Positions 1 to 64,000 of a stretch of 64,000 nucleotides of DNA are shown one piece after another. The stretch is from Escherichia coli (lineage in GTDB: Bacteria; Pseudomonadota; Gammaproteobacteria; Enterobacterales; Enterobacteriaceae). The notes beneath the pieces are model-generated. The model was not told where the DNA came from. It saw only the letters and a list, made by a program, of their open reading frames with translations, and made no database searches. A program made the position numbers and the translations under genes. Where the stretch lies: NCBI RefSeq assembly GCF_046105845.1, contig NZ_CP151004.1. The stretch is one strand, 5' to 3'. How positions within the stretch are numbered: position 1 is the stretch's first letter; every line of letters starts with the position of its first letter.

Positions 1-621
1 AAACCACTCTTCCCAGCCAGTAATACGGGTACTTTGATGCAGAAGTGGTAACTCTGTAAGCAGTTCTGCCACTGACAGTTTTTGATCGGACATTGTAAGC
101 AAACTGCCGCTGCATACCGGCAAAATCTCCTCTTCAAAGAGATATTCTACTTCCGCCCAGGGCGCGCAAAAATTTTCGCGCATAATGACAGCATCGTACT
201 CCCGATTAAGAAAATCGCCGTTATTAGCTAAAGAGTGAATATTAACAATAATATCGGAATGTAACTTTGTGAATTCATGTAAATTTGGGATTAACCAGTG
301 GGTACTAAACGTAGGATTCACGGCAAGTTCAATAACCTTAACCGTAGGCTGCCAGGTCATAATGGTATTGGTATCGCGTTCCAGCTTATTTAATGTTTCT
401 TTTACTATCCCCAGGTAATACTTCCCTGCATCATTAAGAAAAATACGTTTTTTAGAGTGTGAAAATAACGGAGTATGTAAAAATTCCTCCAGCGCACTCA
501 CTTGTCTGAATACTGCACTTTGGGTCAACGCTAACTCCTCTGCCGCTCTGGTATAACTTTCATGACGTGCGACGACCTCAAAAGTCACCAGCAGCTCCGT
601 TTTAGGTATTTTTCCTCGCAT
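1..621 (-). CDS. LysR-family transcriptional regulator, 3'-truncated by the window edge (about 207 N-terminal residues present)
   Basis: Not in the ORF track because it is incomplete. Reverse-strand ATG at 619-621 opens a frame translating MRGKIPKTELLVTFEVVARHESYTRAAEELALTQSAVFRQVSALEEFL..., with a typical LysR N-terminal winged-HTH followed by a co-inducer-domain-like region. Family assignment by eye. Confidence 0.7.
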   Translation of the reverse strand, partial: MRGKIPKTELLVTFEVVARHESYTRAAEELALTQSAVFRQVSALEEFLHTPLFSHSKKRIFLNDAGKYYLGIVKETLNKLERDTNTIMTWQPTVKVIELAVNPTFSTHWLIPNLHEFTKLHSDIIVNIHSLANNGDFLNREYDAVIMRENFCAPWAEVEYLFEEEILPVCSGSLLTMSDQKLSVAELLTELPLLHQSTRITGWEEWF

Positions 622-1185
622 AATGCCGTCCCTTAAAAATAGTTTAAACCATCAAAAATACATTACTTATTACGAAGTAATGGTAACCAAAGCAGCAATA
701 AATAATTTATAAGAATCATGATTGACATTTATAACCCAGTAAGCCTGGCGTGACAAATATCTTAATCAGATAATAATAATCCGAAAAGCACAGCGCCTTT
801 CGAATTATCCGGAATCACATTAAGTGAAAATTATTAAATTGATATCATTTATCATATCTGTGGATATTATGATAAACAATCAACAAAGATTTTATTTTTG
901 ATTTATAGCATATCCCTCTAAGAATTTTTGCGATGCTGCAATATCCGGGGTAAAGACCCGATCCTGGCTGACAAATGGCACGACTTGACGATAAGCGGTG
1001 AACATCGCTTTTGTTGATTTACTTAACGCTACGGTCAAACGCTGGGAAGCCAGTGCATCAGGTAACGATTCGAAATTCGCCGTCGTTCTTATTCGTGGCT
1101 TGCGGTCGGTTGCGGCAATCCACAGTGGCTGTGGTCATGCAGTCAAGCCAGCGGTCAGATTTCGACCGTGGTTAACATTTAAGGC

Positions 1186-1211
1186 ATAAAAAAGGCCATC
1201 ATATGATGGCC
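1186..1211 (-). terminator. Rho-independent terminator downstream of sucD
   Basis: Perfect hairpin GGCCATCATATGATGGCC (1194-1211) followed on the minus strand by a U-run (A-run 1188-1193 on plus). Confidence 0.75.
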
Positions 1212-1286
1212 AACCATGTCGAAACCGACAGCCCTTCGCCATTCCTGTAGAGGGAAGCGGCGAGGGCTATTTCTTATTACAGATAT
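1186..1286 (-). ncRNA. sdhX: Candidate SdhX (RybD) sRNA, the sucD 3'UTR ending at the sucD terminator
   Basis: Positional: in E. coli the sucD 3'UTR is processed into the sRNA SdhX. The interval between the sucD stop and the terminator is about 100 nt. Sequence identity was not checked. Confidence 0.45.
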
Positions 1287-2156
1287 TTATTTCAGAACAG
1301 TTTTCAGTGCTTCACCGATATCCGCCAGGCTGCGAACGGTTTTCACGCCTGCGGCTTCCAGAGCAGCGAATTTCTCATCCGCAGTCCCTTTCCCACCGGC
1401 AATGATCGCACCCGCGTGGCCCATACGTTTGCCTTTCGGCGCAGTCACACCAGCGATGTAACCCACAACAGGCTTGGTAACGTGCTCTTTGATGTACGCA
1501 GCCGCTTCTTCTTCAGCGCTACCGCCGATCTCACCGATCATCACGATCGCTTCGGTCTGCGGATCTTTTTCGAACATTTCGAGGATGTCGATAAAGTTAG
1601 AGCCAGGGATCGGGTCGCCGCCGATACCGACACAGGTCGACTGACCGAAACCGTAATCCGTGGTCTGTTTAACCGCTTCATAGGTCAGTGTACCGGAACG
1701 GGAAACGATACCCACTTTACCCGGTTTGTGAATGTGACCCGGCTGGATACCGATTTTGCATTCACCCGGAGTGATTACGCCCGGACAGTTCGGGCCGATC
1801 ATACGAACGCCTGCTTCATCCAGTTTCACTTTCACGGTCAGCATATCCAGCGTCGGGATGCCTTCAGTGATGGTGATAATCAGTTTGATGCCTGCATCGA
1901 TGGCTTCCAGAATGGAGTCTTTGCAGAACGGTGCTGGTACGTAGATAACAGAAGCGGTAGCGCCAGTAGCAGCAACAGCTTCACGAACGGTGTTGAACAC
2001 CGGCAGGCCGAGGTGGGTGGTGCCGCCTTTACCTGGGGTTACGCCGCCAACCATTTTAGTGCCGTATGCAATAGCCTGTTCTGAGTGGAAAGTCCCCTGG
2101 CTACCGGTAAAGCCCTGGCAGATAACCTTGGTGTTTTTATCAATTAAAATGGACAT
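1287..2156 (-). CDS. sucD: Succinyl-CoA synthetase alpha subunit
   Basis: 289-aa [48 protein letters not shown]...; CoA-binding and phospho-His region recognisable. Its start overlaps the sucC stop. Confidence 0.97.
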
Positions 2157-3322
2157 TATTTCCCCTCCACTGCGGCAACAACCTGCTGAGCTGCATCCGT
2201 CAGACCTTTTGCTGCAATAATATTCAGGCCGCTGTCAGCCAGTTTCTTCGCGCCGAGTTCGGCGTTGTTACCTTCCAGACGTACCACGACCGGTACGTTA
2301 ACACCCACTTCCGCTACCGCGCCGATGATACCGTCAGCGATCAGGTCGCAACGAACGATACCGCCGAAGATGTTAACCAGAACGGCTTTCACTTTGTCGT
2401 CAGAGAGGATGATTTTGAACGCTTCGGTTACACGTTCTTTGGTTGCGCCGCCGCCAACGTCAAGGAAGTTAGCTGGTTCGCCGCCGTGCAGTTTAACGAT
2501 GTCCATCGTACCCATCGCCAGACCTGCGCCGTTAACCATACAACCGATGTTACCGTCCAGCGCAACGTAGTTCAGTTCCCACTGTGCAGCCTGTGCTTCA
2601 CGTGGATCTTCCTGCGACTGGTCACGCATTTCGCGCAGATCAGGCTGGCGGAACAGTGCGTTGCCATCAGCGCCCAGTTTGCCGTCGAGGCAAATCAGAT
2701 CGCCCTGTTTGGTGATGACCAGCGGGTTGATTTCGATCAGCGCCAGGTCGCGCTCCAGGAAAATGGTCGCCAGGCCCATGAAGATTTTGGTGAACTGCTG
2801 AACCAGTTTACCTTCCAGACCCAGTTTGAACGCCAGCTCGCGTCCCTGATACGGCATCGGGCCAGTCAGCGGATCAAGCGCAACTTTGTGGATCAGGTGC
2901 GGAGTTTCTTCCGCCACTTTTTCGATTTCCACGCCGCCTTCGGTGGAGGCCATAAAGACCACACGACGGGAACTACGGTCAACAACGGCACCGAGATACA
3001 GCTCTTTAGCGATATCGGTCGCTGCTTCAACCAGAATCTGGTTAACCGGTTGGCCATTGGCATCTGTTTGATACGTTACCAGACGCTTGCCCAGCCAGTT
3101 TTCTGCAAAAGCACGGATGTCTTCTTTGCTGTTTACAACTTTCACACCGCCCGCTTTACCGCGGCCACCAGCGTGAACCTGACATTTCACTACCCACGGA
3201 CCGGCACCGATTTTTGAAGCGGCTTCTTCTGCTTCGCGCGGAGTAGTACAGGCATAACCCACCGGTGCTGGTAAGCCATAGCGGGCAAAAAGTTGTTTTG
3301 CCTGATATTCATGTAAGTTCAT
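2156..3322 (-). CDS. sucC: Succinyl-CoA synthetase beta subunit
   Basis: 388-aa [42 protein letters not shown]... (ATP-grasp). Confidence 0.97.
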
Positions 3323-3415
3323 GTGTTCTGTCCATCCTTCAGTAATCGTTATCTTTTAAACCGTAGACCGACACCCTATCCACGTCGGTCTACAGTGCAG
3401 GTGAAGCTTAAACTA

Positions 3416-4633
3416 CTACACGTCCAGCAGCAGACGCGTCGGATCTTCCAGCAACTCTTTGATCGTTACCAGGAAGCCCACGGATTCGCGACCATCGATC
3501 AGACGGTGATCGTAGGACAGCGCCAGGTACATCATCGGCAGGATCTCAACCTGACCATTCACCGCCATCGGACGATCTTTGATAGCGTGCATACCCAGAA
3601 TTGCGCTCTGCGGCGGGTTGATGATAGGCGTTGACATCAGGGAACCGAACACACCACCGTTGGTGATGGTGAAGTTACCACCGGTCAGATCTTCAACCGT
3701 CAGCTTGCCGTCACGGCCTTTAACTGCCAGCTCTTTGATTTTCTTCTCGATATCTGCCATGCCTAGGGTATCGACATCACGCAGTACCGGCGTCACCAGG
3801 CCGCGCGGCGTAGAAACCGCCATGCTGACGTCGAAATAGTTGTGGTAAACCACATCATCGCCGTCGATAGACGCGTTCACTTCCGGGTAACGTTTCAGGG
3901 CTTCAACCACCGCTTTCACGTAGAAGGACATAAAGCCCAGACGAATACCGTGACGTTTTTCAAACGCTTCACCGTACTGCTTACGCAGATCCATAATCGG
4001 CTTCATGTTGACTTCGTTGAACGTGGTCAGCATGGCGGTGGAGTTTTTCGCTTCCAGCAGACGCTCTGCCACACGCTTACGCAGGCGAGTCATCGGGACA
4101 CGTTTTTCGCTACGTGCAGCCAGAGCCGGTTGCGCCACCGGAGCAGCCGCTGCCGGAGCAGACTCTTTCGCCGGGGCTTTCGCCAGATGTTTTTCCACAT
4201 CTTCACGAGTCAGACGACCACCCACACCGGTGCCTTTAATGGCGCTGGCGTCGAGGTTGTGTTCAGCCAGCATGCGGCGGATCGCCGGGCTTAACGCATC
4301 GTTGTTTTGCTCTTCCAGAGACGCCTGCTGGCGTTGCGCCGGAGTGGACGCTTTCTCTTCAGATTTGGCGCTGGTTTCTTTACCCGCGCTGTTGCCTTCA
4401 CGCAGGCGACCAAGGATTTGACGAGACGTTACCGTTGTACCTTCATCTTCCAGAACCGCATCCAGAATGCCGTCTGCTGATGCCGGTACTTCCAGTACCA
4501 CTTTGTCAGTTTCGATTTCTACCAGCACTTCATCACGTACGACTGCGTCGCCGGGTTTTTTATGCCAGGTTGCGACGGTGGCATCGGCTACGGATTCAGG
4601 CAGGTCAGGGACCAGAATATCTACGCTACTCAT
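3416..4633 (-). CDS. sucB: 2-oxoglutarate dehydrogenase E2, dihydrolipoyllysine-residue succinyltransferase
   Basis: 405-aa ORF with N-terminal lipoyl domain ([12 protein letters not shown]), Ala/Pro linker and C-terminal acyltransferase core (DHRLIDG). Confidence 0.97.
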
Positions 4634-4647
4634 TGTGTATCCTTTAT

Positions 4648-7449
4648 TTATTCGACGTTCAGCGCGTCATTAACCAGATCTTGTTGCTGTTTCTGGTGAA
4701 CGGACATATACCCTACCGCCGGAGAGGCGGAGGCCGGGCGGCCTGCATAACGCAGAGAAGCCCCAAACGGAATCACTTCACGGAAATGATGCTGGCTGCA
4801 GTACCATGCGCCCTGGTTGAGCGGCTCTTCCTGGCACCAGACAAAATCCTTGACGTGAGCAAACTGCTGCAACACTTCCTGCATCGCTTTATGCGGGAAC
4901 GGGTAGAGTTGCTCGATACGCACAATGGCGACATCGTGTTGATTGTTCTTACGACGTTGTTCCAGCAGGTCGTAATAAACCTTACCAGAACACATCACTA
5001 CACGCTTAACGCCCTTCGGATCAAGCTCGTCGATTTCACCGATGGCTGGCAGGAAGGTGCCGTTCGCCAGTTCTTCGAGGCTGGAAACCGCCAGCGGATG
5101 ACGCAGCAGGGATTTCGGCGACATCACGACCAGCGGACGACGCATCCCGCGCAGCGCCTGACGACGCAGCATGTGGTAAACCTGTGCCGGGGTAGACGGT
5201 ACGCACACCTGCATGTTTTGCTCAGCGCAAAGTTGCAGATAACGTTCCAGACGCGCGGAGGAGTGCTCCGGCCCCTGCCCTTCGTAACCGTGCGGCAGCA
5301 ACATCACCAGACCACACATCCGGCCCCATTTCTGTTCGCCAGAGGAGATGAACTGGTCGATAACCACCTGAGCACCGTTAGCGAAGTCACCGAACTGTGC
5401 TTCCCAGATAGTCAGAGTGCGTGGTTCTGCGGTGGCATAACCGTATTCAAACGCCAGCACGGCTTCTTCTGACAGTACGGAGTCCCAGACACGAAACGCG
5501 CCCTGACCGTTATGGATGTGTTGCAGCGGCGTGTAAGTGGAACCGTTAGACTGGTTGTGGATCACCGCGTGGCGGTGGAAGAAGGTACCGCGACCGGAGT
5601 CTTCACCCGACAGGCGAACCGGAATGCCTTCGTCAACCAGCGTGGCGTAAGCGAGGTTTTCCGCGCCGCCCCAGTCGAACAGTTTCTCACCAGCTGCCAT
5701 CGCCTGGCGATCGCCATAAATCTTGGCAACGCGAGACTGCATTTCAACTGCTTCCGGCACCGTGCTGATGCGTTTAGCCAGTTCCTGCAGGCGCTTCATC
5801 TCAACTTTGTTCGGGTACTCTTCGTCCCATTCGTGGTTGAGGTACGGCGACCAGGTGAAAGAGTGCATGTTCATCGGACGCCACTCTGCCACTACGCAAT
5901 CGCCAGCATCCAGCGCATCGCGGTACAGGTTAACCATCTCGGTGGCATCTTCGAGCGTCGCCACTTTTTCTTGCTCCAGCTTGTCAGCGTAGATTTTGCG
6001 CGGCGTCGGATGTTTTTTGATTTTCTGATACATCAGCGGCTGAGTTGCGCTCGGCTCGTCGGCTTCGTTATGGCCATGACGGCGGTAGCACACCAGGTCG
6101 ATGAAGACATCACGTTTAAAGGTGTTACGGAAATCGAGCGCCAGACGGGTCACAAAGGCAACGGCTTCCGGATCATCCGCGTTAACGTGGAAAATCGGTG
6201 CCTGAACCATCTTACCGATATCAGTACAGTACGGCGTCGAACGGGCATCCAGCGGGTTAGAGGTGGTGAAGCCAACCTGGTTGTTGATAACGATACGTAC
6301 CGTACCGCCAACTTCATAACCACGCGCTTTCGACATGTTCAGGGTTTCCTGAACCACGCCCTGCCCGGTCACTGCGGCGTCACCATGAATGGTGATTGGC
6401 AGCACTTTGTTGCTGCTCGGCTCATCAAGTCTGTCCAGACGGGCACGAACAGAACCGATAACGACCGGGCTTACAATCTCAAGGTGAGACGGGTTAAACG
6501 CCAGCGCCAGGTGCACCAGGCCGCCATCGGTCTGGAAGTCAGACGAGAAGCCCATGTGGTATTTCACGTCGCCCGTGCCGAGGTGTTCTTTATGTTTACC
6601 GGCAAACTCGTCGAACAAGTCTTGCGGTTTTTTACCCAGCACGTTCACCAGCACGTTCAGACGGCCACGGTGCGCCATCCCGAGAACCACTTCGCGGGTG
6701 CCGCTGTTGCCAGCGTGGCGGATCATCTCTTTAAGCATCGGGATTAACGCGTCACCGCCTTCCAGCGAGAAGCGTTTTGCGCCAGGGAATTTTGCGCCGA
6801 GGTAACGTTCAAGGCCTTCAGCGGCGGTCAGTTCGCTTAAGAAGCGTTTTTTCTCTTCGCTATTGAAAGTCGCGCGACCAGACTCGATACGCTGTTGGAT
6901 CCAGCGTTTTTCTTCGGTGCTGGTAATATGCATATACTCGGCACCAATCGGGCCGCAGTAGGTTTGCTTGAGGGCTTCCAGCAGCTCGCCGAGTTTCATG
7001 GTTTCTTTGCCGCTGGCAAATGAACCGACGTTGAAGGTCTCCTGGAAGTCTGCTTCGGTCAGATCGTGGAAAGACGGATCCAGATCGGCCACTTTATCTT
7101 GCTGCCACAGTCCCAGCGGATCGAGATTCGCATGCTGGTGACCACGGAAGCGGTATGCGTTAATGAGCTGCAGGACTTTAACCTGCTTCACATTGGTGTC
7201 AGGGTCGGAGATCGTTGAAGAGTAACGTGAAGCGTCTTTCGCCAGGCGGCGGAAATATTCACGCGTTTGAGAGTGGAATTGATCCGGTTTGACTCCCGTA
7301 CCAGGTAACTGCTGGAACGTCGAACGCCAGTTAGCGTCAACCGAGTCAGGATCGGTTAAGAAGTCTTCATAGAGCTGTTCTATCCAGCTCTGGTTTGCGC
7401 CAGAGAGGTAAGAAGAGTCCAACCAGGCTTTCAAAGCGCTGTTCTGCAT
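4648..7449 (-). CDS. sucA: 2-oxoglutarate dehydrogenase E1 component
   Basis: 933-aa [41 protein letters not shown]...; ThDP-dependent E1. Confidence 0.97.
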
Positions 7450-7616
7450 CGTGATCCCTTAAGCATCTTTTTTATGCTTACTTCGCCGTGGATACTACCA
7501 CGCACAGTGATGTGCGTGCCGGGGTTCACTTGCGAGCTCTTGTCTACGTAGTGGCTCGCGAAGGAACCTTTAAAAACTGTCTTAGTGTCAGGGGCAGTTT
7601 TTAAAGATTTCCTGAA

Positions 7617-7640
7617 TAGCCGGGGGATTTCCCCGGCATC
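7617..7640. terminator. Hairpin at the sdhB 3' end (possible partial terminator or attenuator between the sdh and suc transcripts)
   Basis: GCCGGGGgatttCCCCGGC inverted repeat at 7619-7637 immediately after the sdhB stop; only a weak U-run follows on the minus strand. Confidence 0.4.
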
Positions 7641-7649
7641 AACATTTAA

Positions 7650-8366
7650 TTACGCATTACGTTGCAACAACATCGACTTGATATGGCCGATGGCGCGCGT
7701 CGGGTTCAGCCCCTTCGGACATACACTGACGCAGTTCATGATGCTGTGACAGCGGAATACACTGAATGCATCGCTCAAACCGTCGAGGCGGCTGTCAGTC
7801 TCGGTATCACGGCTATCGATCAGGAAACGATATGCCGCTAACAAGCCTGCCGGGCCGATAAACTTATCGGGATTCCACCAGAAAGACGGACAAGAGGTTG
7901 AACAACATGCGCAGAGAATACATTCATACAGCCCGTCGAGTTTTTCGCGCTGCTCTGGCATCTGTAAATGCTCGCGAGCTGGCGGATTTTGTCCATTATT
8001 CAACAGGTAAGGCTTAATTTTCTCATATTGCGCATAGAATTGTCCCATGTCTACCACCAAATCGCGGATCACCGGTAAACCTGGCAGCGGGCGAATCACA
8101 ATCTTCTTGCCCGGCTGGTTGAGTGCCGAAATCGGGGTAATACAGGCCAGACCATTCTTGCCGTTCATGTTCAGACCGTCGGAACCGCACACACCTTCAC
8201 GGCAGGAGCGACGGAACGACAGGCTGGGATCTTTCTCTTTCAGCTGGATAAGCGCATCCAGCAGCATCATGTCACGACCTTCTTCCGCTTCCAGGGTGTA
8301 ATCCTGCATACGCGGAGCATCATCAACATCCGGGTTATAGCGATAAATTGAAAACTCGAGTCTCAT
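7650..8366 (-). CDS. sdhB: Succinate dehydrogenase iron-sulfur subunit
   Basis: 238-aa ORF MRLEFSIYRYNPDVDDAPRMQDYTLEAEEGRDMMLLDALIQLKEKDPSLSFRRSCREGVCGSDG...; Cys clusters for the 2Fe-2S, 4Fe-4S and 3Fe-4S centres. Confidence 0.97.
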   Translation of the reverse strand: MRLEFSIYRYNPDVDDAPRMQDYTLEAEEGRDMMLLDALIQLKEKDPSLSFRRSCREGVCGSDGLNMNGKNGLACITPISALNQPGKKIVIRPLPGLPVIRDLVVDMGQFYAQYEKIKPYLLNNGQNPPAREHLQMPEQREKLDGLYECILCACCSTSCPSFWWNPDKFIGPAGLLAAYRFLIDSRDTETDSRLDGLSDAFSVFRCHSIMNCVSVCPKGLNPTRAIGHIKSMLLQRNA

Positions 8367-8381
8367 TTTCCTGTCTCCGCA

Positions 8382-10148
8382 TTAGTAAGTACGAATCTTC
8401 GGCGGGAATGCCGGGCGCAGTTTCGGTTCCATGTTGACGCTTCGGCGCGTCATGGATTCCGACTCTGGCAGATACAGGGAGTGGCACAGCCAGTTTTCAT
8501 CATCACGATCCGGGAAGTCGAAGCGGCTATGCGCGCCACGGCTTTCGGTACGGAAGTTGGCAGAAACAGCCGTTGCATACGCCGTTTCCATCAGGTTATC
8601 CAGTTCCAGGCACTCAACGCGCTGGGTGTTGAACTCGCTGGAAGTGTCATCCAGACGGGCATTTTTCAGACGCTCGCGGATCACTTTCAACTGCTCAAGC
8701 CCTTTCGCCATCGCATCACCTTCACGGAAGACCGAGAAGTTATGCTGCATACATTCTTGCAGCGCTTTACGAATCGCCACCGGATCTTCACCGTTACGAT
8801 TATTGTTCCAGCGGTTCAGACGATCCAGAGACGCTTCAACATCAGACTCGCTGGCATCGCGCAGTGCGCCCTGCTCGGCGATAGACTCTTGCAGATGCAG
8901 ACCTGCCGCACGACCAAAGACCACCAGGTCCAGCAGCGAGTTGCCGCCCAGACGGTTAGCGCCGTGTACCGATACACAAGCGATTTCACCAACGGCAAAC
9001 AGCCCCGGAACCACCACATCTTCGCCTTTCTCGTTCACAGTCAGCGCCTGACCGGTCACTTTGGTCGGAATACCGCCCATCATGTAGTGACAGGTTGGGA
9101 TAACCGGAATCGGCTCTTTCACCGGATCAACGTGAGCGAAGGTACGGGAGAGTTCCAGGATACCCGGCAGACGGGATTCGAGAACTTCTTTACCCAGGTG
9201 GTCAAGTTTCAGTTTTGCGTGTGGCCCCCACGGACCATCACAGCCGCGACCTTCACGGATTTCGATCATGATGGAACGCGCCACCACGTCACGGCCCGCC
9301 AGGTCTTTGGCGTTCGGCGCATAACGCTCCATAAAGCGTTCGCCATGTTTGTTCAGCAGATAACCGCCTTCACCACGGCAACCTTCGGTGACCAGTACGC
9401 CCGCTCCTGCAATGCCGGTCGGGTGGAACTGCCACATTTCCATATCCTGTACTGGTACGCCTGCACGGATAGCCATGCCGACGCCGTCGCCAGTGTTAAT
9501 GTGGGCGTTGGTGGTGGACTGATAAATACGCCCTGCCCCGCCAGTCGCCAGCACGGTAGCGCGGGCTTTGAAATAAACCACTTCACCAGTTTCGATGCAC
9601 AGTGCGGTACAACCGACCACCGCGCCATCGGCGTTTTTCACCAGATCCAGCGCATACCATTCGGAGAAAATAGTGGTGTGGTTTTTCAGGTTCTGCTGAT
9701 AAAGGGTGTGCAACAGTGCGTGACCGGTACGGTCAGCTGCCGCCGCAGTGCGTGCCGCCTGCTCGCCGCCGAAGTTTTTCGACTGGCCGCCAAACGGACG
9801 TTGATAGATACGACCATCATCAAGGCGCGAGAACGGCAGGCCCATGTGTTCGAGCTCCAGAATCGCTTCCGGCCCGGTTTTACACATATATTCAATCGCG
9901 TCCTGGTCACCGATATAGTCCGAACCTTTTACGGTGTCGTACATATGCCATTCCCAGTTATCTTCATGGGTATTACCCAGCGCAACGGTAATGCCGCCTT
10001 GCGCAGAAACGGTATGGGAACGGGTCGGGAAGACTTTAGAGAGCAGCGCACAGGTCTGACCGCTCTGGGAAATTTGCAGCGCCGCGCGCATACCTGCGCC
10101 ACCGGCACCAATCACAACTGCATCAAATTCTCTGACTGGCAATTTCAT
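8382..10148 (-). CDS. sdhA: Succinate dehydrogenase flavoprotein subunit
   Basis: The track ORF (8382..10160) begins [23 protein letters not shown]...; start trimmed to the ATG giving MKLPVREF (588 aa), overlapping the sdhD stop by 1 nt. FAD-binding GxGxxG present. Confidence 0.95.
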
Positions 10149-10495
10149 CACACACCCCACACCACAACGAATCCATAAATCACGTAAACCACCAGTGCAA
10201 CGACAATCACCAGTTGCAGCATCAGGCGCAAAGCCAGCGGTTTAACGTAGTCGGTCAACACCTGCCACATGCCGATCCAGGCATGGATCAAGATAGAAAA
10301 CAGCGCCAGCAGGGTGAACACTTTGGTGAACGCAGAGGCGAAGAAACCGATCCAGACTTCATATGTCAGCTCGCCACTGGTAGCGAAAAAACCGACCATA
10401 TAAATGATGTAGAGCGTCAGGACGATAGCGGTAGCGCGAACGAGGATAAAATCATGTACGCCATTGCGTCCTAATGCGGAGGCGTTGCTTACCAT
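10148..10495 (-). CDS. sdhD: Succinate dehydrogenase hydrophobic membrane anchor subunit
   Basis: 115-aa [40 protein letters not shown]... Confidence 0.95.
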
Positions 10496-10878
10496 ACGAG
10501 GACTCCTGCGAGAAGTGAAAGCACGACAGTAATAACAAAGGAGATTTTGGCGGAGCGTTTACCCGCTTCGAATGTTTCTTCCAGATAGCCAAAATCCATC
10601 ATCATGTGGCGAATACCTACGACGACGTGATACGCCAGAGCGGTAAGGATGCCCCACATGATAAATTTGACGAAGAAGCTGCCCATAATCGCGGAAGCTT
10701 GCTCGAAACCTTCAGGGGAAGAGAGGCTGGTACCCAGAAGCCACAGCAGGATGCCCACTGCAACAAAGGTGATCACACCGGAAACGCGATGGAGAATGGA
10801 CGCTATCGCCGTGATGGGGAACCGGATGGTCTGTAGGTCCAGATTAACAGGTCTTTGTTTTTTCACATTTCTTATCAT
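10489..10878 (-). CDS. sdhC: Succinate dehydrogenase cytochrome b556 subunit
   Basis: The track ORF runs to 10893 ([15 protein letters not shown]...); start set at [34 protein letters not shown] (129 aa). Confidence 0.93.
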
Positions 10879-10893
10879 GAATAACGCCCACAT

Positions 10894-11586
10894 GCTGTTC
10901 TTATTATTCCCTGGGGACTACGGGCACAGAGGTTAACTTTCTGTTACCTGGAGACGTCGGGATTTCCTTCCTCCGGTCTGCTTGCGGGTCAGACAGCGTC
11001 CTTTCTATAACTGCGCGTCATGCAAAACACTGCTTCCAGATGCGAAAACGACACGTTACAACGCTGGGTGGCTCGGGATTGCAGGGTGTTCCGGAGACCT
11101 GGCGGCAGTATAGGCTGTTCACAAAATCATTACAATTAACCTACATATAGTTTGTCGGGTTTTATCCTGAACAGTGATCCAGGTCACGATAACAACATTT
11201 ATTTAATTTTTAATCATCTAATTTGACAATCATTCAACAAAGTTGTTACAAACATTACCAGGAAAAGCATATAATGCGTAAAAGTTATGAAGTCGGTATT
11301 TCACCTAAGATTAACTTATGTAACAGTGTGGAAGTATTGACCAATTCATTCGGGACAGTTATTAGTGGTAAACAAGTTTAATAATTCGGATTGCTAAGTA
11401 CTTGATTCGCCATTTATTCGTCATCAATGGATCCTTTACCTGCAAGCGCCCAGAGCTCTGTACCCAGGTTTTCCCCTCTTTCACAGAGCGGCGAGCCAAA
11501 TAACAAACGGGTAAAGCCAGGTTGATGTGCGAAGGCAAATTTAAGTTCCGGCAGTCTTACGCAATAAGGCGCTAAGGAGACCTTAA
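10894..11586. promoter_or_regulatory. Divergent gltA / sdhCDAB promoter region
   Basis: A 690-bp AT-rich gene-free interval between divergent gltA (+) and sdhC (-), which is the known arrangement in E. coli. Individual binding sites were not resolved. Confidence 0.6.
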
Positions 11587-12870
11587 ATGGCTGATACAAA
11601 AGCAAAACTCACCCTCAACGGGGACACAGCTGTTGAACTGGATGTGCTGAAAGGCACGCTGGGTCAAGATGTTATTGATATCCGTACTCTCGGTTCAAAA
11701 GGTGTGTTCACCTTTGACCCAGGCTTCACTTCAACCGCATCCTGCGAATCTAAAATTACTTTTATTGATGGTGATGAAGGTATTTTGCTGCACCGCGGTT
11801 TCCCGATCGATCAGCTGGCGACCGATTCTAACTACCTGGAAGTTTGTTACATCCTGCTGAATGGTGAAAAACCGACTCAGGAACAGTATGACGAATTTAA
11901 AACTACGGTGACCCGTCATACCATGATCCACGAGCAGATTACCCGTCTGTTCCATGCTTTCCGTCGCGACTCGCATCCAATGGCAGTCATGTGTGGTATT
12001 ACCGGCGCGCTGGCGGCGTTCTATCACGACTCGCTGGATGTTAACAATCCTCGTCATCGTGAAATTGCCGCGTTCCGCCTGCTGTCGAAAATGCCGACCA
12101 TGGCCGCGATGTGTTACAAGTATTCCATTGGTCAGCCATTTGTTTACCCGCGCAACGATCTCTCCTATGCCGGTAACTTCCTGAATATGATGTTCTCCAC
12201 GCCGTGCGAACCGTATGAAGTTAATCCGATTCTGGAACGTGCTATGGACCGTATTCTGATCCTGCACGCTGACCATGAACAGAACGCCTCTACCTCCACC
12301 GTGCGTACCGCTGGCTCTTCGGGGGCGAACCCGTTTGCCTGTATCGCAGCAGGTATTGCTTCACTGTGGGGACCTGCGCACGGTGGTGCTAACGAAGCGG
12401 CGCTGAAAATGCTGGAAGAAATCAGCTCCGTTAAACACATTCCGGAATTTGTTCGTCGTGCGAAAGATAAAAATGACTCTTTCCGCCTGATGGGCTTCGG
12501 TCACCGCGTATACAAAAATTACGACCCGCGCGCCACCGTAATGCGTGAAACCTGCCATGAAGTGCTGAAAGAGCTGGGCACCAAAGATGACCTGCTGGAA
12601 GTGGCTATGGAGCTGGAAAACATCGCGCTGAACGACCCGTACTTTATCGAGAAGAAACTCTATCCGAACGTCGATTTCTACTCTGGTATCATCCTGAAAG
12701 CGATGGGTATTCCGTCTTCTATGTTCACCGTGATCTTCGCTATGGCACGCACCGTTGGCTGGATCGCCCACTGGAGCGAAATGCACAGTGACGGTATGAA
12801 GATTGCCCGTCCGCGTCAACTGTATACAGGATATGAAAAACGCGACTTTAAAAGCGACATCAAGCGTTAA
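11587..12870 (+). CDS. gltA: Citrate synthase
   Basis: 427-aa [50 protein letters not shown]..., with catalytic His/Asp region ([14 protein letters not shown]). Confidence 0.97.
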
Positions 12871-12900
12871 TGGTTGATTGCTAAGCCGTTTACTTTCCGG

Positions 12901-12930
12901 ACCCGCCTTTAATAGAGCGGGTTCTTTTTT
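12901..12930 (+). terminator. Rho-independent terminator of gltA
   Basis: ACCCGC-ctttaataga-GCGGGT hairpin followed by TCTTTTTT. Confidence 0.75.
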
Positions 12931-13259
12931 ATATGGCTGAACATAATAAATTGTAAAAATTAAACCAGATGCAAATACCCATTAATAAGGTGAAAAAATG
13001 TGACAAGTCACATACTGAGCAGAATGATAAGTTTATTTTTATACTTTCATGCCGGTAGCATTGTTAACCCAATGAAAATCATGCATATCCATCCCACCCC
13101 ATCCTTCATCTCATTAAACAATAAATTTATGCACTCAATTATTCCATTCTTTATATAACAAGCTTTTTAATATTGTTAAATAAAACCAAATACATTCAAC
13201 TGTCAGTTAATATATTCTTGCCTCGCAACACTCTATCTCATTATTTAAAGGACTCAGCT

Positions 13260-13826
13260 ATGTTTAAAGGACAAAAAACATTGGCCGCACTGGCCGTATC
13301 TCTGCTGTTCACTGCACCTGTTTATGCGGCTGATGAAGGATCCGGTGAAATTCACTTTAAAGGTGAAGTTATTGAAGCACCGTGTGAAATACATCAGGAT
13401 GATATTGATAAAGAAGTTGAACTCGGTCAGGTGACCACCAGCCACATTAATCAGTCGCATCACAGCGATGCCGTTGCTGTCGACCTGCGCTTAGTCAACT
13501 GCGATCTGGAAAACTCCAACAACGGTTCCGGCGGCAAGATTTCTAAAGTTGCAGTCACCTTTGACAGCTCAGCGAAAACCACCGGCGCAGATCCGATTCT
13601 CAACAACACCAGCACGGGTGAAGCGACCGGTGTCGGCGTGCGTTTAATGAATAAAGATCAAAGCAATATCGTTTTAGGCACCGCTACTCCAGATATCGAC
13701 CTGGCACCAACCTCCAGCGAACAAACGTTAAATTTCTTTGCGTGGATGGAACAAATTGATCAGGCTACGCCCGTAACACCAGGCGCAGTTACGGCGAATG
13801 CGACCTACGTACTGGATTATAAATAA
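13260..13826 (+). CDS. ybgD: Fimbrial major subunit-like protein (chaperone-usher pathway)
   Basis: Start chosen at MFKGQKTLAALAVSLLFTAPVYA (signal peptide) with an AGGA RBS upstream; 188 aa; C-terminal YVLDYK donor-strand-like tail. The track ORF begins further upstream at 13173. Confidence 0.88.
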   Translation: MFKGQKTLAALAVSLLFTAPVYAADEGSGEIHFKGEVIEAPCEIHQDDIDKEVELGQVTTSHINQSHHSDAVAVDLRLVNCDLENSNNGSGGKISKVAVTFDSSAKTTGADPILNNTSTGEATGVGVRLMNKDQSNIVLGTATPDIDLAPTSSEQTLNFFAWMEQIDQATPVTPGAVTANATYVLDYK

Positions 13827-13876
13827 GTATCACTTTGGCGGCGTCATCGCCGCCTTTCTTCAAATATTTATCAGGT

Positions 13877-16336
13877 ATGGACACCGTGAATATTTATCGA
13901 CTCTCTTTTATATCCTGCCTGGTCATGGCGATACCTTCCGCATTGGCGGTCGAATTCAACCTGAATGTCCTCGATAAATCGATGCGAGATCGCATTGATA
14001 TTTCATTATTAAAGGAAAAAGGGGGCATTGCTCCCGGTGAATATTTTGTTAGCGTTGCAGTAAATAACAACCAAATCAGTAACGGACAAAAAATTGACTG
14101 GAAAAAGAACGGTGACCAAACCATTCCGTGTATTAATGATTTACTGGTAGATAAATTTGGTTTAAAACCTGAAGTTCGTCAGTCGTTACCACGGTTAAAC
14201 CAGTGCGTCGATTTTAGCTCCCGGCCTGAAATTCTCTTCATTTTTGATCAGGCTAGCCAGCAACTGAATATCACTATTCCACAAGCCTGGCTGGCGTGGC
14301 ACTCAGATAACTGGACTCCCCCCTCAACATGGAAAGAAGGTGTCGCCGGCGTCCTGATGGATTACAACCTGTTTGCAAGCAGCTACCGCCCACAGGATGG
14401 TAGCAACAGCACTAACCTGAACGCCTATGGAACAGCCGGAATTAACGCCGGGGCATGGCGCTTACGCAGTGATTACCAGCTTAATAAGACCGATAGCGAA
14501 GATAACCATGACCAGTCAGGCGGAATATCGCGCACCTATCTTTTTCGTCCATTACCGCAATTAGGCTCTAAGTTAACCCTCGGCGAAACCGATTTCAGTT
14601 CCAATATTTTCGACGGCTTTTCTTATACCGGCGCGGCACTGGCAAGTGACGATCGGATGTTACCGTGGGAGCTACGCGGCTACGCCCCACAAATCAGCGG
14701 CATTGCACAAACCAACGCCACCGTCACCGTGAGTCACTCAGGGCGAGTTATTTACCAGAAAAAAGTCCCACCAGGTCCGTTTATCATTGATGACCTTAAT
14801 CAGTCCGTCCAGGGTACGTTGGATGTCAAAGTGACGGAAGAAGATGGTCGGGTGAACAATTTCCAGGTTTCGGCAGCATCGACGCCCTTCCTGACTCGCC
14901 AGGGACAGGTTCGCTATAAATTGGCCGCGGGTCAGCCACGGCCCTCCATGTCACATCAAACTGAAAATGAAACCTTTTTTAGCAATGAAGTTTCCTGGGG
15001 GATGCTGTCAAATACCTCGCTGTACGGCGGCCTGCTGATTTCGGGTGACGACTACCATTCTGCCGCAATGGGTATCGGGCAAAATATGCTCTGGCTTGGT
15101 GCATTGTCGTTTGATGTCACCTGGGCCAGTAGTCAGTTTGATACTCAGCAGGACGAGCGGGGCTTAAGTTACCGCTTTAATTACAGCAAACAAGTGGATG
15201 CCACTAACAGCACGATTTCGCTCGCCGCTTATCGCTTTTCAGATCGTCATTTTCACAGCTACGCCAACTATCTGGATCACAAATACAACGACAACGATGC
15301 GCAGGACGAAAAACAGACGATCAGCTTATCCGTGGGGCAACCGATTACCCCACTGAACCTCAATCTGTACGCCAACCTGCTGCATCAAACCTGGTGGAAT
15401 GCAGACGCCTCCACGACCGCCAACATCACGGCGGGTTTTAATGTTGATATTGGTAACTGGAGAGATATCTCGATCTCGACGTCATTCAATACAACCCATT
15501 ACGAAGATAAAGATCGCGACAATCAGATTTACCTGTCGATTTCGCTTCCCTTCGGTAACGGGGGGCGGGTCGGTTATGACATGCAAAACAGTAGTCAAAG
15601 CACCACGCACCGCATGTCGTGGAATGATACGTTGGATGAACGTAATAGCTGGGGCATGTCTACCGGACTGCAATCCGACCGTCCGGATAATGGAGCCCAG
15701 GTGAGCGGTAACTATCAGCACCTGAGTTCAGCGGGTGAGTGGGATATTTCTGGTACCTATGCCGCCAATGATTACAGTTCCGTCAGCAGCAGCTGGAGCG
15801 GTTCTTTCACGGCAACTCAATATGGTGCGGCGTTCCATCGTCGCAGCTCCACCAATGAACCACGTCTGATGGTCAGTACCGATGGCGTGGCAGATATTCC
15901 GGTTCAGGGCCATCTCGACTACACCAACCATTTTGGCATTGCGGTGGTGCCGTTGATTTCCAGTTATCAGCCTTCCACCGTGGCGGTGAACATGAATGAC
16001 TTACCCAACGGCGTAACAGTGGCAGAAAACGTTATCAAAGAAACGTGGATTGAAGGCGCGATAGGTTACAAATCACTGGCTTCCCGTTCCGGTAAAGACG
16101 TTAACGTCATCATTCGCAACGCCAGCGGTCAGTTCCCTCCCCTCGGTGCGGATATCCGCCAGGATGATAGCAGCATTAGCGTGGGGATGGTTGGCGAGGA
16201 AGGACACGCCTGGTTAAGTGGAGTCTCTGAAAATCAACAATTTACCGTGGTCTGGGGTGATAGCCAGCGTTGCTCGATCCATCTTCCTGAACATATGGAA
16301 GACACCGCAAATCGCCTGATTTTACCTTGTCATTAA
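13877..16336 (+). CDS. ybgQ: Fimbrial outer-membrane usher protein
   Basis: Large ORF (track: 13835..16336, 833 aa) with an usher-like N-terminal signal peptide MDTVNIYRLSFISCLVMAIPSALA. The exact start is uncertain (TTG 13835, ATG 13877 or GTG 13886). Confidence 0.88.
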   Translation: MDTVNIYRLSFISCLVMAIPSALAVEFNLNVLDKSMRDRIDISLLKEKGGIAPGEYFVSVAVNNNQISNGQKIDWKKNGDQTIPCINDLLVDKFGLKPEVRQSLPRLNQCVDFSSRPEILFIFDQASQQLNITIPQAWLAWHSDNWTPPSTWKEGVAGVLMDYNLFASSYRPQDGSNSTNLNAYGTAGINAGAWRLRSDYQLNKTDSEDNHDQSGGISRTYLFRPLPQLGSKLTLGETDFSSNIFDGFSYTGAALASDDRMLPWELRGYAPQISGIAQTNATVTVSHSGRVIYQKKVPPGPFIIDDLNQSVQGTLDVKVTEEDGRVNNFQVSAASTPFLTRQGQVRYKLAAGQPRPSMSHQTENETFFSNEVSWGMLSNTSLYGGLLISGDDYHSAAMGIGQNMLWLGALSFDVTWASSQFDTQQDERGLSYRFNYSKQVDATNSTISLAAYRFSDRHFHSYANYLDHKYNDNDAQDEKQTISLSVGQPITPLNLNLYANLLHQTWWNADASTTANITAGFNVDIGNWRDISISTSFNTTHYEDKDRDNQIYLSISLPFGNGGRVGYDMQNSSQSTTHRMSWNDTLDERNSWGMSTGLQSDRPDNGAQVSGNYQHLSSAGEWDISGTYAANDYSSVSSSWSGSFTATQYGAAFHRRSSTNEPRLMVSTDGVADIPVQGHLDYTNHFGIAVVPLISSYQPSTVAVNMNDLPNGVTVAENVIKETWIEGAIGYKSLASRSGKDVNVIIRNASGQFPPLGADIRQDDSSISVGMVGEEGHAWLSGVSENQQFTVVWGDSQRCSIHLPEHMEDTANRLILPCH

Positions 16337-16351
16337 TTAAGGAAATGAAAA

Positions 16352-17083
16352 ATGACATTTATGAAAGGACTTCCCCTTTTGTTGTTGATTGCCAGTCTCT
16401 GCAGCTACGCTGCGCTACAACCCGATCGCACTCGCATTGTGTTTAACGCTAATGATAAAGCCACCAGCCTGCGAGTGGATAATCGTAGCGATAAACTCCC
16501 CTACCTCGCTTATTCCTGGCTCGAAAATGAAAAAGGGGAGAAAAGCGATGATCTTCTGGTTGCCCTGCCACCGATACAACGTCTGGAACCGAAAGCAACA
16601 ACGCAGGTACGGATAGTAAAGCAAGTCTCGACCACAAAATTACCGGGCGATCGCGAAACGCTATTTTTCTACAATATGCGTGAAATTCCTCCCGCCCCGG
16701 AAAAAAATAGCGACCATGCCGTTCTGCAAGTCGCCATTCAGAGTCGTATCAAGGTATTCTGGCGACCGGCTGCATTACGCAAGAAAGCAGGAGAAAAGGT
16801 CGAACTGCAGTTACAGGTCAGCCAGCAGGGCAACCAACTGACACTGAAAAATCCTACCGCGTATTATCTGACCATTGCCTATCTGGGGAGAAATGAAAAA
16901 GGCGTTCTCCCGGGCTTCAAAACCGTGATGGTTGCGCCTTTTAGTACAGTAATTACAAACACCGGAAGTTATAGCGGCAGTCAGTTTTATCTCGGTTATA
17001 TGGATGATTACGGCGCGTTACGCATGACGACGCTCAATTGCAACGGACATTGCCGTTTACAAGCAGTGGAGGCGAAGAAATGA
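16352..17083 (+). CDS. ybgP: Periplasmic fimbrial chaperone (PapD-like)
   Basis: 243-aa [63 protein letters not shown]...; its stop overlaps the ybgO start. Confidence 0.9.
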
Positions 17084-18141
17084 GTACTGGCAAAGGATTG
17101 TTGCTCGTCATCTGTCTGTTATTTCTGCCATTGAAGTCTGCGCTAGCGCTGAACTGCTATTTTGGTACTTCCGGTGGAACGGTAGAAAAATCGGAAGCGA
17201 TTCAACCCTTTGCTGTGCCAGGTAATGCCAAACCCGGCGATAAGATTTGGGAATCTGACGATATTAAAATTCCCGTCTATTGTGACAACAATACCAACGG
17301 CAACTTTGAAAGTGAGCATGTCTACGCCTGGGTAAACCCCTACCCGGGGGTGCAGGATCGCTATTATCAACTCGGCGTAACTTACAATGGCGTTGATTAT
17401 GACGCCAACCAGGGAAAAAGCCGCATCGACACTAACCAGTGTATCGACAGTAAGAACATTGACATTTATACCCCTGAGCAGATTATCGCGATGGGATGGC
17501 AGAACAAAATTTGCTCGGGCGATCCCGCTAATATTCATATGTCGCGTACCTTTCTCGCTCGCATGCGGTTATACGTCAAAATACGAGAAATGCCTCCGCA
17601 TGATTATCAAAGTACGCTTAGCGACTATATCGTCGTGCAATTTGACGGTGCCGGTAGCGTTAACGAAGACCCTACCGCCCAAAACCTGAAATATCATATT
17701 ACTGGTCTGGAAAACATTCGCGTGCTGGATTGCAGCGTCAATTTTTCTATTTCACCAGAAACACAGGTGATTGATTTTGGTAAATTTAATTTGCTGGATA
17801 TTCGTCGCCACACAATGTCGAAAACATTCAGTATTAAGACGACAAAATCACAAAATGACCAATGCACCGACGGATTTAAAGTCAGTTCCTCCTTTTATAC
17901 CGAAGAAACGTTGGTTGAAGAAGATAAAGCATTGTTGATTGGTAATGGTCTGAAGCTACGTTTGCTGGATGAAAACGCCTCGCCTTATACCTTCAATAAA
18001 TATGCTGAATACGCCGATTTCACCAGCGATATGCTGATCTACGAAAAAACCTATACGGCTGAACTTTCGTCCATTCCAGGTACCCCCATCGAGGCTGGCC
18101 CCTTCGATACAGTGGTGCTTTTTAAGATTAACTATAACTGA
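17080..18141 (+). CDS. ybgO: Fimbrial minor subunit / putative tip adhesin
   Basis: Start set at [23 protein letters not shown] (353 aa) with a GGAGG RBS; the track ORF begins at 17038. Confidence 0.85.
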
Positions 18142-18292
18142 TTTGCCATGGTGTCCTTTGCAGCCGGAAAGGGCATCTCTTTCAGAAAATTGCTGATTTT
18201 CCCCTTTTCCTTGATTGCTGTTATTTTTTCCTGGCCCGGCTTTCTTTATGCTGTATCGATACACCAAAGAGAAAATAATGAGGGAGCGAAGG

Positions 18293-19339
18293 ATGCCAGT
18301 TTTGCAGTGGGGAATGTTATGTGTGCTATCACTTCTCCTTTCTATTGGTTTCCTCGCGGTACATCTCCCGGCGGCACTATTACTTGGGCCGATGATCGCC
18401 GGGATCATCTTTAGTATGCGCGGAATTACTCTGCAACTTCCCCGCTCCGCTTTTCTCGCCGCCCAGGCCATTCTTGGCTGCATGATTGCGCAAAACCTCA
18501 CTGGTTCGATTCTCACCACCCTGGCCGTCAACTGGCCGATCGTGCTTGCAATTTTACTGGTGACGCTGCTTTCCAGCGCCATCGTGGGTTGGTTATTGGT
18601 GCGCTATAGCTCACTGCCTGGAAATACCGGTGCCTGGGGTTCTTCTCCTGGCGGCGCGGCGGCAATGGTCGCTATGGCGCAAGATTACGGCGCAGATATT
18701 CGCCTGGTGGCGTTTATGCAATATCTGCGAGTGCTGTTCGTCGCAGGGGCCGCTGTTCTGGTCACCCGCATGATGCTGGGCGATAACGCTGAAGCGGTTA
18801 ACCAGCAGATCGTCTGGTTCCCGCCAGTGAGCATTAATCTCCTGCTTACGATTTTGCTCGCGGTCGTTGCCGGTACGGCGGGATGCTTGCTACGTCTTCC
18901 TTCCGGCACGATGCTCATCCCGATGCTGGCGGGCGCAGTGCTCCAGTCTGGTCAGCTCATCACGATTGAACTCCCGGAATGGCTGCTGGCGATGGCGTAT
19001 ATGGCAATTGGCTGGAGGATTGGTCTTGGTTTCGATAAGCAAATCTTACTGCGAGCATTGCGCCCACTGCCACAAATCTTGCTGTCGATTTTTGCTCTGC
19101 TGGCTATTTGTGCAGGTATGGCGTGGGGGCTGACCCGGTTTATGCATATTGATTTTATGACCGCCTACCTCGCCACCAGTCCCGGCGGGCTTGATACCGT
19201 GGCGGTCATCGCCGCAGGGAGCAATGCCGATATGGCGCTTATTATGGCGATGCAAACCCTGCGCCTGTTCAGTATTTTGCTGACGGGGCCAGCCATTGCG
19301 CGGTTTATTTCAACCTATGCGCCGAAGCGGTCGGCCTAG
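18293..19339 (+). CDS. abrB: AbrB-family inner membrane protein (putative regulator/transporter)
   Basis: Start set at [26 protein letters not shown] (348 aa) with RBS AGGGAG; polytopic hydrophobic protein. The track ORF begins at 18215. Confidence 0.9.
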
Positions 19340-20127
19340 TGCTGGCAGCCTGGACACCAGTAAAACGGGCGCGAGGACAACGTGGTTTTCTCAATGATGC
19401 TGCCACAGCGTTCACACGGTTCGCCATCACGATGAAAAACCTTAAAGCGAAACAACGCCCCATGATGTTTATTCTCATCCACCTGCCCCCGCGTAGCGTA
19501 AGAAAGTCGAGGAATATCCAGTAACGCGTGTGCGAGTGCATCCAGTTGCGCCGCACTGAGATCTTTCGCTTTATGATTGCCGGTTAACCCCACCTGCCAG
19601 AGGATCTCCACCCGCAAATAATTGCCAAGTCCTGCCAGAAACGCCTGATCGAGCAGTAATCCAGCAAACTGACGGTTACGAAAGCGCGGCGACAATAATC
19701 GTTCCTTTACCACCTCCGGCGTCAGATTCGGATCCAGCACATCGGGGCCAACGCGTTGTAAAAACGGATGCGTGGTCAGTTGTTCCGGGGTCAACATCTC
19801 AATATCCGAGGCGCTATAAAGCAGAATGGTTTTGTCAGCCGTTTGCAGTTTTACCCGCAATACTCGCGTGGTCTGCGGCTCTTCGCCGGTATCAACCACG
19901 CGCCAGACGCCGTAAAGCTGATTATGGCTGTAGAGCGTTAAACCGTTGGAAAAATGAGTTAACAACGCCTTACCTCGCGTTTCCACATGGGTAACGTGTT
20001 GACCGATAAGTTGTGATTGATAAGGTTCTAACTGCGGGAAGGCAAACCAGACATCAGTTAGTGGTTTGCCTTTGATCGCCGCCTCCAGGTTATCCGCTGC
20101 ACGGCGGATCTCCGGGCCTTCAGGCAT
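19336..20127 (-). CDS. nei: Endonuclease VIII (DNA glycosylase / AP lyase)
   Basis: 263-aa [36 protein letters not shown]... with N-terminal catalytic PEGPE and a C-terminal zinc finger (CERCGS...CPGCQ). Convergent with abrB, overlapping by 4 nt. Confidence 0.96.
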
Positions 20128-20162
20128 GGTGATATCCTTTTTTCATTCTTTATTAAGCGGGG

Positions 20163-20897
20163 TTATGCTGCGACAACAATCCCCTTTTCGGCAAATGTAG
20201 AGCGTAGTCGGCGGGCGAATGCCAGTGCGTGTTCTCCATCGCCATGCAGGCAGACCGTTTGCGCCGTGACCGTTGCCCATTCGCCGTTGATACTTTTGAC
20301 TCTGCCGTGTTGCACCATCTCCAACGTTTGCGCCAGCGCCTGTTCTTCGTTTTCAATCAACGCGCCTGGCTGGCTTCGCGGCACCAGCGAGCCGTCAGCC
20401 TGATAACCGCGATCGGCAAACACTTCCTCGCGCGTTATCAGACCATATCGCTTGCCTGCACGAATCAGCTCGCTTCCCGCCAGCCCGACGAGAATCAATG
20501 ACGGATCGCAAGCGTATACCGCTCTGGCGATGGCGTCTGCCAGTTGTGCCTCTTTCGCCGCCTGGTTGTATAACATGCCGTGCGGTTTGACATGACGCAT
20601 TACGCCCCCTTGTGCACGGGTAATCGCTGCCAGCGCGCCAATTTGATACAGCGTCTGGGCGTAAACGGTTTCTGGCGGCAGCTGCATGGCACTGCGACCA
20701 AAATTTTCCCGGTCGGGAAAACTCGGGTGAGCGCCAATCGCGACACCATTTTTTATTGCTTCACGCACGCAAGCCTGCATGATTTGCGCATCGCCTGCAT
20801 GAAATCCACAAGCAATATTGGCAGAGGAAACCAGCGTTAATAGCTCTGCGTCGCTGGCGCAGCCTTCGCCCAGATCGGCGTTCAGGTCAATTTTCAT
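20163..20897 (-). CDS. pxpA: 5-oxoprolinase subunit A (LamB/YcsF family)
   Basis: 244-aa [43 protein letters not shown]... Confidence 0.95.
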
Positions 20898-21819
20898 TGT
20901 GCAGCCGCCACGCTAATTGTTCGAAATAACGTTGTTGATCTTGCCGCGCTTTCAGTGCCTCTTCCAGTGAACACTGGACAAAATGAATCGGCTGACCGAG
21001 CGGAATTTGCGCCAGATGGTACATATCAGCCTCAATGATACAGGCAATACGCGGATAACCACCGGTGGTCTGTGCGTCGTTCATCAATACAATCGGCTGG
21101 CCGTTATGCGGCACTTGCACCACACCCGGCAACAAACCGTGAGATAACAGTTCGCGATCGGTGGTGCGTTTTAAAATTTGCCCCTGTAAGCGATAGCCCA
21201 TGCGGTTACTTTGCGGACTAAGCTGCCAGGGCGAACGCCAGAATGCATCCTGCGAGGCGCGATCGAACTCATGATATTCCGGCCCCGGCAAGGCGCGAAT
21301 GCGGTTGCCCCACAGCAGCTGTTTAACGCCCTGCGCTTCCATAAAATCACGCTTCGATTTACCCATCGGGAGTCGGTCACCATCCTTCAGTAAACGGCCT
21401 TCCAGCCCGCCAATCCCCACTTTGAGATCGGTACTGCATGACCCCATTACCGGCGGAACATCAATACCACCCGCGACCGCCAGATAACTGCGCATCCCGT
21501 GCAGCGGGCGTTTAAGCGTTAAACGCTGGCCTGCTTTCATCGGCAATCGCCAGCCAGTCCAGACGGCATTATCATCCAGCCGCGCTTCGCAACCTGCCCC
21601 CGTCAGGGCAAACCACCCATCAGTTTCGAACTCTACCGTTAACTGACCGAGCGTTATCTCCAGCGCGGGGGCATTGGCGTCATTACCCACCAGCAGGTTA
21701 GCAATGCGTAACGCAGGCATATCCAGTGCGCCGCAGTGGCTGATACCCGACTGGCGAAAACCGTGACGACCGCCATCCTGCACAGTGGTATACATGCCCG
21801 CACGAATAATCTTCAGCAT
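20887..21819 (-). CDS. pxpC: 5-oxoprolinase subunit C
   Basis: 310-aa [36 protein letters not shown]... Confidence 0.93.
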
Positions 21820-22469
21820 ACTCCCTCCTTCTGCGGTACAAAGCGCACGCTGTCTCCCGGACGTAATAAGATGGGTTCGTCACGCGCCGGATCAAACAGG
21901 CTGAGTGAGGTATGACCAATCAACTGCCAGCCACCCGGCGTTGCCAGCGGATAAACACCAGTCTGTGGCCCGCCGATCCCGACAGAACCTGCCGGAACGA
22001 GCAAGCGCGGTTCAGCGCGCCGTGGCGTGTGTATTTGTTCCGGCAAACTCCCGAGATACGGGAAGCCCGGTTGAAAACCTAAAAACCAGACCACGTATTC
22101 CACGGAGGAGTGTAATTCAACAACCTGTTTCTCACTCAACCCACAATGCGCCGCGACCACCGCTAAATCCGGTCCGCCTGCACCACCGTAAACCACCGGA
22201 ATTTCAATAAAGCGAGACTCCGGCTCCAGCGCCTCACTCTCCTCCCACCAGCGTTGCAAACGCTCTATGGCATCCAGCGCCAGCGACTCAGGATTACGCA
22301 AAATCACCGTGATATTGTTCATGCCGGGAATGGCTTCAACCACATTCGGCATATCCACCAGACGCTGTGCCAGTCGCCAGATCCGTTTCTGGCTAGCCAG
22401 CGTCACCGGCGGTTCCAGTTCCAGCACTACCGCCGTTTCACCTATCAGATAACAACGCGCTCGTTGCAC
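21813..22469 (-). CDS. pxpB: 5-oxoprolinase subunit B
   Basis: 218-aa [40 protein letters not shown]...; overlaps pxpC. Confidence 0.93.
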
Positions 22470-22491
22470 TTTCGATCCCTCTGATTATTCG

Positions 22492-23235
22492 TTATGCAGG
22501 ATTAGGAATATCAATAAAGGTCACATCAAGATCGGTATTTTCATTCAGCCACTCGCTCAACGCGCGAATACCACCACGTTCAGTGGCATGGTGACCCGCA
22601 GCATAAAAATGCAATCCCTGCTCGCGGGCTGAATGAATGGTCTGTTCAGAAACTTCGCCAGTAATAAAAGCATCCACGCCAAAACGCGCGGCGCTATCGA
22701 TAAAACTTTGCCCGCCGCCCGTGCACCAGGCAACGCGCTGGACCACCTCAGGTCCGGTATCGCCACACCATAACGGCTTACGTCCCAGACGCGCTTCAAT
22801 CCAGGAGGCTAGTTCCAGTCCCGGCACAGGCATGGTCAGTTCGCCCCACGGCACCAACGGCTCAATTTCGCCCATGACCGTGATCCCCAGTAACGCCGCC
22901 AGCTGTGCGTTATTGCCCAGCTCAGGATGTGCGTCAAGCGGCAAATGCCAGCCATACAGGTTGATATCATTTGCCAGCAACGTTTTTAAACGGTTACGCT
23001 TCATGCCGCGAATGACCGGAGATTCGCCTTTCCAGAAGTAGCCATGATGCACAATGACCGCATCCGCGCCCAGACGCACTGCCTCATCGAGCAAAGCCTG
23101 GCTGGCAGTGACACCGGTAACAATTTTTTGCACCGTCTCTTTGCCTTCCACCTGCAAACCATTCGGCGCGTAATCACTAATCGCCGCGCTGTTCAGTTTT
23201 TCGTTAATCAGTTGTTCCAGTTCGGTGTTTTTCAT
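22492..23235 (-). CDS. ybgI: Nif3-family metal-binding protein (GTP cyclohydrolase 1 type 2 homolog)
   Basis: 247-aa ORF MKNTELEQLINEKLNSAAISDYAPNGLQVEGKETVQKIVTGVTAS... Confidence 0.95.
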   Translation of the reverse strand: MKNTELEQLINEKLNSAAISDYAPNGLQVEGKETVQKIVTGVTASQALLDEAVRLGADAVIVHHGYFWKGESPVIRGMKRNRLKTLLANDINLYGWHLPLDAHPELGNNAQLAALLGITVMGEIEPLVPWGELTMPVPGLELASWIEARLGRKPLWCGDTGPEVVQRVAWCTGGGQSFIDSAARFGVDAFITGEVSEQTIHSAREQGLHFYAAGHHATERGGIRALSEWLNENTDLDVTFIDIPNPA

Positions 23236-23322
23236 CTTCGCGCCTTCCGTATTCTGATAGCTACACCGTTAACATAGCGTTACCTCGCCTGTTCGTCGAT
23301 AGCCAATCTTTTGACATATTAA

Positions 23323-24987
<1,665 letters not shown>

Positions 24988-24999
24988 CAGGCCAGCACC

Positions 25000-25130
25000 G
25001 ATGCCTGATGCGACGCTTAATGCGTCTTATCAGGCCTGGATTTCCCTGCAATATATTGAATTTGCACTATTTGCCAGGCCGGAGAAGGCGTTCACGCAGT
25101 ATCCGGCATCCGGGCAAGATTGCCTGACGC
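25000..25130. repeat. REP (repetitive extragenic palindrome) cluster between convergent dtpD and phr
   Basis: GCCTGATGCGACGCTTAATGCGTCTTATCAGGCC and a second GCCGGA...TCCGGC unit; typical E. coli REP sequence. Confidence 0.75.
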
Positions 25131-25135
25131 GTCTG

Positions 25136-26554
25136 TTATTTCCCCTTCCTCGCCGCCTCATACGCTGCCAACGTTCGTACTCTCGCTTCTTTGTGATCGA
25201 CAATCGGTTGCGGATAATCCAGCGTCACACCTGATTTATCTGCCCACTTCCACGGCTCATGCACCGCTTTCCCTGGTACATCGCGCAACTCTGGTAGCCA
25301 CCGGCGGATAAACTCGCCTTCGCGGTCAAATTTCTCGCCCTGGGTTGTCGGGTTAAAAATACGAAAATACGGCGCTGCATCGGTTCCGGTTGAAGCGGCC
25401 CACTGCCAGCCACCGTTATTGGCTGCCAAATCACCATCAATCAGCTGCGACACGAAATATCGCTCGCCTTCGCGCCAGTCGATCAATAAATCTTTCACCA
25501 AAAAACTGGCTGTAATCATCCGTAGCCGGTTATGCATCCAGCCAGTGCTGTTAAGCTGACGCATGGCAGCATCAACAATCGGGTATCCCGTTTTACCTTC
25601 TTGCCAGGCTTTAAAATGGGCGGGATTGCGCTGCCACTGCACACGATCCGTCCAGACAATAAACGGACGATGTTTACACAGCGAAGGATAATACGTCATC
25701 AAATGGCGGTAGAACTCGCGCCAGATCAACTCATTAAGCCAGACACTACCGGCCCCATCTTCCAGCGCCTGCGGCTGTTCCGCCAACAGGCGATGTAGAC
25801 ACTGGCGAGGCGATAACCCGCCCGTTGCCAGGCTGGCGGACAAACGGCTGGTACCTTCAACTGCCGGAAAATCTCGTTGTTGCTCATACTCTCCGGCACC
25901 GTTCTGGCAAAACTGGCGTAATTGCGCAATCGCCGCTTTTTCTTCCACCGGGAAATGCGCAGTATCGAAAGGCTGACGAGGATAACTCAGCGTAATGGAT
26001 GGCGCGGGAGCTATCGATCCGCTACTACGTACTTTTGGCGCAGCGACGCACTCCGGCATCCCTTCCCGCAACCGTTTCAGCCAGGCGTTTTTAAATGGCG
26101 TAAAGACTTTGTACATCTCATGATTGCCAGTCATCACCGTCCCCGGCGGCAGGATCACGCTGTCGTCAAATCCTTCACACACCACGTTACGCAGCGTTCT
26201 CTCAACCTGCACATCCCGCGCCCGCTCATTCACCTCATACTGATAGTTATAAAAAAGATGAGTAACGCTGTTTTCCGCGCACACCTGTTTAACTATTTCG
26301 ACGCTGGCGGCAAAGTCATCCACTTCACGGAACAATAAAGGAATGCCTTTTTCCGCCAGCGCGATTTGTAGCCCATTCAGTTGAGCATTGATAAGTTCAG
26401 CCTGACGCGGCGACACATTATGCGCCGCCCACTGGCGTGGGGTAGCGATATACAACGCCAGCACGCGCGCAGACGAATTGCGGCAGGCGGCAGCCAGCGC
26501 GAGATTATCGTGCTGACGTAAATCCTGGCGAAACCAGACCAGATGGGTAGTCAT
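25136..26554 (-). CDS. phr: Deoxyribodipyrimidine photolyase
   Basis: 472-aa ORF MTTHLVWFRQDLRQHDNLALAAACRNSSARVLALYIATPRQWAAH...; FAD-binding C-terminal domain. Confidence 0.96.
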   Translation of the reverse strand: MTTHLVWFRQDLRQHDNLALAAACRNSSARVLALYIATPRQWAAHNVSPRQAELINAQLNGLQIALAEKGIPLLFREVDDFAASVEIVKQVCAENSVTHLFYNYQYEVNERARDVQVERTLRNVVCEGFDDSVILPPGTVMTGNHEMYKVFTPFKNAWLKRLREGMPECVAAPKVRSSGSIAPAPSITLSYPRQPFDTAHFPVEEKAAIAQLRQFCQNGAGEYEQQRDFPAVEGTSRLSASLATGGLSPRQCLHRLLAEQPQALEDGAGSVWLNELIWREFYRHLMTYYPSLCKHRPFIVWTDRVQWQRNPAHFKAWQEGKTGYPIVDAAMRQLNSTGWMHNRLRMITASFLVKDLLIDWREGERYFVSQLIDGDLAANNGGWQWAASTGTDAAPYFRIFNPTTQGEKFDREGEFIRRWLPELRDVPGKAVHEPWKWADKSGVTLDYPQPIVDHKEARVRTLAAYEAARKGK

Positions 26555-27060
26555 AAAACTCCTGCATGGCGCAAGTTAATCACACGCGGCCAAAGTTCGA
26601 AATAACGCTGCCCTGAAAGCCAGGCGTCAGGATAAAGCGCCATATAGTGTTTGATACGCATCAGCGGCGCAAGAAGCGGTTGCTCGCCACGGCGATAACT
26701 GTCGATAAGCGCCGCCAGCTGCTGGCGTTCTGTGGAATCAATATGCGGGCGAAAATACCCCTGAACGTGCATCAAAACGTTGGTGTGATCGCGCGGGTTG
26801 GCGGGATGAGAAAGCAAAACAATTACGCGTTGGCGGTACTGGCTGTAAAAATCATCCAGATTTTGCCACTGATGAATATCAGCCACAAACGGGCCAAGTT
26901 TGCGGTATTCCGGCTGAGAATGAGCCAGAAAGACGAGTTTATAGCGGCTGTGATAATCGAGAAGCGCCCCGCGCGTTAAGCCTCGCTCTTTAAGACGGTA
27001 TAACTCCTGCAAAGCAAAAATGCGAATAAGGGTGCTGTCATCAAATCGTTGTAGATTCAT
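26551..27060 (-). CDS. ybgA: DUF1722-family protein, cotranscribed upstream of phr
   Basis: Start set at MNLQRFDDSTLIRIFALQELYRL (169 aa) with an AGGAG RBS; the track ORF begins at 27129. Its stop overlaps the phr start. Confidence 0.88.
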   Translation of the reverse strand: MNLQRFDDSTLIRIFALQELYRLKERGLTRGALLDYHSRYKLVFLAHSQPEYRKLGPFVADIHQWQNLDDFYSQYRQRVIVLLSHPANPRDHTNVLMHVQGYFRPHIDSTERQQLAALIDSYRRGEQPLLAPLMRIKHYMALYPDAWLSGQRYFELWPRVINLRHAGVL

Positions 27061-27161
27061 TACTGCTCCTGAACGGTTTACAGGAGTAAGTGTAGACGGC
27101 GAAAAGAAAAAAACCGCCAGCGTTTCCACTAGCGGTTTTCAATGTATTCAAAACTCAGCAA

Positions 27162-27368
27162 TCAGTAAAAATCACCAGTTGCCTTTTCGGCCTGATCCAT
27201 CCACACCGGTTTATCGCTGGTTTTCGACCAGACGCGGTGCAGGTAGCTGTAAAAGCGGGCGCGGTCTTTCCAGAAAAGCATGAAAGGCAGCGCCAGAACG
27301 CCCGCTGCAACCGCATAAGTACGGCGTAAAAAGATAAGCCATGCAGGATATTCTCTGTAGAGTTCCAT
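27162..27368 (-). CDS. ybfA: Small inner-membrane protein YbfA (DUF2517)
   Basis: 68-aa [71 protein letters not shown]. Confidence 0.85.
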
Positions 27369-27574
27369 ACTTTTCTCCCCCTTTTGTATCTACCCGGTGA
27401 ATGGCACCGGAAAAATGAATTTGTTTATCTGATGAAAATAGTACCGCCTTTTGTGTAATTTTACTACTCATCCGACCACTTATTTTTGCTTATTGATGGT
27501 TTATTTACATTCACCGTGTAATTAAGTTACATGAAAGTTAAATTAATACTAATCATTAGTTAAATCATGGCTTT

Positions 27575-27605
27575 TGCCATTTTTATACTTTTTTTACACC
27601 CCGCC
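27575..27605 (+). promoter_or_regulatory. KdpE response-regulator binding site in the kdpFABC promoter
   Basis: CATTTTTATACTTTTTTTACACCCCGCCCG about 80 bp upstream of kdpF; matches my recollection of the characterised KdpE operator. Confidence 0.65.
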
Positions 27606-27680
27606 CGCAGATTTTTGCGAAATCTTTGCAGCCAGAATTCTACCCTTCCGGTATCACTTTTAGGCCACTGGAGGTGCACT

Positions 27681-27770
27681 GTGAGTGCAGGCGTGATAGC
27701 CGGCGTGTTGCTGGTGTTTTTATTACTGGGTTATCTGGTTTATGCCCTGATCAATGCGGAGGCGTTCTGA
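27681..27770 (+). CDS. kdpF: K+-transporting ATPase small subunit KdpF (29 aa)
   Basis: GTG start with GGAGG RBS; [29 protein letters not shown]; stop TGA overlaps the kdpA ATG (TGATG). Confidence 0.85.
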
Positions 27771-29443
27771 TGACTGCGCAAGGGTTCTTACTGATCGCCA
27801 CGTTTTTACTGGTGTTAATGGTGCTGGCACGTCCTTTAGGCAGCGGGCTGGCGCGGCTGATTAATGACATACCTCTTCCCGGTACAGCGGGTGTTGAACG
27901 CGTACTCTTTCGTTTACCTGGCGTCTCTGACAGTGAGATGAACTGGAAGCAGTATCTCTGTGCCATTCTCGGCCTGAACATGCTGGGGCTGGCGGTGCTG
28001 TTTTTTATGTTGCTCGGTCAGCACTATCTGCCGCTTAATCCACAGCAGTTGCCAGGGCTGTCATGGGATCTGGCGCTGAATACCGCCGTCAGCTTTGTCA
28101 CTAATACCAACTGGCAATCTTACAGCGGTGAAACCACGTTGAGCTATTTCAGCCAGATGGCTGGCTTAACGGTGCAAAACTTTCTTTCTGCCGCCAGCGG
28201 GATTGCGGTGATTTTTGCCCTCATCCGTGCATTTACCCGCCAGGGCATGAGCACACTCGGGAATGCCTGGGTCGATCTGCTACGCATCACGTTATGGGTG
28301 CTAGTCCCTGTGGCGTTGTTGATCGCACTGTTTTTTATTCAACAAGGTGCATTGCAAAACTTTCTGCCCTATCAGGCGGTGAATACCGTTGAAGGAGCGC
28401 AACAGCTGTTACCCATGGGGCCAGTAGCTTCTCAGGAAGCGATCAAAATGCTCGGTACTAACGGCGGTGGCTTCTTTAATGCCAACTCCTCGCATCCGTT
28501 TGAAAACCCAACCGCACTGACCAACTTCGTGCAAATGCTGGCGATCTTCTTGATCCCAACGGCACTGTGCTTTGCCTTTGGCGAAGTGGCGGGCGATCGC
28601 CGTCAGGGGCGCATGTTGCTGTGGGCGATGTCGGTGATTTTTGTCATCTGCGTAGGCGTGGTGATGTGGGCAGAAGTTCAGGGTAATCCTCATCTGCTGG
28701 CACTGGGCGCGGACAGCAGCATCAATATGGAAGGTAAAGAGAGCCGTTTCGGCGTGCTGGTCAGTAGCCTGTTTGCGGTCGTGACTACGGCGGCTTCCTG
28801 CGGCGCGGTGATTGCGATGCATGATTCGTTTACCGCCCCCGGTGGCATGGTGCCGATGTGGCTGATGCAAATTGGTGAAGTGGTATTCGGCGGTGTCGGT
28901 TCTGGTCTTTACGGCATGATGCTGTTTGTCCTGCTGGCGGTGTTTATTGCCGGGCTGATGATTGGTCGTACACCGGAATATCTGGGTAAAAAAATCGACG
29001 TACGCGAGATGAAACTGACCGCACTGGCGATTCTGGTCACCCCGACGCTGGTGCTGATGGGCGCGGCGCTGGCAATGATGACCGACGCCGGACGTAGCGC
29101 CATGCTCAACCCTGGCCCGCATGGTTTTAGCGAAGTGCTGTACGCCGTGTCATCCGCCGCTAACAACAACGGAAGCGCCTTTGCCGGATTAAGCGCCAAC
29201 TCTCCATTCTGGAACTGTTTACTGGCGTTCTGCATGTTTGTCGGTCGCTTCGGGGTGATTATCCCGGTGATGGCAATTGCCGGTTCGCTGGTGAGTAAAA
29301 AGAGCCAACCCGCCAGCTCCGGCACGCTGCCAACGCACGGCCCGCTGTTTGTTGGCCTGTTAATCGGCACCGTATTGCTGGTTGGCGCACTGACCTTTAT
29401 CCCTGCCCTGGCGCTTGGTCCGGTGGCGGAATATCTCTCCTGA
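27770..29443 (+). CDS. kdpA: K+-transporting ATPase subunit A (K+ channel-like)
   Basis: 557-aa frame [33 protein letters not shown]...; the track ORF begins upstream at 27626. Confidence 0.96.
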
Positions 29444-29465
29444 TGATATTGAGTGAGCACTGAAT

Positions 29466-31514
29466 ATGAGTCGTAAACAACTGGCGCTATTCGAACCAAC
29501 ACTTGTCGTTCAGGCGCTGAAAGAAGCGGTGAAAAAATTAAACCCGCAGGCGCAATGGCGCAATCCGGTGATGTTTATCGTCTGGATCGGCAGTCTGCTG
29601 ACCACCTTTATTAGCATCGCAATGGCAAGCGGTGCGATGCCTGGCAATGTGCTGTTTAGCGCGGCAATTAGCGGCTGGCTGTGGGTCACCGTACTGTTCG
29701 CTAATTTCGCCGAGGCGCTGGCAGAAGGCCGCAGTAAAGCGCAGGCCAACAGTCTGAAAGGGGTGAAAAAAACTGCCTTTGCCCGCAAGCTTCGTGAGCC
29801 GAAATATGGCGCTGCGGCGGACAAAGTTCCTGCCGATCAACTGCGTAAAGGCGATATCGTACTGGTAGAAGCTGGCGATATTATCCCCTGCGATGGTGAA
29901 GTCATTGAAGGCGGCGCATCGGTCGATGAAAGCGCCATCACCGGGGAATCGGCTCCGGTGATCCGTGAATCCGGCGGCGATTTTGCCTCCGTCACCGGCG
30001 GCACGCGTATTCTTTCTGACTGGCTGGTAATTGAGTGCAGCGTTAACCCCGGCGAGACATTTCTGGATAGGATGATCGCGATGGTGGAAGGCGCACAGCG
30101 ACGCAAAACGCCGAACGAGATTGCCCTGACCATTCTCCTGATTGCCCTGACTATCGTCTTTTTACTGGCAACCGCCACGCTGTGGCCGTTTTCCGCGTGG
30201 GGCGGTAATGCAGTCAGCGTAACGGTACTGGTGGCGCTGCTGGTCTGTCTGATCCCAACGACCATTGGCGGTCTGTTGTCAGCGATCGGCGTCGCCGGGA
30301 TGAGTCGGATGCTGGGCGCGAATGTGATTGCCACCAGCGGACGTGCAGTTGAAGCGGCGGGTGACGTTGACGTCCTGCTGCTGGATAAAACCGGCACCAT
30401 CACACTCGGTAACCGTCAGGCGTCGGAGTTTATCCCCGCGCAGGGCGTGGATGAAAAAACGCTGGCTGACGCCGCACAACTGGCTTCGCTGGCTGATGAA
30501 ACGCCGGAAGGCCGCAGTATTGTGATCCTCGCCAAGCAACGTTTTAACCTGCGCGAGCGCGATGTGCAGTCGCTCCATGCCACCTTTGTACCGTTTACTG
30601 CGCAAAGCCGGATGAGCGGGATCAACATCGACAACCGCATGATCCGTAAAGGTTCTGTCGATGCCATTCGCCGCCATGTTGAGGCTAACGGTGGTCACTT
30701 CCCTGCCGATGTCGATCAAAAAGTCGATCAGGTTGCGCGTCAGGGGGCCACGCCGCTGGTGGTGGTGGAAGGTTCCCGTGTGCTGGGCGTTATTGCGCTG
30801 AAAGATATCGTCAAAGGCGGTATTAAAGAGCGCTTCGCCCAGCTGCGCAAAATGGGCATTAAAACGGTGATGATTACCGGCGATAACCGTCTGACTGCCG
30901 CCGCGATTGCTGCGGAAGCGGGCGTCGATGATTTCCTCGCCGAAGCGACACCGGAGGCCAAGCTGGCATTGATTCGTCAGTATCAGGCAGAAGGCCGTTT
31001 AGTGGCGATGACCGGCGACGGCACCAACGATGCTCCGGCGCTGGCGCAGGCAGATGTCGCGGTGGCGATGAACTCCGGTACTCAGGCGGCGAAAGAAGCG
31101 GGCAATATGGTGGATCTCGACTCTAACCCGACCAAGTTGATCGAGGTGGTGCATATTGGCAAACAGATGCTGATGACCCGTGGCTCGCTCACTACCTTCA
31201 GCATTGCCAACGATGTAGCGAAATACTTCGCCATTATTCCGGCGGCGTTCGCGGCAACATATCCGCAGTTAAATGCGCTGAACATCATGCGCCTGCATTC
31301 GCCCGACTCCGCAATCCTCAGTGCGGTCATTTTCAACGCCTTGATTATCGTCTTTTTGATTCCCCTAGCGTTAAAAGGCGTGAGTTATAAACCGCTTACC
31401 GCTTCTGCCATGTTGCGCCGTAACTTATGGATTTACGGTCTGGGTGGGCTGCTGGTGCCATTTATTGGTATCAAAGTCATTGATTTACTGCTGACCGTTT
31501 GCGGTCTGGTGTGA
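29466..31514 (+). CDS. kdpB: K+-transporting P-type ATPase catalytic subunit B
   Basis: 682-aa ORF with P-type motifs DKTGTIT and [12 protein letters not shown]. Confidence 0.97.
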
Positions 31515-31522
31515 GGTTTACC

Positions 31523-32095
31523 ATGCGTGGATTACGTCCGGCATTATCGACATTTATCTTTCTGTTATTGATTACTGGCGGCGTTTACCCGCTGCTAACC
31601 ACCGCGCTGGGGCAATGGTGGTTTCCCTGGCAGGCCAACGGTTCGTTGATTCGTGAAGGTGATACGGTGCGCGGTTCGGCATTAATCGGGCAGAATTTTA
31701 CCGGCAACGGCTATTTTCATGGTCGCCCGTCGGCAACGGCAGAAATGCCCTATAATCCACAGGCTTCTGGCGGGAGCAATCTGGCGGTCAGTAATCCTGA
31801 GCTGGATAAACTAATAGCCGCACGCGTTGCTGCATTACGGGCCGCTAACCCGGATGCCAGCGCGAGCGTTCCGGTTGAACTGGTGACGGCATCGGCAAGC
31901 GGGCTGGACAATAACATCACCCCGCAAGCGGCAGCCTGGCAGATCCCACGCGTGGCGAAAGCGCGTAATCTCAGCGTTGAACAGCTCACGCAACTGATCG
32001 CAAAATACAGCCAACAACCGCTGGTGAAATATATCGGCCAGCCGGTCGTCAACATTGTCGAACTCAATCTGGCGCTGGATAAGCTTGATGAATAA
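31523..32095 (+). CDS. kdpC: K+-transporting ATPase subunit C
   Basis: Start set at [27 protein letters not shown] (190 aa); the track ORF begins at 31499. Confidence 0.93.
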
Positions 32096-34772
32096 CGAAC
32101 CCTTACGTCCCGATCCCGATCGTCTGCTGGAACAAACTGCCGCGCCGCATCGGGGGAAGCTGAAAGTTTTCTTCGGTGCCTGTGCGGGCGTCGGGAAGAC
32201 CTGGGCGATGCTGGCAGAGGCCCAGCGACTGCGGGCGCAAGGGCTGGATATTGTGGTTGGCGTGGTTGAAACCCACGGGCGGAAAGATACCGCCGCAATG
32301 CTGGAAGGGCTGGCTGTTCTGCCGCCCAAACGCCAGGCGTACCGTGGGCGGCACATCAGCGAGTTTGATCTCGATGCCGCCCTCGCCCGCCGTCCGGCGC
32401 TGATCTTAATGGACGAACTGGCGCACAGTAATGCGCCAGGTTCTCGTCATCCTAAACGCTGGCAGGACATCGAAGAGCTGCTGGAAGCGGGCATTGATGT
32501 TTTCACAACCGTCAACGTTCAGCATCTGGAAAGTCTGAATGATGTGGTCAGCGGCGTCACCGGAATTCAGGTACGGGAAACCGTGCCCGATCCTTTTTTC
32601 GATGCCGCCGACGACGTGGTGCTGGTGGACTTGCCCCCGGACGATCTGCGCCAGCGGCTGAAAGAAGGCAAAGTCTATATTGCCGGGCAGGCGGAGCGCG
32701 CCATTGAACATTTTTTTCGCAAAGGCAATCTGATCGCCCTGCGCGAACTGGCACTGCGCCGTACTGCCGATCGCGTAGATGAGCAAATGCGCGCCTGGCG
32801 GGGGCATCCTGGCGAAGAGAAAGTGTGGCACACGCGCGACGCGATCCTTTTATGCATCGGGCATAACACCGGCAGTGAGAAACTGGTCCGCGCGGCGGCG
32901 CGGCTGGCGTCGAGGCTGGGTAGCGTCTGGCACGCGGTGTATGTTGAAACCCCTGCCCTGCATCGCTTACCGGAGAAAAAACGTCGGGCAATTCTCAGCG
33001 CCTTACGTCTGGCGCAGGAGCTGGGCGCGGAGACGGCAACACTTTCTGATCCAGCGGAAGAGAAAGCGGTAGTGCGTTATGCCCGTGAACATAATCTCGG
33101 CAAGATTATTCTCGGTCGCCCGGCCTCACGCCGCTGGTGGCGTCGGGAAACGTTTGCTGACCGACTGGCGCGCATCGCCCCCGATCTCGATCAGGTGCTG
33201 GTCGCGCTTGATGAACCACCCGCCCGCACGATTAACAACGCGCCGGATAGCCGCTCTTTTAAAGACAAGTGGCGGGTACAGATTCAGGGATGCGTGGTTG
33301 CCGCCGCGTTATGCGCCGTTATCACCTTAATTGCCATGCAGTGGCTGATGGCGTTTGATGCCGCCAACCTGGTGATGCTGTATCTACTTGGCGTGGTGGT
33401 GGTGGCGCTATTTTATGGACGCTGGCCTTCGGTGGTTGCTACCGTCATTAATGTGGTGAGTTTCGATCTCTTTTTTATCGCCCCACGCGGCACGCTCGCC
33501 GTCTCTGATGTGCAATATCTGCTGACCTTCGCGGTGATGTTAACCGTCGGGCTGGTGATCGGGAACCTTACTGCTGGCGTGCGTTATCAGGCGCGGGTAG
33601 CCCGTTACCGCGAGCAACGCACACGGCACTTATATGAAATGTCGAAAGCACTGGCGGTGGGCCGCAGTCCGCAGGACATCGCCGCCACCAGCGAACAATT
33701 TATTGCCTCCACGTTTCATGCCCGCAGCCAGGTGTTGCTGCCTGATGACAACGGTAAATTGCAGCCGTTAACACATCCGCAAGGAATGACGCCGTGGGAC
33801 GATGCCATCGCGCAGTGGGGTTTTGATAAAGGCCTGCCTGCGGGTGCGGGCACCGACACGTTACCCGGCGTGCCGTACCAGATTTTGCCGTTAAAAAGCG
33901 GTGAGAAAACCTACGGACTGGTGGTGGTGGAGCCGGGGAATCTGCGCCAGTTGATGATCCCGGAACAGCAGCGCCTGCTGGAGACGTTTACGCTGTTAGT
34001 CGCCAATGCCCTTGAGCGGCTGACGCTAACCGCCAGCGAAGAACAGGCGCGGATGGCAAGCGAACGTGAACAGATCCGCAACGCCCTGCTGGCGGCGCTT
34101 TCGCATGATTTACGCACTCCGCTTACGGTGCTGTTCGGTCAGGCAGAAATCTTAACGCTCGATCTGGCGAGCGAAGGATCGCCCCACGCCCGCCAGGCCA
34201 GCGAGATTCGTCAGCATGTGCTGAACACGACCCGACTGGTGAATAATCTACTGGATATGGCGCGAATTCAGTCCGGCGGCTTTAATTTGAAGAAAGAGTG
34301 GTTAACGCTGGAAGAAGTGGTCGGCAGCGCGCTGCAAATGCTGGAACCGGGTTTATCGTCGCCTATCAATCTTTCTCTGCCAGAACCGCTGACCTTAATC
34401 CGCGTTGACGGGCCACTGTTTGAACGGGTGCTGATTAATCTGCTGGAGAACGCGGTGAAATACGCGGGTGCACAGGCCGAAATTGGTATCAATGCCCACG
34501 TTGAGTGCGAAAATCTAGAACTGGATGTCTGGGATAACGGCCCCGGTCTTCCACCAGGCCAGGAGCAGACGATATTTGATAAGTTTGCTCGCGGGAATAA
34601 AGAGTCGGCGGTACCGGGTGTAGGGCTTGGGTTGGCAATTTGTCGGGCGATAGTGGATGTACACGGCGGCACCATTACCGCATTCAACCGACCGGAAGGT
34701 GGTGCCTGTTTTCGTGTTACACTTCCCCAGCAAACAGCCCCTGAACTTGAAGAATTTCATGAGGATATGTGA
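32088..34772 (+). CDS. kdpD: Sensor histidine kinase KdpD
   Basis: Start set at [41 protein letters not shown] (894 aa), overlapping kdpC by 8 nt; H-box LSHDLRTPL and an HATPase domain. Confidence 0.96.
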
Positions 34773-35446
34773 CAAACGTTCTGATTGTTGAAGATGAACA
34801 GGCTATTCGTCGCTTTCTGCGCACGGCGCTGGAGGGCGATGGGATGCGCGTCTTTGAGGCCGAAACGCTGCAACGCGGCTTGCTGGAAGCGGCAACCCGT
34901 AAGCCAGATTTGATTATTCTCGATCTCGGCCTGCCCGATGGTGATGGGATTGAGTTTATCCGCGACCTGCGCCAGTGGAGCGCGGTGCCGGTGATTGTGC
35001 TTTCCGCACGTAGCGAAGAGAGCGACAAAATCGCCGCGCTGGATGCCGGAGCGGATGATTACCTGAGTAAGCCATTTGGTATTGGCGAATTGCAGGCCCG
35101 TCTGCGCGTCGCTTTACGCCGCCACTCCGCCACCACCGCGCCCGATCCGCTGGTGAAATTTTCCGATGTTACCGTCGATTTAGCGGCTCGTGTGATCCAT
35201 CGCGGTGAGGAAGAGGTGCATCTCACACCAATTGAGTTTCGCCTGCTGGCGGTGCTGCTCAACAATGCCGGAAAAGTGCTCACCCAGCGCCAGCTCCTTA
35301 ACCAGGTGTGGGGACCAAACGCGGTCGAACACAGTCATTATTTGCGTATTTATATGGGGCATCTGCGACAAAAACTGGAGCAAGATCCCGCCCGCCCCCG
35401 CCACTTCATTACTGAAACCGGTATTGGGTATCGGTTTATGCTTTAG
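34769..35446 (+). CDS. kdpE: Response regulator KdpE (OmpR family)
   Basis: GTG start overlapping the kdpD stop; 225 aa [31 protein letters not shown]...; receiver plus winged-helix domains. Confidence 0.96.
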   Translation: MTNVLIVEDEQAIRRFLRTALEGDGMRVFEAETLQRGLLEAATRKPDLIILDLGLPDGDGIEFIRDLRQWSAVPVIVLSARSEESDKIAALDAGADDYLSKPFGIGELQARLRVALRRHSATTAPDPLVKFSDVTVDLAARVIHRGEEEVHLTPIEFRLLAVLLNNAGKVLTQRQLLNQVWGPNAVEHSHYLRIYMGHLRQKLEQDPARPRHFITETGIGYRFML

Positions 35447-35455
35447 GCGGTTAAA

Positions 35456-35556
35456 TGCTGGATCCGGCATGAACGCCTTATCCGGCCTACAAAATAGCGC
35501 AAATTCAATATATTGCACCATCTTCCCAGGCCTGATAAGCGTAGCGCATCAGGCAG
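35456..35556. repeat. REP elements between convergent kdpE and pgm
   Basis: ATCCGGCATGAACGCCTTATCCGGCCTAC and CCTGATAAGCGTAGCGCATCAGGC units. Confidence 0.7.
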
Positions 35557-35564
35557 TCATAAGT

Positions 35565-35596
35565 AAAAAAGGGCGATCTTCCGACCGCCCTTTTTC
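35565..35596. terminator. Bidirectional rho-independent terminator (pgm / kdpE)
   Basis: AAAAAAGGGCGatcttccgaCCGCCCTTTTT: a GC hairpin flanked by an A-run and a T-run. Confidence 0.7.
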
Positions 35597-35609
35597 TTAT
35601 TAAATGTGT

Positions 35610-37250
35610 TTACGCGTTTTTCAGAACTTCGCTAACAATCTCAACCGCTTCTTTCTCAATCTGCTTGCGATGTTCTTCCCCGAGGAAGCTTTCGCAATAA
35701 ATCTTGTACGCGTCTTCCGTGCCTGACGGACGCGCGGCGAACCAGCCGTTGTCAGTCATCACTTTCAGACCGCCAATAGAAGCACCGTTGCCCGGAGCAG
35801 CAGTCAGGCGTGCGGTGATCGGGTCACCTGCCAGGGTGCTGGCGCTCACCATTTCCGGAGACAGCTTAGACAGCGCCGCTTTTTGTGCGGAAGTCGCAGC
35901 TGCCTGCAAACGGTTGTAGCTCGGCGCACCAAAGCGTTTTGCCAGTTCGTTGTAGTGTTCCTGCGGGTTCTTACCGGTGACAGCGGTGATTTCCGCCGCC
36001 AGCAGACACATGATGATGCCGTCTTTGTCGGTGGACCACGGCGTGCCGTCGAAACGCAGGAAGGAAGCCCCTGCGCTCTCTTCGCCGCCAAAGCCGAAGC
36101 TGCCGTCGAACAGACCATCAACAAACCATTTGAAACCTACCGGGACTTCTACCAGCTTACGGCCCAAATCATTGACCACACGGTCGATCATCGCAGAAGA
36201 AACCAGCGTTTTACCGACAGCAACATCTTTGCCCCACTGCGGACGATGCTGGAACAGGTAGTTGATCGCCACCGCCAGGTAGTGGTTCGGATTCATCAAA
36301 CCTGCCGGAGTGACGATACCGTGACGGTCATAATCCGGGTCGTTAGCAAACGCCAGATCGAACTTATCACGCAGTGCCAGCAGGCCCGCCATCGCACACT
36401 CGGAGGAGCAGTCCATACGGATCGCGCCGTCTTTATCGAGGTGCATAAAGCGGAAGGTTTGATCGACCTGATCGTTAACGATGGTCAGGTTGAGGTTGTA
36501 ATACTCGCCAATGCGCTTCCAGTATTCGATACCGGAACCACCCAGCGGATCAACGCCCAGCGTCAGGCCCGCTTTCTGAATCGCCGCCATATCAACGATA
36601 TCGGCCAGCCCTTCCACAAACGGCTGCACCAGATCCTGCTCTTTCACATGACCGGATGCCATCGCTTCGTCGAGGGAGATACGCTTCACGCCTTTCAGGC
36701 CATCAGCCATCAGTGCGTTGGCCCTGTCTTCCACCACTTTAGTGACGTTGGTATCAGCCGGGCCACCATTTGGCGGATTGTACTTGATACCACCATCTTC
36801 CGGCGGGTTATGAGACGGTGTGATCACGATACCGTCTGCCAGCGGGCCACCTTTTTTATTGTGAACCAGGATGGCATTGGAAACGGCAGGCGTCGGGGTG
36901 AAGCCATTGTTTTCCTGCACAATGACATCAACGCCATTCGCTGCCAGCACTTCCAGTACGGAAATGAACGCAGGCTCGGACAGGGCGTGAGTATCTTTAC
37001 CCACATAGCAAGGGCCAGTGATGCCGTTTTTCGCACGTTCTTCAGCAATTGCCTGAGCGATCGCCAGAATGTGCGGCTCGTTAAAGCTGTGGCGCGCTGC
37101 ACTGCCACGGTGACCGGAAGTACCGAATTTCACCGCGTGCTCCGCATTCCCTGCTTCTGGTTTCAGTACATAATATTGCGCCGTCAGTTGGGCGACGTTA
37201 ATCAAATCACTCTGTTGTGCAGGTTGGCCTGCACGATTGTGGATTGCCAT
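35610..37250 (-). CDS. pgm: Phosphoglucomutase
   Basis: Start set at [35 protein letters not shown] (546 aa); active-site TSGHRGS. The track ORF runs to 37301. Confidence 0.96.
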
Positions 37251-37275
37251 TGCTTTGTCCTTTGTCTGCAACGTT

Positions 37276-37821
37276 TTAGATAGTTCCGCAAACCTTCTCA
37301 ATCAATTCCGCCGGGAATTGCATCGACTGCATGATGTGTTCGATCATGCTGCATTTACGGCCGGTGTTGGTGTTGGTGATCACCCAATACGGCGTGCCAG
37401 GCACATGTTTCGGCTTGGTCTGATTACCATTTTTCAGCAGCGTTTGTTCATCTGCCGCAAAGTAAACGCGTGTACGACCGTGCAACGATTCCGTTGCTTC
37501 GGCAAACGCCTGGGCGTCAAGAGAATATAGTGTAGACAACAGCAGCATAAAGCGATTGACCGCTCGCTTTTGCTCTGCGTATTCATCCGAAAGCAGAAGT
37601 TCACGCATTGCGCGAACCTTGTCTTTAATCGTTTTGACCGGCTTCGCTTCGACGATAGCAGGTGACGCAACGCGAACCTCTTTCGTCACCGGAGCAGCAG
37701 GCTGTGATGCGGCGGAAAATTTCAACATACGCCGTAAAATGTCGGATGCGCTCTCGCCGATATGCTTAGTGTGGCTGGCAATATAGCTGTAGAGTTCATC
37801 ATCAACTTCAATCGTTTTCAT
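37276..37821 (-). CDS. seqA: Negative modulator of replication initiation SeqA
   Basis: Start set at [35 protein letters not shown] (181 aa); the track ORF runs to 37899. Confidence 0.95.
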
Positions 37822-38005
37822 CTTAATCCAGTGCAGTGTCTTAGCTGAATACAAGTCGCCAGGAGTATATGAATAAATCCCGGCAGCGGATAGCGTCAAG
37901 CCTGGCTTGCAGAAAAACTCGGATTAAACCTTATTTGTTGCAGCCCTGTGGCACAATGGTCAACATAATACCCTAACCCGACAACGCGAAAAAAAGAACT
38001 TTGCC

Positions 38006-38770
38006 ATGAAATTGAATATCCGCGCGCAAACTGCACAAAACCAGCACAATAATTCTCCCATCGTTCTTGTCCATGGTCTGTTTGGTAGCCTAGACAACCT
38101 TGGCGTACTGGCTCGCGATCTGGTAAACGATCACAATATCATCCAGGTTGATATGCGTAACCACGGTCTTTCACCGAGAGATCCGGTAATGAATTACCCG
38201 GCGATGGCCCAGGATCTTGTTGATACCCTGGATGCACTGCAGATCGACAAAGCAACATTTATCGGTCACTCCATGGGCGGTAAAGCGGTAATGGCACTTA
38301 CTGCACTGGCCCCCGATCGGATTGACAAGCTGGTGGCAATTGATATTGCTCCGGTCGATTATCACGTTCGCCGGCATGATGAGATTTTCGCGGCCATCAA
38401 CGCAGTCAGTGAATCGGACGCACAAACTCGCCAGCAAGCAGCGGCAATAATGCGCCAGCATCTTAATGAAGAAGGGGTGATTCAGTTTCTGCTGAAATCT
38501 TTTGTTGACGGGGAGTGGCGCTTTAACGTGCCGGTATTGTGGGATCAGTATCCGCATATTGTGGGTTGGGAGAAAATCCCGGCATGGGATCACCCTGCCC
38601 TGTTTATCCCTGGCGGCAATTCTCCGTATGTTAGCGAGCAGTACCGCGATGATTTACTGGCACAATTTCCACAGGCACGGGCGCATGTGATTGCAGGCGC
38701 GGGTCACTGGGTCCATGCTGAAAAACCGGATGCGGTATTACGCGCTATCCGTCGCTATCTCAATGATTAA
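38006..38770 (+). CDS. ybfF: Alpha/beta-hydrolase esterase YbfF
   Basis: 254-aa ORF MKLNIRAQTAQNQHNNSPIVLVHGLFGSLDNLGVLARDL...; nucleophile motif GHSMGG. Confidence 0.93.
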   Translation: MKLNIRAQTAQNQHNNSPIVLVHGLFGSLDNLGVLARDLVNDHNIIQVDMRNHGLSPRDPVMNYPAMAQDLVDTLDALQIDKATFIGHSMGGKAVMALTALAPDRIDKLVAIDIAPVDYHVRRHDEIFAAINAVSESDAQTRQQAAAIMRQHLNEEGVIQFLLKSFVDGEWRFNVPVLWDQYPHIVGWEKIPAWDHPALFIPGGNSPYVSEQYRDDLLAQFPQARAHVIAGAGHWVHAEKPDAVLRAIRRYLND

Positions 38771-38909
38771 CGCAACTGATTAAAAACCCAGCGTCCGCGT
38801 CGCTTTCCGCGCGTGGGCGTTGGCGTGACTCATCGCGCTGATGTATTATGGCGCGCTATCCATCCGGGCAGAGGCCTGGCTGATTGTTTCCCCCGAAGTC
38901 ACCAAGATC

Positions 38910-39203
38910 ATGGCCAAAGAACAAACGGACCGTACGACATTAGATCTGTTCGCGCACGAGCGTCGACCGGGACGACCGAAAACTAATCCGCTTTCGCGCG
39001 ATGAACAGCTGCGTATTAATAAACGCAACCAGCTAAAACGCGACAAAGTACGTGGCCTTAAGCGTGTCGAACTGAAGCTGAACGCGGAAGCTGTCGAGGC
39101 GCTGAACGAGCTGGCGGAATCGCGCAATATGAGCCGTAGCGAACTGATCGAAGAGATGTTAATGCAGCAACTGGCGGCGCTGCGTAGTCAGGGCATCGTT
39201 TAA
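38910..39203 (+). CDS. ybfE: CopG/ribbon-helix-helix family protein YbfE
   Basis: Start set at [40 protein letters not shown] (97 aa); the track ORF begins at 38841. Confidence 0.85.
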
Positions 39204-39342
39204 ATTTCCACTTTCATGTAGCACAGTGTGCAGTCCTGCTCGTTTGCTGATTCCGCAAGACTGCCTGTTCTGCTATGATTGCCTTTATCCGTGGGCAATT
39301 TTCCACCCCCATTTCAATAAGTTTCAAGAGGTTACTTCACTC

Positions 39343-39873
39343 ATGGCTATCACTGGCATCTTTTTCGGCAGCGACACCGGTAATACCGAAAATATCGCAA
39401 AAATGATTCAAAAACAGCTTGGTAAAGACGTTGCCGATGTCCATGACATTGCAAAAAGCAGCAAAGAAGATCTGGAAGCTTATGACATTCTGCTGCTGGG
39501 CATCCCAACCTGGTATTACGGCGAAGCGCAGTGTGACTGGGATGACTTCTTCCCGACTCTCGAAGAGATTGATTTCAATGGCAAACTGGTTGCGCTGTTT
39601 GGTTGTGGTGACCAGGAAGATTACGCTGAATACTTCTGCGACGCATTGGGCACCATCCGCGACATCATTGAACCGCGCGGTGCAACCATTGTTGGTCACT
39701 GGCCAACTGCGGGCTATCATTTCGAAGCATCAAAAGGTCTGGCAGATGACGACCACTTTGTCGGTCTGGCTATCGACGAAGACCGTCAGCCGGAACTGAC
39801 CGCTGAACGTGTAGAAAAATGGGTTAAACAGATTTCTGAAGAGTTGCATCTCGACGAAATTCTCAATGCCTGA
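39343..39873 (+). CDS. fldA: Flavodoxin 1
   Basis: Start set at [27 protein letters not shown] (176 aa), with an FMN-binding loop; the track ORF begins at 39226. Confidence 0.96.
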
Positions 39874-39881
39874 TGTGATGC

Positions 39882-39912
39882 GGCGTAGACTCATGTCTAC
39901 GCCGTATTAATA
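39882..39912 (+). terminator. Hairpin downstream of fldA (probable terminator)
   Basis: GGCGTAGAC-tcat-GTCTACGCC perfect 9-bp stem, followed by GTATTAAT (weak U-run). Confidence 0.5.
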
Positions 39913-40082
39913 GATAATGCCAATCAAAATAATTGCTACAAATTTGTAACTTTTGCTGTTGTACCTGTACAATGTCCCGGTGTTCAAGTGGCCTTGCCGT
40001 TGTAAATGTAAGCAGTGCCACGTTTTTATTAACAATATTTGCCAGGGACTTGTGGTTTTCATTTAGGCGTGGCAATTCTATA

Positions 40083-40169
40083 ATGATACGCATTATCTCA
40101 AGAGCAAATTCTGTCACTTCTCCTAATGAAGTGAACCGCTTAGTAACAGGACAGATTCCGCATGACTGA
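40083..40169 (+). CDS. uof: uof, upstream ORF of fur (28-aa leader peptide, translationally coupled to fur)
   Basis: ATG at 40083 gives MIRIISRANSVTSPNEVNRLVTGQIPHD; its stop TGA overlaps the fur start region (fur ATG at 40162). Confidence 0.75.
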   Translation: MIRIISRANSVTSPNEVNRLVTGQIPHD

Positions 40170-40608
40170 TAACAATACCGCCCTAAAGAAAGCTGGCCTG
40201 AAAGTAACACTTCCTCGCTTGAAAATCCTGGAAGTTCTTCAGGAGCCGGACAACCATCACGTCAGTGCGGAAGATTTATACAAACGTCTGATCGATATGG
40301 GTGAAGAAATTGGTCTGGCTACGGTATATCGCGTACTGAACCAGTTTGACGACGCTGGTATCGTCACCCGCCACAATTTTGAAGGCGGTAAATCCGTATT
40401 TGAACTGACACAGCAACATCACCACGATCACCTGATCTGCCTCGACTGCGGCAAGGTTATCGAATTTAGTGATGATTCCATCGAAGCGCGTCAGCGTGAA
40501 ATTGCCGCAAAACATGGCATTCGCCTGACTAACCACAGTCTCTATCTTTACGGTCACTGTGCCGAAGGCGATTGCCGCGAAGATGAGCACGCGCACGAAG
40601 GCAAATAA
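40162..40608 (+). CDS. fur: Ferric uptake regulator Fur
   Basis: 148-aa ORF MTDNNTALKKAGLKVTLPRLKILEVLQEPDNHHVSAEDLYKRLIDMGEEIGLATVYRVLNQFDDAGIV... Confidence 0.98.
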   Translation: MTDNNTALKKAGLKVTLPRLKILEVLQEPDNHHVSAEDLYKRLIDMGEEIGLATVYRVLNQFDDAGIVTRHNFEGGKSVFELTQQHHHDHLICLDCGKVIEFSDDSIEARQREIAAKHGIRLTNHSLYLYGHCAEGDCREDEHAHEGK

Positions 40609-40617
40609 GCCAGCCGG

Positions 40618-40645
40618 AACGAGAAAAGCCAACCTGCGGGTTGGC
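40618..40645 (+). terminator. Rho-independent terminator of fur
   Basis: AAGCCAACC-tgcg-GGTTGGCTT followed by TTTTTAT. Confidence 0.8.
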
Positions 40646-40691
40646 TTTTTTATACACGGGAAATAAGAAAAGCGAGAGTTACAGCTCTCAC

Positions 40692-41018
40692 TTATTTGTT
40701 ATTACTGCGAATTTCCTGCCAGACCTTATCACAGTCGGCTTTTACCGCCTGATCATTTCCGGTTTGCGTTGCGCGCAGACACTGCTGATAATCCAGTACG
40801 CGTACACTTTCCTGATCGGCAAACTGCTGATGTTGTTTCTCTTTCTTCAGCACGTTTAACACGCTCTGGCAGGCTTCAATTTTTTCTGGCGAACCTTGCG
40901 CGGTGTTAATACAGGCGCTGTATGCCTCTTTCAGACGACTGTCTTCCTGTGGCGCGGTTGATTGCGCACAAGCTACCAGCCCCGATGCAATCATGGCGAT
41001 GAGAATCAGTTTTTTCAT
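40692..41018 (-). CDS. chiQ: Lipoprotein ChiQ (YbfN), cotranscribed with chiP
   Basis: 108-aa ORF MKKLILIAMIASGLVACAQSTAPQEDSRL... with a lipobox (LVAC). Confidence 0.9.
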   Translation of the reverse strand: MKKLILIAMIASGLVACAQSTAPQEDSRLKEAYSACINTAQGSPEKIEACQSVLNVLKKEKQHQQFADQESVRVLDYQQCLRATQTGNDQAVKADCDKVWQEIRSNNK

Positions 41019-41067
41019 AGCAAATTCCTCAAACGTGCGGCAGGCACAAAACCTGCCGCGTCAGGCA

Positions 41068-42474
41068 TCAGAAGATGGTGAATGGTGCGATTACCATAAA
41101 TTTCACGTCACGCTCATCCTGGAAGATGTTGCCGTAACCACCGCCCCAGCTTGGGATGTCGGAGTGGTTGTCGTATTCGGTGAAGTGCAGTTTGAACATC
41201 GTGCCTTTGGCACGACCGTCCTGAATGGTGTAGACCGCATCCAGGCTGTAGGCAGACTCTTCAATAGTCCGGTTTTTGTCGTAGTACGCATCCGGATTGC
41301 TCTGCCAGGTCGCAGGTTTAGCATCCCATGCGTAAACGTAGGAAGCGCCGATGGCGAAGCCTGGAAGATTCCAGTTTTTCAGGTCATACATCGCACCGAA
41401 GAAGACCGCTTTTTCGCCGTTGGCGTTGAAGTCAGAACGGTTATCCCACCAGATATCCAGGCGACCGTTCGAGGAAGCGTAGGTTGGAGTCATACGTTGC
41501 AGGAAATATCCCTGCTGACCGTCGGCTTTAACCCAGGTGCCTTCCAGACGCAAATCCACTACATCAGCCGCCCGGTAACCAAAGGTCAACGCTTGCAGCC
41601 AGGCAGTGCCGTCGTAAAGGTCGTTGACGCTGCGATCGTCAACTTTATCGCGCGTACCATAGAACTGGTAGCTGGTGGTTAACGGGCTACCGGCGATATC
41701 AAATTTGTAGCTGGCTTTGGCAAAATATTGATCGATATACCCTTCTGCCTGACCAAATGCCGCTTCCAGTACAAAGTTATTTTTGAAGTCGTACTTCGCA
41801 CCAATAGAATGCAGATAATCAACTTTGGTGGTTTTATCGTTCTGATAAAACTCATCCATTTCCAGATGCCACGGTGCTTTGTATTCGTTGGTCCACATGT
41901 AGGAGAAACTCAACGCACCCGCATCGCCGTAATCAAAATTCGCCCCGGCTTCCGCACCCTGATAAGTACCCGGCATAAAGCTCCAGTGCGGCGCTAACAG
42001 CGTTTGACCAGTTGGCTGAATGTAACCTGCCCTCGCCCACACCGGACCGTATTTAAATTTGGCCGCTGCTTTATACAGGCTTATACCGCTTTTGTCGCCG
42101 GACCAGTCTTCGTCATAGGCTTTATTGCTTTTTGAAAACGCGATTTCGTTCGGGTGAGAGCTGTCACCGTTTTCCGCCATTTCAATCGCCGTAAACGCAG
42201 CAATATCAAGGCCGAACATATCAGCAGCATAACCAGACTGAAAATCGAGGTTGGCGTTCCAGGTGGAGTGAGAAAGGTTGGTTTTGTATTTGTCGCCGTC
42301 GGTAACATCTTTACGGTCGCGTTCACGCTGCCAGTAATAGATACCGCCGGTTAAGGTTGAATCGTCGATGAATCCTTCGGCGCGAGCCTCCGGCATTGCC
42401 ATAAAGCCCGACATTGCTGTAACACCGGCGATAGCCAGCGCCAGCGTACTACGTTTGCCACTAAACGTACGCAT
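41068..42474 (-). CDS. chiP: Chitoporin (chitooligosaccharide outer-membrane porin, OprD family)
   Basis: 468-aa [58 protein letters not shown]..., C-terminal F. Confidence 0.95.
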
Positions 42475-42876
42475 GGGTTAATCCTCTTTGACGTATAAAT
42501 TGCTGCACCAAAGGTGAACAGCGAAAAAAATAAAAATTAAAAAAGTAGCGTTGAGAAAAGTCTCGCTGACTACAGGAACAGACTATTTTTCGCGACGCGA
42601 ATTATCAATCTCTTTCTGTAACCAGAATGTAAGAACATGAGCAACCGCACATATTTTGATGATTTTTGTTACAAGGCTTAAGTTTGCTGTTGAAAGGCTT
42701 GCAGAAGAATAAAAGCGTGAAATTCCAGCAAGATGAAAGCGGTTACATTTTATTTAATTATGGCTTGTGATTTTAAATTTGTTTTATGGATAAATTGCGA
42801 AGCGGAATTAATTCGCGAAGAAAAGCAGAAAAAAACGCCGCAGAGCGCGGCGTTTTGGATTGTTTGCATGTTTCAT

Positions 42877-42908
42877 GCCGGATGCGGCGTAAACGCCTCA
42901 CCCGGCCT
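42877..42908. repeat. REP element downstream of glnS
   Basis: GCCGGATGCGGCGTAAACGCCTCACCCGGCC. Confidence 0.7.
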
Positions 42909-42922
42909 GGTAGAACTTAAAA

Positions 42923-44587
42923 TTACTCGCCTACTTTCGCCCAGGTATCACGCAGCCCAACGGTGCGGTTAAATACCGGTTTTTCCGCCGTAGAATGGCG
43001 GCTGTCGAGGCAGAAATAACCTTCACGCTCAAACTGGAATGCTTTACCCGCTACCGCGTCTTTCAGAGACGGTTCAGCAAAGCCCTGTTTGATCACCAGC
43101 GATTCCGGGTTAATCACCGACAGGAAATCATCCGCAGCACCTGGGTTCGGCACGCTGAACAGACGATCGTACAGGCGGATTTCAACCGGCAGCGCATGTG
43201 CCGCGCTCACCCAGTGGATAACACCTTTCACTTTACGACCATCTGCCGGATCTTTGCTTAAGGTGTCGGCGTCATAAGTACAGAAGATGGTGGTGATATT
43301 GCCTTCGGCATCTTTCTCCACGCGTTCAGCCTTAATGACGTAAGCATTACGCAGACGCACTTCTTTACCCAGCACCAGACGTTTGTACTGCTTGTTAGCT
43401 TCTTCGCGGAAATCGGCGCGATCGATCCAAATCTCACCGCTAAACGGCACCTGACGGCTCCCCATTTCCGGTTTGTTCGGATGGTTCGGCATGGTGACCA
43501 TTTCGCCTTCGCCATGGTAGTTTTCGATAACCAGTTTCACCGGATCGATAACCGCCATTGCGCGCGGCGCATTTTCGTTGAGATCTTCACGGATGCAGGA
43601 TTCCAGTGACGCCATCTCAATGGTGTTGTCCTGCTTGGTCACGCCGATGCGTTTGCAGAACTCACGAATAGAAGCCGCAGTGTAACCACGACGACGCAGA
43701 CCGGAAATGGTCGGCATACGCGGGTCATCCCAGCCTTCAACGTGCTTGTCGGTCACCAGCAGGTTCAGCTTACGCTTGGACATCACGGTGTATTCCAGAT
43801 TCAGGCGCGAGAATTCGTACTGGCGCGGGTGAACAGGAATGGTGATGTTGTCCAGTACCCAGTCGTACAGACGACGGTTGTCCTGGAACTCAAGCGTACA
43901 CAGAGAGTGCGTAATACCTTCCAGCGCATCGCTGATGCAATGGGTGAAGTCGTACATCGGGTAGATGCACCACTTGTTGCCAGTCTGGTGGTGTTCAGCA
44001 AATTTAATGCGGTACAGCACCGGATCGCGCATTACGATAAATGGCGACGCCATGTCGATTTTCGCACGCAGGCAGGCTTTACCTTCTTCAAAACCACCGG
44101 TACGCATTTTTTCGAACAGCGCCAGGTTCTCTTCAACGCTGCGGTCGCGGTACGGGCTGTTTTTACCCGGCTGCGTCAGGGTGCCGCGGTATTCGCGGAT
44201 CTGTTCCGGTGTCAGTTCATCAACGTACGCCAGGCCTTTATTGATCAGTTCGATCGCATAGGCGTGGAGCTGATCAAAATAATCGGAGGAGTAACGGACG
44301 TTACCAGACCAGTGAAAACCTAACCACTCAACGTCGTTTTTGATCGACTCAACATACTCGATATCTTCTTTTACCGGGTTAGTGTCGTCGAAACGCAGGT
44401 TGCACTGGCCTTTATAGTCCTGGGCGATCCCGAAGTTCAGGCAGATAGATTTCGCATGGCCAATATGCAGATAGCCATTCGGCTCCGGCGGGAAACGGGT
44501 GTGTACTGTGGTGTGCTTACCACTGGCCAGATCTTCATCGATGATCTGACGAATAAAGTTAGTCGGGCGGGCTTCTGCCTCACTCAT
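42923..44587 (-). CDS. glnS: Glutaminyl-tRNA synthetase
   Basis: 554-aa [50 protein letters not shown]... with HIGH and VMSKR motifs. Confidence 0.98.
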
Positions 44588-44744
44588 CGTGGATTCCTCA
44601 AAGCGTAAACAACGTATAACGGCGTATGATCTTATAAGCGGGACAGGCTGACAACTGTTAGTTAGTGAAAATCGAAAATCTCACTGAGATTATGGGGATG
44701 ATTGATGAAAAAAAAAGCGGCAGAGAAGATCTCCACCGCTTGTC

Positions 44745-44780
44745 ATTGTTGGATGCGACGCTCAAGCGTCGCATCAGGCA
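44745..44780. repeat. REP-like palindrome between nagE and glnS (may act as the nagE terminator)
   Basis: GATGCGACGCTCAAGCGTCGCATC perfect inverted repeat. Confidence 0.65.
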
Positions 44781-44789
44781 TAAAGAAGA

Positions 44790-46736
44790 TTACTTTTTGA
44801 TTTCATACAGCGGCGTTTGACCCGCCACGACATGGCCCTGAGCTTTAATGATCAAGCCACTGAAATCGTCGATATTGCTGCAAACCACCGGGCTAATCAT
44901 CGAGCGGGCGTTAGCGTTCAGGTAATCCAGATCCATTTCCAGAATCGGTTGCCCTGCGCTTACCTGCGCGCCCTCTTCCACCAGACGTTTAAAGCCTTTA
45001 CCTTCCAGCGCTACGGTGTCGATACCCATATGGACGACGATCTCCGCGCCTTTTTCGGTTTCCAGGCAGAACGCGTGGTTGGTATTGAAGATTTTCACGA
45101 TTGTCCCTGCGGCTGGTGATACGACGATTTTATCTGTCGGTTTCACCGCCACACCGTCACCCACCGCTTTGCTGGCGAATGCTTCGTCAGGAACCTGATT
45201 CAGTGCCACAACATCACCGGTAATCGGCGATACCAGCTCCGCGATAGACACCGCGTTTGGTACAGCCTGCGGTTTTGCTACAGGAGCGGCAGTTGCCGGA
45301 GTTGCTTCAGCTGACGCAGCGGCTACCGGACCACGGGCAACAACTTTCTTCATTGCATCGCCAATGGATTCCGCTTTCGCGCCAACAATCACCTGAATAG
45401 TCTGTTTGTTCAGTTTCACTACCCCAGAAGCACCCAGCCGTTTACACATCGCATCGTTGACGCGAGCCGAGTCAACCACGGTCAGGCGCAGACGAGTAAT
45501 ACAGGCGTCAATTGCTTTCAGGTTGTCAGTACCGCCAACCGCAGCAATATAGTTGGTCGCCAGTTGAGTCAGACCTTCTTCCGTGTTGCTGTTGGCTTCT
45601 TCAGTAACGATCTCGTCTTCTTTATCTTCACGGCCCGGCGTTTTCAGGTTGAACATACGGATAACCAAACTGAACACCACGAAGTAGATAGCGAAGAAGA
45701 CAACACCCATCACCAGCAGCATCCAGACGTTCTGGCTGGCGGCCGGCAGGTTATACATCAACGCGTAGTCGATAGCCCCCGCAGAGAAGGAGAAGCCCGC
45801 GTGGATACCCAGCAGCGTTGCCACAAACAGGCTGATACCGGTCAGCAGTGCGTGCAGGAGGTACAGCAGCGGCGCAAGGAACATGAACAGGAATTCCAGC
45901 GGCTCAGTCACACCGGTCAGGAACGCAGTAACAGCAACAGAAAGCAGCATACCGCCAACCATCGGACGACGCTCTTTCGGTGCTGCAAAGTACATCGCCA
46001 GCGCCGCACCCGGCAGACCGAACATCATGATCGGGAAGAAGCCGGACATGAACATCCCCGCGGTGCCGTCACCGGCATAGAAGCGGTTAATGTCGCCGTG
46101 GAAAACCGTACCCGCCGCGTTGGTGAATTCACCAATCTGGAACCAGGCGATGGTGTTCAGTACCTGATGCAGACCGGTTGGGATCAGCAGACGGTTGATG
46201 AAACCAAAGATACCGGAACCCAGCGCGCCCGCAGAAACGATCCACTCGCCGCCTGCATGGATAGCGTGCTGTACCGGCGGCCAGACGTAACCAAAAATGG
46301 CCGCCAGCACCAGGCAGAAGAAGCCGGTGGCAATCGGCACAAAGCGTTTGCCGCCGAAGAAGCTCAGGAAGTCAGGCAGTTTAATATCGGACCAACGGTT
46401 ATAGGCTGCGCCACCAACCAGACCGGTAATGATACCCGCCAGTACACCCATGTTAATTTCTGGGTTGATGGTCACCATCGCTTTGGTTAACACAAAGTAA
46501 CCTACCGCACCCGCCAGCGCCGCCGCACCCGCGCTGTCTTTCGACCAGCTGGATGCCACACCGATGGCGAAGATTAATGCGAGGTTATCAAAAATCGCAC
46601 CGCCCGCCTGGGCAATAAACGCAACGTTAAGTAAATCTGGCTGACCGAATCGCAGCAACAGCGCCGCCACCGGCAGCACCGCGATAGGGAGCTGTAACGC
46701 CCTACCGAGTCGCTGGAAAAAACCTAAAATATTCAT
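44790..46736 (-). CDS. nagE: PTS N-acetylglucosamine-specific EIICBA component
   Basis: 648-aa ORF MNILGFFQRLGRALQLPIAVLPVAALLLRFGQPDLLNVAF... with C-terminal EIIB (Cys) and EIIA domains. Confidence 0.97.
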   Translation of the reverse strand: MNILGFFQRLGRALQLPIAVLPVAALLLRFGQPDLLNVAFIAQAGGAIFDNLALIFAIGVASSWSKDSAGAAALAGAVGYFVLTKAMVTINPEINMGVLAGIITGLVGGAAYNRWSDIKLPDFLSFFGGKRFVPIATGFFCLVLAAIFGYVWPPVQHAIHAGGEWIVSAGALGSGIFGFINRLLIPTGLHQVLNTIAWFQIGEFTNAAGTVFHGDINRFYAGDGTAGMFMSGFFPIMMFGLPGAALAMYFAAPKERRPMVGGMLLSVAVTAFLTGVTEPLEFLFMFLAPLLYLLHALLTGISLFVATLLGIHAGFSFSAGAIDYALMYNLPAASQNVWMLLVMGVVFFAIYFVVFSLVIRMFNLKTPGREDKEDEIVTEEANSNTEEGLTQLATNYIAAVGGTDNLKAIDACITRLRLTVVDSARVNDAMCKRLGASGVVKLNKQTIQVIVGAKAESIGDAMKKVVARGPVAAASAEATPATAAPVAKPQAVPNAVSIAELVSPITGDVVALNQVPDEAFASKAVGDGVAVKPTDKIVVSPAAGTIVKIFNTNHAFCLETEKGAEIVVHMGIDTVALEGKGFKRLVEEGAQVSAGQPILEMDLDYLNANARSMISPVVCSNIDDFSGLIIKAQGHVVAGQTPLYEIKK

Positions 46737-46856
46737 CTTATTCCCCCTACGAGAACCCTATTTGGCTCGTTTAAAGCCGTATTTTTATTTTGCTGCAAAT
46801 TGTACTGCCGATGTTCTGTAATCAGATTGTTAGATCATCTGCTACAGAGTGTGTGA

Positions 46857-46883
46857 AAATTTAATTCGTATCGCAAATTAAAA
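46857..46883. promoter_or_regulatory. NagC operator (near-palindromic) in the nagE-nagB divergent control region
   Basis: AAATTTAATTCGTATCGCAAATTAAAA. A second, weaker candidate (TTATTTTATCATTCAAAAAATC) lies near 46956-46980. Confidence 0.6.
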
Positions 46884-46893
46884 GCGTGTCTTT

Positions 46894-46910
46894 TGTGAGT
46901 TTTGTCACCA
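46894..46910. promoter_or_regulatory. CRP binding site in the nagE-nagB control region
   Basis: TGTGA-gttttg-TCACC, matching the TGTGA-N6-TCACA consensus. Confidence 0.65.
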
Positions 46911-47068
46911 AATATCGTTATCATCACTCCCTTTTACTGGCTAAACCAGAAAACTTATTTTATCATTCAAAAAATCAGGTCGGATTGACGCCTGTCTGCG
47001 CAAATCCAGGTTACGCTTAAAGATGCCTAATCCGCCAACGGCTTACATTTTACTTATTGAGGTGAATA

Positions 47069-49077
<2,009 letters not shown>

Positions 49078-49085
49078 GAGAAAGT

Positions 49086-50306
49086 ATGACACCAGGCGGA
49101 CAAGCTCAGATAGGTAATGTTGATCTCGTAAAACAGCTTAACAGCGCGGCGGTTTATCGCCTGATTGACCAGTATGGGCCAATCTCGCGGATTCAGATTG
49201 CCGAGCAAAGCCAGCTTGCCCCCGCCAGCGTAACCAAAATTACGCGTCAGCTTATCGAACGCGGGCTGATTAAAGAAGTTGATCAGCAGGCCTCCACCGG
49301 GGGCCGCCGCGCTATCTCTATCGTCACCGAAACCCGCAATTTCCACGCAATCGGCGTACGGCTTGGTCGTCACGACGCCACCATCACCCTGTTTGATCTC
49401 AGCAGCAAAGTGCTGGCAGAAGAACATTACCCGTTGCCGGAACGTACCCAGCAGACGCTGGAACATGCCCTGCTGAATGCCATTGCTCAGTTTATTGATA
49501 GCTACCAGCGCAAGCTGCGCGAGCTGATCGCCATTTCCGTGATCCTGCCAGGGCTTGTTGACCCGGACAGCGGCAAAATTCATTACATGCCGCATATTCA
49601 GGTAGAAAACTGGGGGCTGGTAGAAGCACTGGAAGAACGTTTTAAAGTGACCTGTTTCGTCGGCCACGATATCCGTAGTCTGGCGCTGGCAGAGCACTAC
49701 TTCGGTGCAAGTCAGGATTGCGAAGACTCCATTTTAGTGCGTGTCCATCGCGGGACCGGGGCAGGGATTATCTCTAACGGGCGCATTTTTATTGGCCGCA
49801 ACGGTAACGTCGGTGAAATTGGCCATATTCAGGTCGAACCGCTGGGTGAACGCTGCCACTGCGGCAACTTTGGCTGCCTGGAAACTATTGCTGCCAACGC
49901 TGCTATTGAACAACGGGTGTTGAATCTGTTAAAGCAGGGCTACCAGAGCCGCGTGCCGCTGGACGACTGCACCATAAAAACTATCTGCAAAGCTGCGAAC
50001 AAAGGCGATAGCCTGGCGTCGGAAGTGATTGAGTATGTCGGTCGTCATCTGGGCAAAACCATCGCCATTGCGATCAACTTATTTAATCCGCAAAAAATTG
50101 TTATTGCCGGTGAAATCACCGAAGCCGATAAAGTGCTGCTCCCTGCTATTGAAAGCTGCATTAATACCCAGGCGCTGAAGGCGTTTCGCACTAATCTTCC
50201 GGTGGTACGTTCTGAGCTGGATCACCGCTCGGCAATCGGCGCTTTTGCGCTGGTAAAACGCGCCATGCTCAACGGTATTTTGCTCCAGCATTTGCTGGAA
50301 AATTAA
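49086..50306 (+). CDS. nagC: N-acetylglucosamine repressor NagC (ROK family)
   Basis: 406-aa ORF MTPGGQAQIGNVDLVKQLNSAAVYRLIDQYGPISRIQIAEQSQLAPASVTKITRQL... Confidence 0.96.
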   Translation: MTPGGQAQIGNVDLVKQLNSAAVYRLIDQYGPISRIQIAEQSQLAPASVTKITRQLIERGLIKEVDQQASTGGRRAISIVTETRNFHAIGVRLGRHDATITLFDLSSKVLAEEHYPLPERTQQTLEHALLNAIAQFIDSYQRKLRELIAISVILPGLVDPDSGKIHYMPHIQVENWGLVEALEERFKVTCFVGHDIRSLALAEHYFGASQDCEDSILVRVHRGTGAGIISNGRIFIGRNGNVGEIGHIQVEPLGERCHCGNFGCLETIAANAAIEQRVLNLLKQGYQSRVPLDDCTIKTICKAANKGDSLASEVIEYVGRHLGKTIAIAINLFNPQKIVIAGEITEADKVLLPAIESCINTQALKAFRTNLPVVRSELDHRSAIGAFALVKRAMLNGILLQHLLEN

Positions 50307-50353
50307 TGTGCTTTTATAGTGGCGCTTATTGTTGTCAATATTCTGGGTAGTCC

Positions 50354-51106
50354 ATGACCATTAAAAATGTAATTTGCGATATCGACGGCGTGCTGATGCA
50401 CGATAACGTCGCCGTACCGGGCGCAGCGGAATTTTTGCACGGGATTATGGATAAAGGCCTGCCGCTGGTGTTGCTGACCAACTATCCTTCGCAGACCGGG
50501 CAAGATCTGGCGAATCGCTTTGCCACTGCGGGTGTCGATGTGCCGGACAGCGTGTTTTATACCTCCGCGATGGCAACCGCCGATTTCCTGCGTCGCCAGG
50601 AAGGCAAGAAAGCATATGTGGTGGGCGAAGGCGCACTGATTCATGAACTGTACAAAGCCGGTTTCACTATTACCGATGTGAACCCTGATTTTGTGATTGT
50701 TGGCGAAACGCGTTCCTACAACTGGGACATGATGCATAAAGCAGCCTATTTCGTCGCTAACGGTGCACGCTTTATCGCCACCAACCCGGACACCCACGGG
50801 CGCGGTTTTTATCCGGCCTGTGGCGCGCTATGCGCGGGGATCGAAAAAATCTCCGGACGTAAACCGTTCTATGTTGGTAAGCCGAGTCCGTGGATCATCC
50901 GCGCAGCATTAAACAAAATGCAGGCGCATTCGGAAGAAACGGTGATTGTTGGCGATAACCTGCGTACCGATATTCTGGCGGGCTTCCAGGCCGGTCTGGA
51001 GACGATTCTGGTACTCTCCGGTGTTTCGTCGCTCGACGATATCGACAGTATGCCATTCCGCCCCAGCTGGATTTACCCATCGGTCGCCGAAATCGACGTT
51101 ATCTGA
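50354..51106 (+). CDS. nagD: HAD-family ribonucleotide monophosphatase NagD
   Basis: 250-aa ORF MTIKNVICDIDGVLMHDNVAVPGAAEFL... with HAD motif DIDGVL. Confidence 0.95.
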   Translation: MTIKNVICDIDGVLMHDNVAVPGAAEFLHGIMDKGLPLVLLTNYPSQTGQDLANRFATAGVDVPDSVFYTSAMATADFLRRQEGKKAYVVGEGALIHELYKAGFTITDVNPDFVIVGETRSYNWDMMHKAAYFVANGARFIATNPDTHGRGFYPACGALCAGIEKISGRKPFYVGKPSPWIIRAALNKMQAHSEETVIVGDNLRTDILAGFQAGLETILVLSGVSSLDDIDSMPFRPSWIYPSVAEIDVI

Positions 51107-51362
51107 ATAGCAACCACGCCTCAGGGCGTGGTTTCTTATTTTTACCCATCACTAAAATTCGCCCATTTAATAAAACCCGCCCAAAATTATCGATTCATCA
51201 ATAAATACACCTCTACACCCTACCCTTTTTCATTAATCAGCAATCACCATTACGTTTTTTATTTACCCCCTGCCAAATCGCTTGCGCACAGTGCTGCTTT
51301 GCGGCATTTTTTTAAACAAGCAAACACAACAAGCAACAAATACCAGGTTAACGGAGAAGGTT

Positions 51363-53027
51363 ATGTGTTCAATTTTTGGCGTATTCGATATCAAAACAGA
51401 CGCAGTTGAGCTGCGCAAGAAAGCACTCGAGCTGTCACGCCTGATGCGTCATCGTGGCCCGGACTGGTCCGGTATTTATGCCAGCGATAACGCCATTCTC
51501 GCCCACGAACGTCTTTCCATTGTTGACGTTAACGCGGGGGCGCAACCTCTCTACAACCAACAAAAAACTCATGTGCTGGCAGTAAACGGTGAAATCTACA
51601 ACCACCAGGCATTGCGCGCTGAATATGGCGATCGTTACCAGTTCCAGACCGGGTCTGACTGTGAAGTGATCCTCGCGCTGTATCAGGAAAAAGGGCCGGA
51701 ATTTCTCGACGATTTGCAGGGCATGTTCGCTTTTGCCCTGTACGACAGCGAAAAAGATGCGTATCTGATTGGTCGCGACCATCTGGGGATCATCCCACTG
51801 TATATGGGCTATGACGAACATGGTCAGCTGTATGTGGCCTCAGAAATGAAAGCCCTGGTGCCGGTATGCCGCACGATTAAAGAGTTCCCGGCGGGGAGCT
51901 ATTTGTGGAGCCAGGACGGCGAAATCCGTTCTTATTATCATCGCGACTGGTTCGACTACGATGCGGTGAAAGATAACGTAACCGACAAAAACGAGCTGCG
52001 TCAGGCACTGGAAGATTCCGTTAAAAGCCATCTGATGTCTGATGTGCCTTACGGTGTGCTGCTATCTGGTGGCCTGGATTCCTCAATCATTTCCGCGATC
52101 ACCAAGAAATACGCCGCCCGTCGCGTGGAAGATCAGGAACGCTCTGAAGCCTGGTGGCCGCAATTACACTCCTTTGCTGTAGGTCTGCCGGGTTCACCGG
52201 ATCTGAAAGCAGCCCAGGAAGTGGCAAACCATCTGGGCACGGTGCATCACGAAATTCACTTCACTGTACAGGAAGGTCTGGATGCCATCCGCGACGTGAT
52301 TTACCACATCGAAACCTATGATGTGACCACTATTCGCGCTTCAACACCGATGTATTTAATGTCGCGTAAGATCAAAGCGATGGGCATTAAAATGGTGCTG
52401 TCCGGTGAAGGTTCTGATGAAGTGTTTGGCGGTTATCTTTACTTCCACAAAGCACCGAATGCCAAAGAACTGCATGAAGAGACGGTGCGTAAACTGCTGG
52501 CCCTGCATATGTATGACTGCGCGCGTGCCAACAAAGCGATGTCAGCCTGGGGCGTGGAAGCACGCGTTCCGTTCCTCGACAAAAAATTCCTTGATGTGGC
52601 GATGCGCATTAACCCACAGGATAAAATGTGCGGTAACGGCAAAATGGAAAAACACATCCTGCGTGAATGTTTTGAAGCGTATCTGCCTGCAAGCGTGGCC
52701 TGGCGGCAGAAAGAGCAGTTCTCCGATGGCGTCGGTTACAGTTGGATCGATACCCTGAAAGAAGTGGCGGCGCAGCAGGTTTCTGATCAACAGCTGGAAA
52801 CTGCCCGCTTCCGCTTCCCGTACAACACGCCGACGTCCAAAGAAGCGTATCTGTACCGGGAGATCTTTGAAGAACTGTTCCCGCTTCCGAGCGCCGCTGA
52901 GTGCGTGCCGGGCGGCCCTTCCGTCGCGTGTTCTTCCGCTAAAGCGATCGAGTGGGATGAAGCGTTCAAAAAAATGGACGATCCATCTGGTCGTGCGGTT
53001 GGTGTTCACCAGTCGGCGTATAAGTAA
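51363..53027 (+). CDS. asnB: Asparagine synthetase B (glutamine-hydrolysing)
   Basis: Start set at MCSIFGVFDIKTDAVELRKKALE (554 aa), with the N-terminal Cys nucleophile; the track ORF begins at 51282. Confidence 0.97.
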   Translation: MCSIFGVFDIKTDAVELRKKALELSRLMRHRGPDWSGIYASDNAILAHERLSIVDVNAGAQPLYNQQKTHVLAVNGEIYNHQALRAEYGDRYQFQTGSDCEVILALYQEKGPEFLDDLQGMFAFALYDSEKDAYLIGRDHLGIIPLYMGYDEHGQLYVASEMKALVPVCRTIKEFPAGSYLWSQDGEIRSYYHRDWFDYDAVKDNVTDKNELRQALEDSVKSHLMSDVPYGVLLSGGLDSSIISAITKKYAARRVEDQERSEAWWPQLHSFAVGLPGSPDLKAAQEVANHLGTVHHEIHFTVQEGLDAIRDVIYHIETYDVTTIRASTPMYLMSRKIKAMGIKMVLSGEGSDEVFGGYLYFHKAPNAKELHEETVRKLLALHMYDCARANKAMSAWGVEARVPFLDKKFLDVAMRINPQDKMCGNGKMEKHILRECFEAYLPASVAWRQKEQFSDGVGYSWIDTLKEVAAQQVSDQQLETARFRFPYNTPTSKEAYLYREIFEELFPLPSAAECVPGGPSVACSSAKAIEWDEAFKKMDDPSGRAVGVHQSAYK

Positions 53028-53040
53028 GAAATGCGGTACT

Positions 53041-53066
53041 GCCCCGGAGAAATCCGGGGCTGTTTT
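53041..53066 (+). terminator. Rho-independent terminator of asnB
   Basis: CCCCGGA-gaaa-TCCGGGG followed by CTGTTTT. Confidence 0.75.
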
Positions 53067-53338
53067 AGTTATTGAGCTGCTTGTTGATTCTGATACGCAG
53101 TGAGGAAATGTTCCGGATTTGCTACATCGCTGTTTGACAACTCATCACTGTAGGCCAGTATTTCATAGATTAATTTCCCACCACTATTGTTGAATTCCGA
53201 ATTTCATCCTGTATGACAAAAGAATGGCTGTAGGGTGGGGAAAAAACACAAAGTAAACAATAATTGACGAATATAGCGCCACGCTGTTCGCAACCTAACC
53301 AAACAGTCACTTTCGAGCAATTTTCCTTGAAAAAGAGG

Positions 53339-53380
53339 TTGACGCTGCAAGGCTCTATACGCATAATGCGCCCCGCAACG
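53339..53380 (+). promoter_or_regulatory. Sigma70 promoter of the tRNA operon, with a GC-rich discriminator (stringent-type)
   Basis: TTGACG, a 17-bp spacer, CATAAT, then GCGCCCCGC; the AT-rich tract upstream would suit an UP element or Fis sites. Confidence 0.6.
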
Positions 53381-53406
53381 CCGATAAGGTATCGCGAAAA
53401 AAAAGA

Positions 53407-53483
53407 TGGCTACGTAGCTCAGTTGGTTAGAGCACATCACTCATAATGATGGGGTCACAGGTTCGAATCCCGTCGTAGCCACC
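53407..53483 (+). tRNA. metT: tRNA-Met (CAU, elongator)
   Basis: GGCTACGTAGCTCAGTTGGTTAGAGCACATCACTCATAATGATGGGGTCACAGGTTCGAATCCCGTCGTAGCCACCA; anticodon loop CTCATAA. Confidence 0.95.
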
Positions 53484-53492
53484 ATCTTTTTT

Positions 53493-53578
53493 GCGGGAGT
53501 GGCGAAATTGGTAGACGCACCAGATTTAGGTTCTGGCGCCGCAAGGTGTGCGAGTTCAAGTCTCGCCTCCCGCACCAT
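53493..53578 (+). tRNA. leuW: tRNA-Leu (UAG)
   Basis: GCGGGAGTGGCGAAATTGGTAGACGCACCAGATTTAGGTTCTGG...CTCGCCTCCCGCACCA; long variable arm; anticodon TAG. Confidence 0.93.
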
Positions 53579-53600
53579 TCACCAGAAAGCGTTGTACGGA

Positions 53601-53675
53601 TGGGGTATCGCCAAGCGGTAAGGCACCGGTTTTTGATACCGGCATTCCCTGGTTCGAATCCAGGTACCCCAGCCA
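53601..53675 (+). tRNA. glnU: tRNA-Gln (UUG)
   Basis: TGGGGTATCGCCAAGCGGTAAGGCACCGGTTTTTGATACCGGCATTCCCTGGTTCGAATCCAGGTACCCCAGCCA. Confidence 0.95.
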
Positions 53676-53709
53676 TCTTCTTCGAGTAAGCGGTTCACCG
53701 CCCGGTTAT

Positions 53710-53784
53710 TGGGGTATCGCCAAGCGGTAAGGCACCGGTTTTTGATACCGGCATTCCCTGGTTCGAATCCAGGTACCCCAGCCA
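53710..53784 (+). tRNA. glnW: tRNA-Gln (UUG), second identical copy
   Basis: Identical in sequence to glnU. Confidence 0.95.
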
Positions 53785-53799
53785 TCGAAGAAACAATCT

Positions 53800-53876
53800 G
53801 GCTACGTAGCTCAGTTGGTTAGAGCACATCACTCATAATGATGGGGTCACAGGTTCGAATCCCGTCGTAGCCACCA
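53800..53876 (+). tRNA. metU: tRNA-Met (CAU, elongator), second identical copy
   Basis: Identical in sequence to metT. Confidence 0.95.
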
Positions 53877-53924
53877 AATTCTGAATGTGTCGAATAAGTT
53901 CGGCAAATTCACAAACCAATTTGT

Positions 53925-53999
53925 TGGGGTATCGCCAAGCGGTAAGGCACCGGATTCTGATTCCGGCATTCCGAGGTTCGAATCCTCGTACCCCAGCCA
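53925..53999 (+). tRNA. glnV: tRNA-Gln (CUG)
   Basis: TGGGGTATCGCCAAGCGGTAAGGCACCGGATTCTGATTCCGGCATTCCGAGGTTCGAATCCTCGTACCCCAGCCA. Confidence 0.95.
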
Positions 54000-54036
54000 A
54001 TTTATTCAAGACGCTTACCTTGTAAGTGCACCCAGT

Positions 54037-54111
54037 TGGGGTATCGCCAAGCGGTAAGGCACCGGATTCTGATTCCGGCATTCCGAGGTTCGAATCCTCG
54101 TACCCCAGCCA
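54037..54111 (+). tRNA. glnX: tRNA-Gln (CUG), second identical copy
   Basis: Identical in sequence to glnV. Confidence 0.95.
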
Positions 54112-54114
54112 CAT

Positions 54115-54146
54115 TAAAAAAGCTCGCTTCGGCGAGCTTTTTGCTT
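54115..54146 (+). terminator. Rho-independent terminator of the tRNA operon
   Basis: AGCTCGC-ttcg-GCGAGCT followed by TTTTGCTTTT. Confidence 0.8.
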
Positions 54147-54169
54147 TTCTGCGTATATTCAATGTCGAA

Positions 54170-54262
54170 TGCGATGTTGACACGTCTTATCCTTCAAAGT
54201 CGGATGCGACGCTGACGCGTCTTATCCGACCTACAGTTGGCACGCATCCGGCAATGTTGTAA
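54170..54262. repeat. REP / IRU-like palindromic repeats
   Basis: GTCGGATGCGACGCTGACGCGTCTTATCCGACCTAC and adjacent GCACGCATCCGGCAATG. Confidence 0.65.
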
Positions 54263-54264
54263 GG

Positions 54265-55440
54265 CTACAACCCTAACGCATATTTCAGCGCCTGACGTTT
54301 CAACACGCCAGCACGCTCCGCCGCCATCAAACCAAGATTACGCACAAAACGCAGCGGCGGCAGATTATTACTGAATCCGGCATAAAACAGATCCATACCG
54401 CTCTGCATAATGAAGTTATCCGCCATGCGCCGCATCTGGTAACGCTTGAGGACAGGATAACTGGCCCACGCTTCGCCGTAGCTGCGGGCATTCACCAGAA
54501 CGTCAATCAGGGCATCGACATCACGATAACCAAGATTCACCCCCTGCCCCGCCAGCGGATGGATGGTATGCGCGGCATCGCCCACCAGCGCAAGCCCTGG
54601 CTGCACATACTGCAACGCATGGCGACGCGTCAGCGGAAACGCACCAGCGGCAAGCGGTGTCACGTAACCCAGACGCGACGGGAAATGCTTCGCGATTTCC
54701 GCCTGGAGCTGTGCCATATTCATATTCTGCAACTGGCGAATGCGCGCCGGAGAGTCATACCACACCAGCGATGCCCAGTTATCAAACAACGGCAGAAACG
54801 CACGCGGTCCGTCCGGGGTAAATTGCTGCCAGGTGCTATCGCCGGGATCGTTCTCGCACTGTACGCTAATCAACATACACGACTGTGCATACTGCCAGGC
54901 ATGAACGCCAATTCCCGCCATCTGCCGCACCTGCGAATTTGCGCCGTCGGCACCAATCACCAGCTTCGCGCGGATCGTTTCTCCACCCTTCAGTTCCAGC
55001 TCCTGAAGATCATCATGGCGATGCAGCGCAATCAGCGAGCCTGGCACACGTAACGTTACTTTTGGATGCGCTTCCAGCGCCTGCCACAGCGCCTGTTGCA
55101 GGACGGTGTTTTCCACCATATAGCCAAGCAGCGGCAGCTTAAGTTCAGCGGCGTCAAACACCACATGCGCCGTTTCCCACTCCCACGTTTCCAGTCTGCG
55201 GTAAGGATGGCAACGCATAGCCTGTACTGCATCCCAGACCCCTAACCCTTTAAGCAATGATACCGAAGCCGCACTAATCGCCGAGATCCGCACGTCCGGC
55301 TGGCTGTCAGCGACAAACGGTGCAGGTTGGGCATGTTCGATCACCATTACCGAAAATCCGTGCTGAGCCAGTCCCAGCGCCAGTGCGCCGCCGACCATTC
55401 CTCCGCCGACAATGGCAATTTCCGTTGGTTGATTTGTCAT
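54265..55440 (-). CDS. ubiF: 2-octaprenyl-3-methyl-6-methoxy-1,4-benzoquinol hydroxylase (FAD-dependent monooxygenase)
   Basis: ORF MTMTNQPTEIAIVGGGMVGGALALGLAQHGF... (393 aa in the track; start trimmed to the internal Met for 391 aa). Confidence 0.93.
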   Translation of the reverse strand: MTNQPTEIAIVGGGMVGGALALGLAQHGFSVMVIEHAQPAPFVADSQPDVRISAISAASVSLLKGLGVWDAVQAMRCHPYRRLETWEWETAHVVFDAAELKLPLLGYMVENTVLQQALWQALEAHPKVTLRVPGSLIALHRHDDLQELELKGGETIRAKLVIGADGANSQVRQMAGIGVHAWQYAQSCMLISVQCENDPGDSTWQQFTPDGPRAFLPLFDNWASLVWYDSPARIRQLQNMNMAQLQAEIAKHFPSRLGYVTPLAAGAFPLTRRHALQYVQPGLALVGDAAHTIHPLAGQGVNLGYRDVDALIDVLVNARSYGEAWASYPVLKRYQMRRMADNFIMQSGMDLFYAGFSNNLPPLRFVRNLGLMAAERAGVLKRQALKYALGL

Positions 55441-55585
55441 GGTCAATCATCCTGTTAGCAATATGCTTTAAGTTTACAGGATTTTTACCCCCAAGGGCTG
55501 ATAACGCTCATACTGGTCACAACGGCAGCAAAGCATTACACTATGCGCCCTGCATTCCTGGCTACTATTTCGCAAGAGCAAGTCG

Positions 55586-57010
55586 ATGACCAAAAAACTC
55601 CATATTAAAACCTGGGGCTGTCAGATGAACGAGTACGATTCATCGAAGATGGCCGATCTGCTGGATGCCACCCACGGCTATCAACTGACCGACGTGGCGG
55701 AAGAAGCGGATGTGCTGCTGCTGAACACCTGCTCAATCCGCGAGAAGGCTCAGGAAAAAGTCTTCCATCAGTTGGGTCGCTGGAAACTGTTAAAAGAGAA
55801 GAATCCAGACCTGATTATCGGTGTCGGCGGCTGCGTGGCATCGCAGGAAGGCGAGCACATTCGCCAGCGCGCCCACTATGTCGATATTATTTTTGGGCCG
55901 CAAACGCTGCACCGCCTGCCGGAGATGATCAACTCCGTGCGCGGCGACCGCAGCCCGGTTGTAGATATCAGCTTCCCGGAAATCGAGAAGTTTGACCGTC
56001 TGCCGGAACCGCGCGCCGAAGGGCCGACCGCGTTTGTCTCCATCATGGAAGGCTGCAATAAATATTGCACCTACTGCGTGGTACCTTACACCCGTGGTGA
56101 AGAGGTAAGCCGTCCGTCCGACGATATTCTGTTTGAGATTGCCCAGCTTGCGGCTCAGGGCGTGCGTGAAGTCAACCTGCTCGGTCAGAACGTGAACGCC
56201 TGGCGTGGTGAAAACTACGACGGCACCACCGGAACGTTTGCCGATCTGCTGCGTCTGGTTGCGGCGATCGACGGGATCGATCGTATTCGCTTTACCACCA
56301 GCCATCCGATCGAATTCACCGACGATATCATCGAAGTGTACCGCGACACGCCGGAGCTGGTGAGCTTCCTGCACCTGCCGGTACAGAGCGGTTCCGATCG
56401 CATTCTGAACCTGATGGGCCGTACTCATACGGCGCTGGAGTATAAAGCGATCATCCGTAAACTGCGTGCGGCGCGTCCGGATATTCAGATCAGTTCTGAC
56501 TTCATTGTTGGCTTCCCTGGCGAAACCACCGAAGACTTCGAGAAAACGATGAAGCTGATTGCCGACGTCAATTTCGACATGAGCTACAGCTTTATCTTCT
56601 CTGCACGTCCGGGTACACCAGCCGCCGATATGGTTGATGATGTTCCGGAAGAAGAGAAGAAGCAGCGTCTGTATATTCTGCAAGAACGTATCAATCAGCA
56701 AGCGATGGCATGGAGCCGCCGGATGCTCGGCACCACCCAGCGTATTCTGGTAGAAGGGACTTCGCGTAAGAGCATCATGGAGCTTTCCGGGCGTACCGAA
56801 AATAACCGCGTGGTCAACTTCGAGGGCACACCGGATATGATCGGTAAATTCGTCGATGTAGAAATTACCGACGTCTACCCGAACTCTCTGCGCGGTAAAG
56901 TGGTGCGTACTGAAGATGAAATGGGGCTGCGCGTGGCAGAAACACCAGAATCGGTCATTGCCCGTACCCGCAAAGAAAACGACCTTGGCGTGGGTTATTA
57001 TCAGCCGTAA
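55586..57010 (+). CDS. miaB: tRNA-i6A37 methylthiotransferase (radical SAM)
   Basis: 474-aa [40 protein letters not shown]... with CxxxCxxC (CNKYCTYC). Confidence 0.97.
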
Positions 57011-57036
57011 TTCTCAGGCCCGCCGTTCCGGTGGGC
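57006..57036 (+). terminator. Rho-independent terminator / attenuator after miaB
   Basis: AGGCCCGCCG-ttc-CGGTGGGCCT 10-bp stem followed by TGTTTTTT. Confidence 0.7.
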
Positions 57037-57054
57037 CTTGTTTTTTCTCTCTTT
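57027..57054 (+). promoter_or_regulatory. Candidate sigma32 (heat-shock) promoter for ybeZ-ybeY-corC-lnt
   Basis: CTTGttt (-35-like), a 13-nt spacer, then CCCCATCT (-10-like, consensus CCCCATnT), about 110 bp upstream of the ybeZ start. Confidence 0.5.
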
Positions 57055-57162
57055 ATCCCCATCTTTATCGCAATGCTTGCGCCTTTTTCCTGTGGCGTGA
57101 ATAATTTCCTTATAGGCCGGTGAATGTTCAGCTTCCGGCGGCATACAGATAAGAGGAACGGT

Positions 57163-58203
57163 TTGAACATAGACACTCGCGAAATCACCCTGGAGCCAGC
57201 AGACAACGCGCGTCTGTTGAGCCTGTGCGGCCCGTTTGATGACAACATCAAACAACTCGAACGCCGTCTCGGCATCGAAATCAATCGCCGCGATAACCAC
57301 TTTAAACTGACCGGCCGTCCGATTTGCGTCACCGCTGCGGCAGACATTCTGCGTAGCCTGTATGTCGATACTGCCCCGATGCGCGGTCAGATTCAGGATA
57401 TTGAACCGGAACAGATCCACCTTGCGATTAAAGAAGCGCGGGTACTGGAGCAAAGCGCGGAGAGCGTGCCGGAGTACGGCAAAGCGGTCAATATCAAAAC
57501 CAAACGCGGCGTAATCAAGCCGCGCACGCCAAACCAGGCGCAGTACATCGCCAATATTCTCGACCATGACATTACCTTCGGCGTTGGCCCGGCGGGTACG
57601 GGTAAAACCTACCTGGCAGTGGCTGCAGCAGTTGATGCCCTGGAGCGTCAGGAAATTCGCCGTATTCTGCTGACTCGTCCGGCGGTAGAAGCCGGTGAGA
57701 AACTGGGCTTCCTGCCTGGCGATTTAAGCCAGAAAGTAGATCCGTATCTGCGCCCGCTGTACGACGCGCTGTTTGAAATGCTGGGCTTTGAGAAAGTCGA
57801 GAAACTGATTGAGCGCAACGTTATTGAAGTCGCGCCGCTGGCCTATATGCGTGGCCGTACGCTGAACGACGCGTTTATCATTCTCGATGAAAGCCAGAAC
57901 ACCACCATCGAACAGATGAAGATGTTCCTGACCCGTATCGGTTTTAACTCAAAAGCGGTTATCACCGGCGACGTCACGCAGATCGACCTGCCGCGTAATA
58001 CTAAATCAGGCTTACGTCATGCCATCGAAGTGCTGGCTGACGTCGAAGAGATCAGCTTTAACTTCTTCCACAGCGAAGACGTGGTTCGTCACCCGGTGGT
58101 GGCGCGTATCGTTAACGCTTATGAAGCCTGGGAAGAAGCAGAACAAAAACGTAAAGCGGCGCTGGCAGCAGAACGCAAGCGCGAAGAACAGGAACAAAAA
58201 TGA
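57163..58203 (+). CDS. ybeZ: PhoH-like ATPase YbeZ
   Basis: Start assigned to TTG at 57163 (346 aa, ..[18 protein letters not shown]..) with an AGAGGA RBS; an in-frame ATG at 57124 is the alternative. Walker A GPAGTGKT. Confidence 0.9.
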
Positions 58204-58667
58204 GTCAGGTGATCCTCGATTTACAACTGGCATGTGAAGATAATTCCGGGTTACCGGAAGAGAGCCAGTTTCAAACATGGCTGAATGCAGTGATCCCGCA
58301 GTTTCAGGAAGAGTCGGAAGTGACTATTCGCGTGGTCGATACCGCCGAAAGCCACAGTCTGAATCTGACCTATCGCGGTAAGGATAAGCCGACCAACGTG
58401 CTCTCCTTCCCGTTTGAAGTGCCGCCTGGCATGGAAATGTCGCTACTGGGCGATCTGGTTATCTGCCGTCAGGTGGTTGAGAAGGAAGCACAGGAGCAAG
58501 GCAAACCACTGGAGGCGCACTGGGCGCATATGGTGGTGCACGGCAGTCTGCATTTGTTAGGTTACGATCACATCGAAGATGACGAAGCAGAAGAAATGGA
58601 AGCCATCGAAACAGAGATTATGCTTGCTCTGGGCTATGAGGATCCGTACATTGCCGAGAAAGAATAA
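58200..58667 (+). CDS. ybeY: Endoribonuclease YbeY (16S rRNA 3'-end maturation)
   Basis: 155-aa ORF with the H-x-x-x-H-x-x-G-x-x-H metal motif ([11 protein letters not shown]). Confidence 0.96.
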
Positions 58668-58756
58668 TTTGCCAGGCATTTGACTGGCAGACGTCCCCGC
58701 CGTTGGTGATTAACGACGGCGTTTTGATTAACTAACATGAGAACCCATACGACGCC

Positions 58757-59635
58757 ATGAGCGACGACAATTCACACAGTAGTGACACGATAAGCAACAA
58801 GAAGGGATTTTTCTCCCTGTTACTCAGCCAACTTTTCCACGGTGAACCGAAAAACCGTGACGAACTGCTGGCGCTGATCCGTGATTCCGGGCAGAACGAC
58901 CTTATCGACGAAGATACGCGCGATATGCTCGAAGGGGTGATGGACATCGCAGACCAACGCGTCCGCGACATCATGATCCCCCGCTCCCAGATGATTACCC
59001 TGAAACGCAACCAGACGCTGGACGAATGCCTTGATGTCATCATCGAGTCCGCCCACTCACGTTTCCCGGTGATTAGCGAAGACAAAGATCACATTGAAGG
59101 GATTCTGATGGCGAAAGACTTGCTGCCGTTTATGCGCAGCGATGCTGAAGCCTTCAGCATGGACAAAGTGTTACGTCAGGCAGTTGTCGTTCCTGAAAGT
59201 AAGCGCGTAGACCGGATGCTGAAAGAGTTTCGCTCTCAGCGTTACCACATGGCGATCGTCATTGACGAATTCGGTGGGGTTTCCGGTCTGGTGACCATTG
59301 AAGACATCCTGGAACTGATTGTTGGTGAGATTGAAGACGAGTATGACGAAGAAGATGATATCGACTTCCGTCAGCTGAGTCGTCATACCTGGACCGTGCG
59401 CGCACTGGCTTCCATTGAAGACTTCAACGAGGCGTTCGGCACCCACTTTAGCGATGAAGAGGTCGACACTATCGGTGGTCTGGTGATGCAGGCATTTGGG
59501 CATCTTCCGGCGCGTGGTGAAACCATCGACATCGACGGTTACCAGTTCAAAGTGGCGATGGCCGACAGTCGGCGTATTATTCAGGTTCATGTCAAAATTC
59601 CGGATGACTCACCCCAGCCAAAGCTGGATGAATAA
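58757..59635 (+). CDS. corC: Mg2+/Co2+ efflux protein CorC (CBS-pair plus CorC_HlyC domains)
   Basis: 292-aa [48 protein letters not shown]... Confidence 0.95.
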
Positions 59636-59659
59636 AACCGAAACTGGATAGATAACTAC

Positions 59660-61201
59660 ATGGCTTTTGCCTCATTAATTGAACGCCAGCGCATTCGCCT
59701 GCTGCTGGCGTTATTATTCGGTGCCTGCGGAACGCTGGCCTTCTCTCCTTACGATGTCTGGCCTGCGGCGATTATTTCGCTGATGGGGCTTCAGGCGCTG
59801 ACCTTTAACCGCCGTCCACTCCAGTCTGCCGCTATTGGCTTTTGCTGGGGATTTGGCCTCTTTGGCAGCGGTATTAACTGGGTCTATGTCAGCATCGCGA
59901 CTTTTGGCGGAATGCCTGGCCCGGTTAACATCTTCCTGGTGGTGCTGCTGGCGGCGTATTTGTCGCTGTATACCGGACTGTTTGCTGGCGTGCTGTCGCG
60001 CCTGTGGCCGAAAACCACCTGGCTGCGCGTGGCGATTGCCGCCCCTGCTCTCTGGCAAGTGACCGAGTTTCTGCGCGGTTGGGTGCTGACTGGTTTCCCG
60101 TGGTTACAGTTCGGCTATAGCCAGATTGATGGCCCGTTAAAAGGGCTGGCACCAATAATGGGCGTGGAAGCCATTAACTTCCTGCTAATGATGGTTAGCG
60201 GCCTGCTGGCACTGGCGTTGGTCAAACGCAACTGGCGTCCGCTGGCGGTGGCCGTCGTGCTGTTCGCCCTTCCCTTCCCGCTGCGTTACATCCAGTGGTT
60301 TACCCCGCAACCGGAGAAAACCATTCAGGTTTCGATGGTTCAGGGCGATATTCCGCAATCACTGAAATGGGACGGAGACCAGCTTCTTAATACGCTGAAG
60401 ATTTACTACAACGCAACGGCACCGCTGATGGGCAAATCATCGTTGATTATCTGGCCGGAGTCGGCGATAACCGATCTGGAAATTAATCAGCAACCGTTCC
60501 TCAAAGCACTGGACGGTGAGTTGCGCGATAAAGGTAGCTCGCTGGTAACCGGGATTGTTGACGCGCGTCTCAATAAGCAGAACCGCTACGATACTTACAA
60601 CACCATCATCACGCTGGGGAAAGGTGCGCCGTACAGCTACGAATCAGCCGATCGCTATAACAAAAACCATCTGGTGCCGTTTGGCGAGTTTGTCCCGCTG
60701 GAGTCGATTCTGCGTCCGTTAGCGCCGTTCTTTGATCTGCCGATGTCGTCGTTCAGCCGTGGGCCATATATCCAGCCACCGCTGTCGGTAAACGGTATTG
60801 AGCTTACTGCGGCTATTTGCTACGAGATCATTCTCGGCGAGCAAGTGCGTGATAACTTCCGCCCGGATACCGATTATCTGCTGACTATCTCCAACGATGC
60901 ATGGTTTGGTAAGTCTATTGGTCCATGGCAGCACTTCCAGATGGCGCGAATGCGTGCGCTGGAGTTGGCGCGCCCGCTACTGCGTAGCACCAACAACGGC
61001 ATTACGGCGGTGATTGGTCCGCAGGGTGAGATTCAGGCGATGATCCCGCAATTCACCCGCGAGGTGTTAACCACTAACGTGACGCCGACTACCGGACTTA
61101 CACCGTACGCACGTACCGGCAACTGGCCTCTGTGGGTGCTGACGGCACTGTTTGGTTTTGCTGCTGTGCTGATGAGTCTGCGTCAGCGACGTAAACGTTG
61201 A
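59660..61201 (+). CDS. lnt: Apolipoprotein N-acyltransferase
   Basis: 513-aa [50 protein letters not shown]...; C-terminal nitrilase-like domain. Confidence 0.96.
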
Positions 61202-61305
61202 GGTGAATGATGCGCTGGCCTGCAAAATTGCATCATTTTTGCAGGCCAGATAAACCGTTAACACCGCATCCGGTATCAACAAAACATACTTTCTCATTAA
61301 GCGGT

Positions 61306-61332
61306 GGGGCGTGATTATCATGCCCCTTTTTT
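61306..61332 (+). terminator. Rho-independent terminator of lnt, abutting the stop codon of the convergent rhomboid gene
   Basis: GGGGC-gtgattatcat-GCCCC followed by TTTTTT; ends 1 nt before the minus-strand stop at 61334. Confidence 0.65.
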
Positions 61333-61333
61333 C

Positions 61334-63211
61334 TTACGGTTCAGGGATACAAGCCACATTGCCATATTGGGGATGACGAATAATTGCCTGCGGATCAAGC
61401 GAGCGCGTCCTGTCCAGTTGGATTAACCCGTTCTTCGCCATAACAAATATTTTTCTACCATCCGCTGAAAAACGAAGGTGATTAACGTAGCTGGCAGGAT
61501 AAACGCCAATAATCTGCCCGGCATTAATATTGAGCTGGATGACATAACCTTGCAGGCCATATGACACCAACGCTAAATATTGACCGTCCGGGCTAATACC
61601 CTCAACGGAATAAACGCTCCTGCTACACCATTGCGTCATAATACTGGCTTGTTGATCCTCAGCTCTTATACGTGAAATCCCCTGGCTATCGGCAAAAATA
61701 ATCTCTCCATTTTTTGGTCGGAATCCCATCGCAGAAACGACACCACGCGCATCACCTGCGGGAAAGTCTTCTTTCTGATGCGTGATGGTATTGATGCGTA
61801 CAATGTCACCTCTGACCATACCGGGTATCAACAATGTTTTTTCATCCGGGGAAAGTGCCATAACCCAGGCACCAGGTTTATTACTCGTCCCCGTCCCGTC
61901 GTATTTCTCCAGCGGGATATCCGCCACATGCTGATAAGTCACCAGATCAATGGCTGACACACTATTACTGGTGCGATTCATCACCCAAGCTTTTGTGCCA
62001 TCACGCGAGAGGATAAGACTGTCAGGATGTGCACCGGTGGTAATCGACTGAATAATCTCCCCCGTCGCCACGTTAATGACCGATAACGCATTCGCTTCAA
62101 ATGAAGTCGCATAAAGCAACGTTTCATCCGGGCTTAGCGCCAGCGATCTGACGCCCTGATCTTTACAGCCACCACAATGTTTGACTGACTTTTCTTTCGC
62201 TATGGGGGCTGTAAAGGTATGCAGGATTTTCTTTTGTCCGAGGTCGAAAACAACAATGCTGTTGGTGTTTTCAATTGCGGCATACAACGTATTACCATCC
62301 CGACTGATCGCCATATCATGGATATCGGAAATCTCAGCGAGCAAATCACCACTGGCCTGTTCACGACTTACCGGAGCGGATAATGTTTCCCTGAGGGCGT
62401 TGCGTTCCTCCGCTAACTGCTGCTTTTTTTGCCGTCGCTCTTGTTCAATCTCCTGTGGATAAAACTCTTCACGCAGGCTTTGCCTGACTTGTAAAACTGA
62501 CTCACCCATCTGCTGCTGCGCAAGCCAGATAGCCCCGGTCAGAAGAAGACTACCCGCAACAATAATCCCGCCTTCCGTAACAAGCCGGTTTTGCCCATAT
62601 AAACGCGCACTCAGCCCCCCCATCGCGCCACCCGCAATCAGGCCGCCAATGTGGCAAGCGTTATCTATTCCTGTTTGCCGGGCACCGTACAACAGTGTCA
62701 GCGCCACCATACCCAGCAGAGGAAATACTCGCCGCTGGTTTTTATGGTGTGTGCCCGCACCTGAAGCAAGCTGTGTTGCTATCGCAGCGCCAGCTATTCC
62801 CATAATCGCCCCGGATGCCCCAACGCTGATGACTATCTGCTCACTTTCGCGTAACGCATAACAGGCACTGATTAGCCCACCAAAGACGCCGGAGAATAAC
62901 CAGATAATCAGAAGTCGCCATTTCCCCAGTATCCGCTCCGCCACTGCCCCCACCACCAGAAGTGCAAACATATTCATCAGCAAATGGGGAAAACTACTGT
63001 GCAGAAAGACACTGCTCAATAAGCGCCAGGATTCGCCCGACAACGTGAGAGAAGTAACGTTAGCACCGAGATGGATGAGTGCGGATTGATCGACTTCTTC
63101 ATAACTCATCCATTGTGCGAGGTAACAAAATATCCCAACACAGAGCGCAAAAAGGATAAGGGTTATTGCGGGTAATTGAACATTTAACGGCTTAACCGAA
63201 GATGCAGACAT
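61334..63211 (-). CDS. Rhomboid-family intramembrane serine protease fused to a C-terminal seven-bladed YVTN/YncE-like beta-propeller domain (625 aa)
   Basis: N-terminal part: seven hydrophobic segments, L1-loop WR (res 62-63), TM2 H-x4-H-x3-N (HSSFPHLLMN), TM4 GASGA (Ser133) and TM6 ACHIGGLIAG (His187), i.e. a complete rhomboid catalytic signature. C-terminal part (res ~300-625): seven repeats of the form SxDGxxLYV.N..SNsVSVID. RBS AAGGAAGAAA upstream. Family assignment by eye. Confidence 0.85.
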   Translation of the reverse strand: MSASSVKPLNVQLPAITLILFALCVGIFCYLAQWMSYEEVDQSALIHLGANVTSLTLSGESWRLLSSVFLHSSFPHLLMNMFALLVVGAVAERILGKWRLLIIWLFSGVFGGLISACYALRESEQIVISVGASGAIMGIAGAAIATQLASGAGTHHKNQRRVFPLLGMVALTLLYGARQTGIDNACHIGGLIAGGAMGGLSARLYGQNRLVTEGGIIVAGSLLLTGAIWLAQQQMGESVLQVRQSLREEFYPQEIEQERRQKKQQLAEERNALRETLSAPVSREQASGDLLAEISDIHDMAISRDGNTLYAAIENTNSIVVFDLGQKKILHTFTAPIAKEKSVKHCGGCKDQGVRSLALSPDETLLYATSFEANALSVINVATGEIIQSITTGAHPDSLILSRDGTKAWVMNRTSNSVSAIDLVTYQHVADIPLEKYDGTGTSNKPGAWVMALSPDEKTLLIPGMVRGDIVRINTITHQKEDFPAGDARGVVSAMGFRPKNGEIIFADSQGISRIRAEDQQASIMTQWCSRSVYSVEGISPDGQYLALVSYGLQGYVIQLNINAGQIIGVYPASYVNHLRFSADGRKIFVMAKNGLIQLDRTRSLDPQAIIRHPQYGNVACIPEP

Positions 63212-63368
63212 AAGGTGTTTCTTCCTTGAAAAGACAGGTAAAAAGCATTTTTCCCGTGTGCAGTTATCATCCCGGCAAACGTCCCATGCCGAAAAGATAA
63301 CTCTGTCCGAAATATGACTTTTTCAGCCTAAAATTACAATCGTAATTAATTCATCCCTAAGTATTTTT

Positions 63369-63384
63369 TGGCATGTAAGTTGCT
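63369..63384 (+). promoter_or_regulatory. Candidate sigma54 promoter upstream of gltI
   Basis: TGGCATGTAAGTTGCT: the GG and GC dinucleotides are spaced exactly as in the -24/-12 consensus TGGCAC-N5-TTGCW. Confidence 0.5.
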
Positions 63385-63665
63385 TTATTTACTGTGTAAG
63401 CAATGAAATCAGCCGCGACGCAACCGGGTTGCACCACCACAAATCAGCGGTAGCACCAAAAAGGTGCAGTTTAAGAATTTTGCTTCGGAATGGTGCGGCG
63501 CAACTCGCAAAAACAAACAATAAAACAGCAATATCTTTACATTTAGCCAAACTAAATGTTACCTAACAGGCACAACACTGCACAATAAAGTTGCAGACGA
63601 TAACAACACAAACACTCACAACGGGTATCCATGCGTTCTTAACGCAGAAGATAAAGGAGTTGGAT

Positions 63666-64000
63666 ATGCAATTACGTAAACCTGCCACAGCAATCCTGGC
63701 CCTGGCGCTTTCCGCAGGACTGGCACAGGCAGATGACGCCGCCCCGGCAGCGGGCAGTACGCTGGACAAAATCGCCAAAAACGGTGTGATTGTCGTCGGT
63801 CACCGTGAATCTTCAGTACCTTTCTCTTATTACGACAATCAGCAAAAAGTGGTGGGTTACTCGCAGGATTACTCCAACGCCATTGTTGAAGCAGTGAAAA
63901 AGAAACTCAACAAACCAGACTTGCAGGTGAAACTGATTCCGATCACCTCACAAAACCGTATTCCACTGCTGCAAAACGGCACTTTCGATTTTGAATGTGG
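63666..64000 (+). CDS. gltI: Glutamate/aspartate ABC transporter periplasmic binding protein, 3'-truncated by the window edge
   Basis: ATG at 63666 with AGGAG RBS; MQLRKPATAILALALSAGLAQADDAAPAAGSTLDKIAKNGVIVVGHRESSVPFSYYDNQQKVVGYSQDYSNAIVEAVKKKL...; signal peptide present. Confidence 0.92.
   Translation, partial: MQLRKPATAILALALSAGLAQADDAAPAAGSTLDKIAKNGVIVVGHRESSVPFSYYDNQQKVVGYSQDYSNAIVEAVKKKLNKPDLQVKLIPITSQNRIPLLQNGTFDFEC

Follow-up and report, generated by a model that had tools for sequence, protein, structure and literature searches.

In this study, we relate a 19-nucleotide element upstream of fur in Escherichia coli to the promoters, the leader frame and the small-RNA target that surround it. 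The element, TATAATGATACGCATTATC, occupies positions 40079-40097 on the plus strand of the window (by which we mean the whole 64-kb stretch of DNA analysed), and it is very probably the operator through which Fur acts on the proximal, sigma-70-dependent promoter of fur (Pfur), in modest negative autoregulation. It is the already known Fur autoregulatory operator, so that its recovery here is a rediscovery, and an ordinary one. The autoregulatory iron box of E. coli fur (de Lorenzo et al. 1988, as cited in later papers) is the same element, with an identical 19-mer and the same overlap with the -10 region of Pfur. A first-pass annotation had placed a Fur-box-like 19-mer at exactly these coordinates, with the ATG of the leader frame uof (40083) inside it, and had offered an autoregulatory Fur operator as one explanation; the description and this explanation are both upheld by the consensus match, by the uniqueness of the site in the window and by published binding and reporter experiments.

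The window carries the ybfE-fldA-uof-fur locus of E. coli, and the RefSeq gene order, taken from the annotation of identical E. coli genomes, is ybfF, ybfE, fldA, uof, fur, chiQ, chiP. Many complete E. coli genomes match the 351 bases around the 19-mer at 100% identity, and most of this stretch is present in 5,423 of 5,426 genomes. In the fldA-fur interval only two SNPs (40015 and 40123) separate the window from K-12 MG1655, and the 19-mer is identical. Published coordinates were converted as NC_000913.3 position = 750808 - window position, with a constant of 750031 for NC_000913.2, which agrees with the 51-mers and 5′ UTR lengths printed in the published start-site table. The features central to the argument are as follows.

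40079-40097, plus strand: Fur operator ('iron box') of the proximal fur promoter, as assigned from consensus match, literature and start-site map; -13 to +6 relative to the fur transcription start
40079-40084, plus strand: -10 hexamer TATAAT of Pfur (promoter scan), including the first two bases of the uof ATG
40056-40061, plus strand: -35 hexamer TTTTCA of Pfur (promoter scan), within the conserved block GTTTTCATTT
40092, plus strand: main fur transcription start (A), giving a 70-nt 5′ UTR (Kim et al. 2012, Table S1)
39944-39980, plus strand: Puof, the upstream uof-fur promoter, with TTGTAA at 39944-39949, an 18-bp spacer, TACAAT at 39968-39973 and a start at 39980
40083-40169, plus strand: uof, a 28-codon leader ORF (RefSeq 'fur leader peptide') whose stop overlaps the fur ATG
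40162-40608, plus strand: fur coding sequence (RefSeq annotation)

The element matches the Fur consensus, GATAATGATAATCATTATC, at 16 of 19 positions; the three mismatches are T in place of G at position 1 and CG in place of AT at positions 11-12. No other site on either strand of the 64-kb window has three mismatches or fewer; dinucleotide shuffles predict 0.01 such sites, and the best random site in 30 Markov simulations of the window had four mismatches, none reaching three. Read as hexamers against GATAAT-like units, it consists of TATAAT (5/6), GATACG (4/6) and a perfect right arm, ATTATC (6/6), for which promoter function does not account. Given the TATAAT, 11 of the 13 remaining positions match the consensus, an outcome with a chance of about 2-3 in 100,000 per site by a rough hand estimate.

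For calibration, we used nine classic Fur-repressed promoter regions of MG1655, each with a ChIP-exo peak. Their best sites depart from the consensus at three positions (fepD-entS, ryhB), four (entC/fepB, fecI, fiu), five (fhuA, cirA), six (fepA-fes) or seven (fecA), so that the fur 19-mer equals the best of the nine in closeness to the consensus. The iron-uptake Fur operators (fepD-entS, entC/fepB, ryhB, fhuA, cirA, fiu, fecI) share the 19-bp consensus with the fur box and overlap the core promoter likewise. They consist, however, of extended hexamer arrays at 6-bp shifts and have ChIP-exo peaks in MG1655, whereas the fur box is isolated and fur is without such a peak. In registers displaced by 6 bp to either side the fur box has 8-10 mismatches, as against 4-6 at strong Fur sites; the 6-bp-shifted matches have 3 and 4 mismatches at fepD-entS, and 3 and 5 at ryhB. 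Judged from its sequence, the fur box is an isolated minimal operator lacking flanking 6-bp-phased GATAAT arrays, and this isolation may be why occupancy and repression in vivo are weak.

The mapped transcription starts fit this assignment. Pfur reads TTTTCA-17-TATAAT and matches at 10 of 12 positions in the promoter scan, with the start 7 nt 3′ of the hexamer. Four 5′ ends upstream of fur are recorded for MG1655 by Kim et al. 2012 (PMC3415461, Table S1).

709939(-) of NC_000913.2, window 40092: 46 reads; its 51-mer ends ...TATAATGATACGCA and its 5′ UTR is 70 nt
709876(-) of NC_000913.2, window 40155: 28 reads; 7 nt 5′ of the fur ATG
710051(-) of NC_000913.2, window 39980: 8 reads; upstream uof start
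710082(-) of NC_000913.2, window 39949: 5 reads; minor upstream start

The first-pass annotation had named a comparison with mapped fur starts and Fur footprints as the way to check the operator reading. The main start lies inside the element, as is expected of an operator overlapping -10 and +1, and Fur binding is documented. Because the start at 40092 falls within it, the Fur box covers -13 to +6, an arrangement typical of repressors that occlude a promoter. The left arm of the operator doubles as the -10 hexamer TATAAT, and the right arm, CATTATC, covers the start at 40092. We infer from this geometry that metallated Fur, on binding the 19-mer, would occlude -10 and +1 and lower initiation at Pfur; binding in vitro and repression of reporters have been shown by others. 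Fur bound at this position might also act as a roadblock to transcripts arriving from upstream. A -10 element at CATTAT (40091-40096) was considered as well and was ruled out by the mapped start at 40092.

The upstream promoter, Puof, is given as TTGTAA-18-TACAAT by Shimada et al. 2014, the same motif as found in our promoter scan, and its sequence is conserved among orthologous loci in the alignment. The uof ATG sits at -9 to -7 of Pfur, so that Pfur transcripts do not contain the uof AUG, and this codon can act as a start only on longer RNAs, from Puof (39980) or from the fldA/ybfE promoters. Since the start at 40092 (46 reads) outweighs those at 39980 and 39949 (8 and 5 reads), most fur-specific transcripts in the data of Kim et al. 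are without the uof AUG. The overlap of operator and leader frame is a by-product of a TATAAT followed by G, which spells TATA-ATG. Neither the short 5′ region (40091-40200) nor the long one (39980-40200) folded better than its shuffles (z -0.13 and -0.35, respectively). The 5′ end at 40155 lies downstream of the Shine-Dalgarno-like AGGA of fur, and could be a processing site or the product of a minor promoter (TAGTAA at 40141-40146). Further upstream, a hairpin at 39881-39903, just 3′ of the fldA stop, has the form GGCGTAGAC-TCATG-GTCTACGCC and is not followed by a T-run; its stem is preserved across genera by compensatory changes, e.g., GGCGCAGC...GCTGCGCC. These features would suit a hairpin that terminates transcription in part, or one that serves in stabilisation or processing, while still permitting fldA-fur co-transcription.

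Published experiments bear directly on the operator. The exact 19-mer is named 'the Fur-box' of the fur promoter in two reports (PMC10318462; PMC11001641). In the first of these, a 110-bp fragment with the box (window 40062-40171, MG1655 sequence) was fully shifted by 1 μM [2Fe-2S]-Fur in an electrophoretic mobility shift assay (EMSA), while apo-Fur gave no shift of this fragment. In the second, a fur::gfp reporter with the whole intergenic region was repressed by approximately 2 μM iron in the wild type, and this repression was absent in an iscU mutant. Autoregulation by Fur is credited to de Lorenzo et al. 1988 and is described as moderate. The literature that we examined contains no operator point mutant of the fur box.

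We scanned one genome per species for the Fur protein and recovered 80 Enterobacterales loci. Pfur is kept in all 80 as GTTTTCATTT, a spacer and TATAAT (TATACT in three Erwinia), and TATAATG is present in 72. In an alignment of 73 sequences selected on TATAATG, and therefore invariant at these seven positions by construction, A40086 shows no variation; conservation is 84-97% across ACGCATT (40088-40094) and only 51-67% at the 3′ ATC (40095-40097), and most genera have G at position 40087. Among the orthologous 19-mers, those of Escherichia, most Citrobacter, Salmonella arizonae, Enterobacter and other genera depart from the consensus at 3-4 positions, and those of several further genera of the order, including Buttiauxella, Pantoea, Erwinia and Hafnia, at 6-10. 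Promoter function also accounts for much of the consensus match. Conservation at two of the three non-consensus positions, C40089 and G40090, exceeds that at the 3′ ATC, which does match the consensus, so that Fur binding is not the sole constraint on the element and probably not the deepest. From these alignments, Fur binding is probably one constraint among several, with the promoter the deepest of them.

A complete uof of 28-30 codons, with the ending ...TGQIPHD, is found in the majority of the 80 loci, among them most of those from Enterobacteriaceae. Pantoea, Salmonella arizonae, K. oxytoca, Raoultella and Atlantibacter have a shortened frame of 4-16 codons, and the uof ATG is absent, while the promoter persists, in Trabulsiella, Pectobacterium and Dickeya (TATAATT) and in some Erwinia (TATACT). 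Several observations on the frame itself may be recorded here. Codon 14 (40122-40124) varies: the window has Pro (CCT), MG1655 and E. albertii have Ser, and a further E. coli genome has Phe. Conservation between genera is poor in the middle of the peptide, and the last ~13 codons are kept at the nucleotide level even in broken frames, which suggests that the 3′ part of uof may be constrained as the 5′ UTR and ribosome-binding region of fur rather than as peptide. A mini-ORF, AUG AAG UGA, lies at 40126-40134 in the +1 frame within uof, and shifted 16-codon versions of uof end at its UGA (...MK* or ...RK*) in Salmonella arizonae, C. sedlakii, Citrobacter sp. Awk 4 and Enterobacter sp. Bisph1. 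In loci of Buttiauxella, Dryocola and Enterobacter sp. R1 (L058, L059, L061, L064), the ATG of TATAATG, ~66-69 nt 5′ of fur, is in frame with fur and no stop intervenes, which gives a 22-23-codon N-terminal extension of Fur, e.g., MRRIHLNAHPESERIVKQQDNFR-MTDNN....

Against this background, the element could be seen as essentially just the core promoter of Pfur, made up of the -10 and the initially transcribed region, with a Fur resemblance that is physiologically negligible and no meaningful regulation of the promoter by Fur in vivo. In vivo occupancy is indeed weak or inconsistent across published data. In a ChIP-exo study of nine strains (PMC10164565), the MG1655 table has no Fur peak between ybeQ and sdhC, and a uof,fur peak appears in only one of the nine strain tables, that of iron-replete KO11FL; an EcPfur::lacZ fusion in the wild type was unaffected by iron (PMC7867234). 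The conservation data lean in the same direction, as every one of the 80 loci keeps the promoter, whereas the 3′ ATC, critical for Fur, is eroded and orthologues range from 3 to 10 mismatches, and the non-consensus T40079, C40089 and G40090 are nearly invariant, T40079 being fixed by the sequence selection. Nevertheless, we regard this reading as improbable. It does not sit well with the binding of holo-Fur in vitro and the iron-responsive promoter reporter, nor with the 11 of 13 consensus matches beyond TATAAT, among them the perfect ATTATC. In addition, the KO11FL peak (4301615-4301627) maps to window 40097-40109, adjoining the 3′ end of the box. A second possibility is that the 19-mer owes its conservation mainly to a coding or translation-initiation constraint, as it contains the start codon of uof and the five codons with which the frame begins. 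RefSeq does place the start of uof at this ATG, and an N-terminal M-[I/R/K]-R-I is conserved in many genera, but the same nucleotides are kept where the frame is cut to 4-16 codons, the promoter survives loss of the ATG (TATAATT, TATACT), and no obvious Shine-Dalgarno sequence lies just 5′ of the uof ATG in the window. As the promoter is kept where uof is broken, uof coding does not explain the conservation of the element, and we give this account almost no weight.

The other explanation offered in the first-pass annotation was that the 19-mer reflects the sequence needed for RyhB pairing at the uof translation initiation region. This part did not survive. The RyhB sequence was confirmed by 100% matches in 5,424 genomes, a hit to Rfam RF00057 and the MG1655 ryhB annotation, and 30-nt sliding windows were scanned against RyhB nt 30-69, with shuffles. 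Unrestricted RNAduplex runs of full RyhB against 225 nt had produced meaningless long duplexes with large loops and were replaced by the sliding windows. Between this core of RyhB (nt 30-69) and the 19-mer, the best duplex reaches -4.7 kcal/mol, against -4.2 ± 1.7 in shuffles, 34% of which are at least as good, and complementarity of RyhB to 40060-40082 (-23 to -1 of the uof AUG) is not significant, with 13% of shuffles as good. Within 40070-40100, where the annotation had suggested looking, complementarity in the 19-mer is thus at chance level; the significant segment lies just beyond.

40101-40116, plus strand: RyhB-complementary segment AGAGCAAAUUCUGUCA, forming a duplex of -11.9 kcal/mol with RyhB nt 37-48 (equalled by 0.5% of shuffles)

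This segment is 3′ of the box, in uof codons 7-12, and its G40104 and C40105 pair with RyhB C45 and G44, two bases whose inversion is reported to abolish repression of uof and fur. The uof-fur coupling under RyhB control (Vecerek et al. 2007, as summarised in later papers) concerns the same locus, where the ATG of the box is the uof start and the G44/C45 pair falls within uof. That mechanism acts at the RNA level and, on our duplex scan, through the adjacent segment 40101-40116, the 19-mer having no significant RyhB complementarity. It is true that reviews describe RyhB as blocking uof translation initiation, and that the main duplex can be extended on paper by a short helix between UGAUAC (40084-40089) and RyhB nt 60-65. 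A shaping of the 19-mer by RyhB is nonetheless extremely unlikely, given the chance-level duplexes of the element and of the -23 to -1 region, and a significant site elsewhere that holds the GC paired with RyhB G44/C45. Moreover, the box core is conserved where the RyhB-site region, which is poorly conserved in the alignment of the 80 loci, diverges, and where uof is truncated or its ATG missing. With the 19-mer taken as a Fur operator, RyhB acts on the separate adjacent segment 40101-40116, which both classes of mRNA contain. The location of this segment downstream of the start at 40092 agrees with a report that the short fur mRNA is targeted by RyhB 'at the same site'. As a separate observation, the best RyhB complementarity of the fldA-fur intergenic region is found at 39995-40028, in the 5′ UTR of the Puof transcript, against RyhB nt 30-63 (-17.7 kcal/mol; 2.6% of shuffles as good), and the SNP A40015 (T in K-12) falls within it.

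A second Fur-like stretch had also been proposed near 39911-39934. The stretch, GATAATGCCAATCAAAATAATTGC, does exist, 2 nt away at 39913-39936, but as a Fur box it is weak.

39913-39931: second Fur-like 19-mer, GATAATGCCAATCAAAATA, with five mismatches, at approximately -67 to -49 of Puof and within a conserved block

Two Fur-like sites with five mismatches were observed in the window where 0.9 are expected, and when the surrounding 205 bp of intergenic DNA are shuffled, five mismatches are reached in ~1% of cases; at those frequencies, the second stretch is weakly above chance as a Fur box. The block around it is conserved across genera as ATAG.TAA...C.AT..AA.TAATTGCTACAA.TTT.TAACTTT and ends at the -35 of Puof. 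By eye, 39910-39946 reads ATAG-N7-CAAT-N7-ATTG-N7-TTTG, which agrees at 11 of 16 core positions with the OxyR motif ATAG-N7-CTAT-N7-ATAG-N7-CTAT; Klebsiella, Raoultella and Kluyvera have ATAG in place of the ATTG. The published location of the OxyR site fits this conserved block. The second stretch probably belongs to the OxyR/Puof upstream region and is less likely to be a Fur site. An auxiliary Fur site was set aside as the primary reading, on account of five mismatches being near chance and of the position, which is that of an activator of Puof. A perfect 12-bp palindrome, TACAAATTTGTA, lies at 39937-39948, where it overlaps the Puof -35 (TTGTAA) in the most conserved intergenic block; it is possibly part of the OxyR site.

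The geometry at Pfur raises one further idea. Since the ATG of uof lies within the operator, at -9 to -7 of this promoter, Fur occupancy may determine which type of fur mRNA is made and not just how much of it. Autoregulation would then work as a promoter-choice switch from one regime of translational control to another, which we consider unlikely. With Fur bound, fur would be expressed mainly from long Puof or fldA transcripts with a translatable uof; with Fur off, at low iron, the short 40092 transcript would dominate, lacking the uof AUG and retaining the RyhB site. Selective destabilisation of the short fur mRNA by RyhB has been reported.

In conclusion, the element represents textbook negative autoregulation of a global regulator, at a site in routine use in binding assays. 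Within 19 bp it is at once a -10 hexamer, an operator, a transcription start and the start of a leader ORF, as a consequence of which the most abundant fur-specific transcript cannot encode uof. This main transcript without uof deserves attention when the model of uof/RyhB coupling is applied to total fur mRNA.

What the first reader, a model, noticed from the sequence alone, without database searches (positions are those of the whole stretch)
42475..42922. Long leader region upstream of chiP
About 450 bp separates glnS from the chiP start. In E. coli the chiP 5'UTR is a target of the sRNA ChiX, which silences chiPQ; this region should carry the promoter and the ChiX pairing site near the RBS. 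I could not verify the pairing by eye.
Basis: established knowledge. Interest (0 to 1): 0.25.

Follow-up and report, generated by a model that had tools for sequence, protein, structure and literature searches.

The report
chiP promoter and ChiX-targeted leader
This is the ordinary, already well-studied control region of the E. coli chitin-sugar porin gene chiP: a 99-base mRNA leader carrying the expected docking site for the small RNA ChiX on the ribosome-binding site, preceded by a NagC-repressed promoter and the end of the neighbouring glnS gene.

Summary
glnS (44587..42923, minus strand) and chiP (42474..41068, minus strand) are separated by 448 bp, and the window is E. coli.

The predicted ChiX complementarity is present. 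CGUCAAAGAGGA (42493..42482, -19 to -8 from the AUG) pairs perfectly with ChiX nt 45-56 and covers the Shine-Dalgarno GAGGA. It is the only 12-nt perfect match to ChiX on either strand of the 64-kb window. Hybrid energy is -21.0 kcal/mol, reached by 5 of 2000 shuffles. The 11-nt core is kept in 74 of 80 enterobacterial species.

"Long leader" is a misnomer. By homology to the K-12 annotation (chiZ, b4808), the 5'UTR is 99 nt (42573..42475). The other ~350 bp hold:
- a REP element;
- the glnS intrinsic terminator;
- a distal NagC-like box;
- a CRP-like site;
- a TTGATA-N17-TAGTCT promoter overlapped by the published "ybfM proximal" NagC operator.

The mechanism comes from the literature. ChiX with Hfq blocks chiP translation, which exposes an intragenic Rho terminator and silences chiQ. 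The leader fragment ChiZ sponges ChiX in return.

Everything matches published E. coli and Salmonella biology, so this is already known and of low interest.

The parts
42923..42925 (-). glnS stop codon (TAA); upstream boundary of the intergenic region
   Evidence: ORF 42923..44587 (-). Pfam class I Glu/Gln tRNA-synthetase domains. Annotated as glnS under the E. coli matches.
42877..42906 (-). Single REP (repetitive extragenic palindrome) element, GCCGGGTGAGGCGTTTACGCCGCATCCGGC, just after glnS
   Evidence: It aligns to the last of three REP-like palindromes in K-12; K-12 has 131 bp more here. There is a sub-threshold Rfam match to the REP-derived naRNA4 at 42830..42907 (36.4 bits against a gathering score of 59.5). 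Coordinates. The REP assignment rests on my knowledge of the REP consensus.
42822..42856 (-). glnS intrinsic (Rho-independent) terminator: 11-bp G+C-rich stem 42856..42832, then a T-run 42831..42822
   Evidence: Terminator scan, (11 pairs, 6 G-C, loop 3, tail TTTCTGCTTT). Conserved in K-12 with changes confined to the loop region.
42807..42829 (-). Candidate distal NagC operator TCTGCTTTTCTTCGCGAATTAAT (TT/AA at positions +/-5,6 present; weak left half)
   Evidence: The NagC PWM gives 8.7-9.2 bits here. The orthologous box ...CGAATTAAT scores mostly about 9-18 bits (22 in one Kosakonia) and lies roughly 160-245 bp (most often about 210-236 bp) upstream of the proximal operator in most of the 78 other species scanned. 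Centre-to-centre distance in the window is 223 bp. Binding is inferred, not shown. An overlapping alternative box at 42789..42811 scores 11.0-11.5 bits.
42665..42673 (-). Conserved upstream block TGTAACAAA, unassigned
   Evidence: Phylogenetic footprint over 80 distinct upstream sequences. It does not resemble the repeats I read as ChbR sites in the chb promoter. No function assigned.
42636..42651 (-). Candidate CRP (CAP) site TGTGCGGTTGCTCATG, centred at -70.5 from the transcription start
   Evidence: The half-sites TGTGC and TCAT are near-invariant across 80 sequences while the 6-nt spacer varies. The right half matches the CAP-like site I read in the chb promoter (TGTGAAGAGGGTCATA). The position fits class I spacing, from established knowledge. 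Inferred, not tested.
42603..42608 (-). -35 hexamer TTGATA
   Evidence: It lies 17 bp upstream of TAGTCT and is correctly spaced from the K-12 start site. Identical in 60 of 60 parsed species.
42584..42606 (-). Proximal NagC operator GATAATTCGCGTCGCGAAAAATA, filling the -35/-10 spacer
   Evidence: The 23-mer is letter-for-letter the 'ybfM proximal' NagC site in FITBAR Table 1 (PMC3098098). A leave-one-out PWM gives 22.2 bits, rank 2 of the whole window after the nagE operator. A 20.3-21.9-bit site is present in all 78 other species scanned.
42580..42585 (-). -10 hexamer TAGTCT (weak, 3 of 6 matches to TATAAT)
   Evidence: It occupies -12..-7 relative to the K-12-equivalent start. Found in 49 of 60 species, the rest having TAACCT, TAATCT, TATTCT or TACTCT. 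The generic promoter scan missed it because the match is too weak, which fits dependence on an activator.
42475..42573 (-). chiP 5'UTR (99 nt), the equivalent of K-12 sRNA ChiZ (b4808). Transcription start equivalent G at 42573; the ChiZ 3' end maps at or next to the A of the AUG (42474)
   Evidence: K-12 RefSeq annotates chiZ at 708236..708333, directly abutting chiP. The window differs only by one extra T in the T-run. Term-seq places the 3' end at 708334, and the cloning primers start at GTAGTCAGCG (PMC7815308 supplements). The start site is transferred by homology, not measured in this strain.
42545..42573 (-). 5'-terminal hairpin of the leader (UTR nt 1-29)
   Evidence: MFE and centroid fold. 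A 5'-terminal hairpin is predicted in nearly all of 40 orthologous leaders despite sequence change. For the named helix, 75.9% of cells pair, against 32-58% when the partner is slid, and 8 of 10 pairs show a double change.
42524..42544 (-). U-rich single-stranded tract UUUUUUAAUUUUUAUUUUUUU (possible Hfq contact)
   Evidence: Unpaired in the fold. The U-run is conserved. ChiZ levels depend on Hfq (PMC7815308). The Hfq contact at this tract is my inference.
42502..42522 (-). Second hairpin (UTR nt 52-72), about 9 nt upstream of the ChiX site
   Evidence: A G+C-rich hairpin at the same relative place is predicted in most orthologues with different sequences.
42482..42493 (-). ChiX pairing site CGUCAAAGAGGA (-19..-8 from the AUG), containing the Shine-Dalgarno GAGGA (42486..42482)
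   Evidence: It is the only 12-nt perfect complement to ChiX in the window on either strand. The duplex with ChiX nt 45-56 is -21.0 kcal/mol, with opening costs of 2.7 and 2.0; 5 of 2000 dinucleotide shuffles reach it. The exact 12-mer occurs in 50 of 80 species and the 11-mer GTCAAAGAGGA in 74 of 80. Pairing was proven by compensatory mutations in K-12 and Salmonella, as cited in PMC7815308.
42472..42474 (-). chiP start codon ATG
   Evidence: ORF 41068..42474 (-). It aligns with the K-12 chiP start.
42210..42339 (-). C-rich, G-poor stretch inside chiP (candidate rut site for the ChiX-triggered Rho terminator)
   Evidence: This is the highest C-minus-G 78-nt stretch of the whole chiP mRNA. It lies just upstream of window 42184, the equivalent of K-12 708624, the chiP-internal 3' end in supplementary file 2 of PMC7815308, which I take to be the bicyclomycin comparison. 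Rho polarity in chiP is described in PMC6582626 and PMC12360218. The assignment is inferred.

Best explanation
The 448-bp glnS-chiP spacer is the known control region of the chitoporin operon chiPQ. Reading 5' to 3' on the minus strand, it begins with glnS 3' furniture: one REP element and an intrinsic terminator that insulates chiP from glnS transcription. Next comes about 250 bp of upstream regulatory DNA: a distal NagC-like box, an unassigned conserved block and a CRP-like site at -70.5. The sigma-70 promoter is TTGATA-N17-TAGTCT, and its spacer is filled by a high-affinity NagC operator. NagC therefore represses initiation when no GlcNAc-6-P is present, probably by looping to the distal box. 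Transcription starts at about 42573 and yields a 99-nt leader made of a 5' hairpin, a U-rich tract, a second hairpin and an unstructured 3' part. The Hfq-dependent sRNA ChiX is encoded elsewhere in the genome. It pairs through nt 45-56 with CGUCAAAGAGGA at -19..-8, occludes the Shine-Dalgarno sequence and blocks 30S binding. The untranslated chiP RNA then exposes a C-rich site in the early coding region, so Rho terminates and chiQ is silenced as well. The leader is also released as the short RNA ChiZ, which carries the same site and titrates ChiX. Shown here: the coordinates, the complementarity and its statistics, identity to the K-12 elements, and conservation. Taken from the literature: the in vivo repression, the Rho step, ChiZ sponging and NagC repression. 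Inferred: the CRP site, the distal NagC box, the Hfq contact at the U tract and the rut location.
For: Alignment to K-12 is near-identical from the terminator to the AUG, and the K-12 chiZ annotation gives the start site. The ChiX sequence comes from K-12 b4585, which is Rfam sroB at 82 bits, and it is present in 5422 of 5426 E. coli genomes. The chiP site is the unique 12-nt perfect complement in the window. The hybrid energy is -21.0 kcal/mol, z about -4, reached by 5 of 2000 shuffles. The site and SD are predicted unpaired in the leader's MFE and centroid structure, although the mean unpaired probability of the site in the ensemble is only 0.54. The same ChiX nucleotides pair with the chbB-chbC decoy CCCGUCAAAGAG in K-12. 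The NagC operator is identical to the published ybfM proximal site, ranks second in the window and is conserved in all species scanned. The phylogenetic footprint shows near-invariant -35, operator, -10 and ChiX site within variable flanks. Literature: ChiX blocks the chiP RBS and triggers Rho polarity (PMC6582626; PMC12360218). ChiZ is a 5'UTR-derived ChiX sponge with its 3' end at 708334 (PMC7815308 and correction PMC8043740). NagC represses chiP (PMC4098024).
Against: ChiX itself is not in the window (one search finds only tRNAs), so pairing was tested with the K-12 ChiX sequence, not the copy from this genome. Hybrid energy alone is not unique: four other places in the window give -21.8 to -22.9 kcal/mol. 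One was inspected (16701, minus strand) and lies antisense to an ORF. The transcription start, the ChiZ 3' end and all regulation are transferred from K-12 and Salmonella, not measured here. The leader as a whole is not unusually stable (z = -0.94), and RNAalifold found no consensus structure on the MAFFT alignment, so the hairpins are only modestly supported. The distal NagC box is weak in E. coli (about 9 bits). The primary paper on chiP transcriptional control (Plumbridge et al. 2014) could not be read.
Confidence: 0.93

Rival explanations
1. The whole ~450 bp is a genuinely long 5' leader, transcribed from a promoter close to glnS or by glnS read-through, that works through a structured cis-acting RNA such as a riboswitch or attenuator.
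For: One promoter-like match in the AT-rich part (TTAAAA-18-TAAAAT, 42776..42747) would give a leader of about 265 nt.
Against: A strong intrinsic terminator follows glnS. K-12 annotation and the published cloning primers put the start at GTAGTC, 98 nt before the AUG. The single promoter-like hit is no more than the shuffles give (1 against a mean of 0.9). No Rfam family matches the leader at E-values up to 10; the only hits are sub-threshold REP- or terminator-like matches. The 99-nt leader folds no better than shuffles (z = -0.94). Conservation upstream of -100 is patchy and looks like DNA-binding sites.
Confidence: 0.03
2. The ChiX complementarity is a chance or generic effect: ChiX carries an anti-SD-like CCUCU, so it would match any strong Shine-Dalgarno sequence.
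For: By my own arithmetic, a 12-mer match between an 84-nt RNA and 128 kb of sequence is expected about 0.5 times by chance. Four other sites in the window reach similar hybrid energies.
Against: This is the only 12-mer in the window, and it falls exactly on a translation start region. Only 5 of 2000 shuffled leaders reach the energy. The match extends 7 nt beyond the SD (CGUCAAA), and that extension is conserved in 74 of 80 species while the flanks drift. The same ChiX seed also pairs with the chbBC decoy. Compensatory-mutation proof exists in the literature, as cited.
Confidence: 0.02
3. The main output of the leader is the sRNA ChiZ, a ChiX sponge that forms an autoregulatory loop. The leader is then an active regulator rather than just a passive target. 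This complements the main explanation rather than excluding it.
For: K-12 annotates the orthologous 98 nt as the ncRNA chiZ. ChiZ is abundant and Hfq-dependent, raises chiP and lowers ChiX when overexpressed (PMC7815308 and correction PMC8043740). The window sequence is identical apart from one extra U. The conserved terminal hairpins and U tract would suit a stable Hfq-bound fragment.
Against: The sponge effect was shown by overexpression only. ChiZ formation in this strain is untested. How the 3' end is made, by Rho or by processing at the AUG, is not settled by sequence.
Confidence: 0.6

Closest known systems
E. coli K-12 chiP (ybfM) promoter and leader, including sRNA ChiZ (b4808)
   Same: From the glnS terminator to the chiP AUG there are about nine small differences (substitutions and single-base indels), and none in the promoter, the proximal operator or the ChiX site. 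The -35, NagC proximal operator, -10, start-site context, both hairpins, ChiX site, SD and AUG are all the same.
   Different: There is one extra T in the leader's T-run, giving 99 nt against 98. The window has one REP after glnS where K-12 has three, making the spacer 448 bp against 576 bp. No difference touches a functional element.
Salmonella chiP leader: ChiX repression with Rho-dependent polarity on chiQ (Bossi et al. 2012; Figueroa-Bossi et al. 2009)
   Same: S. enterica subsp. diarizonae (L012) has the same 12-nt site CGTCAAAGAGGA at the same distance from the AUG, and the same promoter and operator apart from one base (CGCATCGCG). The window has a C-rich early coding stretch where a rut site would be expected.
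   Different: The Rho step was demonstrated in Salmonella and is only inferred here. From memory of Plumbridge et al. 2014, the activator requirements (ChbR) may differ between the two species; I could not read that paper.
chbB-chbC intercistronic decoy of ChiX
   Same: It pairs with the same ChiX nucleotides: CCCGUCAAAGAG in K-12, which overlaps the chiP site by 10 nt.
   Different: It lies in another operon outside the window. Pairing there destroys ChiX rather than silencing a gene (PMC4098024). The match is shifted 2 nt towards the ChiX terminator and does not cover an SD.
NagC operators of nagE-nagB, in the same window at 46860..46882 and 46954..46976
   Same: The architecture is the same 23-bp quasi-palindrome with TT/AA at +/-5,6 and a CG-rich centre. 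The scores are comparable: 22.4 and 18.2 bits against 22.2 for chiP. Both loci pair a strong promoter-proximal box with a second upstream box, which suggests looping.
   Different: In chiP the boxes are about 223 bp apart, against about 94 bp centre to centre in nagE-nagB (coordinates). The chiP distal box is weak in E. coli.

Membership tests
ChiX (SroB/MicM/RybC) target site in the chiP 5'UTR | Contiguous Watson-Crick complementarity to the single-stranded ChiX seed (nt ~45-56, UCCUCUUUGACG) | tested here: met
   12 of 12 pairs at 42493..42482. It is the unique 12-mer in the window. The duplex is -21.0 kcal/mol, reached by 5 of 2000 shuffles.
ChiX (SroB/MicM/RybC) target site in the chiP 5'UTR | The site overlaps the Shine-Dalgarno sequence or translation initiation region of the target | tested here: met
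   The site spans -19..-8 and includes GAGGA, 7 nt before the AUG.
ChiX (SroB/MicM/RybC) target site in the chiP 5'UTR | The target gene is the OprD-family chitoporin chiP, followed by chiQ | tested here: met
   Pfam OprD (E = 1.6e-24) and YbfN (E = 1.1e-53). RefSeq annotates chiP under the matches.
ChiX (SroB/MicM/RybC) target site in the chiP 5'UTR | A chiX gene with the matching seed in the same genome | not testable with these tools
   The chiX locus (ybaK-ybaP) lies about 200 kb away in K-12 and is not in the window; Rfam finds no sroB there. It is present in 5422 of 5426 complete E. coli genomes, 5011 of them at 99% identity or more, so presence is very likely.
ChiX (SroB/MicM/RybC) target site in the chiP 5'UTR | ChiX- and Hfq-dependent repression in vivo, restored by compensatory mutations | not testable with these tools
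   Shown for K-12 and Salmonella in the literature, as cited in PMC7815308 and PMC6582626. Not tested for this strain.
ChiZ, a 5'UTR-derived sRNA sponge | Sequence orthologous to K-12 b4808 (708236..708333), containing the ChiX site | tested here: met
   All 98 K-12 positions are identical, plus one inserted T.
ChiZ, a 5'UTR-derived sRNA sponge | A discrete ~90-100-nt transcript with a 5' end at the chiP start site and a 3' end at the AUG | not testable with these tools
   The Term-seq 3' end at 708334 and the northern blots are from K-12 only.
NagC operator | 23-bp quasi-palindrome with invariant TT/AA at +/-5,6, and G or C at +/-11 in high-affinity sites (PMC4288165) | tested here: met
   GATAATTCGCGTCGCGAAAAATA has TT and AA at +/-5,6 and G at -11, with A at +11. 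It is identical to the published ybfM proximal site and scores 22.2 bits in a leave-one-out PWM.
NagC operator (distal box 42807..42829) | The same motif at a looping distance, with NagC binding | tested here: inconclusive
   TT/AA are present but the score is only about 9 bits. The orthologous boxes score mostly about 9-18 bits in other genera (22 in one Kosakonia), roughly 160-245 bp upstream of the proximal box. Binding is untested.
CRP class I activation site | TGTGA-N6-TCACA-like palindrome centred near -61.5, -71.5 or -82.5 | tested here: inconclusive
   TGTGC-N6-TCATG matches 7 of 10 consensus positions and is centred at -70.5. The half-sites are conserved and the spacer is variable. 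No binding data were seen.
Structured cis-regulatory leader (riboswitch or attenuator) | A match to a curated RNA family, or a fold clearly more stable than shuffles with a covarying consensus structure | tested here: not met
   No leader hit in Rfam at E-values up to 10. Fold z = -0.94. RNAalifold predicts 0 pairs.
REP element / BIME | A ~35-bp imperfect palindrome of the GCCGGATG...CATCCGGC type in an extragenic 3' position, variable in copy number between strains | tested here: inconclusive
   The palindrome at 42877..42906 aligns to one of three K-12 copies, and the copy number differs. Only a sub-threshold Rfam naRNA4 match was found. The consensus comparison is from memory.

The most novel reading that the evidence does not exclude
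The most novel reading not excluded is evolutionary rather than mechanistic. The chiP leader may be a hotspot where the ChiX switch is rewired. Kosakonia species carry a three-base variant site, CGUC(C/U)AGAAGGA, which would mismatch E. coli-type ChiX. That implies either a co-evolved ChiX seed, which would be a natural compensatory pair, or loss of ChiX control. Some Citrobacter species carry an ERIC element, and one E. coli O104:H4 isolate carries an IS1, inside the leader with the ChiX site preserved. None of this concerns the window sequence itself, which is canonical.
Probability: 0.25. Interest if true: 0.25.

Novelty: already known. Interest (0 to 1): 0.08.

Why it matters
It matters only as correct annotation. 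The region is a textbook case of multilayer control of one porin operon: a NagC-repressed promoter, SD occlusion by an sRNA, sRNA-induced Rho polarity, and an mRNA leader that sponges its own repressor. Showing that the window carries the canonical version with every element intact means nothing new needs explaining. A downstream annotator should mark a 99-nt leader (ChiZ), a ChiX site and a NagC operator here, not a 450-nt leader.

Tried and rejected
(1) RNAduplex with full-length ChiX over-extended the hybrid into ChiX's own hairpins (-38.7 and -45.5 kcal/mol). I rejected that as an artefact and repeated the calculation with the single-stranded part of ChiX and explicit opening energies.

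(2) I looked for a natural compensatory change. Kosakonia has a variant site, so I scanned metagenome contigs for the guessed matching ChiX seed TCCTTCTGGACGGG. The 120 hits are chance 14-mer matches, and none resembles ChiX (best local score 19 of 84).

(3) RNAalifold on the MAFFT alignment of 40 leaders gave no consensus structure. I fell back on per-sequence folds and a named-helix count, which support the 5' hairpin only moderately.

(4) The generic promoter scan missed the real promoter because its -10 matches only 3 of 6 positions. It reported one AT-rich match that is no better than shuffles, so I did not use it.

(5) Plumbridge et al. 2014, the primary source for chiP transcription control, is not in the library. 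The NagC evidence therefore comes from FITBAR Table 1 and a review.

(6) I asked whether the conserved block TGTAACAAA is a ChbR site by reading the chb promoter. It shows no resemblance to the AGGTCAA(A/G)GA repeats there, so the block is left unassigned.

(7) One of the four other ChiX-like hybrid sites in the window (16701, minus strand) was inspected and lies antisense to an ORF. I dismissed it as chance; the other three were not inspected.

Full report
**Observation**

All the genes concerned lie on the minus strand.
- glnS is 44587..42923, chiP is 42474..41068 and chiQ is 41018..40692.
- Pfam confirms a class I Glu/Gln tRNA synthetase, an OprD-family porin and a YbfN lipoprotein.
- The 591 nt around the spacer match 5424 of 5426 complete E. 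coli genomes, where the features underneath are annotated glnS and chiP.

K-12 MG1655 has 576 bp at this position. The difference is a 131-bp block holding two further REP-like palindromes directly after glnS. From the terminator to the chiP AUG the two sequences show about nine small differences, all outside the promoter, the proximal operator and the ChiX site.

**Anatomy, 5' to 3' on the minus strand** (coordinates verified)

| Window coordinates | Element | Basis |
|---|---|---|
| 42925..42923 | glnS stop codon TAA | |
| 42906..42877 | One REP palindrome | sub-threshold Rfam naRNA4 match only, |
| 42856..42832, T-run 42831..42822 | glnS intrinsic terminator, 11-bp stem | |
| 42829..42807 | Distal NagC-like box TCTGCTTTTCTTCGCGAATTAAT | |
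| 42673..42665 | Conserved block TGTAACAAA, unassigned | |
| 42651..42636 | CRP-like site TGTGCGGTTGCTCATG | |
| 42608..42603 | -35 TTGATA | |
| 42606..42584 | NagC operator GATAATTCGCGTCGCGAAAAATA | |
| 42585..42580 | -10 TAGTCT | |
| 42573 | Transcription start equivalent (G) | |
| 42573..42475 | 99-nt leader | |
| 42474 | chiP AUG | |

The start site is taken from K-12. RefSeq annotates the sRNA chiZ (b4808) at 708236..708333, directly abutting chiP. The published chiP and ChiZ cloning primers begin at (G)TAGTCAGCGAGAC. So the leader is 99 nt, not about 450 nt.

**ChiX pairing**

ChiX was taken from K-12 (b4585, 84 nt; Rfam sroB at 82 bits). It is absent from the window but present in 5422 of 5426 E. 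coli genomes.
- An exact k-mer scan of both strands of the window finds a single 12-nt perfect complement to ChiX: CGTCAAAGAGGA at 42493..42482.
- With the single-stranded part of ChiX, RNAduplex pairs ChiX nt 45-56 (UCCUCUUUGACG) with leader nt 81-92, which is -19..-8 from the AUG.
- The duplex energy is -21.0 kcal/mol. Opening costs are 2.7 kcal/mol for ChiX and 2.0 kcal/mol for the leader.
- Dinucleotide shuffles of the leader average -11.1 with a standard deviation of 2.5, and 5 of 2000 reach the observed value.
- The site includes the Shine-Dalgarno GAGGA, 7 nt from the AUG. It is unpaired in the leader's MFE and centroid structure, although its mean unpaired probability in the ensemble is only 0.54.

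Energy alone is not unique. Four other places in the window give -21.8 to -22.9 kcal/mol. One was inspected and lies antisense to an ORF.

The same ChiX nucleotides pair with the known chbB-chbC decoy, CCCGUCAAAGAG, in K-12.

**Comparative evidence**

A protein-seeded scan returned chiP loci from 80 species of Enterobacteriaceae.
- The exact 12-mer is present in 50 of them.
- The 11-mer GTCAAAGAGGA is present in 74.
- The 6 exceptions are 5 Kosakonia-type leaders with CGTC(C/T)AGAAGGA and one Leclercia with CGTCAATGAGGA.

A per-column footprint shows near-invariant blocks at the ChiX site plus SD, the U-run, and the whole AGATTGATAATTCGCGTCGCGAAAAATAGTCT promoter/operator. The TGTGC and TCAT half-sites of the CRP-like site are also near-invariant, while its spacer is variable. 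The flanking sequence drifts.

In the species whose promoter could be parsed:
- the -35 is TTGATA in 60 of 60;
- the -10 is TAGTCT in 49 of 60;
- leader lengths are 90-120 nt.

**NagC operators**

The 23-mer in the promoter spacer is letter-for-letter the "ybfM proximal" NagC site of FITBAR Table 1 (PMC3098098). I built a PWM from the other nine published sites.
- It scores the chiP 23-mer at 22.2 bits. That is rank 2 in the window, just behind the nagE operator at 46860..46882.
- Every one of the 78 other species scanned has a 20.3-21.9-bit site at the same place.
- A second box ending ...CGAATTAAT recurs in most species, roughly 160-245 bp (most often about 210-236 bp) upstream of the first. 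It scores mostly about 9-18 bits, with 22 in one Kosakonia.
- In the window this second box is 42829..42807. It scores about 9 bits and is centred 223 bp from the proximal box.

This arrangement is what NagC looping would predict, but binding at the distal box is my inference. A review states that NagC represses chiP and chb transcription (PMC4098024).

**Leader structure**

The 99-nt leader folds into four parts:
- a 5'-terminal hairpin, nt 1-29;
- a 21-nt U-rich tract;
- a second hairpin, nt 52-72;
- an open 3' part that carries the ChiX site.

The fold is not unusually stable (z = -0.94), and Rfam has no matching family. RNAalifold found no consensus on the MAFFT alignment.

Per-sequence folds of 40 orthologues do show the same hairpin / U-tract / hairpin / open-site layout with different sequences. 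A count on the named 5' helix gives 75.9% paired cells against 32-58% when the partner is slid, and 8 of 10 pairs show double changes. That is moderate support. It agrees with the published statement that ChiZ has stems protecting its ends.

**Mechanism**

This part comes from the literature and is not tested here.
- ChiX with Hfq binds the chiP ribosome-binding site, blocks translation and promotes decay.
- The ribosome-free RNA exposes an intragenic rut site. Rho then terminates inside chiP and chiQ is silenced (PMC6582626; PMC12360218).
- In the window, the most C-rich, G-poor stretch of the whole chiP mRNA is 42339..42210. It lies just upstream of 42184, the position equivalent to 708624, the chiP-internal 3' end listed in supplementary file 2 of PMC7815308, which I take to be the bicyclomycin comparison.
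- The leader is also released as ChiZ. This RNA is about 90-100 nt, has its 3' end at 708334, depends on Hfq, and raises chiP while lowering ChiX when overexpressed (PMC7815308 and correction PMC8043740).

**Verdict**

The only correction is that most of the 448 bp is not leader.

Every element is the canonical K-12 or Salmonella one, so the finding is already known and of low interest. The only mildly open points concern other genera and are listed under things noticed in passing: the Kosakonia variant site, and the ERIC and IS1 insertions in the leader.

Noticed in passing
L048, L049, L057, L058, L066 (Kosakonia-type chiP leaders), about -19..-8 from the ATG: The ChiX site is CGTC(C/T)AGAAGGA, three changes from the otherwise near-invariant CGTCAAAGAGGA. 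With an E. coli-type ChiX this would leave two mismatches and a G-U pair. Either ChiX has co-evolved there or control is weakened.
   Followed up: partly
L013, L020, L021, L022, L024, L026 (Citrobacter spp. and one MAG labelled Raoultella), chiP 5'UTR: An ERIC-like element of about 124 bp sits inside the leader between the start site and the ChiX site. The NagC operator moves from about -121 to about -240..-246 from the ATG, while CGTCAAAGAGGA is kept. The ERIC1R and ERIC2 primer sequences (recalled from memory) match L020-L022 with 3-4 mismatches each.
   Followed up: partly
L204 (E. coli O104:H4 FDAARGOS_348, NZ_CP022086.2 251354..252051): An IS1B element is inserted in the chiP leader, after about UTR nt 57. 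It separates chiP from its NagC-controlled promoter but leaves the ChiX site and SD next to the gene.
   Followed up: partly
window 42857..42922 compared with L001 2259..2392: REP copy number after glnS varies. The window, and E. whittamii L003, have one REP, whereas K-12 has three (131 bp more). This is why the spacer is 448 bp rather than 576 bp.
   Followed up: yes
window 42665..42673 (minus strand): The block TGTAACAAA, about 20 bp upstream of the CRP-like site, is strongly conserved across 80 species but matches no site I could assign. It is not similar to the repeats I read as ChbR sites in the chb promoter.
   Followed up: partly
window 46860..46882 and 46954..46976: The two classical NagC operators of the divergent nagE-nagB promoters are in the same window. 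They are the best and third-best NagC PWM hits (22.4 and 18.2 bits) and served as an internal positive control.
   Followed up: yes
window 40645..40667: A 15.2-bit NagC-PWM hit (CTTATTTCCCGTGTATAAAAAAG) lies between the converging ends of fur and chiQ. It is probably part of a terminator region rather than an operator.
   Followed up: no
window 53408..54108 (+): A cluster of seven tRNA genes, the only Rfam gathering-score hits in the window. From its position relative to glnS, and from memory, this is presumably the metT-leuW-glnUW-metU-glnVX cluster of E. coli.
   Followed up: no
L003 and L005 compared with window 41068..44587: The GTDB representatives of E. whittamii and of 'E. coli' (SCPM-O-B-8794) are only about 94-95% identical to the window at DNA level over glnS-chiP. 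Some RefSeq E. coli genomes are 99.7% identical over the 591-nt spacer region. The window is therefore a typical E. coli, and the GTDB 'E. coli' representative sampled here is comparatively divergent at this locus.
   Followed up: partly

Follow-up and report, generated by a model that had tools for sequence, protein, structure and literature searches.

Work on the metT operon of Escherichia coli goes back to about 1980, and every E. coli genome carries its annotation. Russell et al. reportedly found in 1970 that the tandem tyrT-tyrV genes of E. coli lose and gain copies by unequal recombination, and Anderson and Roth are said to have described rrn-mediated duplications in 1981 (listed in PMC10954465). 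The metT operon resembles these cases in that short exact direct repeats lie close together, whole units are gained and lost, and the junctions fall inside the repeats. It differs from them in that three interleaved repeat families sit in one essential operon, which is why some recombination products, such as the deletion between the two Met genes, should be lethal. The operon is not mentioned by Raval et al. 2023.

In E. coli K-12, transcription of the operon yields a single precursor, from which the terminator is taken off, chiefly by RNase E/G, before RNase P cuts the tRNAs apart (PMC2241853). The metT and metU genes give identical elongator tRNA-Met products (PMC6265465). No other genes in the cell encode the elongator tRNA-Met(CAU), Leu(UAG), Gln(UUG) or Gln(CUG), which makes the unit essential (PMC11480407). 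The classical amber suppressor supE44, or glnX44, is carried by glnX in laboratory strains and is viable because the Gln(CUG) genes are duplicated (PMC4444293, PMC11148124).

We examined this locus in the window, the whole 64-kb stretch of DNA (64,000 nucleotides) that was analysed. The operon is already known and ordinary. It matches the described metT operon of E. coli in gene order, anticodons, identical pairs, position between asnB and ubiF, and terminator (PMC2241853, PMC6265465, PMC11480407), and differs from it only by point differences in the flanks and spacers. We consider it very probable (roughly 0.92) that the locus is the long-known metT operon whose identical tandem pairs are homogenised by selection and exchange, with repeat units occasionally lost or gained.

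Seven tRNA genes were found by ARAGORN, all on the + strand between 53408 and 54111, and no others were found in the window (Table 1). The same seven were matched by Rfam RF00005 at 57.6-71.1 bits (gathering score 29), and an Rfam scan of the whole window gave no matches besides them. The order on the one strand is Met(CAU), Leu(UAG), Gln(UUG), Gln(UUG), Met(CAU), Gln(CUG), Gln(CUG), with intergenic spacers of 8, 23, 34, 15, 48 and 37 nt, and the 3' CCA is encoded in 7/7 genes. The matching annotated E. coli record lists its tRNA genes in this order too, between asnB and ubiF. A minus-strand open reading frame at 53833..54183 (116 aa) lies across metU, glnV and glnX; that record contains no equivalent of it, and it was rejected as spurious.

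Table 1. Features of the metT locus, with positions in the window and the evidence for each
Feature	Position	Strand	Evidence
asnB (asparagine synthase B), upstream core-gene flank	51363-53027	+	coordinates transferred from annotated record
promoter-like site TTGACG, 17-nt spacer, CATAAT	53339-53367	+	10/12 consensus matches
metT, elongator tRNA-Met(CAU), 77 nt	53408-53484	+	ARAGORN, Rfam; tRNA-Met in matching annotated E. coli record
leuW, tRNA-Leu(UAG), 85 nt, single copy	53493-53577	+	ARAGORN, Rfam, annotated E. coli record
glnU, tRNA-Gln(UUG), 75 nt	53601-53675	+	ARAGORN, Rfam, string comparison
glnW, tRNA-Gln(UUG), 75 nt	53710-53784	+	ARAGORN, Rfam, string comparison
metU, elongator tRNA-Met(CAU), 77 nt	53800-53876	+	ARAGORN, Rfam, string comparison
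glnV, tRNA-Gln(CUG), 75 nt	53925-53999	+	ARAGORN, Rfam, string comparison
glnX, tRNA-Gln(CUG), 75 nt	54037-54111	+	ARAGORN, Rfam, string comparison
Rho-independent terminator, 11-bp stem, GNRA-like loop UUCG, T-rich tail	54117-54152	+	motif scan, folding
ubiF, downstream core-gene flank, convergent with operon	54265-55440	-	annotated record, ORFs, alignment
exact Met repeat including flanking base, 78 nt	53407-53484 = 53799-53876		
exact Gln(UUG) repeat with flanks, 77 nt	53601-53677 = 53710-53786		
exact Gln(CUG) repeat with flanks, 77 nt	53923-53999 = 54035-54111		

An earlier note on this DNA had described a single operon of seven tRNA genes built from exact duplicates. Both points held; the note gave the operon no name and did not mention that it has been studied in detail. 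The genes lie 8-48 nt apart, with one promoter-like site upstream and one terminator downstream, and string comparison showed that metT and metU are identical over 77 nt, glnU and glnW over 75 nt, and glnV and glnX over 75 nt. With their flanks, the three exact repeats extend to 77-78 nt at offsets of 109, 112 and 392 bp. The start given in the earlier note, 53407, is one base 5' of metT, and this base belongs to the exact Met repeat. The Gln(UUG) and Gln(CUG) genes differ from each other at 7/75 positions and have in common an exact stretch of 30 nt at the 5' end. We estimate the chance expectation for exact repeats of 75-78 nt within 700 bp at ~1e-40; such repeats cannot have arisen by chance.

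The site at 53339-53367 is the sole promoter-like site on the + strand within 53000-54500, and a G+C-rich stretch, GCGCCCCGC, lies between it and metT. From its position, its consensus match and the K-12 literature (PMC2241853), this site is the putative metT promoter. The terminator-like site at 54117-54142 is the sole one downstream; it folds at -17.9 kcal/mol (z = -4.5), and 0/200 shuffles folded as well as it did. Motifs and folding thus point to one promoter upstream and one Rho-independent terminator downstream. Given the near-identity to K-12, we assume that a single precursor would be processed here by RNase E/G and RNase P as well.

Downstream of the terminator, between it and ubiF, we observed two tandem 35-nt units at 54158-54227 that are 86% identical, with the consensus TTCAAxGTCGxATGCGAxGxTGACxCGTCTTATCC. 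They resemble palindromic elements of the REP/BIME type. This segment also holds several differences from the best E. coli match.

tRNA genes are common insertion sites of genomic islands, which is the one point in favour of reading the cluster as an integration site or a mobile-element remnant. The genomic setting makes that reading extremely improbable. An ordinary E. coli chromosome aligns without a break to 49000-58500, a span of 9.5 kb in which the identity is 97.9% and gaps occupy just 3 positions; the aligned gene order is nagA-nagC-nagD-asnB, the tRNA genes, then ubiF-miaB-ybeZ-ybeY, so that core genes flank the operon on both sides. Against E. albertii, the identity of the same region is ~94%. 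No tRNA 3'-end repeat, not even a partial copy, was found outside the operon, and the locus shows no integrase with a tRNA 3'-end direct repeat bounding inserted DNA. The 1.5-kb stretch around the operon is carried in one piece by 5,203/5,426 complete E. coli genomes. This agrees with the earlier statement that no integrase or island is attached to the cluster.

The operon region was matched in 5,425 of the 5,426 complete E. coli genomes. The best identity for the stretches tested was only 99.0-99.1%, and the E. coli-group lineage of the window is therefore absent from this set. The best-matching E. coli genome shows 13 differences, and eight of them lie within 96 bp, at 53066-53161, in the asnB-metT intergenic region.

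We next consider copy number within the species. In 222 of the 5,425 matching genomes, the 1.5-kb region is not matched in one stretch, so that about 4% are non-canonical, part of these through assembly error. The rearrangements were counted across the 5,426 complete genomes with synthetic junction queries, each of which can match over its full length only in a genome that carries the rearrangement concerned. One Gln(UUG) gene was found in 71 genomes and one Gln(CUG) gene in 152, and three or more copies were found in 35 genomes for Gln(UUG) and in 29 for Gln(CUG). Deletion from Met to Met, with loss of leuW, glnU and glnW, was found in at least 8 genomes, and Met-mediated duplication in at least 10. 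Both Met classes are lower bounds from the top matches at 100% coverage, since the count at 80% coverage does not discriminate: the 9-13 nt upstream of both Met genes are similar, and the alignment reaches 83%.

Fetched loci displayed the structure of the expanded arrays. H1827/12 has Gln(UUG) x4 and K-12 GM4792 has Gln(CUG) x5, GF130 reads (Met-Leu-Gln(UUG)) x3-Met-Gln(CUG), and Origami2-DE3 reads Met-Leu-Gln(UUG) x3-Met-Leu-Gln(UUG)-Met-Gln(CUG)-Gln(CUG). In all four, the repeated spacers are identical, as expected from unequal exchange.

The earlier note had proposed that the duplicates are substrates for recombination, and had named an invariant copy number across strains as the outcome that would speak against it. 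Copy number is not invariant: ~4% of the 5,426 genomes depart from the seven-gene form, in part as artefact, and it varies both within E. coli and between genera with junctions exactly at the repeats. We conclude that the polymorphism of tRNA-Gln copy number in E. coli is modest and genuine, with junctions inside the repeats, and that part of the variation in the database is certainly artefact.

The extent of this artefact bears on a stricter reading, in which the pairs are identical purely by purifying selection, recombination has no part, and all database variants are collapses or expansions by the assembler. Several observations lend themselves to it. Biologically implausible alleles do occur among deposited 'complete' genomes. 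In the four fetched Met-to-Met deletion assemblies, 536 (NC_008253.1), HS13-1, TUM1223 and MC1061, the asnB-ubiF interval holds only Met and one to three Gln(CUG) genes, with neither tRNA-Leu(UAG) nor either tRNA-Gln(UUG). Without tRNA-Gln(UUG) and tRNA-Leu(UAG), a cell is not expected to be viable (PMC11480407). In HS13-1 and AVS0947, there is one tRNA-Gln-like place in the whole chromosome, which is incompatible with decoding CAA and CUA. The argument from an impossible allele is direct for these two genomes only and is extended to the other Met-to-Met deletion assemblies, which most likely represent collapse between the identical Met genes.

Variants are also strongly enriched in particular sequencing projects. 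Of the 152 single-Gln(CUG) genomes, 60 were listed, and one AVS series accounted for 13 of these and one ETEC series for 14. Among the 71 single-Gln(UUG) genomes, the AVS series made up 8 of the first 25. The GF series contributed 5/10 of the Met-mediated duplications and 1/8 of the Met-to-Met deletions. Seven laboratory strains with neighbouring accession numbers all have operon expansions or other rearrangements. The series enriched in non-canonical alleles are AVS (CP1243xx-CP1245xx), GF (CP172xxx), ETEC (CP1226xx-CP1229xx) and the laboratory-strain set (CP0806xx-CP0845xx). This enrichment suggests effects of assembly pipelines at short tandem repeats. The caution about assembly collapse carries more weight than the earlier note had implied.

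However, other variants are reproducible. The six-gene allele with one Gln(CUG) gene was found in two separate assemblies of E2348/69, and ETEC genome pairs of near-identical size agree in the same allele, as do two O139:H1 strains. The type strain ATCC 11775 likewise has it in one assembly. Where the encoded UbiF protein is exactly that of E2348/69, assemblies from different projects show three alleles, with two Gln(UUG) and two Gln(CUG) genes (2+2) in five, 2+1 in one and 3+1 in two. In view of these strains, and of the comparison between genera and between paralogs below, selection and artefact without any recombination is a highly unlikely account.

The 3+1 allele, with three Gln(UUG) genes and one Gln(CUG) gene, is present in GCA_900448265.1 and GCA_000249155.2, from two projects, and still comprises seven genes (3830-4532).

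To compare the operon across species, a 40-nt leuW core was scanned against one genome per species, which gave 120 loci. The seven-gene layout is kept in E. albertii, Citrobacter, Enterobacter, Edwardsiella, Cedecea, Kosakonia, Mixta and several Pantoea. Other genera have a different and consistent copy number, which argues against assembly artefact as the source of all variants: one Gln(CUG) gene was found in Photorhabdus (5/5 species), Xenorhabdus, Pectobacterium (2/2) and Brenneria, and one Gln(UUG) gene in Erwinia (3/3). Both Budvicia loci (2/2) read Met-Leu-Gln(UUG) x2-Met-Leu-Gln(UUG), with no Gln(CUG) within the operon. In Proteus penneri, we observed the order Met-Leu-Gln x2-Met-Gln(UUG)-Leu, again with no Gln(CUG) within the operon.

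Triple arrays were of two kinds. Three Gln(CUG) genes with diverged spacers are present in a Pluralibacter sp. MAG and in Enterobacteriaceae bacterium RIT691, and P. gergoviae has three Gln(CUG) genes with diverged spacers and one Gln(UUG) gene. An assembler could not have made arrays with diverged spacers by duplication. Inspection of the sequences by eye suggests that the spacers of the first two are orthologous, and their arrangement is old and did not come from an assembler. Superficieibacter has three copies with identical 69-nt spacers; this array is a recent expansion.

Vibrio and Photobacterium (five loci) have in common with the metT operon the Met-Leu(UAG)-Gln(UUG) building block and an identical 40-nt leuW core. 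In contrast to the enterobacterial operon of 6-8 genes, their arrays comprise 11-19 or more tRNA genes, often reaching contig ends, and are without Gln(CUG).

We then compared copies within and between genomes at the 44 loci with the enterobacterial operon type. For Met, the mean number of differences was 0.36 within genomes and 2.41 between genomes, with all copies identical in 32/40 genomes. The values were 0.71 and 3.79 for Gln(UUG) (all identical in 22/34) and 1.57 and 6.13 for Gln(CUG) (13/27). Paralogs within a genome are closer than orthologs between genomes over the 44 loci, and the observed number of identical-copy genomes was reached in 0/2,000 permutations, in a test that ignores phylogeny. 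This is the pattern of concerted evolution.

The two copies share 5-11 departures from the E. coli sequence in several genera. Purifying selection alone is insufficient to explain such shared differences, and homogenisation by exchange or turnover fits them. The same reasoning counts against the strict selection-and-artefact account, given identical copies within a genome and orthologs that are up to 11-13 nt apart.

The Gln(CUG) pair differs by 5 nt in Citrobacter werkmanii, Pseudocitrobacter (two loci) and Mixta, and one member of the pair is the same as in E. coli. Exact identity between glnV and glnX is therefore lineage-specific and not universal.

These diverged pairs imply that the E. 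coli pair was homogenised or replaced, and the second possibility deserves attention. Pair identity may reflect a recent duplication in the Escherichia lineage, in which a diverged copy was lost and the remaining one re-duplicated, and not continuing gene conversion of old paralogs. The triple arrays with identical spacers, in Superficieibacter and in E. coli variants, demonstrate that fresh duplication occurs. However, the glnV-glnX spacer is unlike every other spacer of the operon, and the layout is common to genera from Edwardsiella through Escherichia, which indicates that the positions are old. Furthermore, losing one copy and duplicating the other again amounts to unequal recombination at these repeats, and is thus a variant of the main explanation. 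We regard recent re-duplication as possible, though the less likely course.

Taken together, homogenisation of the metT pairs by selection and exchange can be outlined as follows. One sigma-70 promoter would give a precursor of ~0.8 kb that ends at the Rho-independent terminator. The three identical pairs are tandem duplicates, which would be held identical by purifying selection together with homologous exchange between the repeats of 75-78 nt that lie 109, 112 and 392 bp apart. This exchange probably proceeds by gene conversion, unequal crossing-over or slippage, and may be RecA-dependent or based on slippage. The same exchange would occasionally remove or add a repeat unit. Changes in Gln copy number, which are seen in strains and fixed in genera, appear to be tolerated and would drift within limits; gene dosage may affect fitness. 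The Met-to-Met deletion, with its loss of leuW, glnU and glnW, should be lethal and be removed by selection.

The Gln gene numbers (2+2, 2+1, 3+1, 1+2, and up to 4-5 copies) might also be viewed as a fast, reversible dosage polymorphism under selection that tunes the decoding of CAA and CAG. We consider this unlikely; the alternative is neutral noise plus assembly error. If it were true, natural E. coli populations would tune CAA/CAG decoding through this locus, and the 3+1 allele could be taken as making up for a lost Gln(CUG) gene.

Mis-assembly arises at the metT locus in deposited "complete" genomes. Essential tRNA genes are missing there from the widely used 536 and from one MC1061 assembly, almost certainly through assembly collapse. 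Any count of tRNA genes across strains, or any adaptation inferred from tRNA copy number, needs a check with spanning reads here. In a modest, practical way, the metT operon offers a compact and clearly bounded example in which to study tandem-repeat instability at an essential locus.

Follow-up and report, generated by a model that had tools for sequence, protein, structure and literature searches.

Two well-described systems bear directly on the locus analysed here, and both come from Escherichia coli K-12. The first is the textbook sigma-32 promoter, dnaK P1, which has the layout CTTGATG-N13-CCCCATTT-7 nt-A (PMC3923258 S4). The second is ybeZp, the promoter of ybeZ-ybeY-ybeX-lnt, which RegulonDB, as given in the S2 Table of Shimada et al. 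2017 (PMC5493296), records as an RpoH promoter on the reverse strand with its start at 692692 (U00096.2). The RegulonDB evidence codes for ybeZp include transcription initiation mapping and a direct assay (PMC5493296). The start at 692692 is also listed by Cho et al. 2014 (PMC3923258 S4), who print a 51-nt sequence covering -50 to +1 and ending ...CCCCATCTTTATTGCA and who assign the start to sigma D, S and H. In that data set it is represented by 9 reads, all from the stationary-phase sample, and is absent from the list for heat shock at 50 C. Because the filter used by Cho et al. dropped any start below 40% of the strongest start of the same gene, this absence is weak negative evidence.

Binding of sigma-32 at the locus has been described as well. 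In ChIP-chip carried out 5 min after heat shock, with the signal of unshocked cells subtracted, ybeZ gave a log2 value of 2.5, which is among the top signals in the table of that study (Waldminghaus and Skarstad 2010, PMC2996942). A second ChIP study includes ybeZ among the sites that Wade et al. had reported as well. The ChIP region SigH_66 (691780-693667) spans the spacer between miaB and ybeZ, alongside SigD, SigS and RNAP regions (PMC3923258). In genomic SELEX with the RpoH holoenzyme alone, ybeZp was placed in the 'not identified' class (PMC5493296). Nonaka et al. 2006 (Genes Dev 20:1776) is cited in several papers for sigma-32 control of ybeZ, ybeY and ybeX, and one of these papers cites the same work for an induction of YbeY of more than 4-fold at 42 C. 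A literature search on the name 'ybeZp' returned no match. The promoter, its sigma factor, its start and the 3' end of the preceding terminator, described below, are already known for E. coli K-12.

The window, i.e., the whole stretch of 64,000 nucleotides of E. coli DNA analysed here, carries the same locus on its plus strand. The miaB coding sequence (55586-57010, 474 aa, stop codon TAA at 57008-57010) was identified from the list of open reading frames, a match to the TIGR01574 MiaB equivalog (738.9 bits) and the RefSeq annotation of the corresponding stretch in E. coli. After a spacer of 152 nt it is followed by ybeZ, encoding a PhoH-like ATPase (57163-58203, 346 aa from the TTG start of RefSeq K-12; PhoH family match), by ybeY, encoding an rRNA maturation RNase (58200-58667; TIGR00043, 156.5 bits, cut-off 45), the start of which overlaps the ybeZ stop, by corC, also called ybeX, encoding a CNNM-family Mg/Co transport protein (58757-59635; NF011675, 645.4 bits), and by lnt, encoding apolipoprotein N-acyltransferase (59660-61201; TIGR00546, 409.8 bits). 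These assignments, which rest on NCBIfam equivalogs for miaB, YbeY, CorC and Lnt and on the PhoH family for the second gene, agree with the gene names proposed in an earlier note on this DNA. A longer open reading frame for ybeZ begins at ATG 57124.

The region 56900-57200 is found at 95-99.3% identity in 5424 of 5426 complete E. coli genomes, where RefSeq annotates it as miaB and ybeZ. Within it, positions 57011-57115 have at least 99% identity in 4150 of the 5424 matching genomes and at least 95% in all but one of them, and several E. coli strains are 100% identical. Only 57028 and 57069 distinguish the spacer from that of K-12 MG1655, both outside the promoter elements, and 57029-57068, which contains both elements of the sigma-32 promoter, is identical. 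Published K-12 coordinates were carried from U00096.2 to NC_000913.3 with an offset of 777, which was calibrated on published starts (32 of 36 fall on a purine, versus 10-19 at other offsets). On the basis of this offset and the printed sequences, 692692 corresponds to A57072 of the window and 692652, a second start of Cho et al., to A57112.

A stem-loop lies 6 nt downstream of the miaB stop codon (57016-57038; AGGCCCGCCG-TTC-CGGTGGGCCT in the scan), with a 10-bp stem, 8 of the 10 pairs being G-C, and a 3-nt loop. Directly 3' of the stem is a T-run, TGTTTTTT (57039-57046), which has 7 T in 8 bases and a G at its second position. The hairpin folds with -19.7 kcal/mol (z = -3.9), and none of 200 dinucleotide shuffles was equally stable. 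Across 23 Enterobacteriaceae the stem covaries: none of its 8 consensus pairs is broken, and 5 show compensatory double changes. Term-seq of K-12 lists, together with the flanking bases, a miaB 3' end of the class 'primary' at 693499(-) of NC_000913.3 (Adams et al. 2021, PMC7815308). Through the K-12 alignment this end falls on window position 57042, which is the second T after the G of the U-tract and lies inside the sigma-32 -35 heptamer. In addition, Cho et al. 2014 (PMC3923258) list miaB as a transcription unit of its own. The prediction that hairpin and U-tract form a Rho-independent terminator of miaB, which the earlier note had also made, is therefore supported by the sequence anatomy together with the published K-12 3' end.

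Other candidates around the hairpin were set aside. A bidirectional terminator was rejected because the stem, read on the complementary strand, leads into GAGAATTACGG and not into a T-run. Rfam gave nothing above threshold in 56800-57300; its only match there, to suhB/mmgR over the terminator, had 19.5 bits (gathering score 41, E = 0.13) and was dismissed as noise resembling a terminator. The supplements of Adams et al. (PMC7815308) contain no 3' end for ybeZ, ybeY, ybeX or corC, which leaves a hairpin between ybeY and corC without support.

Overlapping the terminator is the sequence CTTGTTT-N13-CCCCATCT, worded in the earlier note exactly as it reads in the DNA. The -10 element, CCCCATCT (57057-57064), matches all 7 specified bases of the sigma-32 consensus CCCCATNT. 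The -35 element, CTTGTTT (57037-57043), matches the consensus CTTGAAA at 4 of 7 bases, keeping the CTTG core with GTTT in place of GAAA. C57037 pairs within the end of the terminator stem, and the remainder of the heptamer runs into the U-tract. The spacer between the two elements is 13 nt (57044-57056), within the 13-14 nt of known sigma-32 promoters, and in relatives it is 12-14 nt. With both strands of the 64-kb window counted, there is a single CTTG-N16-CCCCATNT, versus 0.02 occurrences expected. The looser pattern CTTG-N14-18-CCCCAT is expected 0.71 times in the window and is not rare on its own; what makes the match strong is the complete 8-mer in combination with exact spacing and position.

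The mapped K-12 start, A57072 (692692 in U00096.2, as in RegulonDB and Cho et al., and 693469 in NC_000913.3), is located 8 nt past the last base of CCCCATCT, so that 7 nt separate +1 from the -10 element, within the 6-9 nt expected of a sigma-32 promoter. The comparison with mapped sigma-32 promoters that the earlier note had suggested as a check leads to RegulonDB ybeZp itself. Induction of the start at 57072 by heat or sigma-32 is reported at second hand. The coordinates of the earlier note were about 10 nt short on the 3' side. The features it described at 57006-57054 are present, but the -10 element lies outside that range; its hairpin and U-run at 57006-57036 are real as a structure but are displaced from their actual position; and the start it expected about 7 nt past 57054, near 57061, is wrong as placed, but with the slip corrected moves to about 57071-57072, where the published start is found. 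The 5' leader (57072-57185) was also considered as an RNA thermometer, and this was rejected, as its fold is no better than that of shuffles (z = +0.66).

A second promoter, P2, occupies 57077-57105 on the plus strand, with the -35 element TTGCGC (57077-57082), a 17-nt spacer and the -10 element AATAAT (57100-57105). TTGCGC-17-AATAAT is unique in the window, with 0.01 expected. A scan of the spacer for the sigma-70 consensus at a threshold of 9 of 12 returned nothing; P2 scores 8/12 and was recognised only through its conservation and its position ahead of the published start at 692652 (A57112). That start was detected with 206 reads, the samples being exponential, stationary, glutamine and heat shock, its printed sequence ends ...GTGAATAATTTCCTTA, and Cho et al. 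assign it to sigma-70/sigma-S (PMC3923258). A SELEX peak of the RpoS holoenzyme at 692668 (Shimada et al.) lies within the spacer and fits P2. In a published array of wild type versus delta-rpoS, ybeZ, ybeY and ybeX fall in the mutant, whereas miaB and lnt do not; for ybeZ the signal goes from about 12.0 to 9.1-9.6 log2, an approximately 6-fold drop, which fits P2 as well.

The decrease of all three genes in delta-rpoS implies that much of the expression of the operon is not driven by sigma-32. The sigma-32 promoter is not the only basis for the independence of the operon from miaB, and P2 is the more heavily used of the two promoters. The earlier proposal that the downstream genes can be expressed independently of miaB is supported, but it omitted P2, and it counted lnt with the group although lnt does not track ybeZ, ybeY and ybeX in the delta-rpoS array. 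Because the start of ybeZp is weak and not listed for the heat sample, there is no RpoH SELEX peak and the -35 match is limited to CTTG, the data point to ybeZp as a modest supplement to P2 and not the main driver. None of these contrary points is strong enough to override the conservation, the heat-specific ChIP signal or the mapped start.

Conservation was assessed at 80 Enterobacterales loci obtained by a YbeZ scan of one genome per species. In 76 of these, miaB is directly upstream of ybeZ. Allowing up to two mismatches, CTTG-N15-17-CCCCATNT occurs in 59 of the 70 spacers from Enterobacterales, versus 9.9% of shuffles; with at most one mismatch the figures are 23 of 70 and 0.7%, respectively. 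The motif usually lies approximately 113-166 nt upstream of ybeZ. In the Morganellaceae, where the spacer is 33-52 nt, neither signal was found.

A footprint alignment of 42 species of Enterobacteriaceae, Erwiniaceae and Pectobacteriaceae resolves both promoters. Its invariant columns are TTG at 57038-57040, T57044, C57057, C57058, A57061, T57064, TTG at 57077-57079 and AATA.T at 57100-57103 and 57105. Fifteen of these 16 columns belong to the -35 and -10 elements of the two promoters. The exception, T57044, opens the spacer immediately 3' of the sigma-32 -35 element, and bases between the elements change freely. C57037 of the CTTG core is kept in at least 90% of the 42 species. In relatives the -35 element reads CTTG[CT][AT]TT, and the departure from AAA is thus itself conserved and is not forced by the overlap with the terminator. 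The stem adjoins CTTG only in Enterobacteriaceae, in which CTTG follows the miaB stop codon by 26-29 nt. In other families, such as Erwiniaceae and Pectobacteriaceae, the hairpin is located approximately 20 nt further upstream, and the promoter motif is still present.

Taken together, these results are best explained by three signals packed head to tail in the spacer, namely the miaB terminator, the overlapping sigma-32 promoter ybeZp and, downstream of it, the sigma-70/sigma-S promoter P2, a reading to which we give a probability of roughly nine in ten. In this arrangement the Rho-independent terminator (57016-57038 and the U-tract) would end most miaB transcripts near 57042. The sigma-32 (RpoH) holoenzyme would bind ybeZp, whose -35 element is written over the last base of the stem and the U-tract, and start RNA at A57072, and P2 would start RNA at A57112. 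The overlap should cost nothing because the terminator acts in RNA and the promoter in DNA. The expected effect is to uncouple ybeZ-ybeY-corC(-lnt) from miaB. We infer a division of labour in which P2 would provide basal and stationary-phase expression and ybeZp would add sigma-32-dependent expression when heat shock raises sigma-32.

The overlap of terminator and -35 element itself probably has no special role. To judge from the arrangement in Erwiniaceae and Pectobacteriaceae, which keep the two signals approximately 20 nt apart, the fusion seen in Enterobacteriaceae appears to be a derived state. It could in principle have been selected and not have arisen by accident, for example if polymerase released at the terminator were handed straight to the overlapping promoter, or if sigma-32 holoenzyme on the -35 element acted as a roadblock that tightened miaB termination in heat shock; we regard selection of this kind as highly improbable.

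Three other explanations of the data were weighed against the combination of terminator, ybeZp and P2. CTTG...CCCCATCT might be a by-product of a U-tract next to a C-rich spacer, with all ybeZ RNA coming from P2 or from read-through of miaB. The imbalance between P2 (206 reads in four conditions, heat shock among them) and the sigma-32 start (9 reads in one) would agree with this, as would the lack of an RpoH SELEX peak at ybeZp and the fact that the looser motif is not rare by chance. Nevertheless, the mapped start lies precisely as far from the -10 element as expected, sigma-32 ChIP signal after heat shock has been obtained in two studies, and TTG and CC..A..T are invariant across three families while the sequence between them has been replaced. 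Moreover, the elements are kept in Erwiniaceae, and since the motif persists where the hairpin sits about 20 nt upstream, it is not a by-product of the terminator. Such an origin is therefore extremely unlikely. Alternatively, the promoter at 57037-57064 could be genuine but used chiefly by sigma-S or sigma-70 in stationary phase, with sigma-32 as a minor user. We consider this distinctly unlikely, given that the RegulonDB evidence for RpoH includes a direct assay and that CCCCATCT lacks a hexamer resembling TATAAT at the appropriate distance. The observations that speak for it are that 692692 was seen only in stationary phase and was assigned to D, S and H, that the ChIP regions SigS_159 and SigD_270 cover the spacer (PMC3923258), that ybeZ is about 6-fold lower in delta-rpoS and that RpoS has its SELEX peak at 692668. 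However, ChIP-chip and SELEX cannot resolve promoters 40 nt apart, and P2 explains all of the sigma-70 and sigma-S signals.

The hairpin, for its part, could be a stabilising 3' stem that stops exonucleases on processed miaB-ybeZ read-through RNA and not a site of termination. The 3' end at 57042 is just 4 nt past the stem, whereas 7-9 nt is usual, and a G interrupts the U-tract, both of which would be compatible with processing. However, a few terminal U residues are commonly trimmed after termination. The anatomy is that of a canonical hairpin and T-run with a covarying stem, the 3' end was classed as 'primary' by Adams et al. (PMC7815308), and miaB is a separate unit in Cho et al. (PMC3923258). 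A purely stabilising stem is accordingly very unlikely, and a terminator followed by ybeZp and P2 remains the preferred reading.

The heat-shock promoter of the ybeZ operon is real, conserved and ordinary. As a known E. coli feature in E. coli DNA it carries little weight as a discovery. It is useful as a calibration, in that a true sigma-32 promoter and an intrinsic terminator could be recognised from raw sequence, with a slip of 10 nt in the coordinates. The mapped start, the sigma-32 ChIP signal after heat shock, the Term-seq 3' end and the regulon membership of ybeZ, ybeY and ybeX come from the literature; the sequence features, their rarity, the identity with K-12, the base-level placing of the published ends, the conservation and the covariation come from the present analysis. 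What is added here is that the published 5' and 3' ends are placed to the base on the window sequence, that two tandem promoters are resolved whose four elements account for 15 of 16 invariant columns over three Enterobacterales families, and that the overlap of terminator and -35 element is specific to Enterobacteriaceae.

Compared with the known systems, the locus departs little from expectation. With the Rho-independent terminators of E. coli, the miaB terminator shares a G+C-rich 10-bp stem, a 3-nt loop, an adjoining T-run that contains the mapped RNA 3' end, and a stop codon 6 nt upstream; it differs from them in that its U-tract, TGTTTTTT, has a G at position 2 and in that the same DNA doubles as a -35 element. 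Relative to K-12, ybeZp of the window is the same locus with no difference of substance: at 57028, in the terminator stem, the window has C and forms a G-C pair where K-12 has T and forms a G-U pair, and at 57069, between the sigma-32 -10 element and the start, the window has C and K-12 has T. Relative to dnaK P1, ybeZp (CTTGTTT-N13-CCCCATCT-7 nt-A) has the same CTTG-N16-CCCCAT geometry, but dnaK P1 is represented by 103 reads in stationary, glutamine and heat samples (PMC3923258), compared with the 9 reads of ybeZp in one sample, and ybeZp has a second promoter behind it, 40 nt further downstream.

Besides the sigma-32 promoter, the spacer between miaB and ybeZ contains a second promoter of the ybeZ operon, P2 (TTGCGC-17-AATAAT, start A57112; window 57077-57112, plus strand), which was identified from a published transcription start and from conservation. 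Its start lies 40 nt 3' of the sigma-32 start, was represented by 206 reads and seen in all four conditions of a genome-wide 5'-end survey of K-12, and has been assigned to sigma-70/sigma-S (PMC3923258). The TTG and AATA.T of P2 are invariant across 42 Enterobacterales species.

The position of P2 also bears on where translation of ybeZ begins. The longest open reading frame starts at ATG 57124 and encodes 359 amino acids, and the RefSeq K-12 start is TTG 57163, giving 346 amino acids, with AAGAGGAA 5' of the TTG. Because a transcript from P2 would give ATG 57124 a leader of only 12 nt with no ribosome-binding site, the evidence favours TTG 57163 over ATG 57124 as the start codon.

Further signals have been published for this region. 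The same 5'-end survey placed an additional end, at 693281 (U00096.2; window about 56483, within the miaB coding sequence), in the ybeZ unit; this end had 20 reads, in stationary phase only, and a transcript from this position would have to cross the miaB terminator by read-through to reach ybeZ. Reg-Seq reported one new repressor-type binding site, with no named protein, at the K-12 ybeZ promoter (window 57037-57112; PMC7567609). Two minus-strand open reading frames of 130 and 188 amino acids (window 56955-57347 and 57001-57567, respectively) overlap the spacer and the ybeZ start and are probably spurious.

Downstream, the start codon of ybeY overlaps the stop codon of ybeZ (ATGA, window 58200-58203), an arrangement also noted in PMC5995498 that suggests translational coupling of the two genes. 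The gap from the ybeY stop at 58667 to the corC start at 58757 holds a G+C-rich hairpin of 8 bp followed by TTTTGATT (window 58698-58721), which may attenuate or terminate transcription within the operon. The published supplementary 3'-end lists searched contain no Term-seq 3' end for ybeY or ybeX (corC). A transcription start in the ybeY-corC interval is mentioned in one paper.

The spacer itself varies in length among relatives. The distance from the miaB stop to the promoter CTTG, 26-29 nt in relatives, is 201 nt in E. albertii (locus L004, 1173-1375) and 118 nt in C. youngae (locus L013, 1256-1375), where the extra sequence resembles a REP element (gccggatggcggc, complementary strand). In Xenorhabdus, Photorhabdus, Moellerella and Proteus (L070, L074, L076, L078, L079, L081), the entire miaB-ybeZ spacer is only 33-52 nt, and both the terminator and the sigma-32-like motif are absent from it; ybeZ of Morganellaceae is probably co-transcribed with miaB or has its promoter inside miaB. 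Spacers of 636-1234 nt, long enough to hold an inserted gene, occur in Serratia (L054, L057, L061) and Rosenbergiella (L069, L077), and despite this length Rosenbergiella keeps the sigma-32-like motif about 134 nt 5' of ybeZ.

Follow-up and report, generated by a model that had tools for sequence, protein, structure and literature searches.

Rhom7, an accessory rhomboid protease encoded between lnt and gltI in Escherichia coli, and the separate IS5 insertion of K-12

E. coli K-12 is an incomplete guide to the rhomboids of its species; the majority of natural E. coli possess, adjacent to lnt, the gene for a second rhomboid, Rhom7. The lnt-gltI spacer analyzed here, in a window of 64,000 nucleotides from contig NZ_CP151004.1, carries this already characterised gene, and the difference from K-12 is an ordinary accessory-gene polymorphism. 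We favour, with a probability of roughly 80%, an account in which rhom7 was ancestral at this site, the gene-less form arose by loss, both forms were kept and IS5 entered the K-12 spacer later. The two deeply diverged spacer haplotypes represent a tidy case of an old accessory-gene polymorphism rather than a new kind of system, and their value lies mainly in correcting the K-12-based picture.

With the lnt stop codon (TGA) at 61199-61201 and the gltI ATG at 63666-63668, positions 61202-63665 correspond exactly to the lnt-gltI spacer (Table 1), in which rhom7 is the single long ORF. Inspection of the ORFs revealed no transposase-like ORF within the spacer, and a search for repeats around the rhom7 segment found neither inverted nor direct terminal repeats, and no IS ends or target duplications. 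The hairpin at 61306-61326 and its T-run (61327-61332) leave only 1 nt (61333) before the complement of the rhom7 stop codon; this hairpin is kept in all Escherichia gene-bearing alleles and is likely the lnt terminator. The interval described in the initial annotation, with no IS-like ORF and with a rhomboid-propeller gene that leaves little room to the lnt terminator on one side and to a gltI leader with a sigma54-like promoter on the other, was confirmed at the stated coordinates. That annotation did not name the gene as the published Rhom7.

Table 1. Features of the lnt-gltI spacer and its flanks (positions within the window; aa, amino acids).
Feature	Position	Strand	Remarks
lnt (apolipoprotein N-acyltransferase)	59660..61201	+	513 aa
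Stem-loop	61215..61249		16-nt arms, 94% complementary; just past the lnt stop codon
Intrinsic-terminator-like hairpin	61306..61332	+	GGGGCGTGATTATCATGCCCC followed by T6
rhom7	61334..63211	-	625 aa
C-terminal all-beta domain of Rhom7	61412..62347	-	aa ~289-600; 7-bladed YVTN/WD40-like propeller in the structure model
Rhomboid core of Rhom7	62615..63037	-	aa 59-199
rhom7 5' region	63212..63366		presumed promoter location
sigma54-type -24/-12 element	63369..63384	+	TGGCATGTAAGTTGCT (TGGCAT-N5-TTGCT), aimed at gltI
NtrC-like sites	63430..63497		TGCACCA (63430-63436), AGCACCAAAAAGGTGCA (63452-63468), TGGTGCG (63491-63497)
CTAA	63563..63566		IS5 target site in K-12, empty here
gltI, 5' part	63666..64000	+	runs off the window end

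Pfam analysis of the ORF identified a Rhomboid domain (E=1.4e-27 over aa 59-199); beta-propeller matches in the C-terminal domain, to YNCE and Lactonase, were weak. The match to the PF01694/MEROPS S54 profile was accompanied by a GxSG serine, a histidine in the following transmembrane (TM) helices and a WR motif in loop 1. In an alignment of 17 sequences with identities down to 26%, G131-A-S133-G134, H187, W62 and R63 were invariant, Ser133 being encoded at 62813-62815 and His187 at 62651-62653. The AF2 model (pLDDT 81) comprises seven TM helices, a helical linker and an all-beta domain; the seven long helices, predicted at aa 15-234, agree with the six or more TM helices expected of a rhomboid. 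DSSP assigned ~28 strands to aa 289-600 of the model (pLDDT mostly 85-95), and the best Foldseek match of this domain was the YVTN propeller 1l0q (E=5e-16), the top matches being seven-bladed propellers. Sequence identity to such YVTN/YncE-type propellers (PDB 1l0q) is only 18%, and, unlike them, the propeller of Rhom7 is joined to a membrane protease; its predicted location is the periplasm. Cys346, Cys349 and Cys621 of Rhom7 are nearly invariant.

The protein shares 93% amino acid identity, the residue numbering and the architecture with two Shigella sonnei entries (P0013 and P0016), by which the gene is assigned to the Rhom7 group as rhom7, the E. coli orthologue of S. sonnei Rhom7. A further sequence with 73% identity (P0022) was rejected as an outgroup, as it represents an E. 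coli allele shortened by an in-frame deletion of 207 bp. S. sonnei Rhom7 (SSON_0610, UniProt Q3Z4D6), which resembles the protein of the window in length class (624-625 aa), in the positions of Ser133 and His187, in the predicted seventh TM helix and in the C-terminal domain, is an active intramembrane protease (Liu et al., EMBO J 2020, PMC7232013). It cuts orphan subunits of respiratory complexes (FdnH, HybA) within their TM helices and thereby marks them for degradation; at its native expression level no cleavage was detectable (PMC7232013). Activity and substrates (the TM domains of FdnH, HybA and HybO) were demonstrated for the S. sonnei protein alone, and the window allele differs from it at ~7% of residues. 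By analogy, Rhom7 of the present strain is probably an active inner-membrane serine protease with a Ser133/His187 dyad. The rhomboid core, with WR loop 1, the catalytic Ser of GxSG and a His in TM6, is common to Rhom7, E. coli GlpG and Providencia AarA. GlpG has six TM helices and an N-terminal cytoplasmic domain, whereas Rhom7 has seven, as does AarA; the predicted periplasmic beta-propeller of ~330 aa is absent from both.

Comparison across genomes indicates that rhom7 is old at the lnt-gltI locus and not a recent insertion, because the site is shared with other species and genera, the gene has diverged together with lnt and it is under purifying selection. The same site and orientation were found in E. 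whittamii, Escherichia sp. MOD1-EC7003, K. aerogenes and a Klebsiella sp.; rhom7 also adjoins lnt in an enterobacterial contig (L013), and K. oxytoca, K. huaxiensis and K. michiganensis are named as sources of related proteins. The ratio of Rhom7 to Lnt distance lay between 2.95 and 4.18 in all 15 pairs, over an Lnt divergence from 2% to 18%; one locus (L027, Lnt 90%) was left out of the comparisons, its assembly being error-rich with many split genes. The ORF was intact in 13 of the 13 gene-bearing alleles examined, and dN/dS was ~0.2, demonstrating purifying selection. The suggestion of an ancestral gene made in the initial annotation is therefore upheld as far as age at the site is concerned. 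A contig scan with the Rhom7 protein, requiring exact 8-mer peptides, retrieved only E. whittamii, Escherichia sp. MOD1-EC7003 and two contaminated MAGs; E. albertii, E. fergusonii and E. ruysiae gave no match under this requirement, which does not prove absence. A Budvicia homologue with 32% identity lies in an unrelated gene context and for this reason was set aside as evidence on deep synteny.

Two spacer alleles were distinguished in a survey of 5426 complete E. coli genomes. A gene-bearing spacer of 2.4-2.5 kb, as in the window, BL21, O104:H4 and probably S. sonnei, was present in 3231 genomes (~60%), counting those with at least 80% of the interval covered. A gene-less spacer of 396 bp, the form of K-12 and O157:H7, with a single junction at 93-100% identity, was shared by 2186 genomes (~40%). 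The two haplotypes diverge by 36% over the 100 bp that adjoin the indel (63367..63466) and by only 2-3% farther out. At the other end, the final lnt codons (..RQRRKR* in the window) form the left edge of the difference; gene-less alleles end in ..RQRRK* and most gene-bearing alleles in ..RARKR*, and the haplotype comparison showed no divergent tract at the lnt 3' end. The rhom7 5' region (63212-63366) is absent from gene-less alleles, save for a possible diverged 24-nt remnant with only 18/24 matches (63283-63306 of the window). No rhom7 coding remnants were detected by tblastn inside the spacers of six gene-less loci, including K-12.

In the order of events that we prefer, rhom7 would have been ancestral at the lnt-gltI site in Enterobacteriaceae, and the gene-less form would have arisen by a deletion extending from the lnt stop codon to just short of the gltI sigma54 promoter. 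The two forms would then have persisted, moving among Escherichia lineages by homologous recombination. A third and much younger event placed IS5 into a CTAA of the gltI leader in an already gene-less K-12 spacer. The direction of change, loss rather than gain, is inferred.

The gene-less spacer is old as well, as judged from its presence in E. marmotae at 88-90% identity and its collinearity with the spacers of Salmonella, a Citrobacter sp. and K. pneumoniae. This short layout would also fit a gene-less spacer native to the Escherichia-Salmonella clade, into which the gene-bearing allele re-entered long ago through homologous replacement, with a different enterobacterial lineage that still had rhom7 at this locus as the donor, and then spread among E. 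coli, E. whittamii and further clades. Over the 60 nt by the indel, following the sigma54 -24 element, gene-less E. coli is 68% identical to Salmonella and gene-bearing E. coli 52-53%. Gene-less E. coli and Salmonella stand together against gene-bearing alleles at 11 sites, with 4 and 5 sites for the other patterns, which is contrary to the prediction of a deletion inside Escherichia, although the informative sites number only 20. Re-entry would further agree with the low GC3 of rhom7 (0.49, well under the 0.65 of lnt) and with a dS among gene-bearing alleles of 0.12 in lnt and rhom7 alike. Nevertheless, the constant Rhom7/Lnt ratio across Escherichia and Klebsiella pairs is the prediction of vertical descent, and a donor would have needed exactly the right distance; the lnt 3' end, moreover, lacks a divergent tract. 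We consider re-entry possible and rather doubtful. The 11-site Salmonella pattern, the short layout, which we counted in four other genera, and the low GC3 likewise speak against ancestry and loss, as do the Budvicia context, the weak 18/24 remnant and the lack of a match in three Escherichia species by the 8-mer scan.

An unlikely variant is that the two forms constitute a very old presence/absence polymorphism across Escherichia under balancing selection, in which each form brings a distinct gltIJKL sigma54 promoter region (TGGCAT versus TGGCAC, and ~45 further differing bases). The 60 nt by the indel may in this case predate the Escherichia-Salmonella split, and presence of rhom7 would be tied to a different expression of nitrogen-regulated glutamate/aspartate uptake. 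A recent horizontal acquisition of rhom7 as an islet in the lineage of this strain, as might be suggested by a slightly lower GC content (0.46-0.50 across most of rhom7 versus 0.53-0.57 in lnt) and the patchy spread across genera, is hardly credible: ~60% of E. coli carry the gene, with alleles up to ~0.2 dS apart, at a site shared with other species and genera, in co-divergence with lnt and devoid of mobile-element features.

The sigma54-type element was the sole match to TGGCAYN5TTGCW in 64 kb, which by itself is not significant (0.25 expected; at least one match in 21 of 100 shuffles). Its position ~297 nt upstream of the gltI ATG is, however, conserved in 13 sequences from five genera, and its GG-N10-GC spacing is that of a sigma54 promoter. 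The element is retained in both haplotypes, the gene-less version reading TGGCAC. NtrC-like sites were called with the consensus of PMC4987338, in which Salmonella gltIJKL is listed as NtrC/sigma54-dependent, and gSELEX in K-12 gave RpoN and NtrC peaks between insH and lnt (PMC8743547). The TGGCAT variant in the window is a putative NtrC-activated, sigma54-dependent promoter of gltIJKL. A second motif, GGCAC..TGCA at ~63573, was rejected as a sigma54 promoter, having the wrong spacing (GG-N9-GC) and no conservation in Klebsiella.

The IS5 copy that the initial annotation places in K-12 does exist: IS5 copy 3 is placed at gltI/lnt in the literature (PMC11677980), and in K-12 strain EMG2 (locus L001) lnt is followed by IS5 (1195 bp, with CTAA on both sides) and gltI, with no rhomboid gene at the site. 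K-12 MG1655 (lnt-insH3(IS5)-gltI) agrees with the window in the flanking genes, the sigma54/NtrC region and the gltI leader, and differs in lacking the 2.07-kb rhom7 segment and in carrying IS5 between the sigma54/NtrC sites and gltI; the window contains a single CTAA there and no IS5. The insertion lies in the gltI leader: 100 bp separate the CTAA site from gltI downstream, and ~200 bp separate it from the indel on its left. When IS5 was excised in silico together with one copy of CTAA, the common 396-bp gene-less spacer resulted, as found in strain 219, with 1 SNP. The K-12 IS5 junction was present in 353 genomes, the 30 among the matches listed being K-12-type laboratory strains. Since the CTAA duplication around IS5 is intact, no adjacent deletion occurred, and the K-12 IS5 clearly represents an independent and later event to which the absence of rhom7 is not due. 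An IS5-mediated deletion or disruption of rhom7 in K-12, as the joint occurrence of IS5 and a missing gene might imply, is refuted by this regenerated spacer, the intact duplication, the distance to the indel edge, the lack of any rhom7 coding remnant and the presence of IS5 there in only 353 genomes, against 2186 with the gene-less junction. Of the initial reading, gene age, packing and the K-12 IS5 stood, whereas the implied link between IS5 and gene absence did not, nor did a loss specific to K-12, the junction being shared by E. marmotae and ~40% of E. coli.

As most E. coli possess Rhom7 and K-12 has none, work on membrane-protein quality control based on K-12 omits this protease. Because IS5 separates the sigma54/NtrC control region from gltI in K-12, nitrogen-control data for gltIJKL from K-12 need not hold in other strains, and the assignment of the RpoN/NtrC peaks to insH need not apply to them either. 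The stem-loop just past lnt (61215-61249) lies in a REP/BIME-variable part of the spacer, and the version seen here is rare; its counterpart is one REP in BL21, two in E. whittamii and only a plain hairpin in Klebsiella.

The intergenic interval between lnt and gltI in the window comprises exactly positions 61202-63665, and the initial annotation, which had given these boundaries, was confirmed in every observed detail. No transposase-like ORF is present in 61202-63665; a rhomboid-propeller gene, rhom7, occupies the interval instead, in convergent orientation to lnt and divergent orientation to gltI. The proposed terminator at its stop codon and the predicted sigma54-like gltI promoter were likewise recovered at the positions listed below. 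A repeat search detected neither inverted nor direct repeats bracketing the rhom7 segment.

Features of the lnt-gltI region (window coordinates)
Feature	Position	Strand	Remark
lnt	59660-61201	+	
Hairpin, then T6	61306-61326 (hairpin)	+	its end lies 1 base short of the rhom7 stop codon, which is on the opposite strand
rhom7 ORF, 625 aa	61334-63211	-	sole long ORF of the interval
sigma54-type element, TGGCATGTAAGTTGCT	63369-63384	+	single such match in the window
Best NtrC-like site, AGCACCAAAAAGGTGCA	63452-63468		NtrC-like sites follow the sigma54 element
gltI ATG	63666		

Between lnt and the end of rhom7, positions 61202-61305 form a REP/BIME hot spot. The version found in the window, a hairpin with 16-nt arms plus half a REP, was matched by 2 genomes among 40 interval matches sampled; elsewhere, BL21 carries one REP, E. 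whittamii two, Escherichia sp. MOD1-EC7003 a collapsed form and Klebsiella a plain hairpin only.

By sequence comparison, the ORF encodes the orthologue of Rhom7 from Shigella sonnei (SSON_0610). The protein is 93% identical to S. sonnei entries over the full length, and Ser133 and His187, the catalytic residues of published Rhom7 (PMC7232013), occupy identical positions. Within an alignment of 17 sequences with identities down to 26%, W62, R63, G131, S133, G134 and H187 are invariant. Pfam assigned aa 59-199 to the Rhomboid domain (E = 1.4e-27) and gave, in the C-terminal half, weak matches to YncE, lactonase and WD40-type propellers. The AlphaFold2 model (mean pLDDT 81) consists of seven long helices (aa 15-234), a helical linker (aa 237-276) and an all-beta domain (aa 289-600), whose top structural matches are seven-bladed propellers, the best being the YVTN propeller 1l0q (E = 5e-16). 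Because there are seven transmembrane helices, the propeller should be periplasmic, and an oxidising compartment would agree with the near-invariance of Cys346, Cys349 and Cys621. S. sonnei Rhom7 is an active protease which, when over-expressed, cuts the transmembrane helices of orphan FdnH and HybA, its native expression being too low for detectable cleavage (Liu et al., PMC7232013). One E. coli contig carries an allele with an in-frame deletion of 207 bp (69 aa) within the propeller (window 61966-62172). Several large protein clusters (P0025, P0026 and P0029; 440-489 aa) contain the propeller part only and come from long contigs, which suggests that rhom7 is N-terminally disrupted in some lineages.

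K-12 (EMG2) shows the order lnt-IS5-gltI and lacks the rhomboid gene, so that the IS5 placed there by the initial annotation is indeed present; IS5 copy number 3 is listed as 'gltI/lnt' (PMC11677980). Inspection of this rhom7-less locus for IS5 ends and a target duplication revealed an element of 1195 bp with CTAA on either side and the gltI ATG 100 bp downstream (equivalent to window 63563-63566). When IS5 was removed in silico together with one of the CTAA copies, the result was, but for 1 SNP, the ordinary gene-less 396-bp spacer of the clinical E. coli strain 219, and no coding remnant of rhom7 was detectable in K-12 and five other gene-less loci. IS5 therefore did not cause the absence of rhom7. 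The circular 113-kb 'plasmid' peccDNA113 (NZ_CP110860.1) carries the order porin gene-IS5-gltIJKL with 100% identity to window 63562-63665; it resembles a circle cut out of a K-12-type chromosome when the nmpC and gltI/lnt copies of IS5 recombined.

Among 5426 complete E. coli genomes, 3231 were gene-bearing (80% or more of the interval covered) and 2186 contained the gene-less junction (93-100% identity), the two classes together accounting for 5417 genomes. The K-12-type IS5 junction occurred in 353, and all of the 30 matches listed were laboratory strains of the K-12 type or had been evolved from such strains. Of the interpretation proposed initially, the age of the gene held, but neither the role of IS5 nor a loss specific to K-12 did. 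BL21, O104:H4 and S. sonnei are gene-bearing; K-12, HB101 and O157:H7 are gene-less. With BL21 and K-12 on different sides, the difference cuts across phylogroup A. rhom7 is already known, and its presence or absence is a common accessory-gene polymorphism; the finding is real but ordinary.

Several lines of sequence evidence argue that rhom7 is old at this site, as the initial annotation had supposed in preferring an ancestral gene to a recent insertion. E. whittamii and MOD1-EC7003, whose sequences align collinearly with 6 kb of the window (93-94% identity), have it between the same two neighbours and equally oriented, as do K. aerogenes and another Klebsiella (50-53% amino acid identity). 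In a further enterobacterial contig it adjoins lnt (57%), and there are named relatives of the protein in K. oxytoca, K. huaxiensis and K. michiganensis. The Rhom7/Lnt distance ratio stays at 2.95-4.18 in all 15 pairs of six taxa, within to between genera, which is the pattern given by a gene descending together with its neighbour. The ORF is intact in 13/13 gene-bearing alleles examined, with dN/dS of about 0.2 (lnt, about 0.06). Among gene-bearing alleles of E. coli, lnt and rhom7 have the same mean synonymous divergence, 0.12, with a maximum of about 0.2; nucleotide divergence climbs toward the lnt 3' end and is much lower in corC.

The gene-less form is likewise old. Spacers of 396 bp in E. 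marmotae (88-90% identity to gene-less E. coli across the 120 nt from the sigma54 element), 354 bp in Salmonella enterica and K. pneumoniae and 362 bp in Citrobacter sp. share one short layout, in which the lnt stop is followed by a hairpin, the sigma54 element, NtrC-like sites and gltI. The forms diverge from the final lnt codons, which read ..CGACGTAAATAA in gene-less alleles, ..GCACGTAAACGTTGA in most gene-bearing alleles and ..CGACGTAAACGTTGA in the window, the last looking like a crossover within ACGTAAA. Homology restarts just upstream of the sigma54 element (~63367). Over the following 100 bp, gene-bearing and gene-less alleles differ by 36%, gene-bearing alleles by 2% among themselves and by 8% from E. 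whittamii and MOD1-EC7003; to the right of this tract the two forms differ by only 2-3%. The 97 nt found only in the short form include a hairpin and a REP-like element, as well as 24 nt that may be left over from the region upstream of rhom7 (18/24 matches).

The better account is that rhom7 would have been ancestral at the site and then repeatedly lost. Alternatively, the gene-bearing form may have been re-imported into Escherichia long ago. Over the 60 nt that follow the -24 element, gene-less E. coli sides with Salmonella at 11 sites, gene-bearing E. coli at 4, and the two E. coli forms side with each other against Salmonella at 5, a pattern that simple deletion within Escherichia would not predict and that leaves room for such a re-import; these informative sites are few, however, and we consider it a serious but less likely alternative to ancestral presence and repeated loss.

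Across 13 sequences representing five genera, the sigma54 element precedes the gltI ATG by about 297 nt. Its -24 element (63369-63374) is TGGCAT in 15/15 Escherichia gene-bearing alleles examined and TGGCAC in all gene-less Escherichia alleles and all other-genus sequences examined, including gene-bearing Klebsiella. Published data agree with a sigma54/NtrC region upstream of gltI: Salmonella gltIJKL is listed as sigma54/NtrC-dependent (PMC4987338), and K-12 gSELEX peaks of both RpoN holoenzyme and NtrC fall between insH (IS5) and lnt, where they were assigned to insH (PMC8743547). In K-12, IS5 parts this control region from gltI (positions 2949-4444 of the K-12 locus L001; equivalent to window 63369-63665), and therefore nitrogen control of gltIJKL may differ there from that in strains without this IS5. 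A second presence/absence difference is located downstream of rihA, about 3.3 kb downstream of gltJ (L014-L023), with hscC, DjlB-like and DUF1266 genes in some E. coli and a DUF1451 gene followed by leuS in others.

Follow-up and report, generated by a model that had tools for sequence, protein, structure and literature searches.

What are the two inverted repeats that stand directly behind the lnt stop codon in this Escherichia coli DNA, and do they serve either of the two genes that converge on them? The first-pass annotation of the window (the whole stretch of 64,000 nucleotides analysed here) described them as two overlapping, mutually exclusive repeats. It proposed a protein binding site, an RNA processing or stability element for the convergent transcripts, or a palindromic element unrelated to REP sequences. 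We compared the segment with REP and BIME elements at other loci, with the same site in other genomes and with its own predicted RNA folds.

The locus and its two inverted repeats

The lnt open reading frame (59660-61201, + strand) ends with the TGA codon at 61199-61201. As first annotated, the repeats follow this codon immediately, and the gene beyond them is convergent and encodes a rhomboid family protein. The lnt product of the window has 513 aa, one codon more than in K-12 and strain 042 (512 aa each). Its C-terminus differs with the allele (RQRRKR-stop in the window, RARKR-stop in strain 042, RQRRK-stop in K-12), matching the junction. The region is 100% identical to that of E. coli strain AST215, where the gene order is miaB-ybeZ-ybeY-corC-lnt, the convergent 625-aa gene and gltI. 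A scan of 60900-61700 found no promoter-like site.

The 625-aa protein has an N-terminal rhomboid domain (Pfam PF01694, E = 1.4e-27). Its C-terminal region gave weak WD40, lactonase and beta-propeller matches in Pfam, and in one genome the orthologue is annotated as a 'beta-propeller fold lactonase family protein'. Relatives of the protein were found at four loci among species-representative genomes, E. whittamii included, a sample too small for a phylogeny of the site alleles. Two metagenome-assembled genomes ('Proteobacteria bacterium' and 'Collinsella sp.') hold short contigs with the lnt-rhomboid junction in the short 042/R1 allele form described below, and with a rhomboid protein 93% identical to that of the window; these contigs are probably misbinned Escherichia DNA.

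The sequence from 61200 to 61260 is GAGGTGAATGATGCGCTGGCCTGCAAAATTGCATCATTTTTGCAGGCCAGATAAACCGTT, and the features recognised in and around it are collected in Table 1. The large inverted repeat is real and longer than was first annotated. Its two 13-bp arms pair perfectly and are separated by a centre of 9 bp, in which one T/T mismatch is followed by two further pairs (TG/CA) and a CAT loop. This 13-bp stem is the longest perfect short-range stem of the 64 kb window, and 13 bp was reached in 2 of 5,000 dinucleotide shuffles of the 132-nt intergenic region. The large repeat is far above chance. The only other perfect 12-bp short-loop inverted repeats of the window lie at 7568-7606 (arms CTTTAAAAACTG and CAGTTTTTAAAG) and at 23383-23416 (arms TATTTATGCAAT and ATTGCATAAATA).

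The small inverted repeat also exists, but its first arm had been placed one base off (TGATGC occupies 61208-61213, not 61207-61212) and the repeat extends to 8 bp. An 8-bp stem appeared in about 7% of the dinucleotide shuffles of the same 132-nt region. The small repeat is chance-level complementarity between the tail of one REP (GATGC) and a linker remnant, the two parts that carry its arms. The repeats had been said to share nucleotides; this holds for position 61237 only, and only in their extended versions, the arms being interleaved rather than overlapping. Formation of both at once would require a pseudoknot with connectors of 1 nt and 0-1 nt across the 13-bp helix, and from this geometry we infer that the two are mutually exclusive in practice.

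Table 1. Features between the end of lnt and the convergent gene, in window positions.
Feature	Position	Strand	Details
Truncated inverted y-type REP (iREP)	61204..61223	+	TGAATGATGCGCT, then GGCCTGC; alignment to a genuine y REP and to the E. whittamii and E14 orthologues
Remnant of the BIME-1 long (L) linker	61224..61240	+	AAAATTGCATCATTTTT
Degenerate z1-type REP	61241..61275	+	GCAGGCCAGATAAACCGTTAACACCGCATCCGGTA; local alignments to REPs at other loci
Large palindrome, 13 bp + 2 bp	61215..61249		CTGGCCTGCAAAA (61215-61227) / TTTTGCAGGCCAG (61237-61249); by alignment, facing REP heads and both L linker ends
Small inverted repeat, 8 bp	61206..61237	+	AATGATGC (61206-61213, y REP tail) / GCATCATT (61230-61237, linker remnant)
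Predicted outer helix	61209..61270	+	GAUGCG (61209-61214) / CGCAUC (61265-61270); REP tails enclosing the large hairpin in the minimum-energy and centroid folds
Intrinsic lnt terminator	61306..61333	+	GGGGCGTGATTATCATGCCCC (61306-61326), 9-bp GC-rich stem, plus T6
042-type sequence standing for this stretch	61202-61281		TGTGCCTGATGTATCCGGCATAAACAAAAC
Convergent rhomboid gene, 625 aa	61334..63211	-	context only, outside the element; annotated rhomboid family protease

Homology of the segment to BIME-1

A BIME-1 (bacterial interspersed mosaic element type 1) is defined by three parts: an inverted y REP, a z1 REP facing it head to head, and between them the long L linker, which has an IHF site; the REPs carry GTAG/CTAC, and a locus has a single copy of such an element (PMC3333891). 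The GTAG tetranucleotide is required on a REP, 5' of the stem foot, and reads CTAC in an inverted copy (PMC3333891). The homology of the segment to these parts was established piece by piece. Local alignments of the z1 part to REPs at rplY-yejK (K-12), fliC-fliA and gudD-barA, all of them places with recognisable REPs or BIMEs, covered positions 61236-61281 and scored 55-64 (13 ± 2 in shuffles); the alignment to the fliC-fliA BIME-1 extends into the linker. The left part alone scored 33 against a genuine y REP (shuffles 9.9 ± 3.3), a value reached by none of 2,000 shuffles. In a gap-tolerant global alignment, the whole 76-nt element scored 87 against the fliC-fliA BIME-1 (shuffles 21 ± 5, maximum 43), with gaps of 10 nt in the y REP and of 4, 12 and 3 nt in the linker.

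Copy number was examined by blastn of 61202-61280 against 5,426 complete E. coli genomes. Almost every genome had matches to the right half of the query at other intergenic sites that carry no annotation, and the z1-like part, although decayed, gave a median of 3 and a maximum of 11 matching places per genome. No match to a strict 35-nt z-REP consensus was found in the window with up to three mismatches allowed, while the shorter REP tail motif CGCATCCGGCA, with one mismatch allowed, found the local REPs. Other REPs or BIMEs of the window lie near 24990-25100, 35460-35560, 42880-42910, 44750-44785 and 54190-54255. Those at 35460-35560 (+ strand) and 24990-25100 (- strand) are well-preserved BIME-1-like elements, in which a linker with CAAATTCAATATATTGCA is flanked by two REPs; single or partial REPs are found near 54190-54255, 42880-42910 (- strand) and 44750-44785.

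The orthologous site of E. whittamii holds the intact form. There, a complete y iREP, L linker and z1 REP (TGCCTGATGCGCTACGCTTATCAGGCCTAC - AAAGTTTGTGCAATGTATTGAATTTGCGCGATTTT - GTAGGCCGGATAAGGCGCTCACGCCGCATCCGGCA) are flanked by the lnt end and the terminator that also flank the window element. This E. whittamii segment is a member of a high-copy family, since it matches a median of at least 20 places per E. coli genome (at least 40 pieces in 1,048 records). Megablast with the same segment found an intact BIME at the lnt/rhomboid site in no E. coli genome. We propose that an Escherichia ancestor had an intact BIME-1 at this site, as E. whittamii still does.

Compared with that form, the y REP of the window is without 10 stem nucleotides between the two parts given in Table 1, which read ACGCTTATCA in E. 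whittamii. The L linker has lost about 18 nt at its top, among them the IHF-like motif ATTCAAnnnnTTG, and keeps its two ends. The motif is present in E. whittamii, in the E14 allele, in the fliC-fliA BIME and in the BIME at window position 35440, and it is absent from 61195-61290. The head tetranucleotides are altered as well: CTGC (61220-61223) stands for the CTAC of the y iREP and GCAG (61241-61244) for the GTAG of the z1 REP, while E. whittamii and E14 have CTAC and GTAG. The inner stem of the z1 REP is mutated from GGCG/CGCC to ACCG/CACC, and consequently z1 forms no hairpin of its own on the + strand. Neither half of the element forms its own REP stem-loop (a 30-40 nt imperfect palindrome) in the + strand fold.

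These losses (10 nt in the y REP, about 18 nt at the linker top) would have joined the complementary heads and linker ends, in the form ..GGCCTRCAAAA / TTTTGYAGGCC... Read in this way, the 13-bp palindrome is the junction of the facing REP heads with the complementary ends of L: it is what survives of the central BIME stem, made compact by the loss of its top.

The segment 61204-61275 is thus, with high probability, a decayed BIME-1, and we regard it as a near-neutral relic without a dedicated conserved function. It resembles genuine REP copies in sequence, it belongs to a family of high intergenic copy number, and by homology and orthology it is a single-copy pair of an inverted y and a z1 REP in head-to-head arrangement. 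Judged from its sequence, membership is by descent and not by present form: GTAG, the IHF motif and an intact stem in either REP are gone. The proposal that the palindrome is unrelated to REPs is refuted by the homology of the palindrome and its flanks to REP/BIME-1 and by the intact BIME-1 of E. whittamii at the same site. The type of element is already known, and the relic is an ordinary one and no new regulatory device. The value of the result lies mainly in the correct annotation of some 55 bases after lnt as a REP/BIME relic.

Alleles at the site and variation among carriers

Several forms of the site were found in E. coli. The window type is present in 192 (megablast) or 202 (blastn) of the 5,426 complete genomes, about 4%, and the full palindrome occurs once per genome in its carriers. 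The E14/APEC/BL21 type (1,102 genomes) keeps y and L and has lost most of z1. Local alignment of the E14 allele with the window element is poor because each keeps largely different parts of the BIME, and the multiple alignment with E. whittamii resolves their relation. In the 042/R1 type excision is nearly complete and only two tails are left (TGCCTGATG-TATCCGGCA); its count of about 1,900 was obtained by subtraction from the 3,234 genomes with the rhomboid gene, together with a listing of matches taken at even steps. After lnt, the window is longer than the 042 allele by about 55 nucleotides. Both BIME tails are retained in the short 042 allele, which is therefore a deletion and not an empty site.

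K-12-type genomes are without 61196-63420 (2.2 kb) and have 154 other bases there. These 154 bases are unrelated and contain a hairpin and REP-like sequence. The 2.2 kb segment comprises the BIME relic, the terminator, the rhomboid/beta-propeller gene and the upstream region of this gene. Its left breakpoint lies inside the last lnt codons, and in K-12 an IS5 is located slightly beyond the replacement. The rhomboid gene is absent from about 2,190 of the 5,426 genomes. The BIME site adjoins the edge of a 2.2 kb presence/absence polymorphism. E. whittamii keeps the BIME-1 whole at this one site and E. coli has no fewer than three deletion forms of it, which makes a clean natural decay series. 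The quasi-palindromic DNA would invite slippage and template switching, in agreement with the many deletion alleles found here.

Conservation of the palindrome had been suggested as a check, and its absence as a ground for refutation. It is indeed lacking: carriers are few, and even among them differences fall inside both repeats. We compared seven window-type sequences (the window and six other strains). The change 61212 G>A, in strain MS 21-1, breaks the small repeat. In the large repeat, 61225 A>T breaks one pair and 61247 C>T turns a G-C pair into G-U, while 61236 T>A repairs the T/T mismatch and gives ST70 a perfect 16-bp stem; MS 21-1 carries 61236 T>A together with the pair-breaking change at 61225. 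The terminator (61306-61333) is the least variable segment in the seven sequences, and only the length of its T-run varies.

Compared with E14 and E. whittamii, the window differs on both sides of the pair 61222/61242, from A-T to G-C. This is the only unambiguous double-sided change, as MAFFT places 61215-61216 in the y REP tail, before the deletion. Together with the perfect 13-bp stem, the double change could be a sign that pairing was selected and that the element did not simply decay neutrally. Correction of quasi-palindromes by template switching, a known E. coli mutation mechanism (PMC7202029), could equally explain both the change and the perfect stem.

RNA folding, possible effects on lnt and known systems

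Folding the lnt 3'UTR and the antisense strand, the check first suggested for the repeats, gave the large hairpin on both strands, and on both it is dominant. On the + strand this hairpin alone has -23.4 kcal/mol, and the pair probabilities of its 13-bp stem are 0.88-1.0. The small hairpin has -7.8 kcal/mol and an equilibrium probability of about 1e-10, and only until transcription reaches about 61244 does the nascent RNA have it as its best fold. Two competing structures, as originally described, are thus correct in form, but the energies lie heavily on one side. The intact E. whittamii BIME has the same central stem of heads and linker in its predicted fold. From the lnt stop codon to the terminator, the predicted 3'UTR fold has -31.8 kcal/mol in the window, -26.6 kcal/mol in E14 and -6 to -8 kcal/mol in the 042 type. 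By these predictions, the alleles do not conserve the stability of the structure directly behind the lnt stop.

Neither repeat is followed by a U-run, as the first pass had noted. The palindrome does not qualify as an intrinsic terminator: AGAUAAACCG comes next, and the terminator scan does not flag it. The lnt terminator was correctly placed about 60 nt further on (Table 1); it directly adjoins the stop codon of the convergent rhomboid gene, and every allele with this gene has conserved it. An Rfam search of 58000-64000 at a permissive threshold gave three chance-level matches, none of them in the element. On the - strand, that of the rhomboid transcript, 61255-61282 holds a terminator-like hairpin, TTGTTGATACCGGATGCGGTGTTAACGG followed by TTTATCT, which derives from the z1 REP remnant read in antisense. 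The GGGGC hairpin beside the rhomboid stop codon has no U-run in the rhomboid direction, and the end of the rhomboid transcript would vary between alleles.

Since the terminator is downstream, the BIME relic would be transcribed as part of the lnt 3'UTR. The nascent RNA may briefly form the 8-bp hairpin and would then refold to the large one, which makes up essentially the whole predicted equilibrium population. Transcribed REPs are described as a barrier to 3'-to-5' exonucleases in a passage of PMC12306157, and the large hairpin may act in the same way. The same article, citing Liang, Rudd and Deutscher 2015, reports in the relevant passage that REPs reduce translation of the gene upstream when they lie less than 16 nt from its stop codon. 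The foot of the large hairpin (61215) is 13 nt after the lnt stop codon, or 7 nt if the outer helix is counted, and so falls within this reported distance. It could slightly hinder terminating ribosomes.

These distances, and the high stability of the hairpin, are what would be expected if it had been selected as a post-transcriptional regulator that stalls terminating ribosomes or blocks exonucleases and thereby sets the Lnt level in carriers. The double-sided change at 61222/61242, which preserves pairing, agrees with such selection, and so does 61236 T>A, which extends the stem in ST70 and MS 21-1 (16 perfect bp in ST70; the 61225 change is also present in MS 21-1). Other carrier changes (61225 and 61247), however, break pairs, and only about 4% of E. 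coli genomes carry the hairpin at all. Moreover, the commonest allele among the genomes with the rhomboid gene has a predicted hairpin of only -6 to -8 kcal/mol after the stop, and lnt is an essential gene in all these genomes. We consider a selected regulator of lnt unlikely. As lnt is essential and most E. coli are without the hairpin, any effect of the hairpin on lnt is judged incidental.

A related idea is that a hairpin produced by BIME decay was co-opted in the roughly 4% of E. coli lineages that have it, and tunes lnt through ribosome stalling or protection of the mRNA 3' end. In that case the perfect stem would have been kept, or made perfect again by template switching, and a dead repeat would have become a new regulatory hairpin. 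We give this possibility slightly less weight still. An effect on RNA stability, as first proposed, may exist, stabilisation being a recognised trait of REP hairpins that are transcribed. Most E. coli alleles nevertheless have no such hairpin or only a very weak one, so that no conserved role in RNA stability is indicated.

The DNA itself might also be read as a palindromic site for IHF, gyrase or a dimeric regulator of lnt or of the rhomboid gene. A perfect 13-bp dyad with a 9-bp centre is suggestive, and BIME-1 linkers commonly bind IHF (PMC3333891). The IHF-like motif, the one defined protein site of the BIME-1 linker, is nevertheless precisely the part deleted here, and the change of GTAG to GCAG removes the tetranucleotide needed by the REP-associated transposase (PMC3333891). 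The loss of GTAG should make the relic a poor substrate for this enzyme. The dyad stands between convergent gene ends with no promoter-like site in 60900-61700, and a full palindrome that occurs once per genome, in a small minority of genomes, does not speak for a recognition site. A protein binding site, as first proposed, is accordingly unsupported, and we regard it as quite improbable.

An RNA switch, in which the two exclusive hairpins steer how the convergent lnt and rhomboid transcripts are terminated, processed or read through, is a shade less probable again. In its favour, the two repeats cannot coexist and the small hairpin is the best nascent fold until about 61244. With only the large hairpin stable (a gap of 15.6 kcal/mol, and an equilibrium probability of the small one of about 1e-10), we do not find such a switch credible. 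No U-run follows either hairpin, the true terminator is a separate, conserved structure, no terminator or ribosome binding site is adjacent, and the element has no Rfam match. The small repeat is at chance level and broken in MS 21-1, and most alleles are without both repeats.

An independent, MITE-like mobile palindrome unrelated to REPs, inserted after lnt, would account for the greater length of the window relative to the 042 allele, but it has next to no probability, as the extra sequence shows homology to BIME-1 throughout, the short allele keeps both BIME tails, and neither the rest of the window nor other places in E. coli genomes yielded a second copy of the palindrome. ERIC/IRU and MITE origins were also considered and found no support.

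The decayed BIME-1 can be set beside three known systems. It is like the single 3'UTR REPs that stabilise mRNA or stall ribosomes in having a stable hairpin with a stop codon upstream and a terminator downstream, and its foot, 13 nt from the stop, lies within the limit of less than 16 nt given in the cited passage of PMC12306157. Unlike those REPs, its hairpin is the junction of two REP heads and not the imperfect stem of one REP, it is not conserved across alleles, and any effect on lnt is putative. With the E. coli quasi-palindrome hotspots of template switching, as a passage of PMC7202029 presents them, it shares an imperfect inverted repeat, a stem-perfecting change (61236 T>A) and one double-sided change; the pattern is compatible with such a hotspot, while the variants at 61225 and 61247 break pairs. 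From a BIME-1 (also RIP/RIB) it differs by the 10 nt lost from the y REP, the approximately 18 nt lost from the linker with the IHF-like motif, and GCAG/CTGC in place of GTAG/CTAC; no REP folds on itself on the + strand, and a compact 13-bp hairpin of REP heads dominates instead. It nonetheless agrees with BIME-1 in the order and orientation of its parts, in its extragenic position at the 3' end of a gene, in its single copy and in homology along its whole length.
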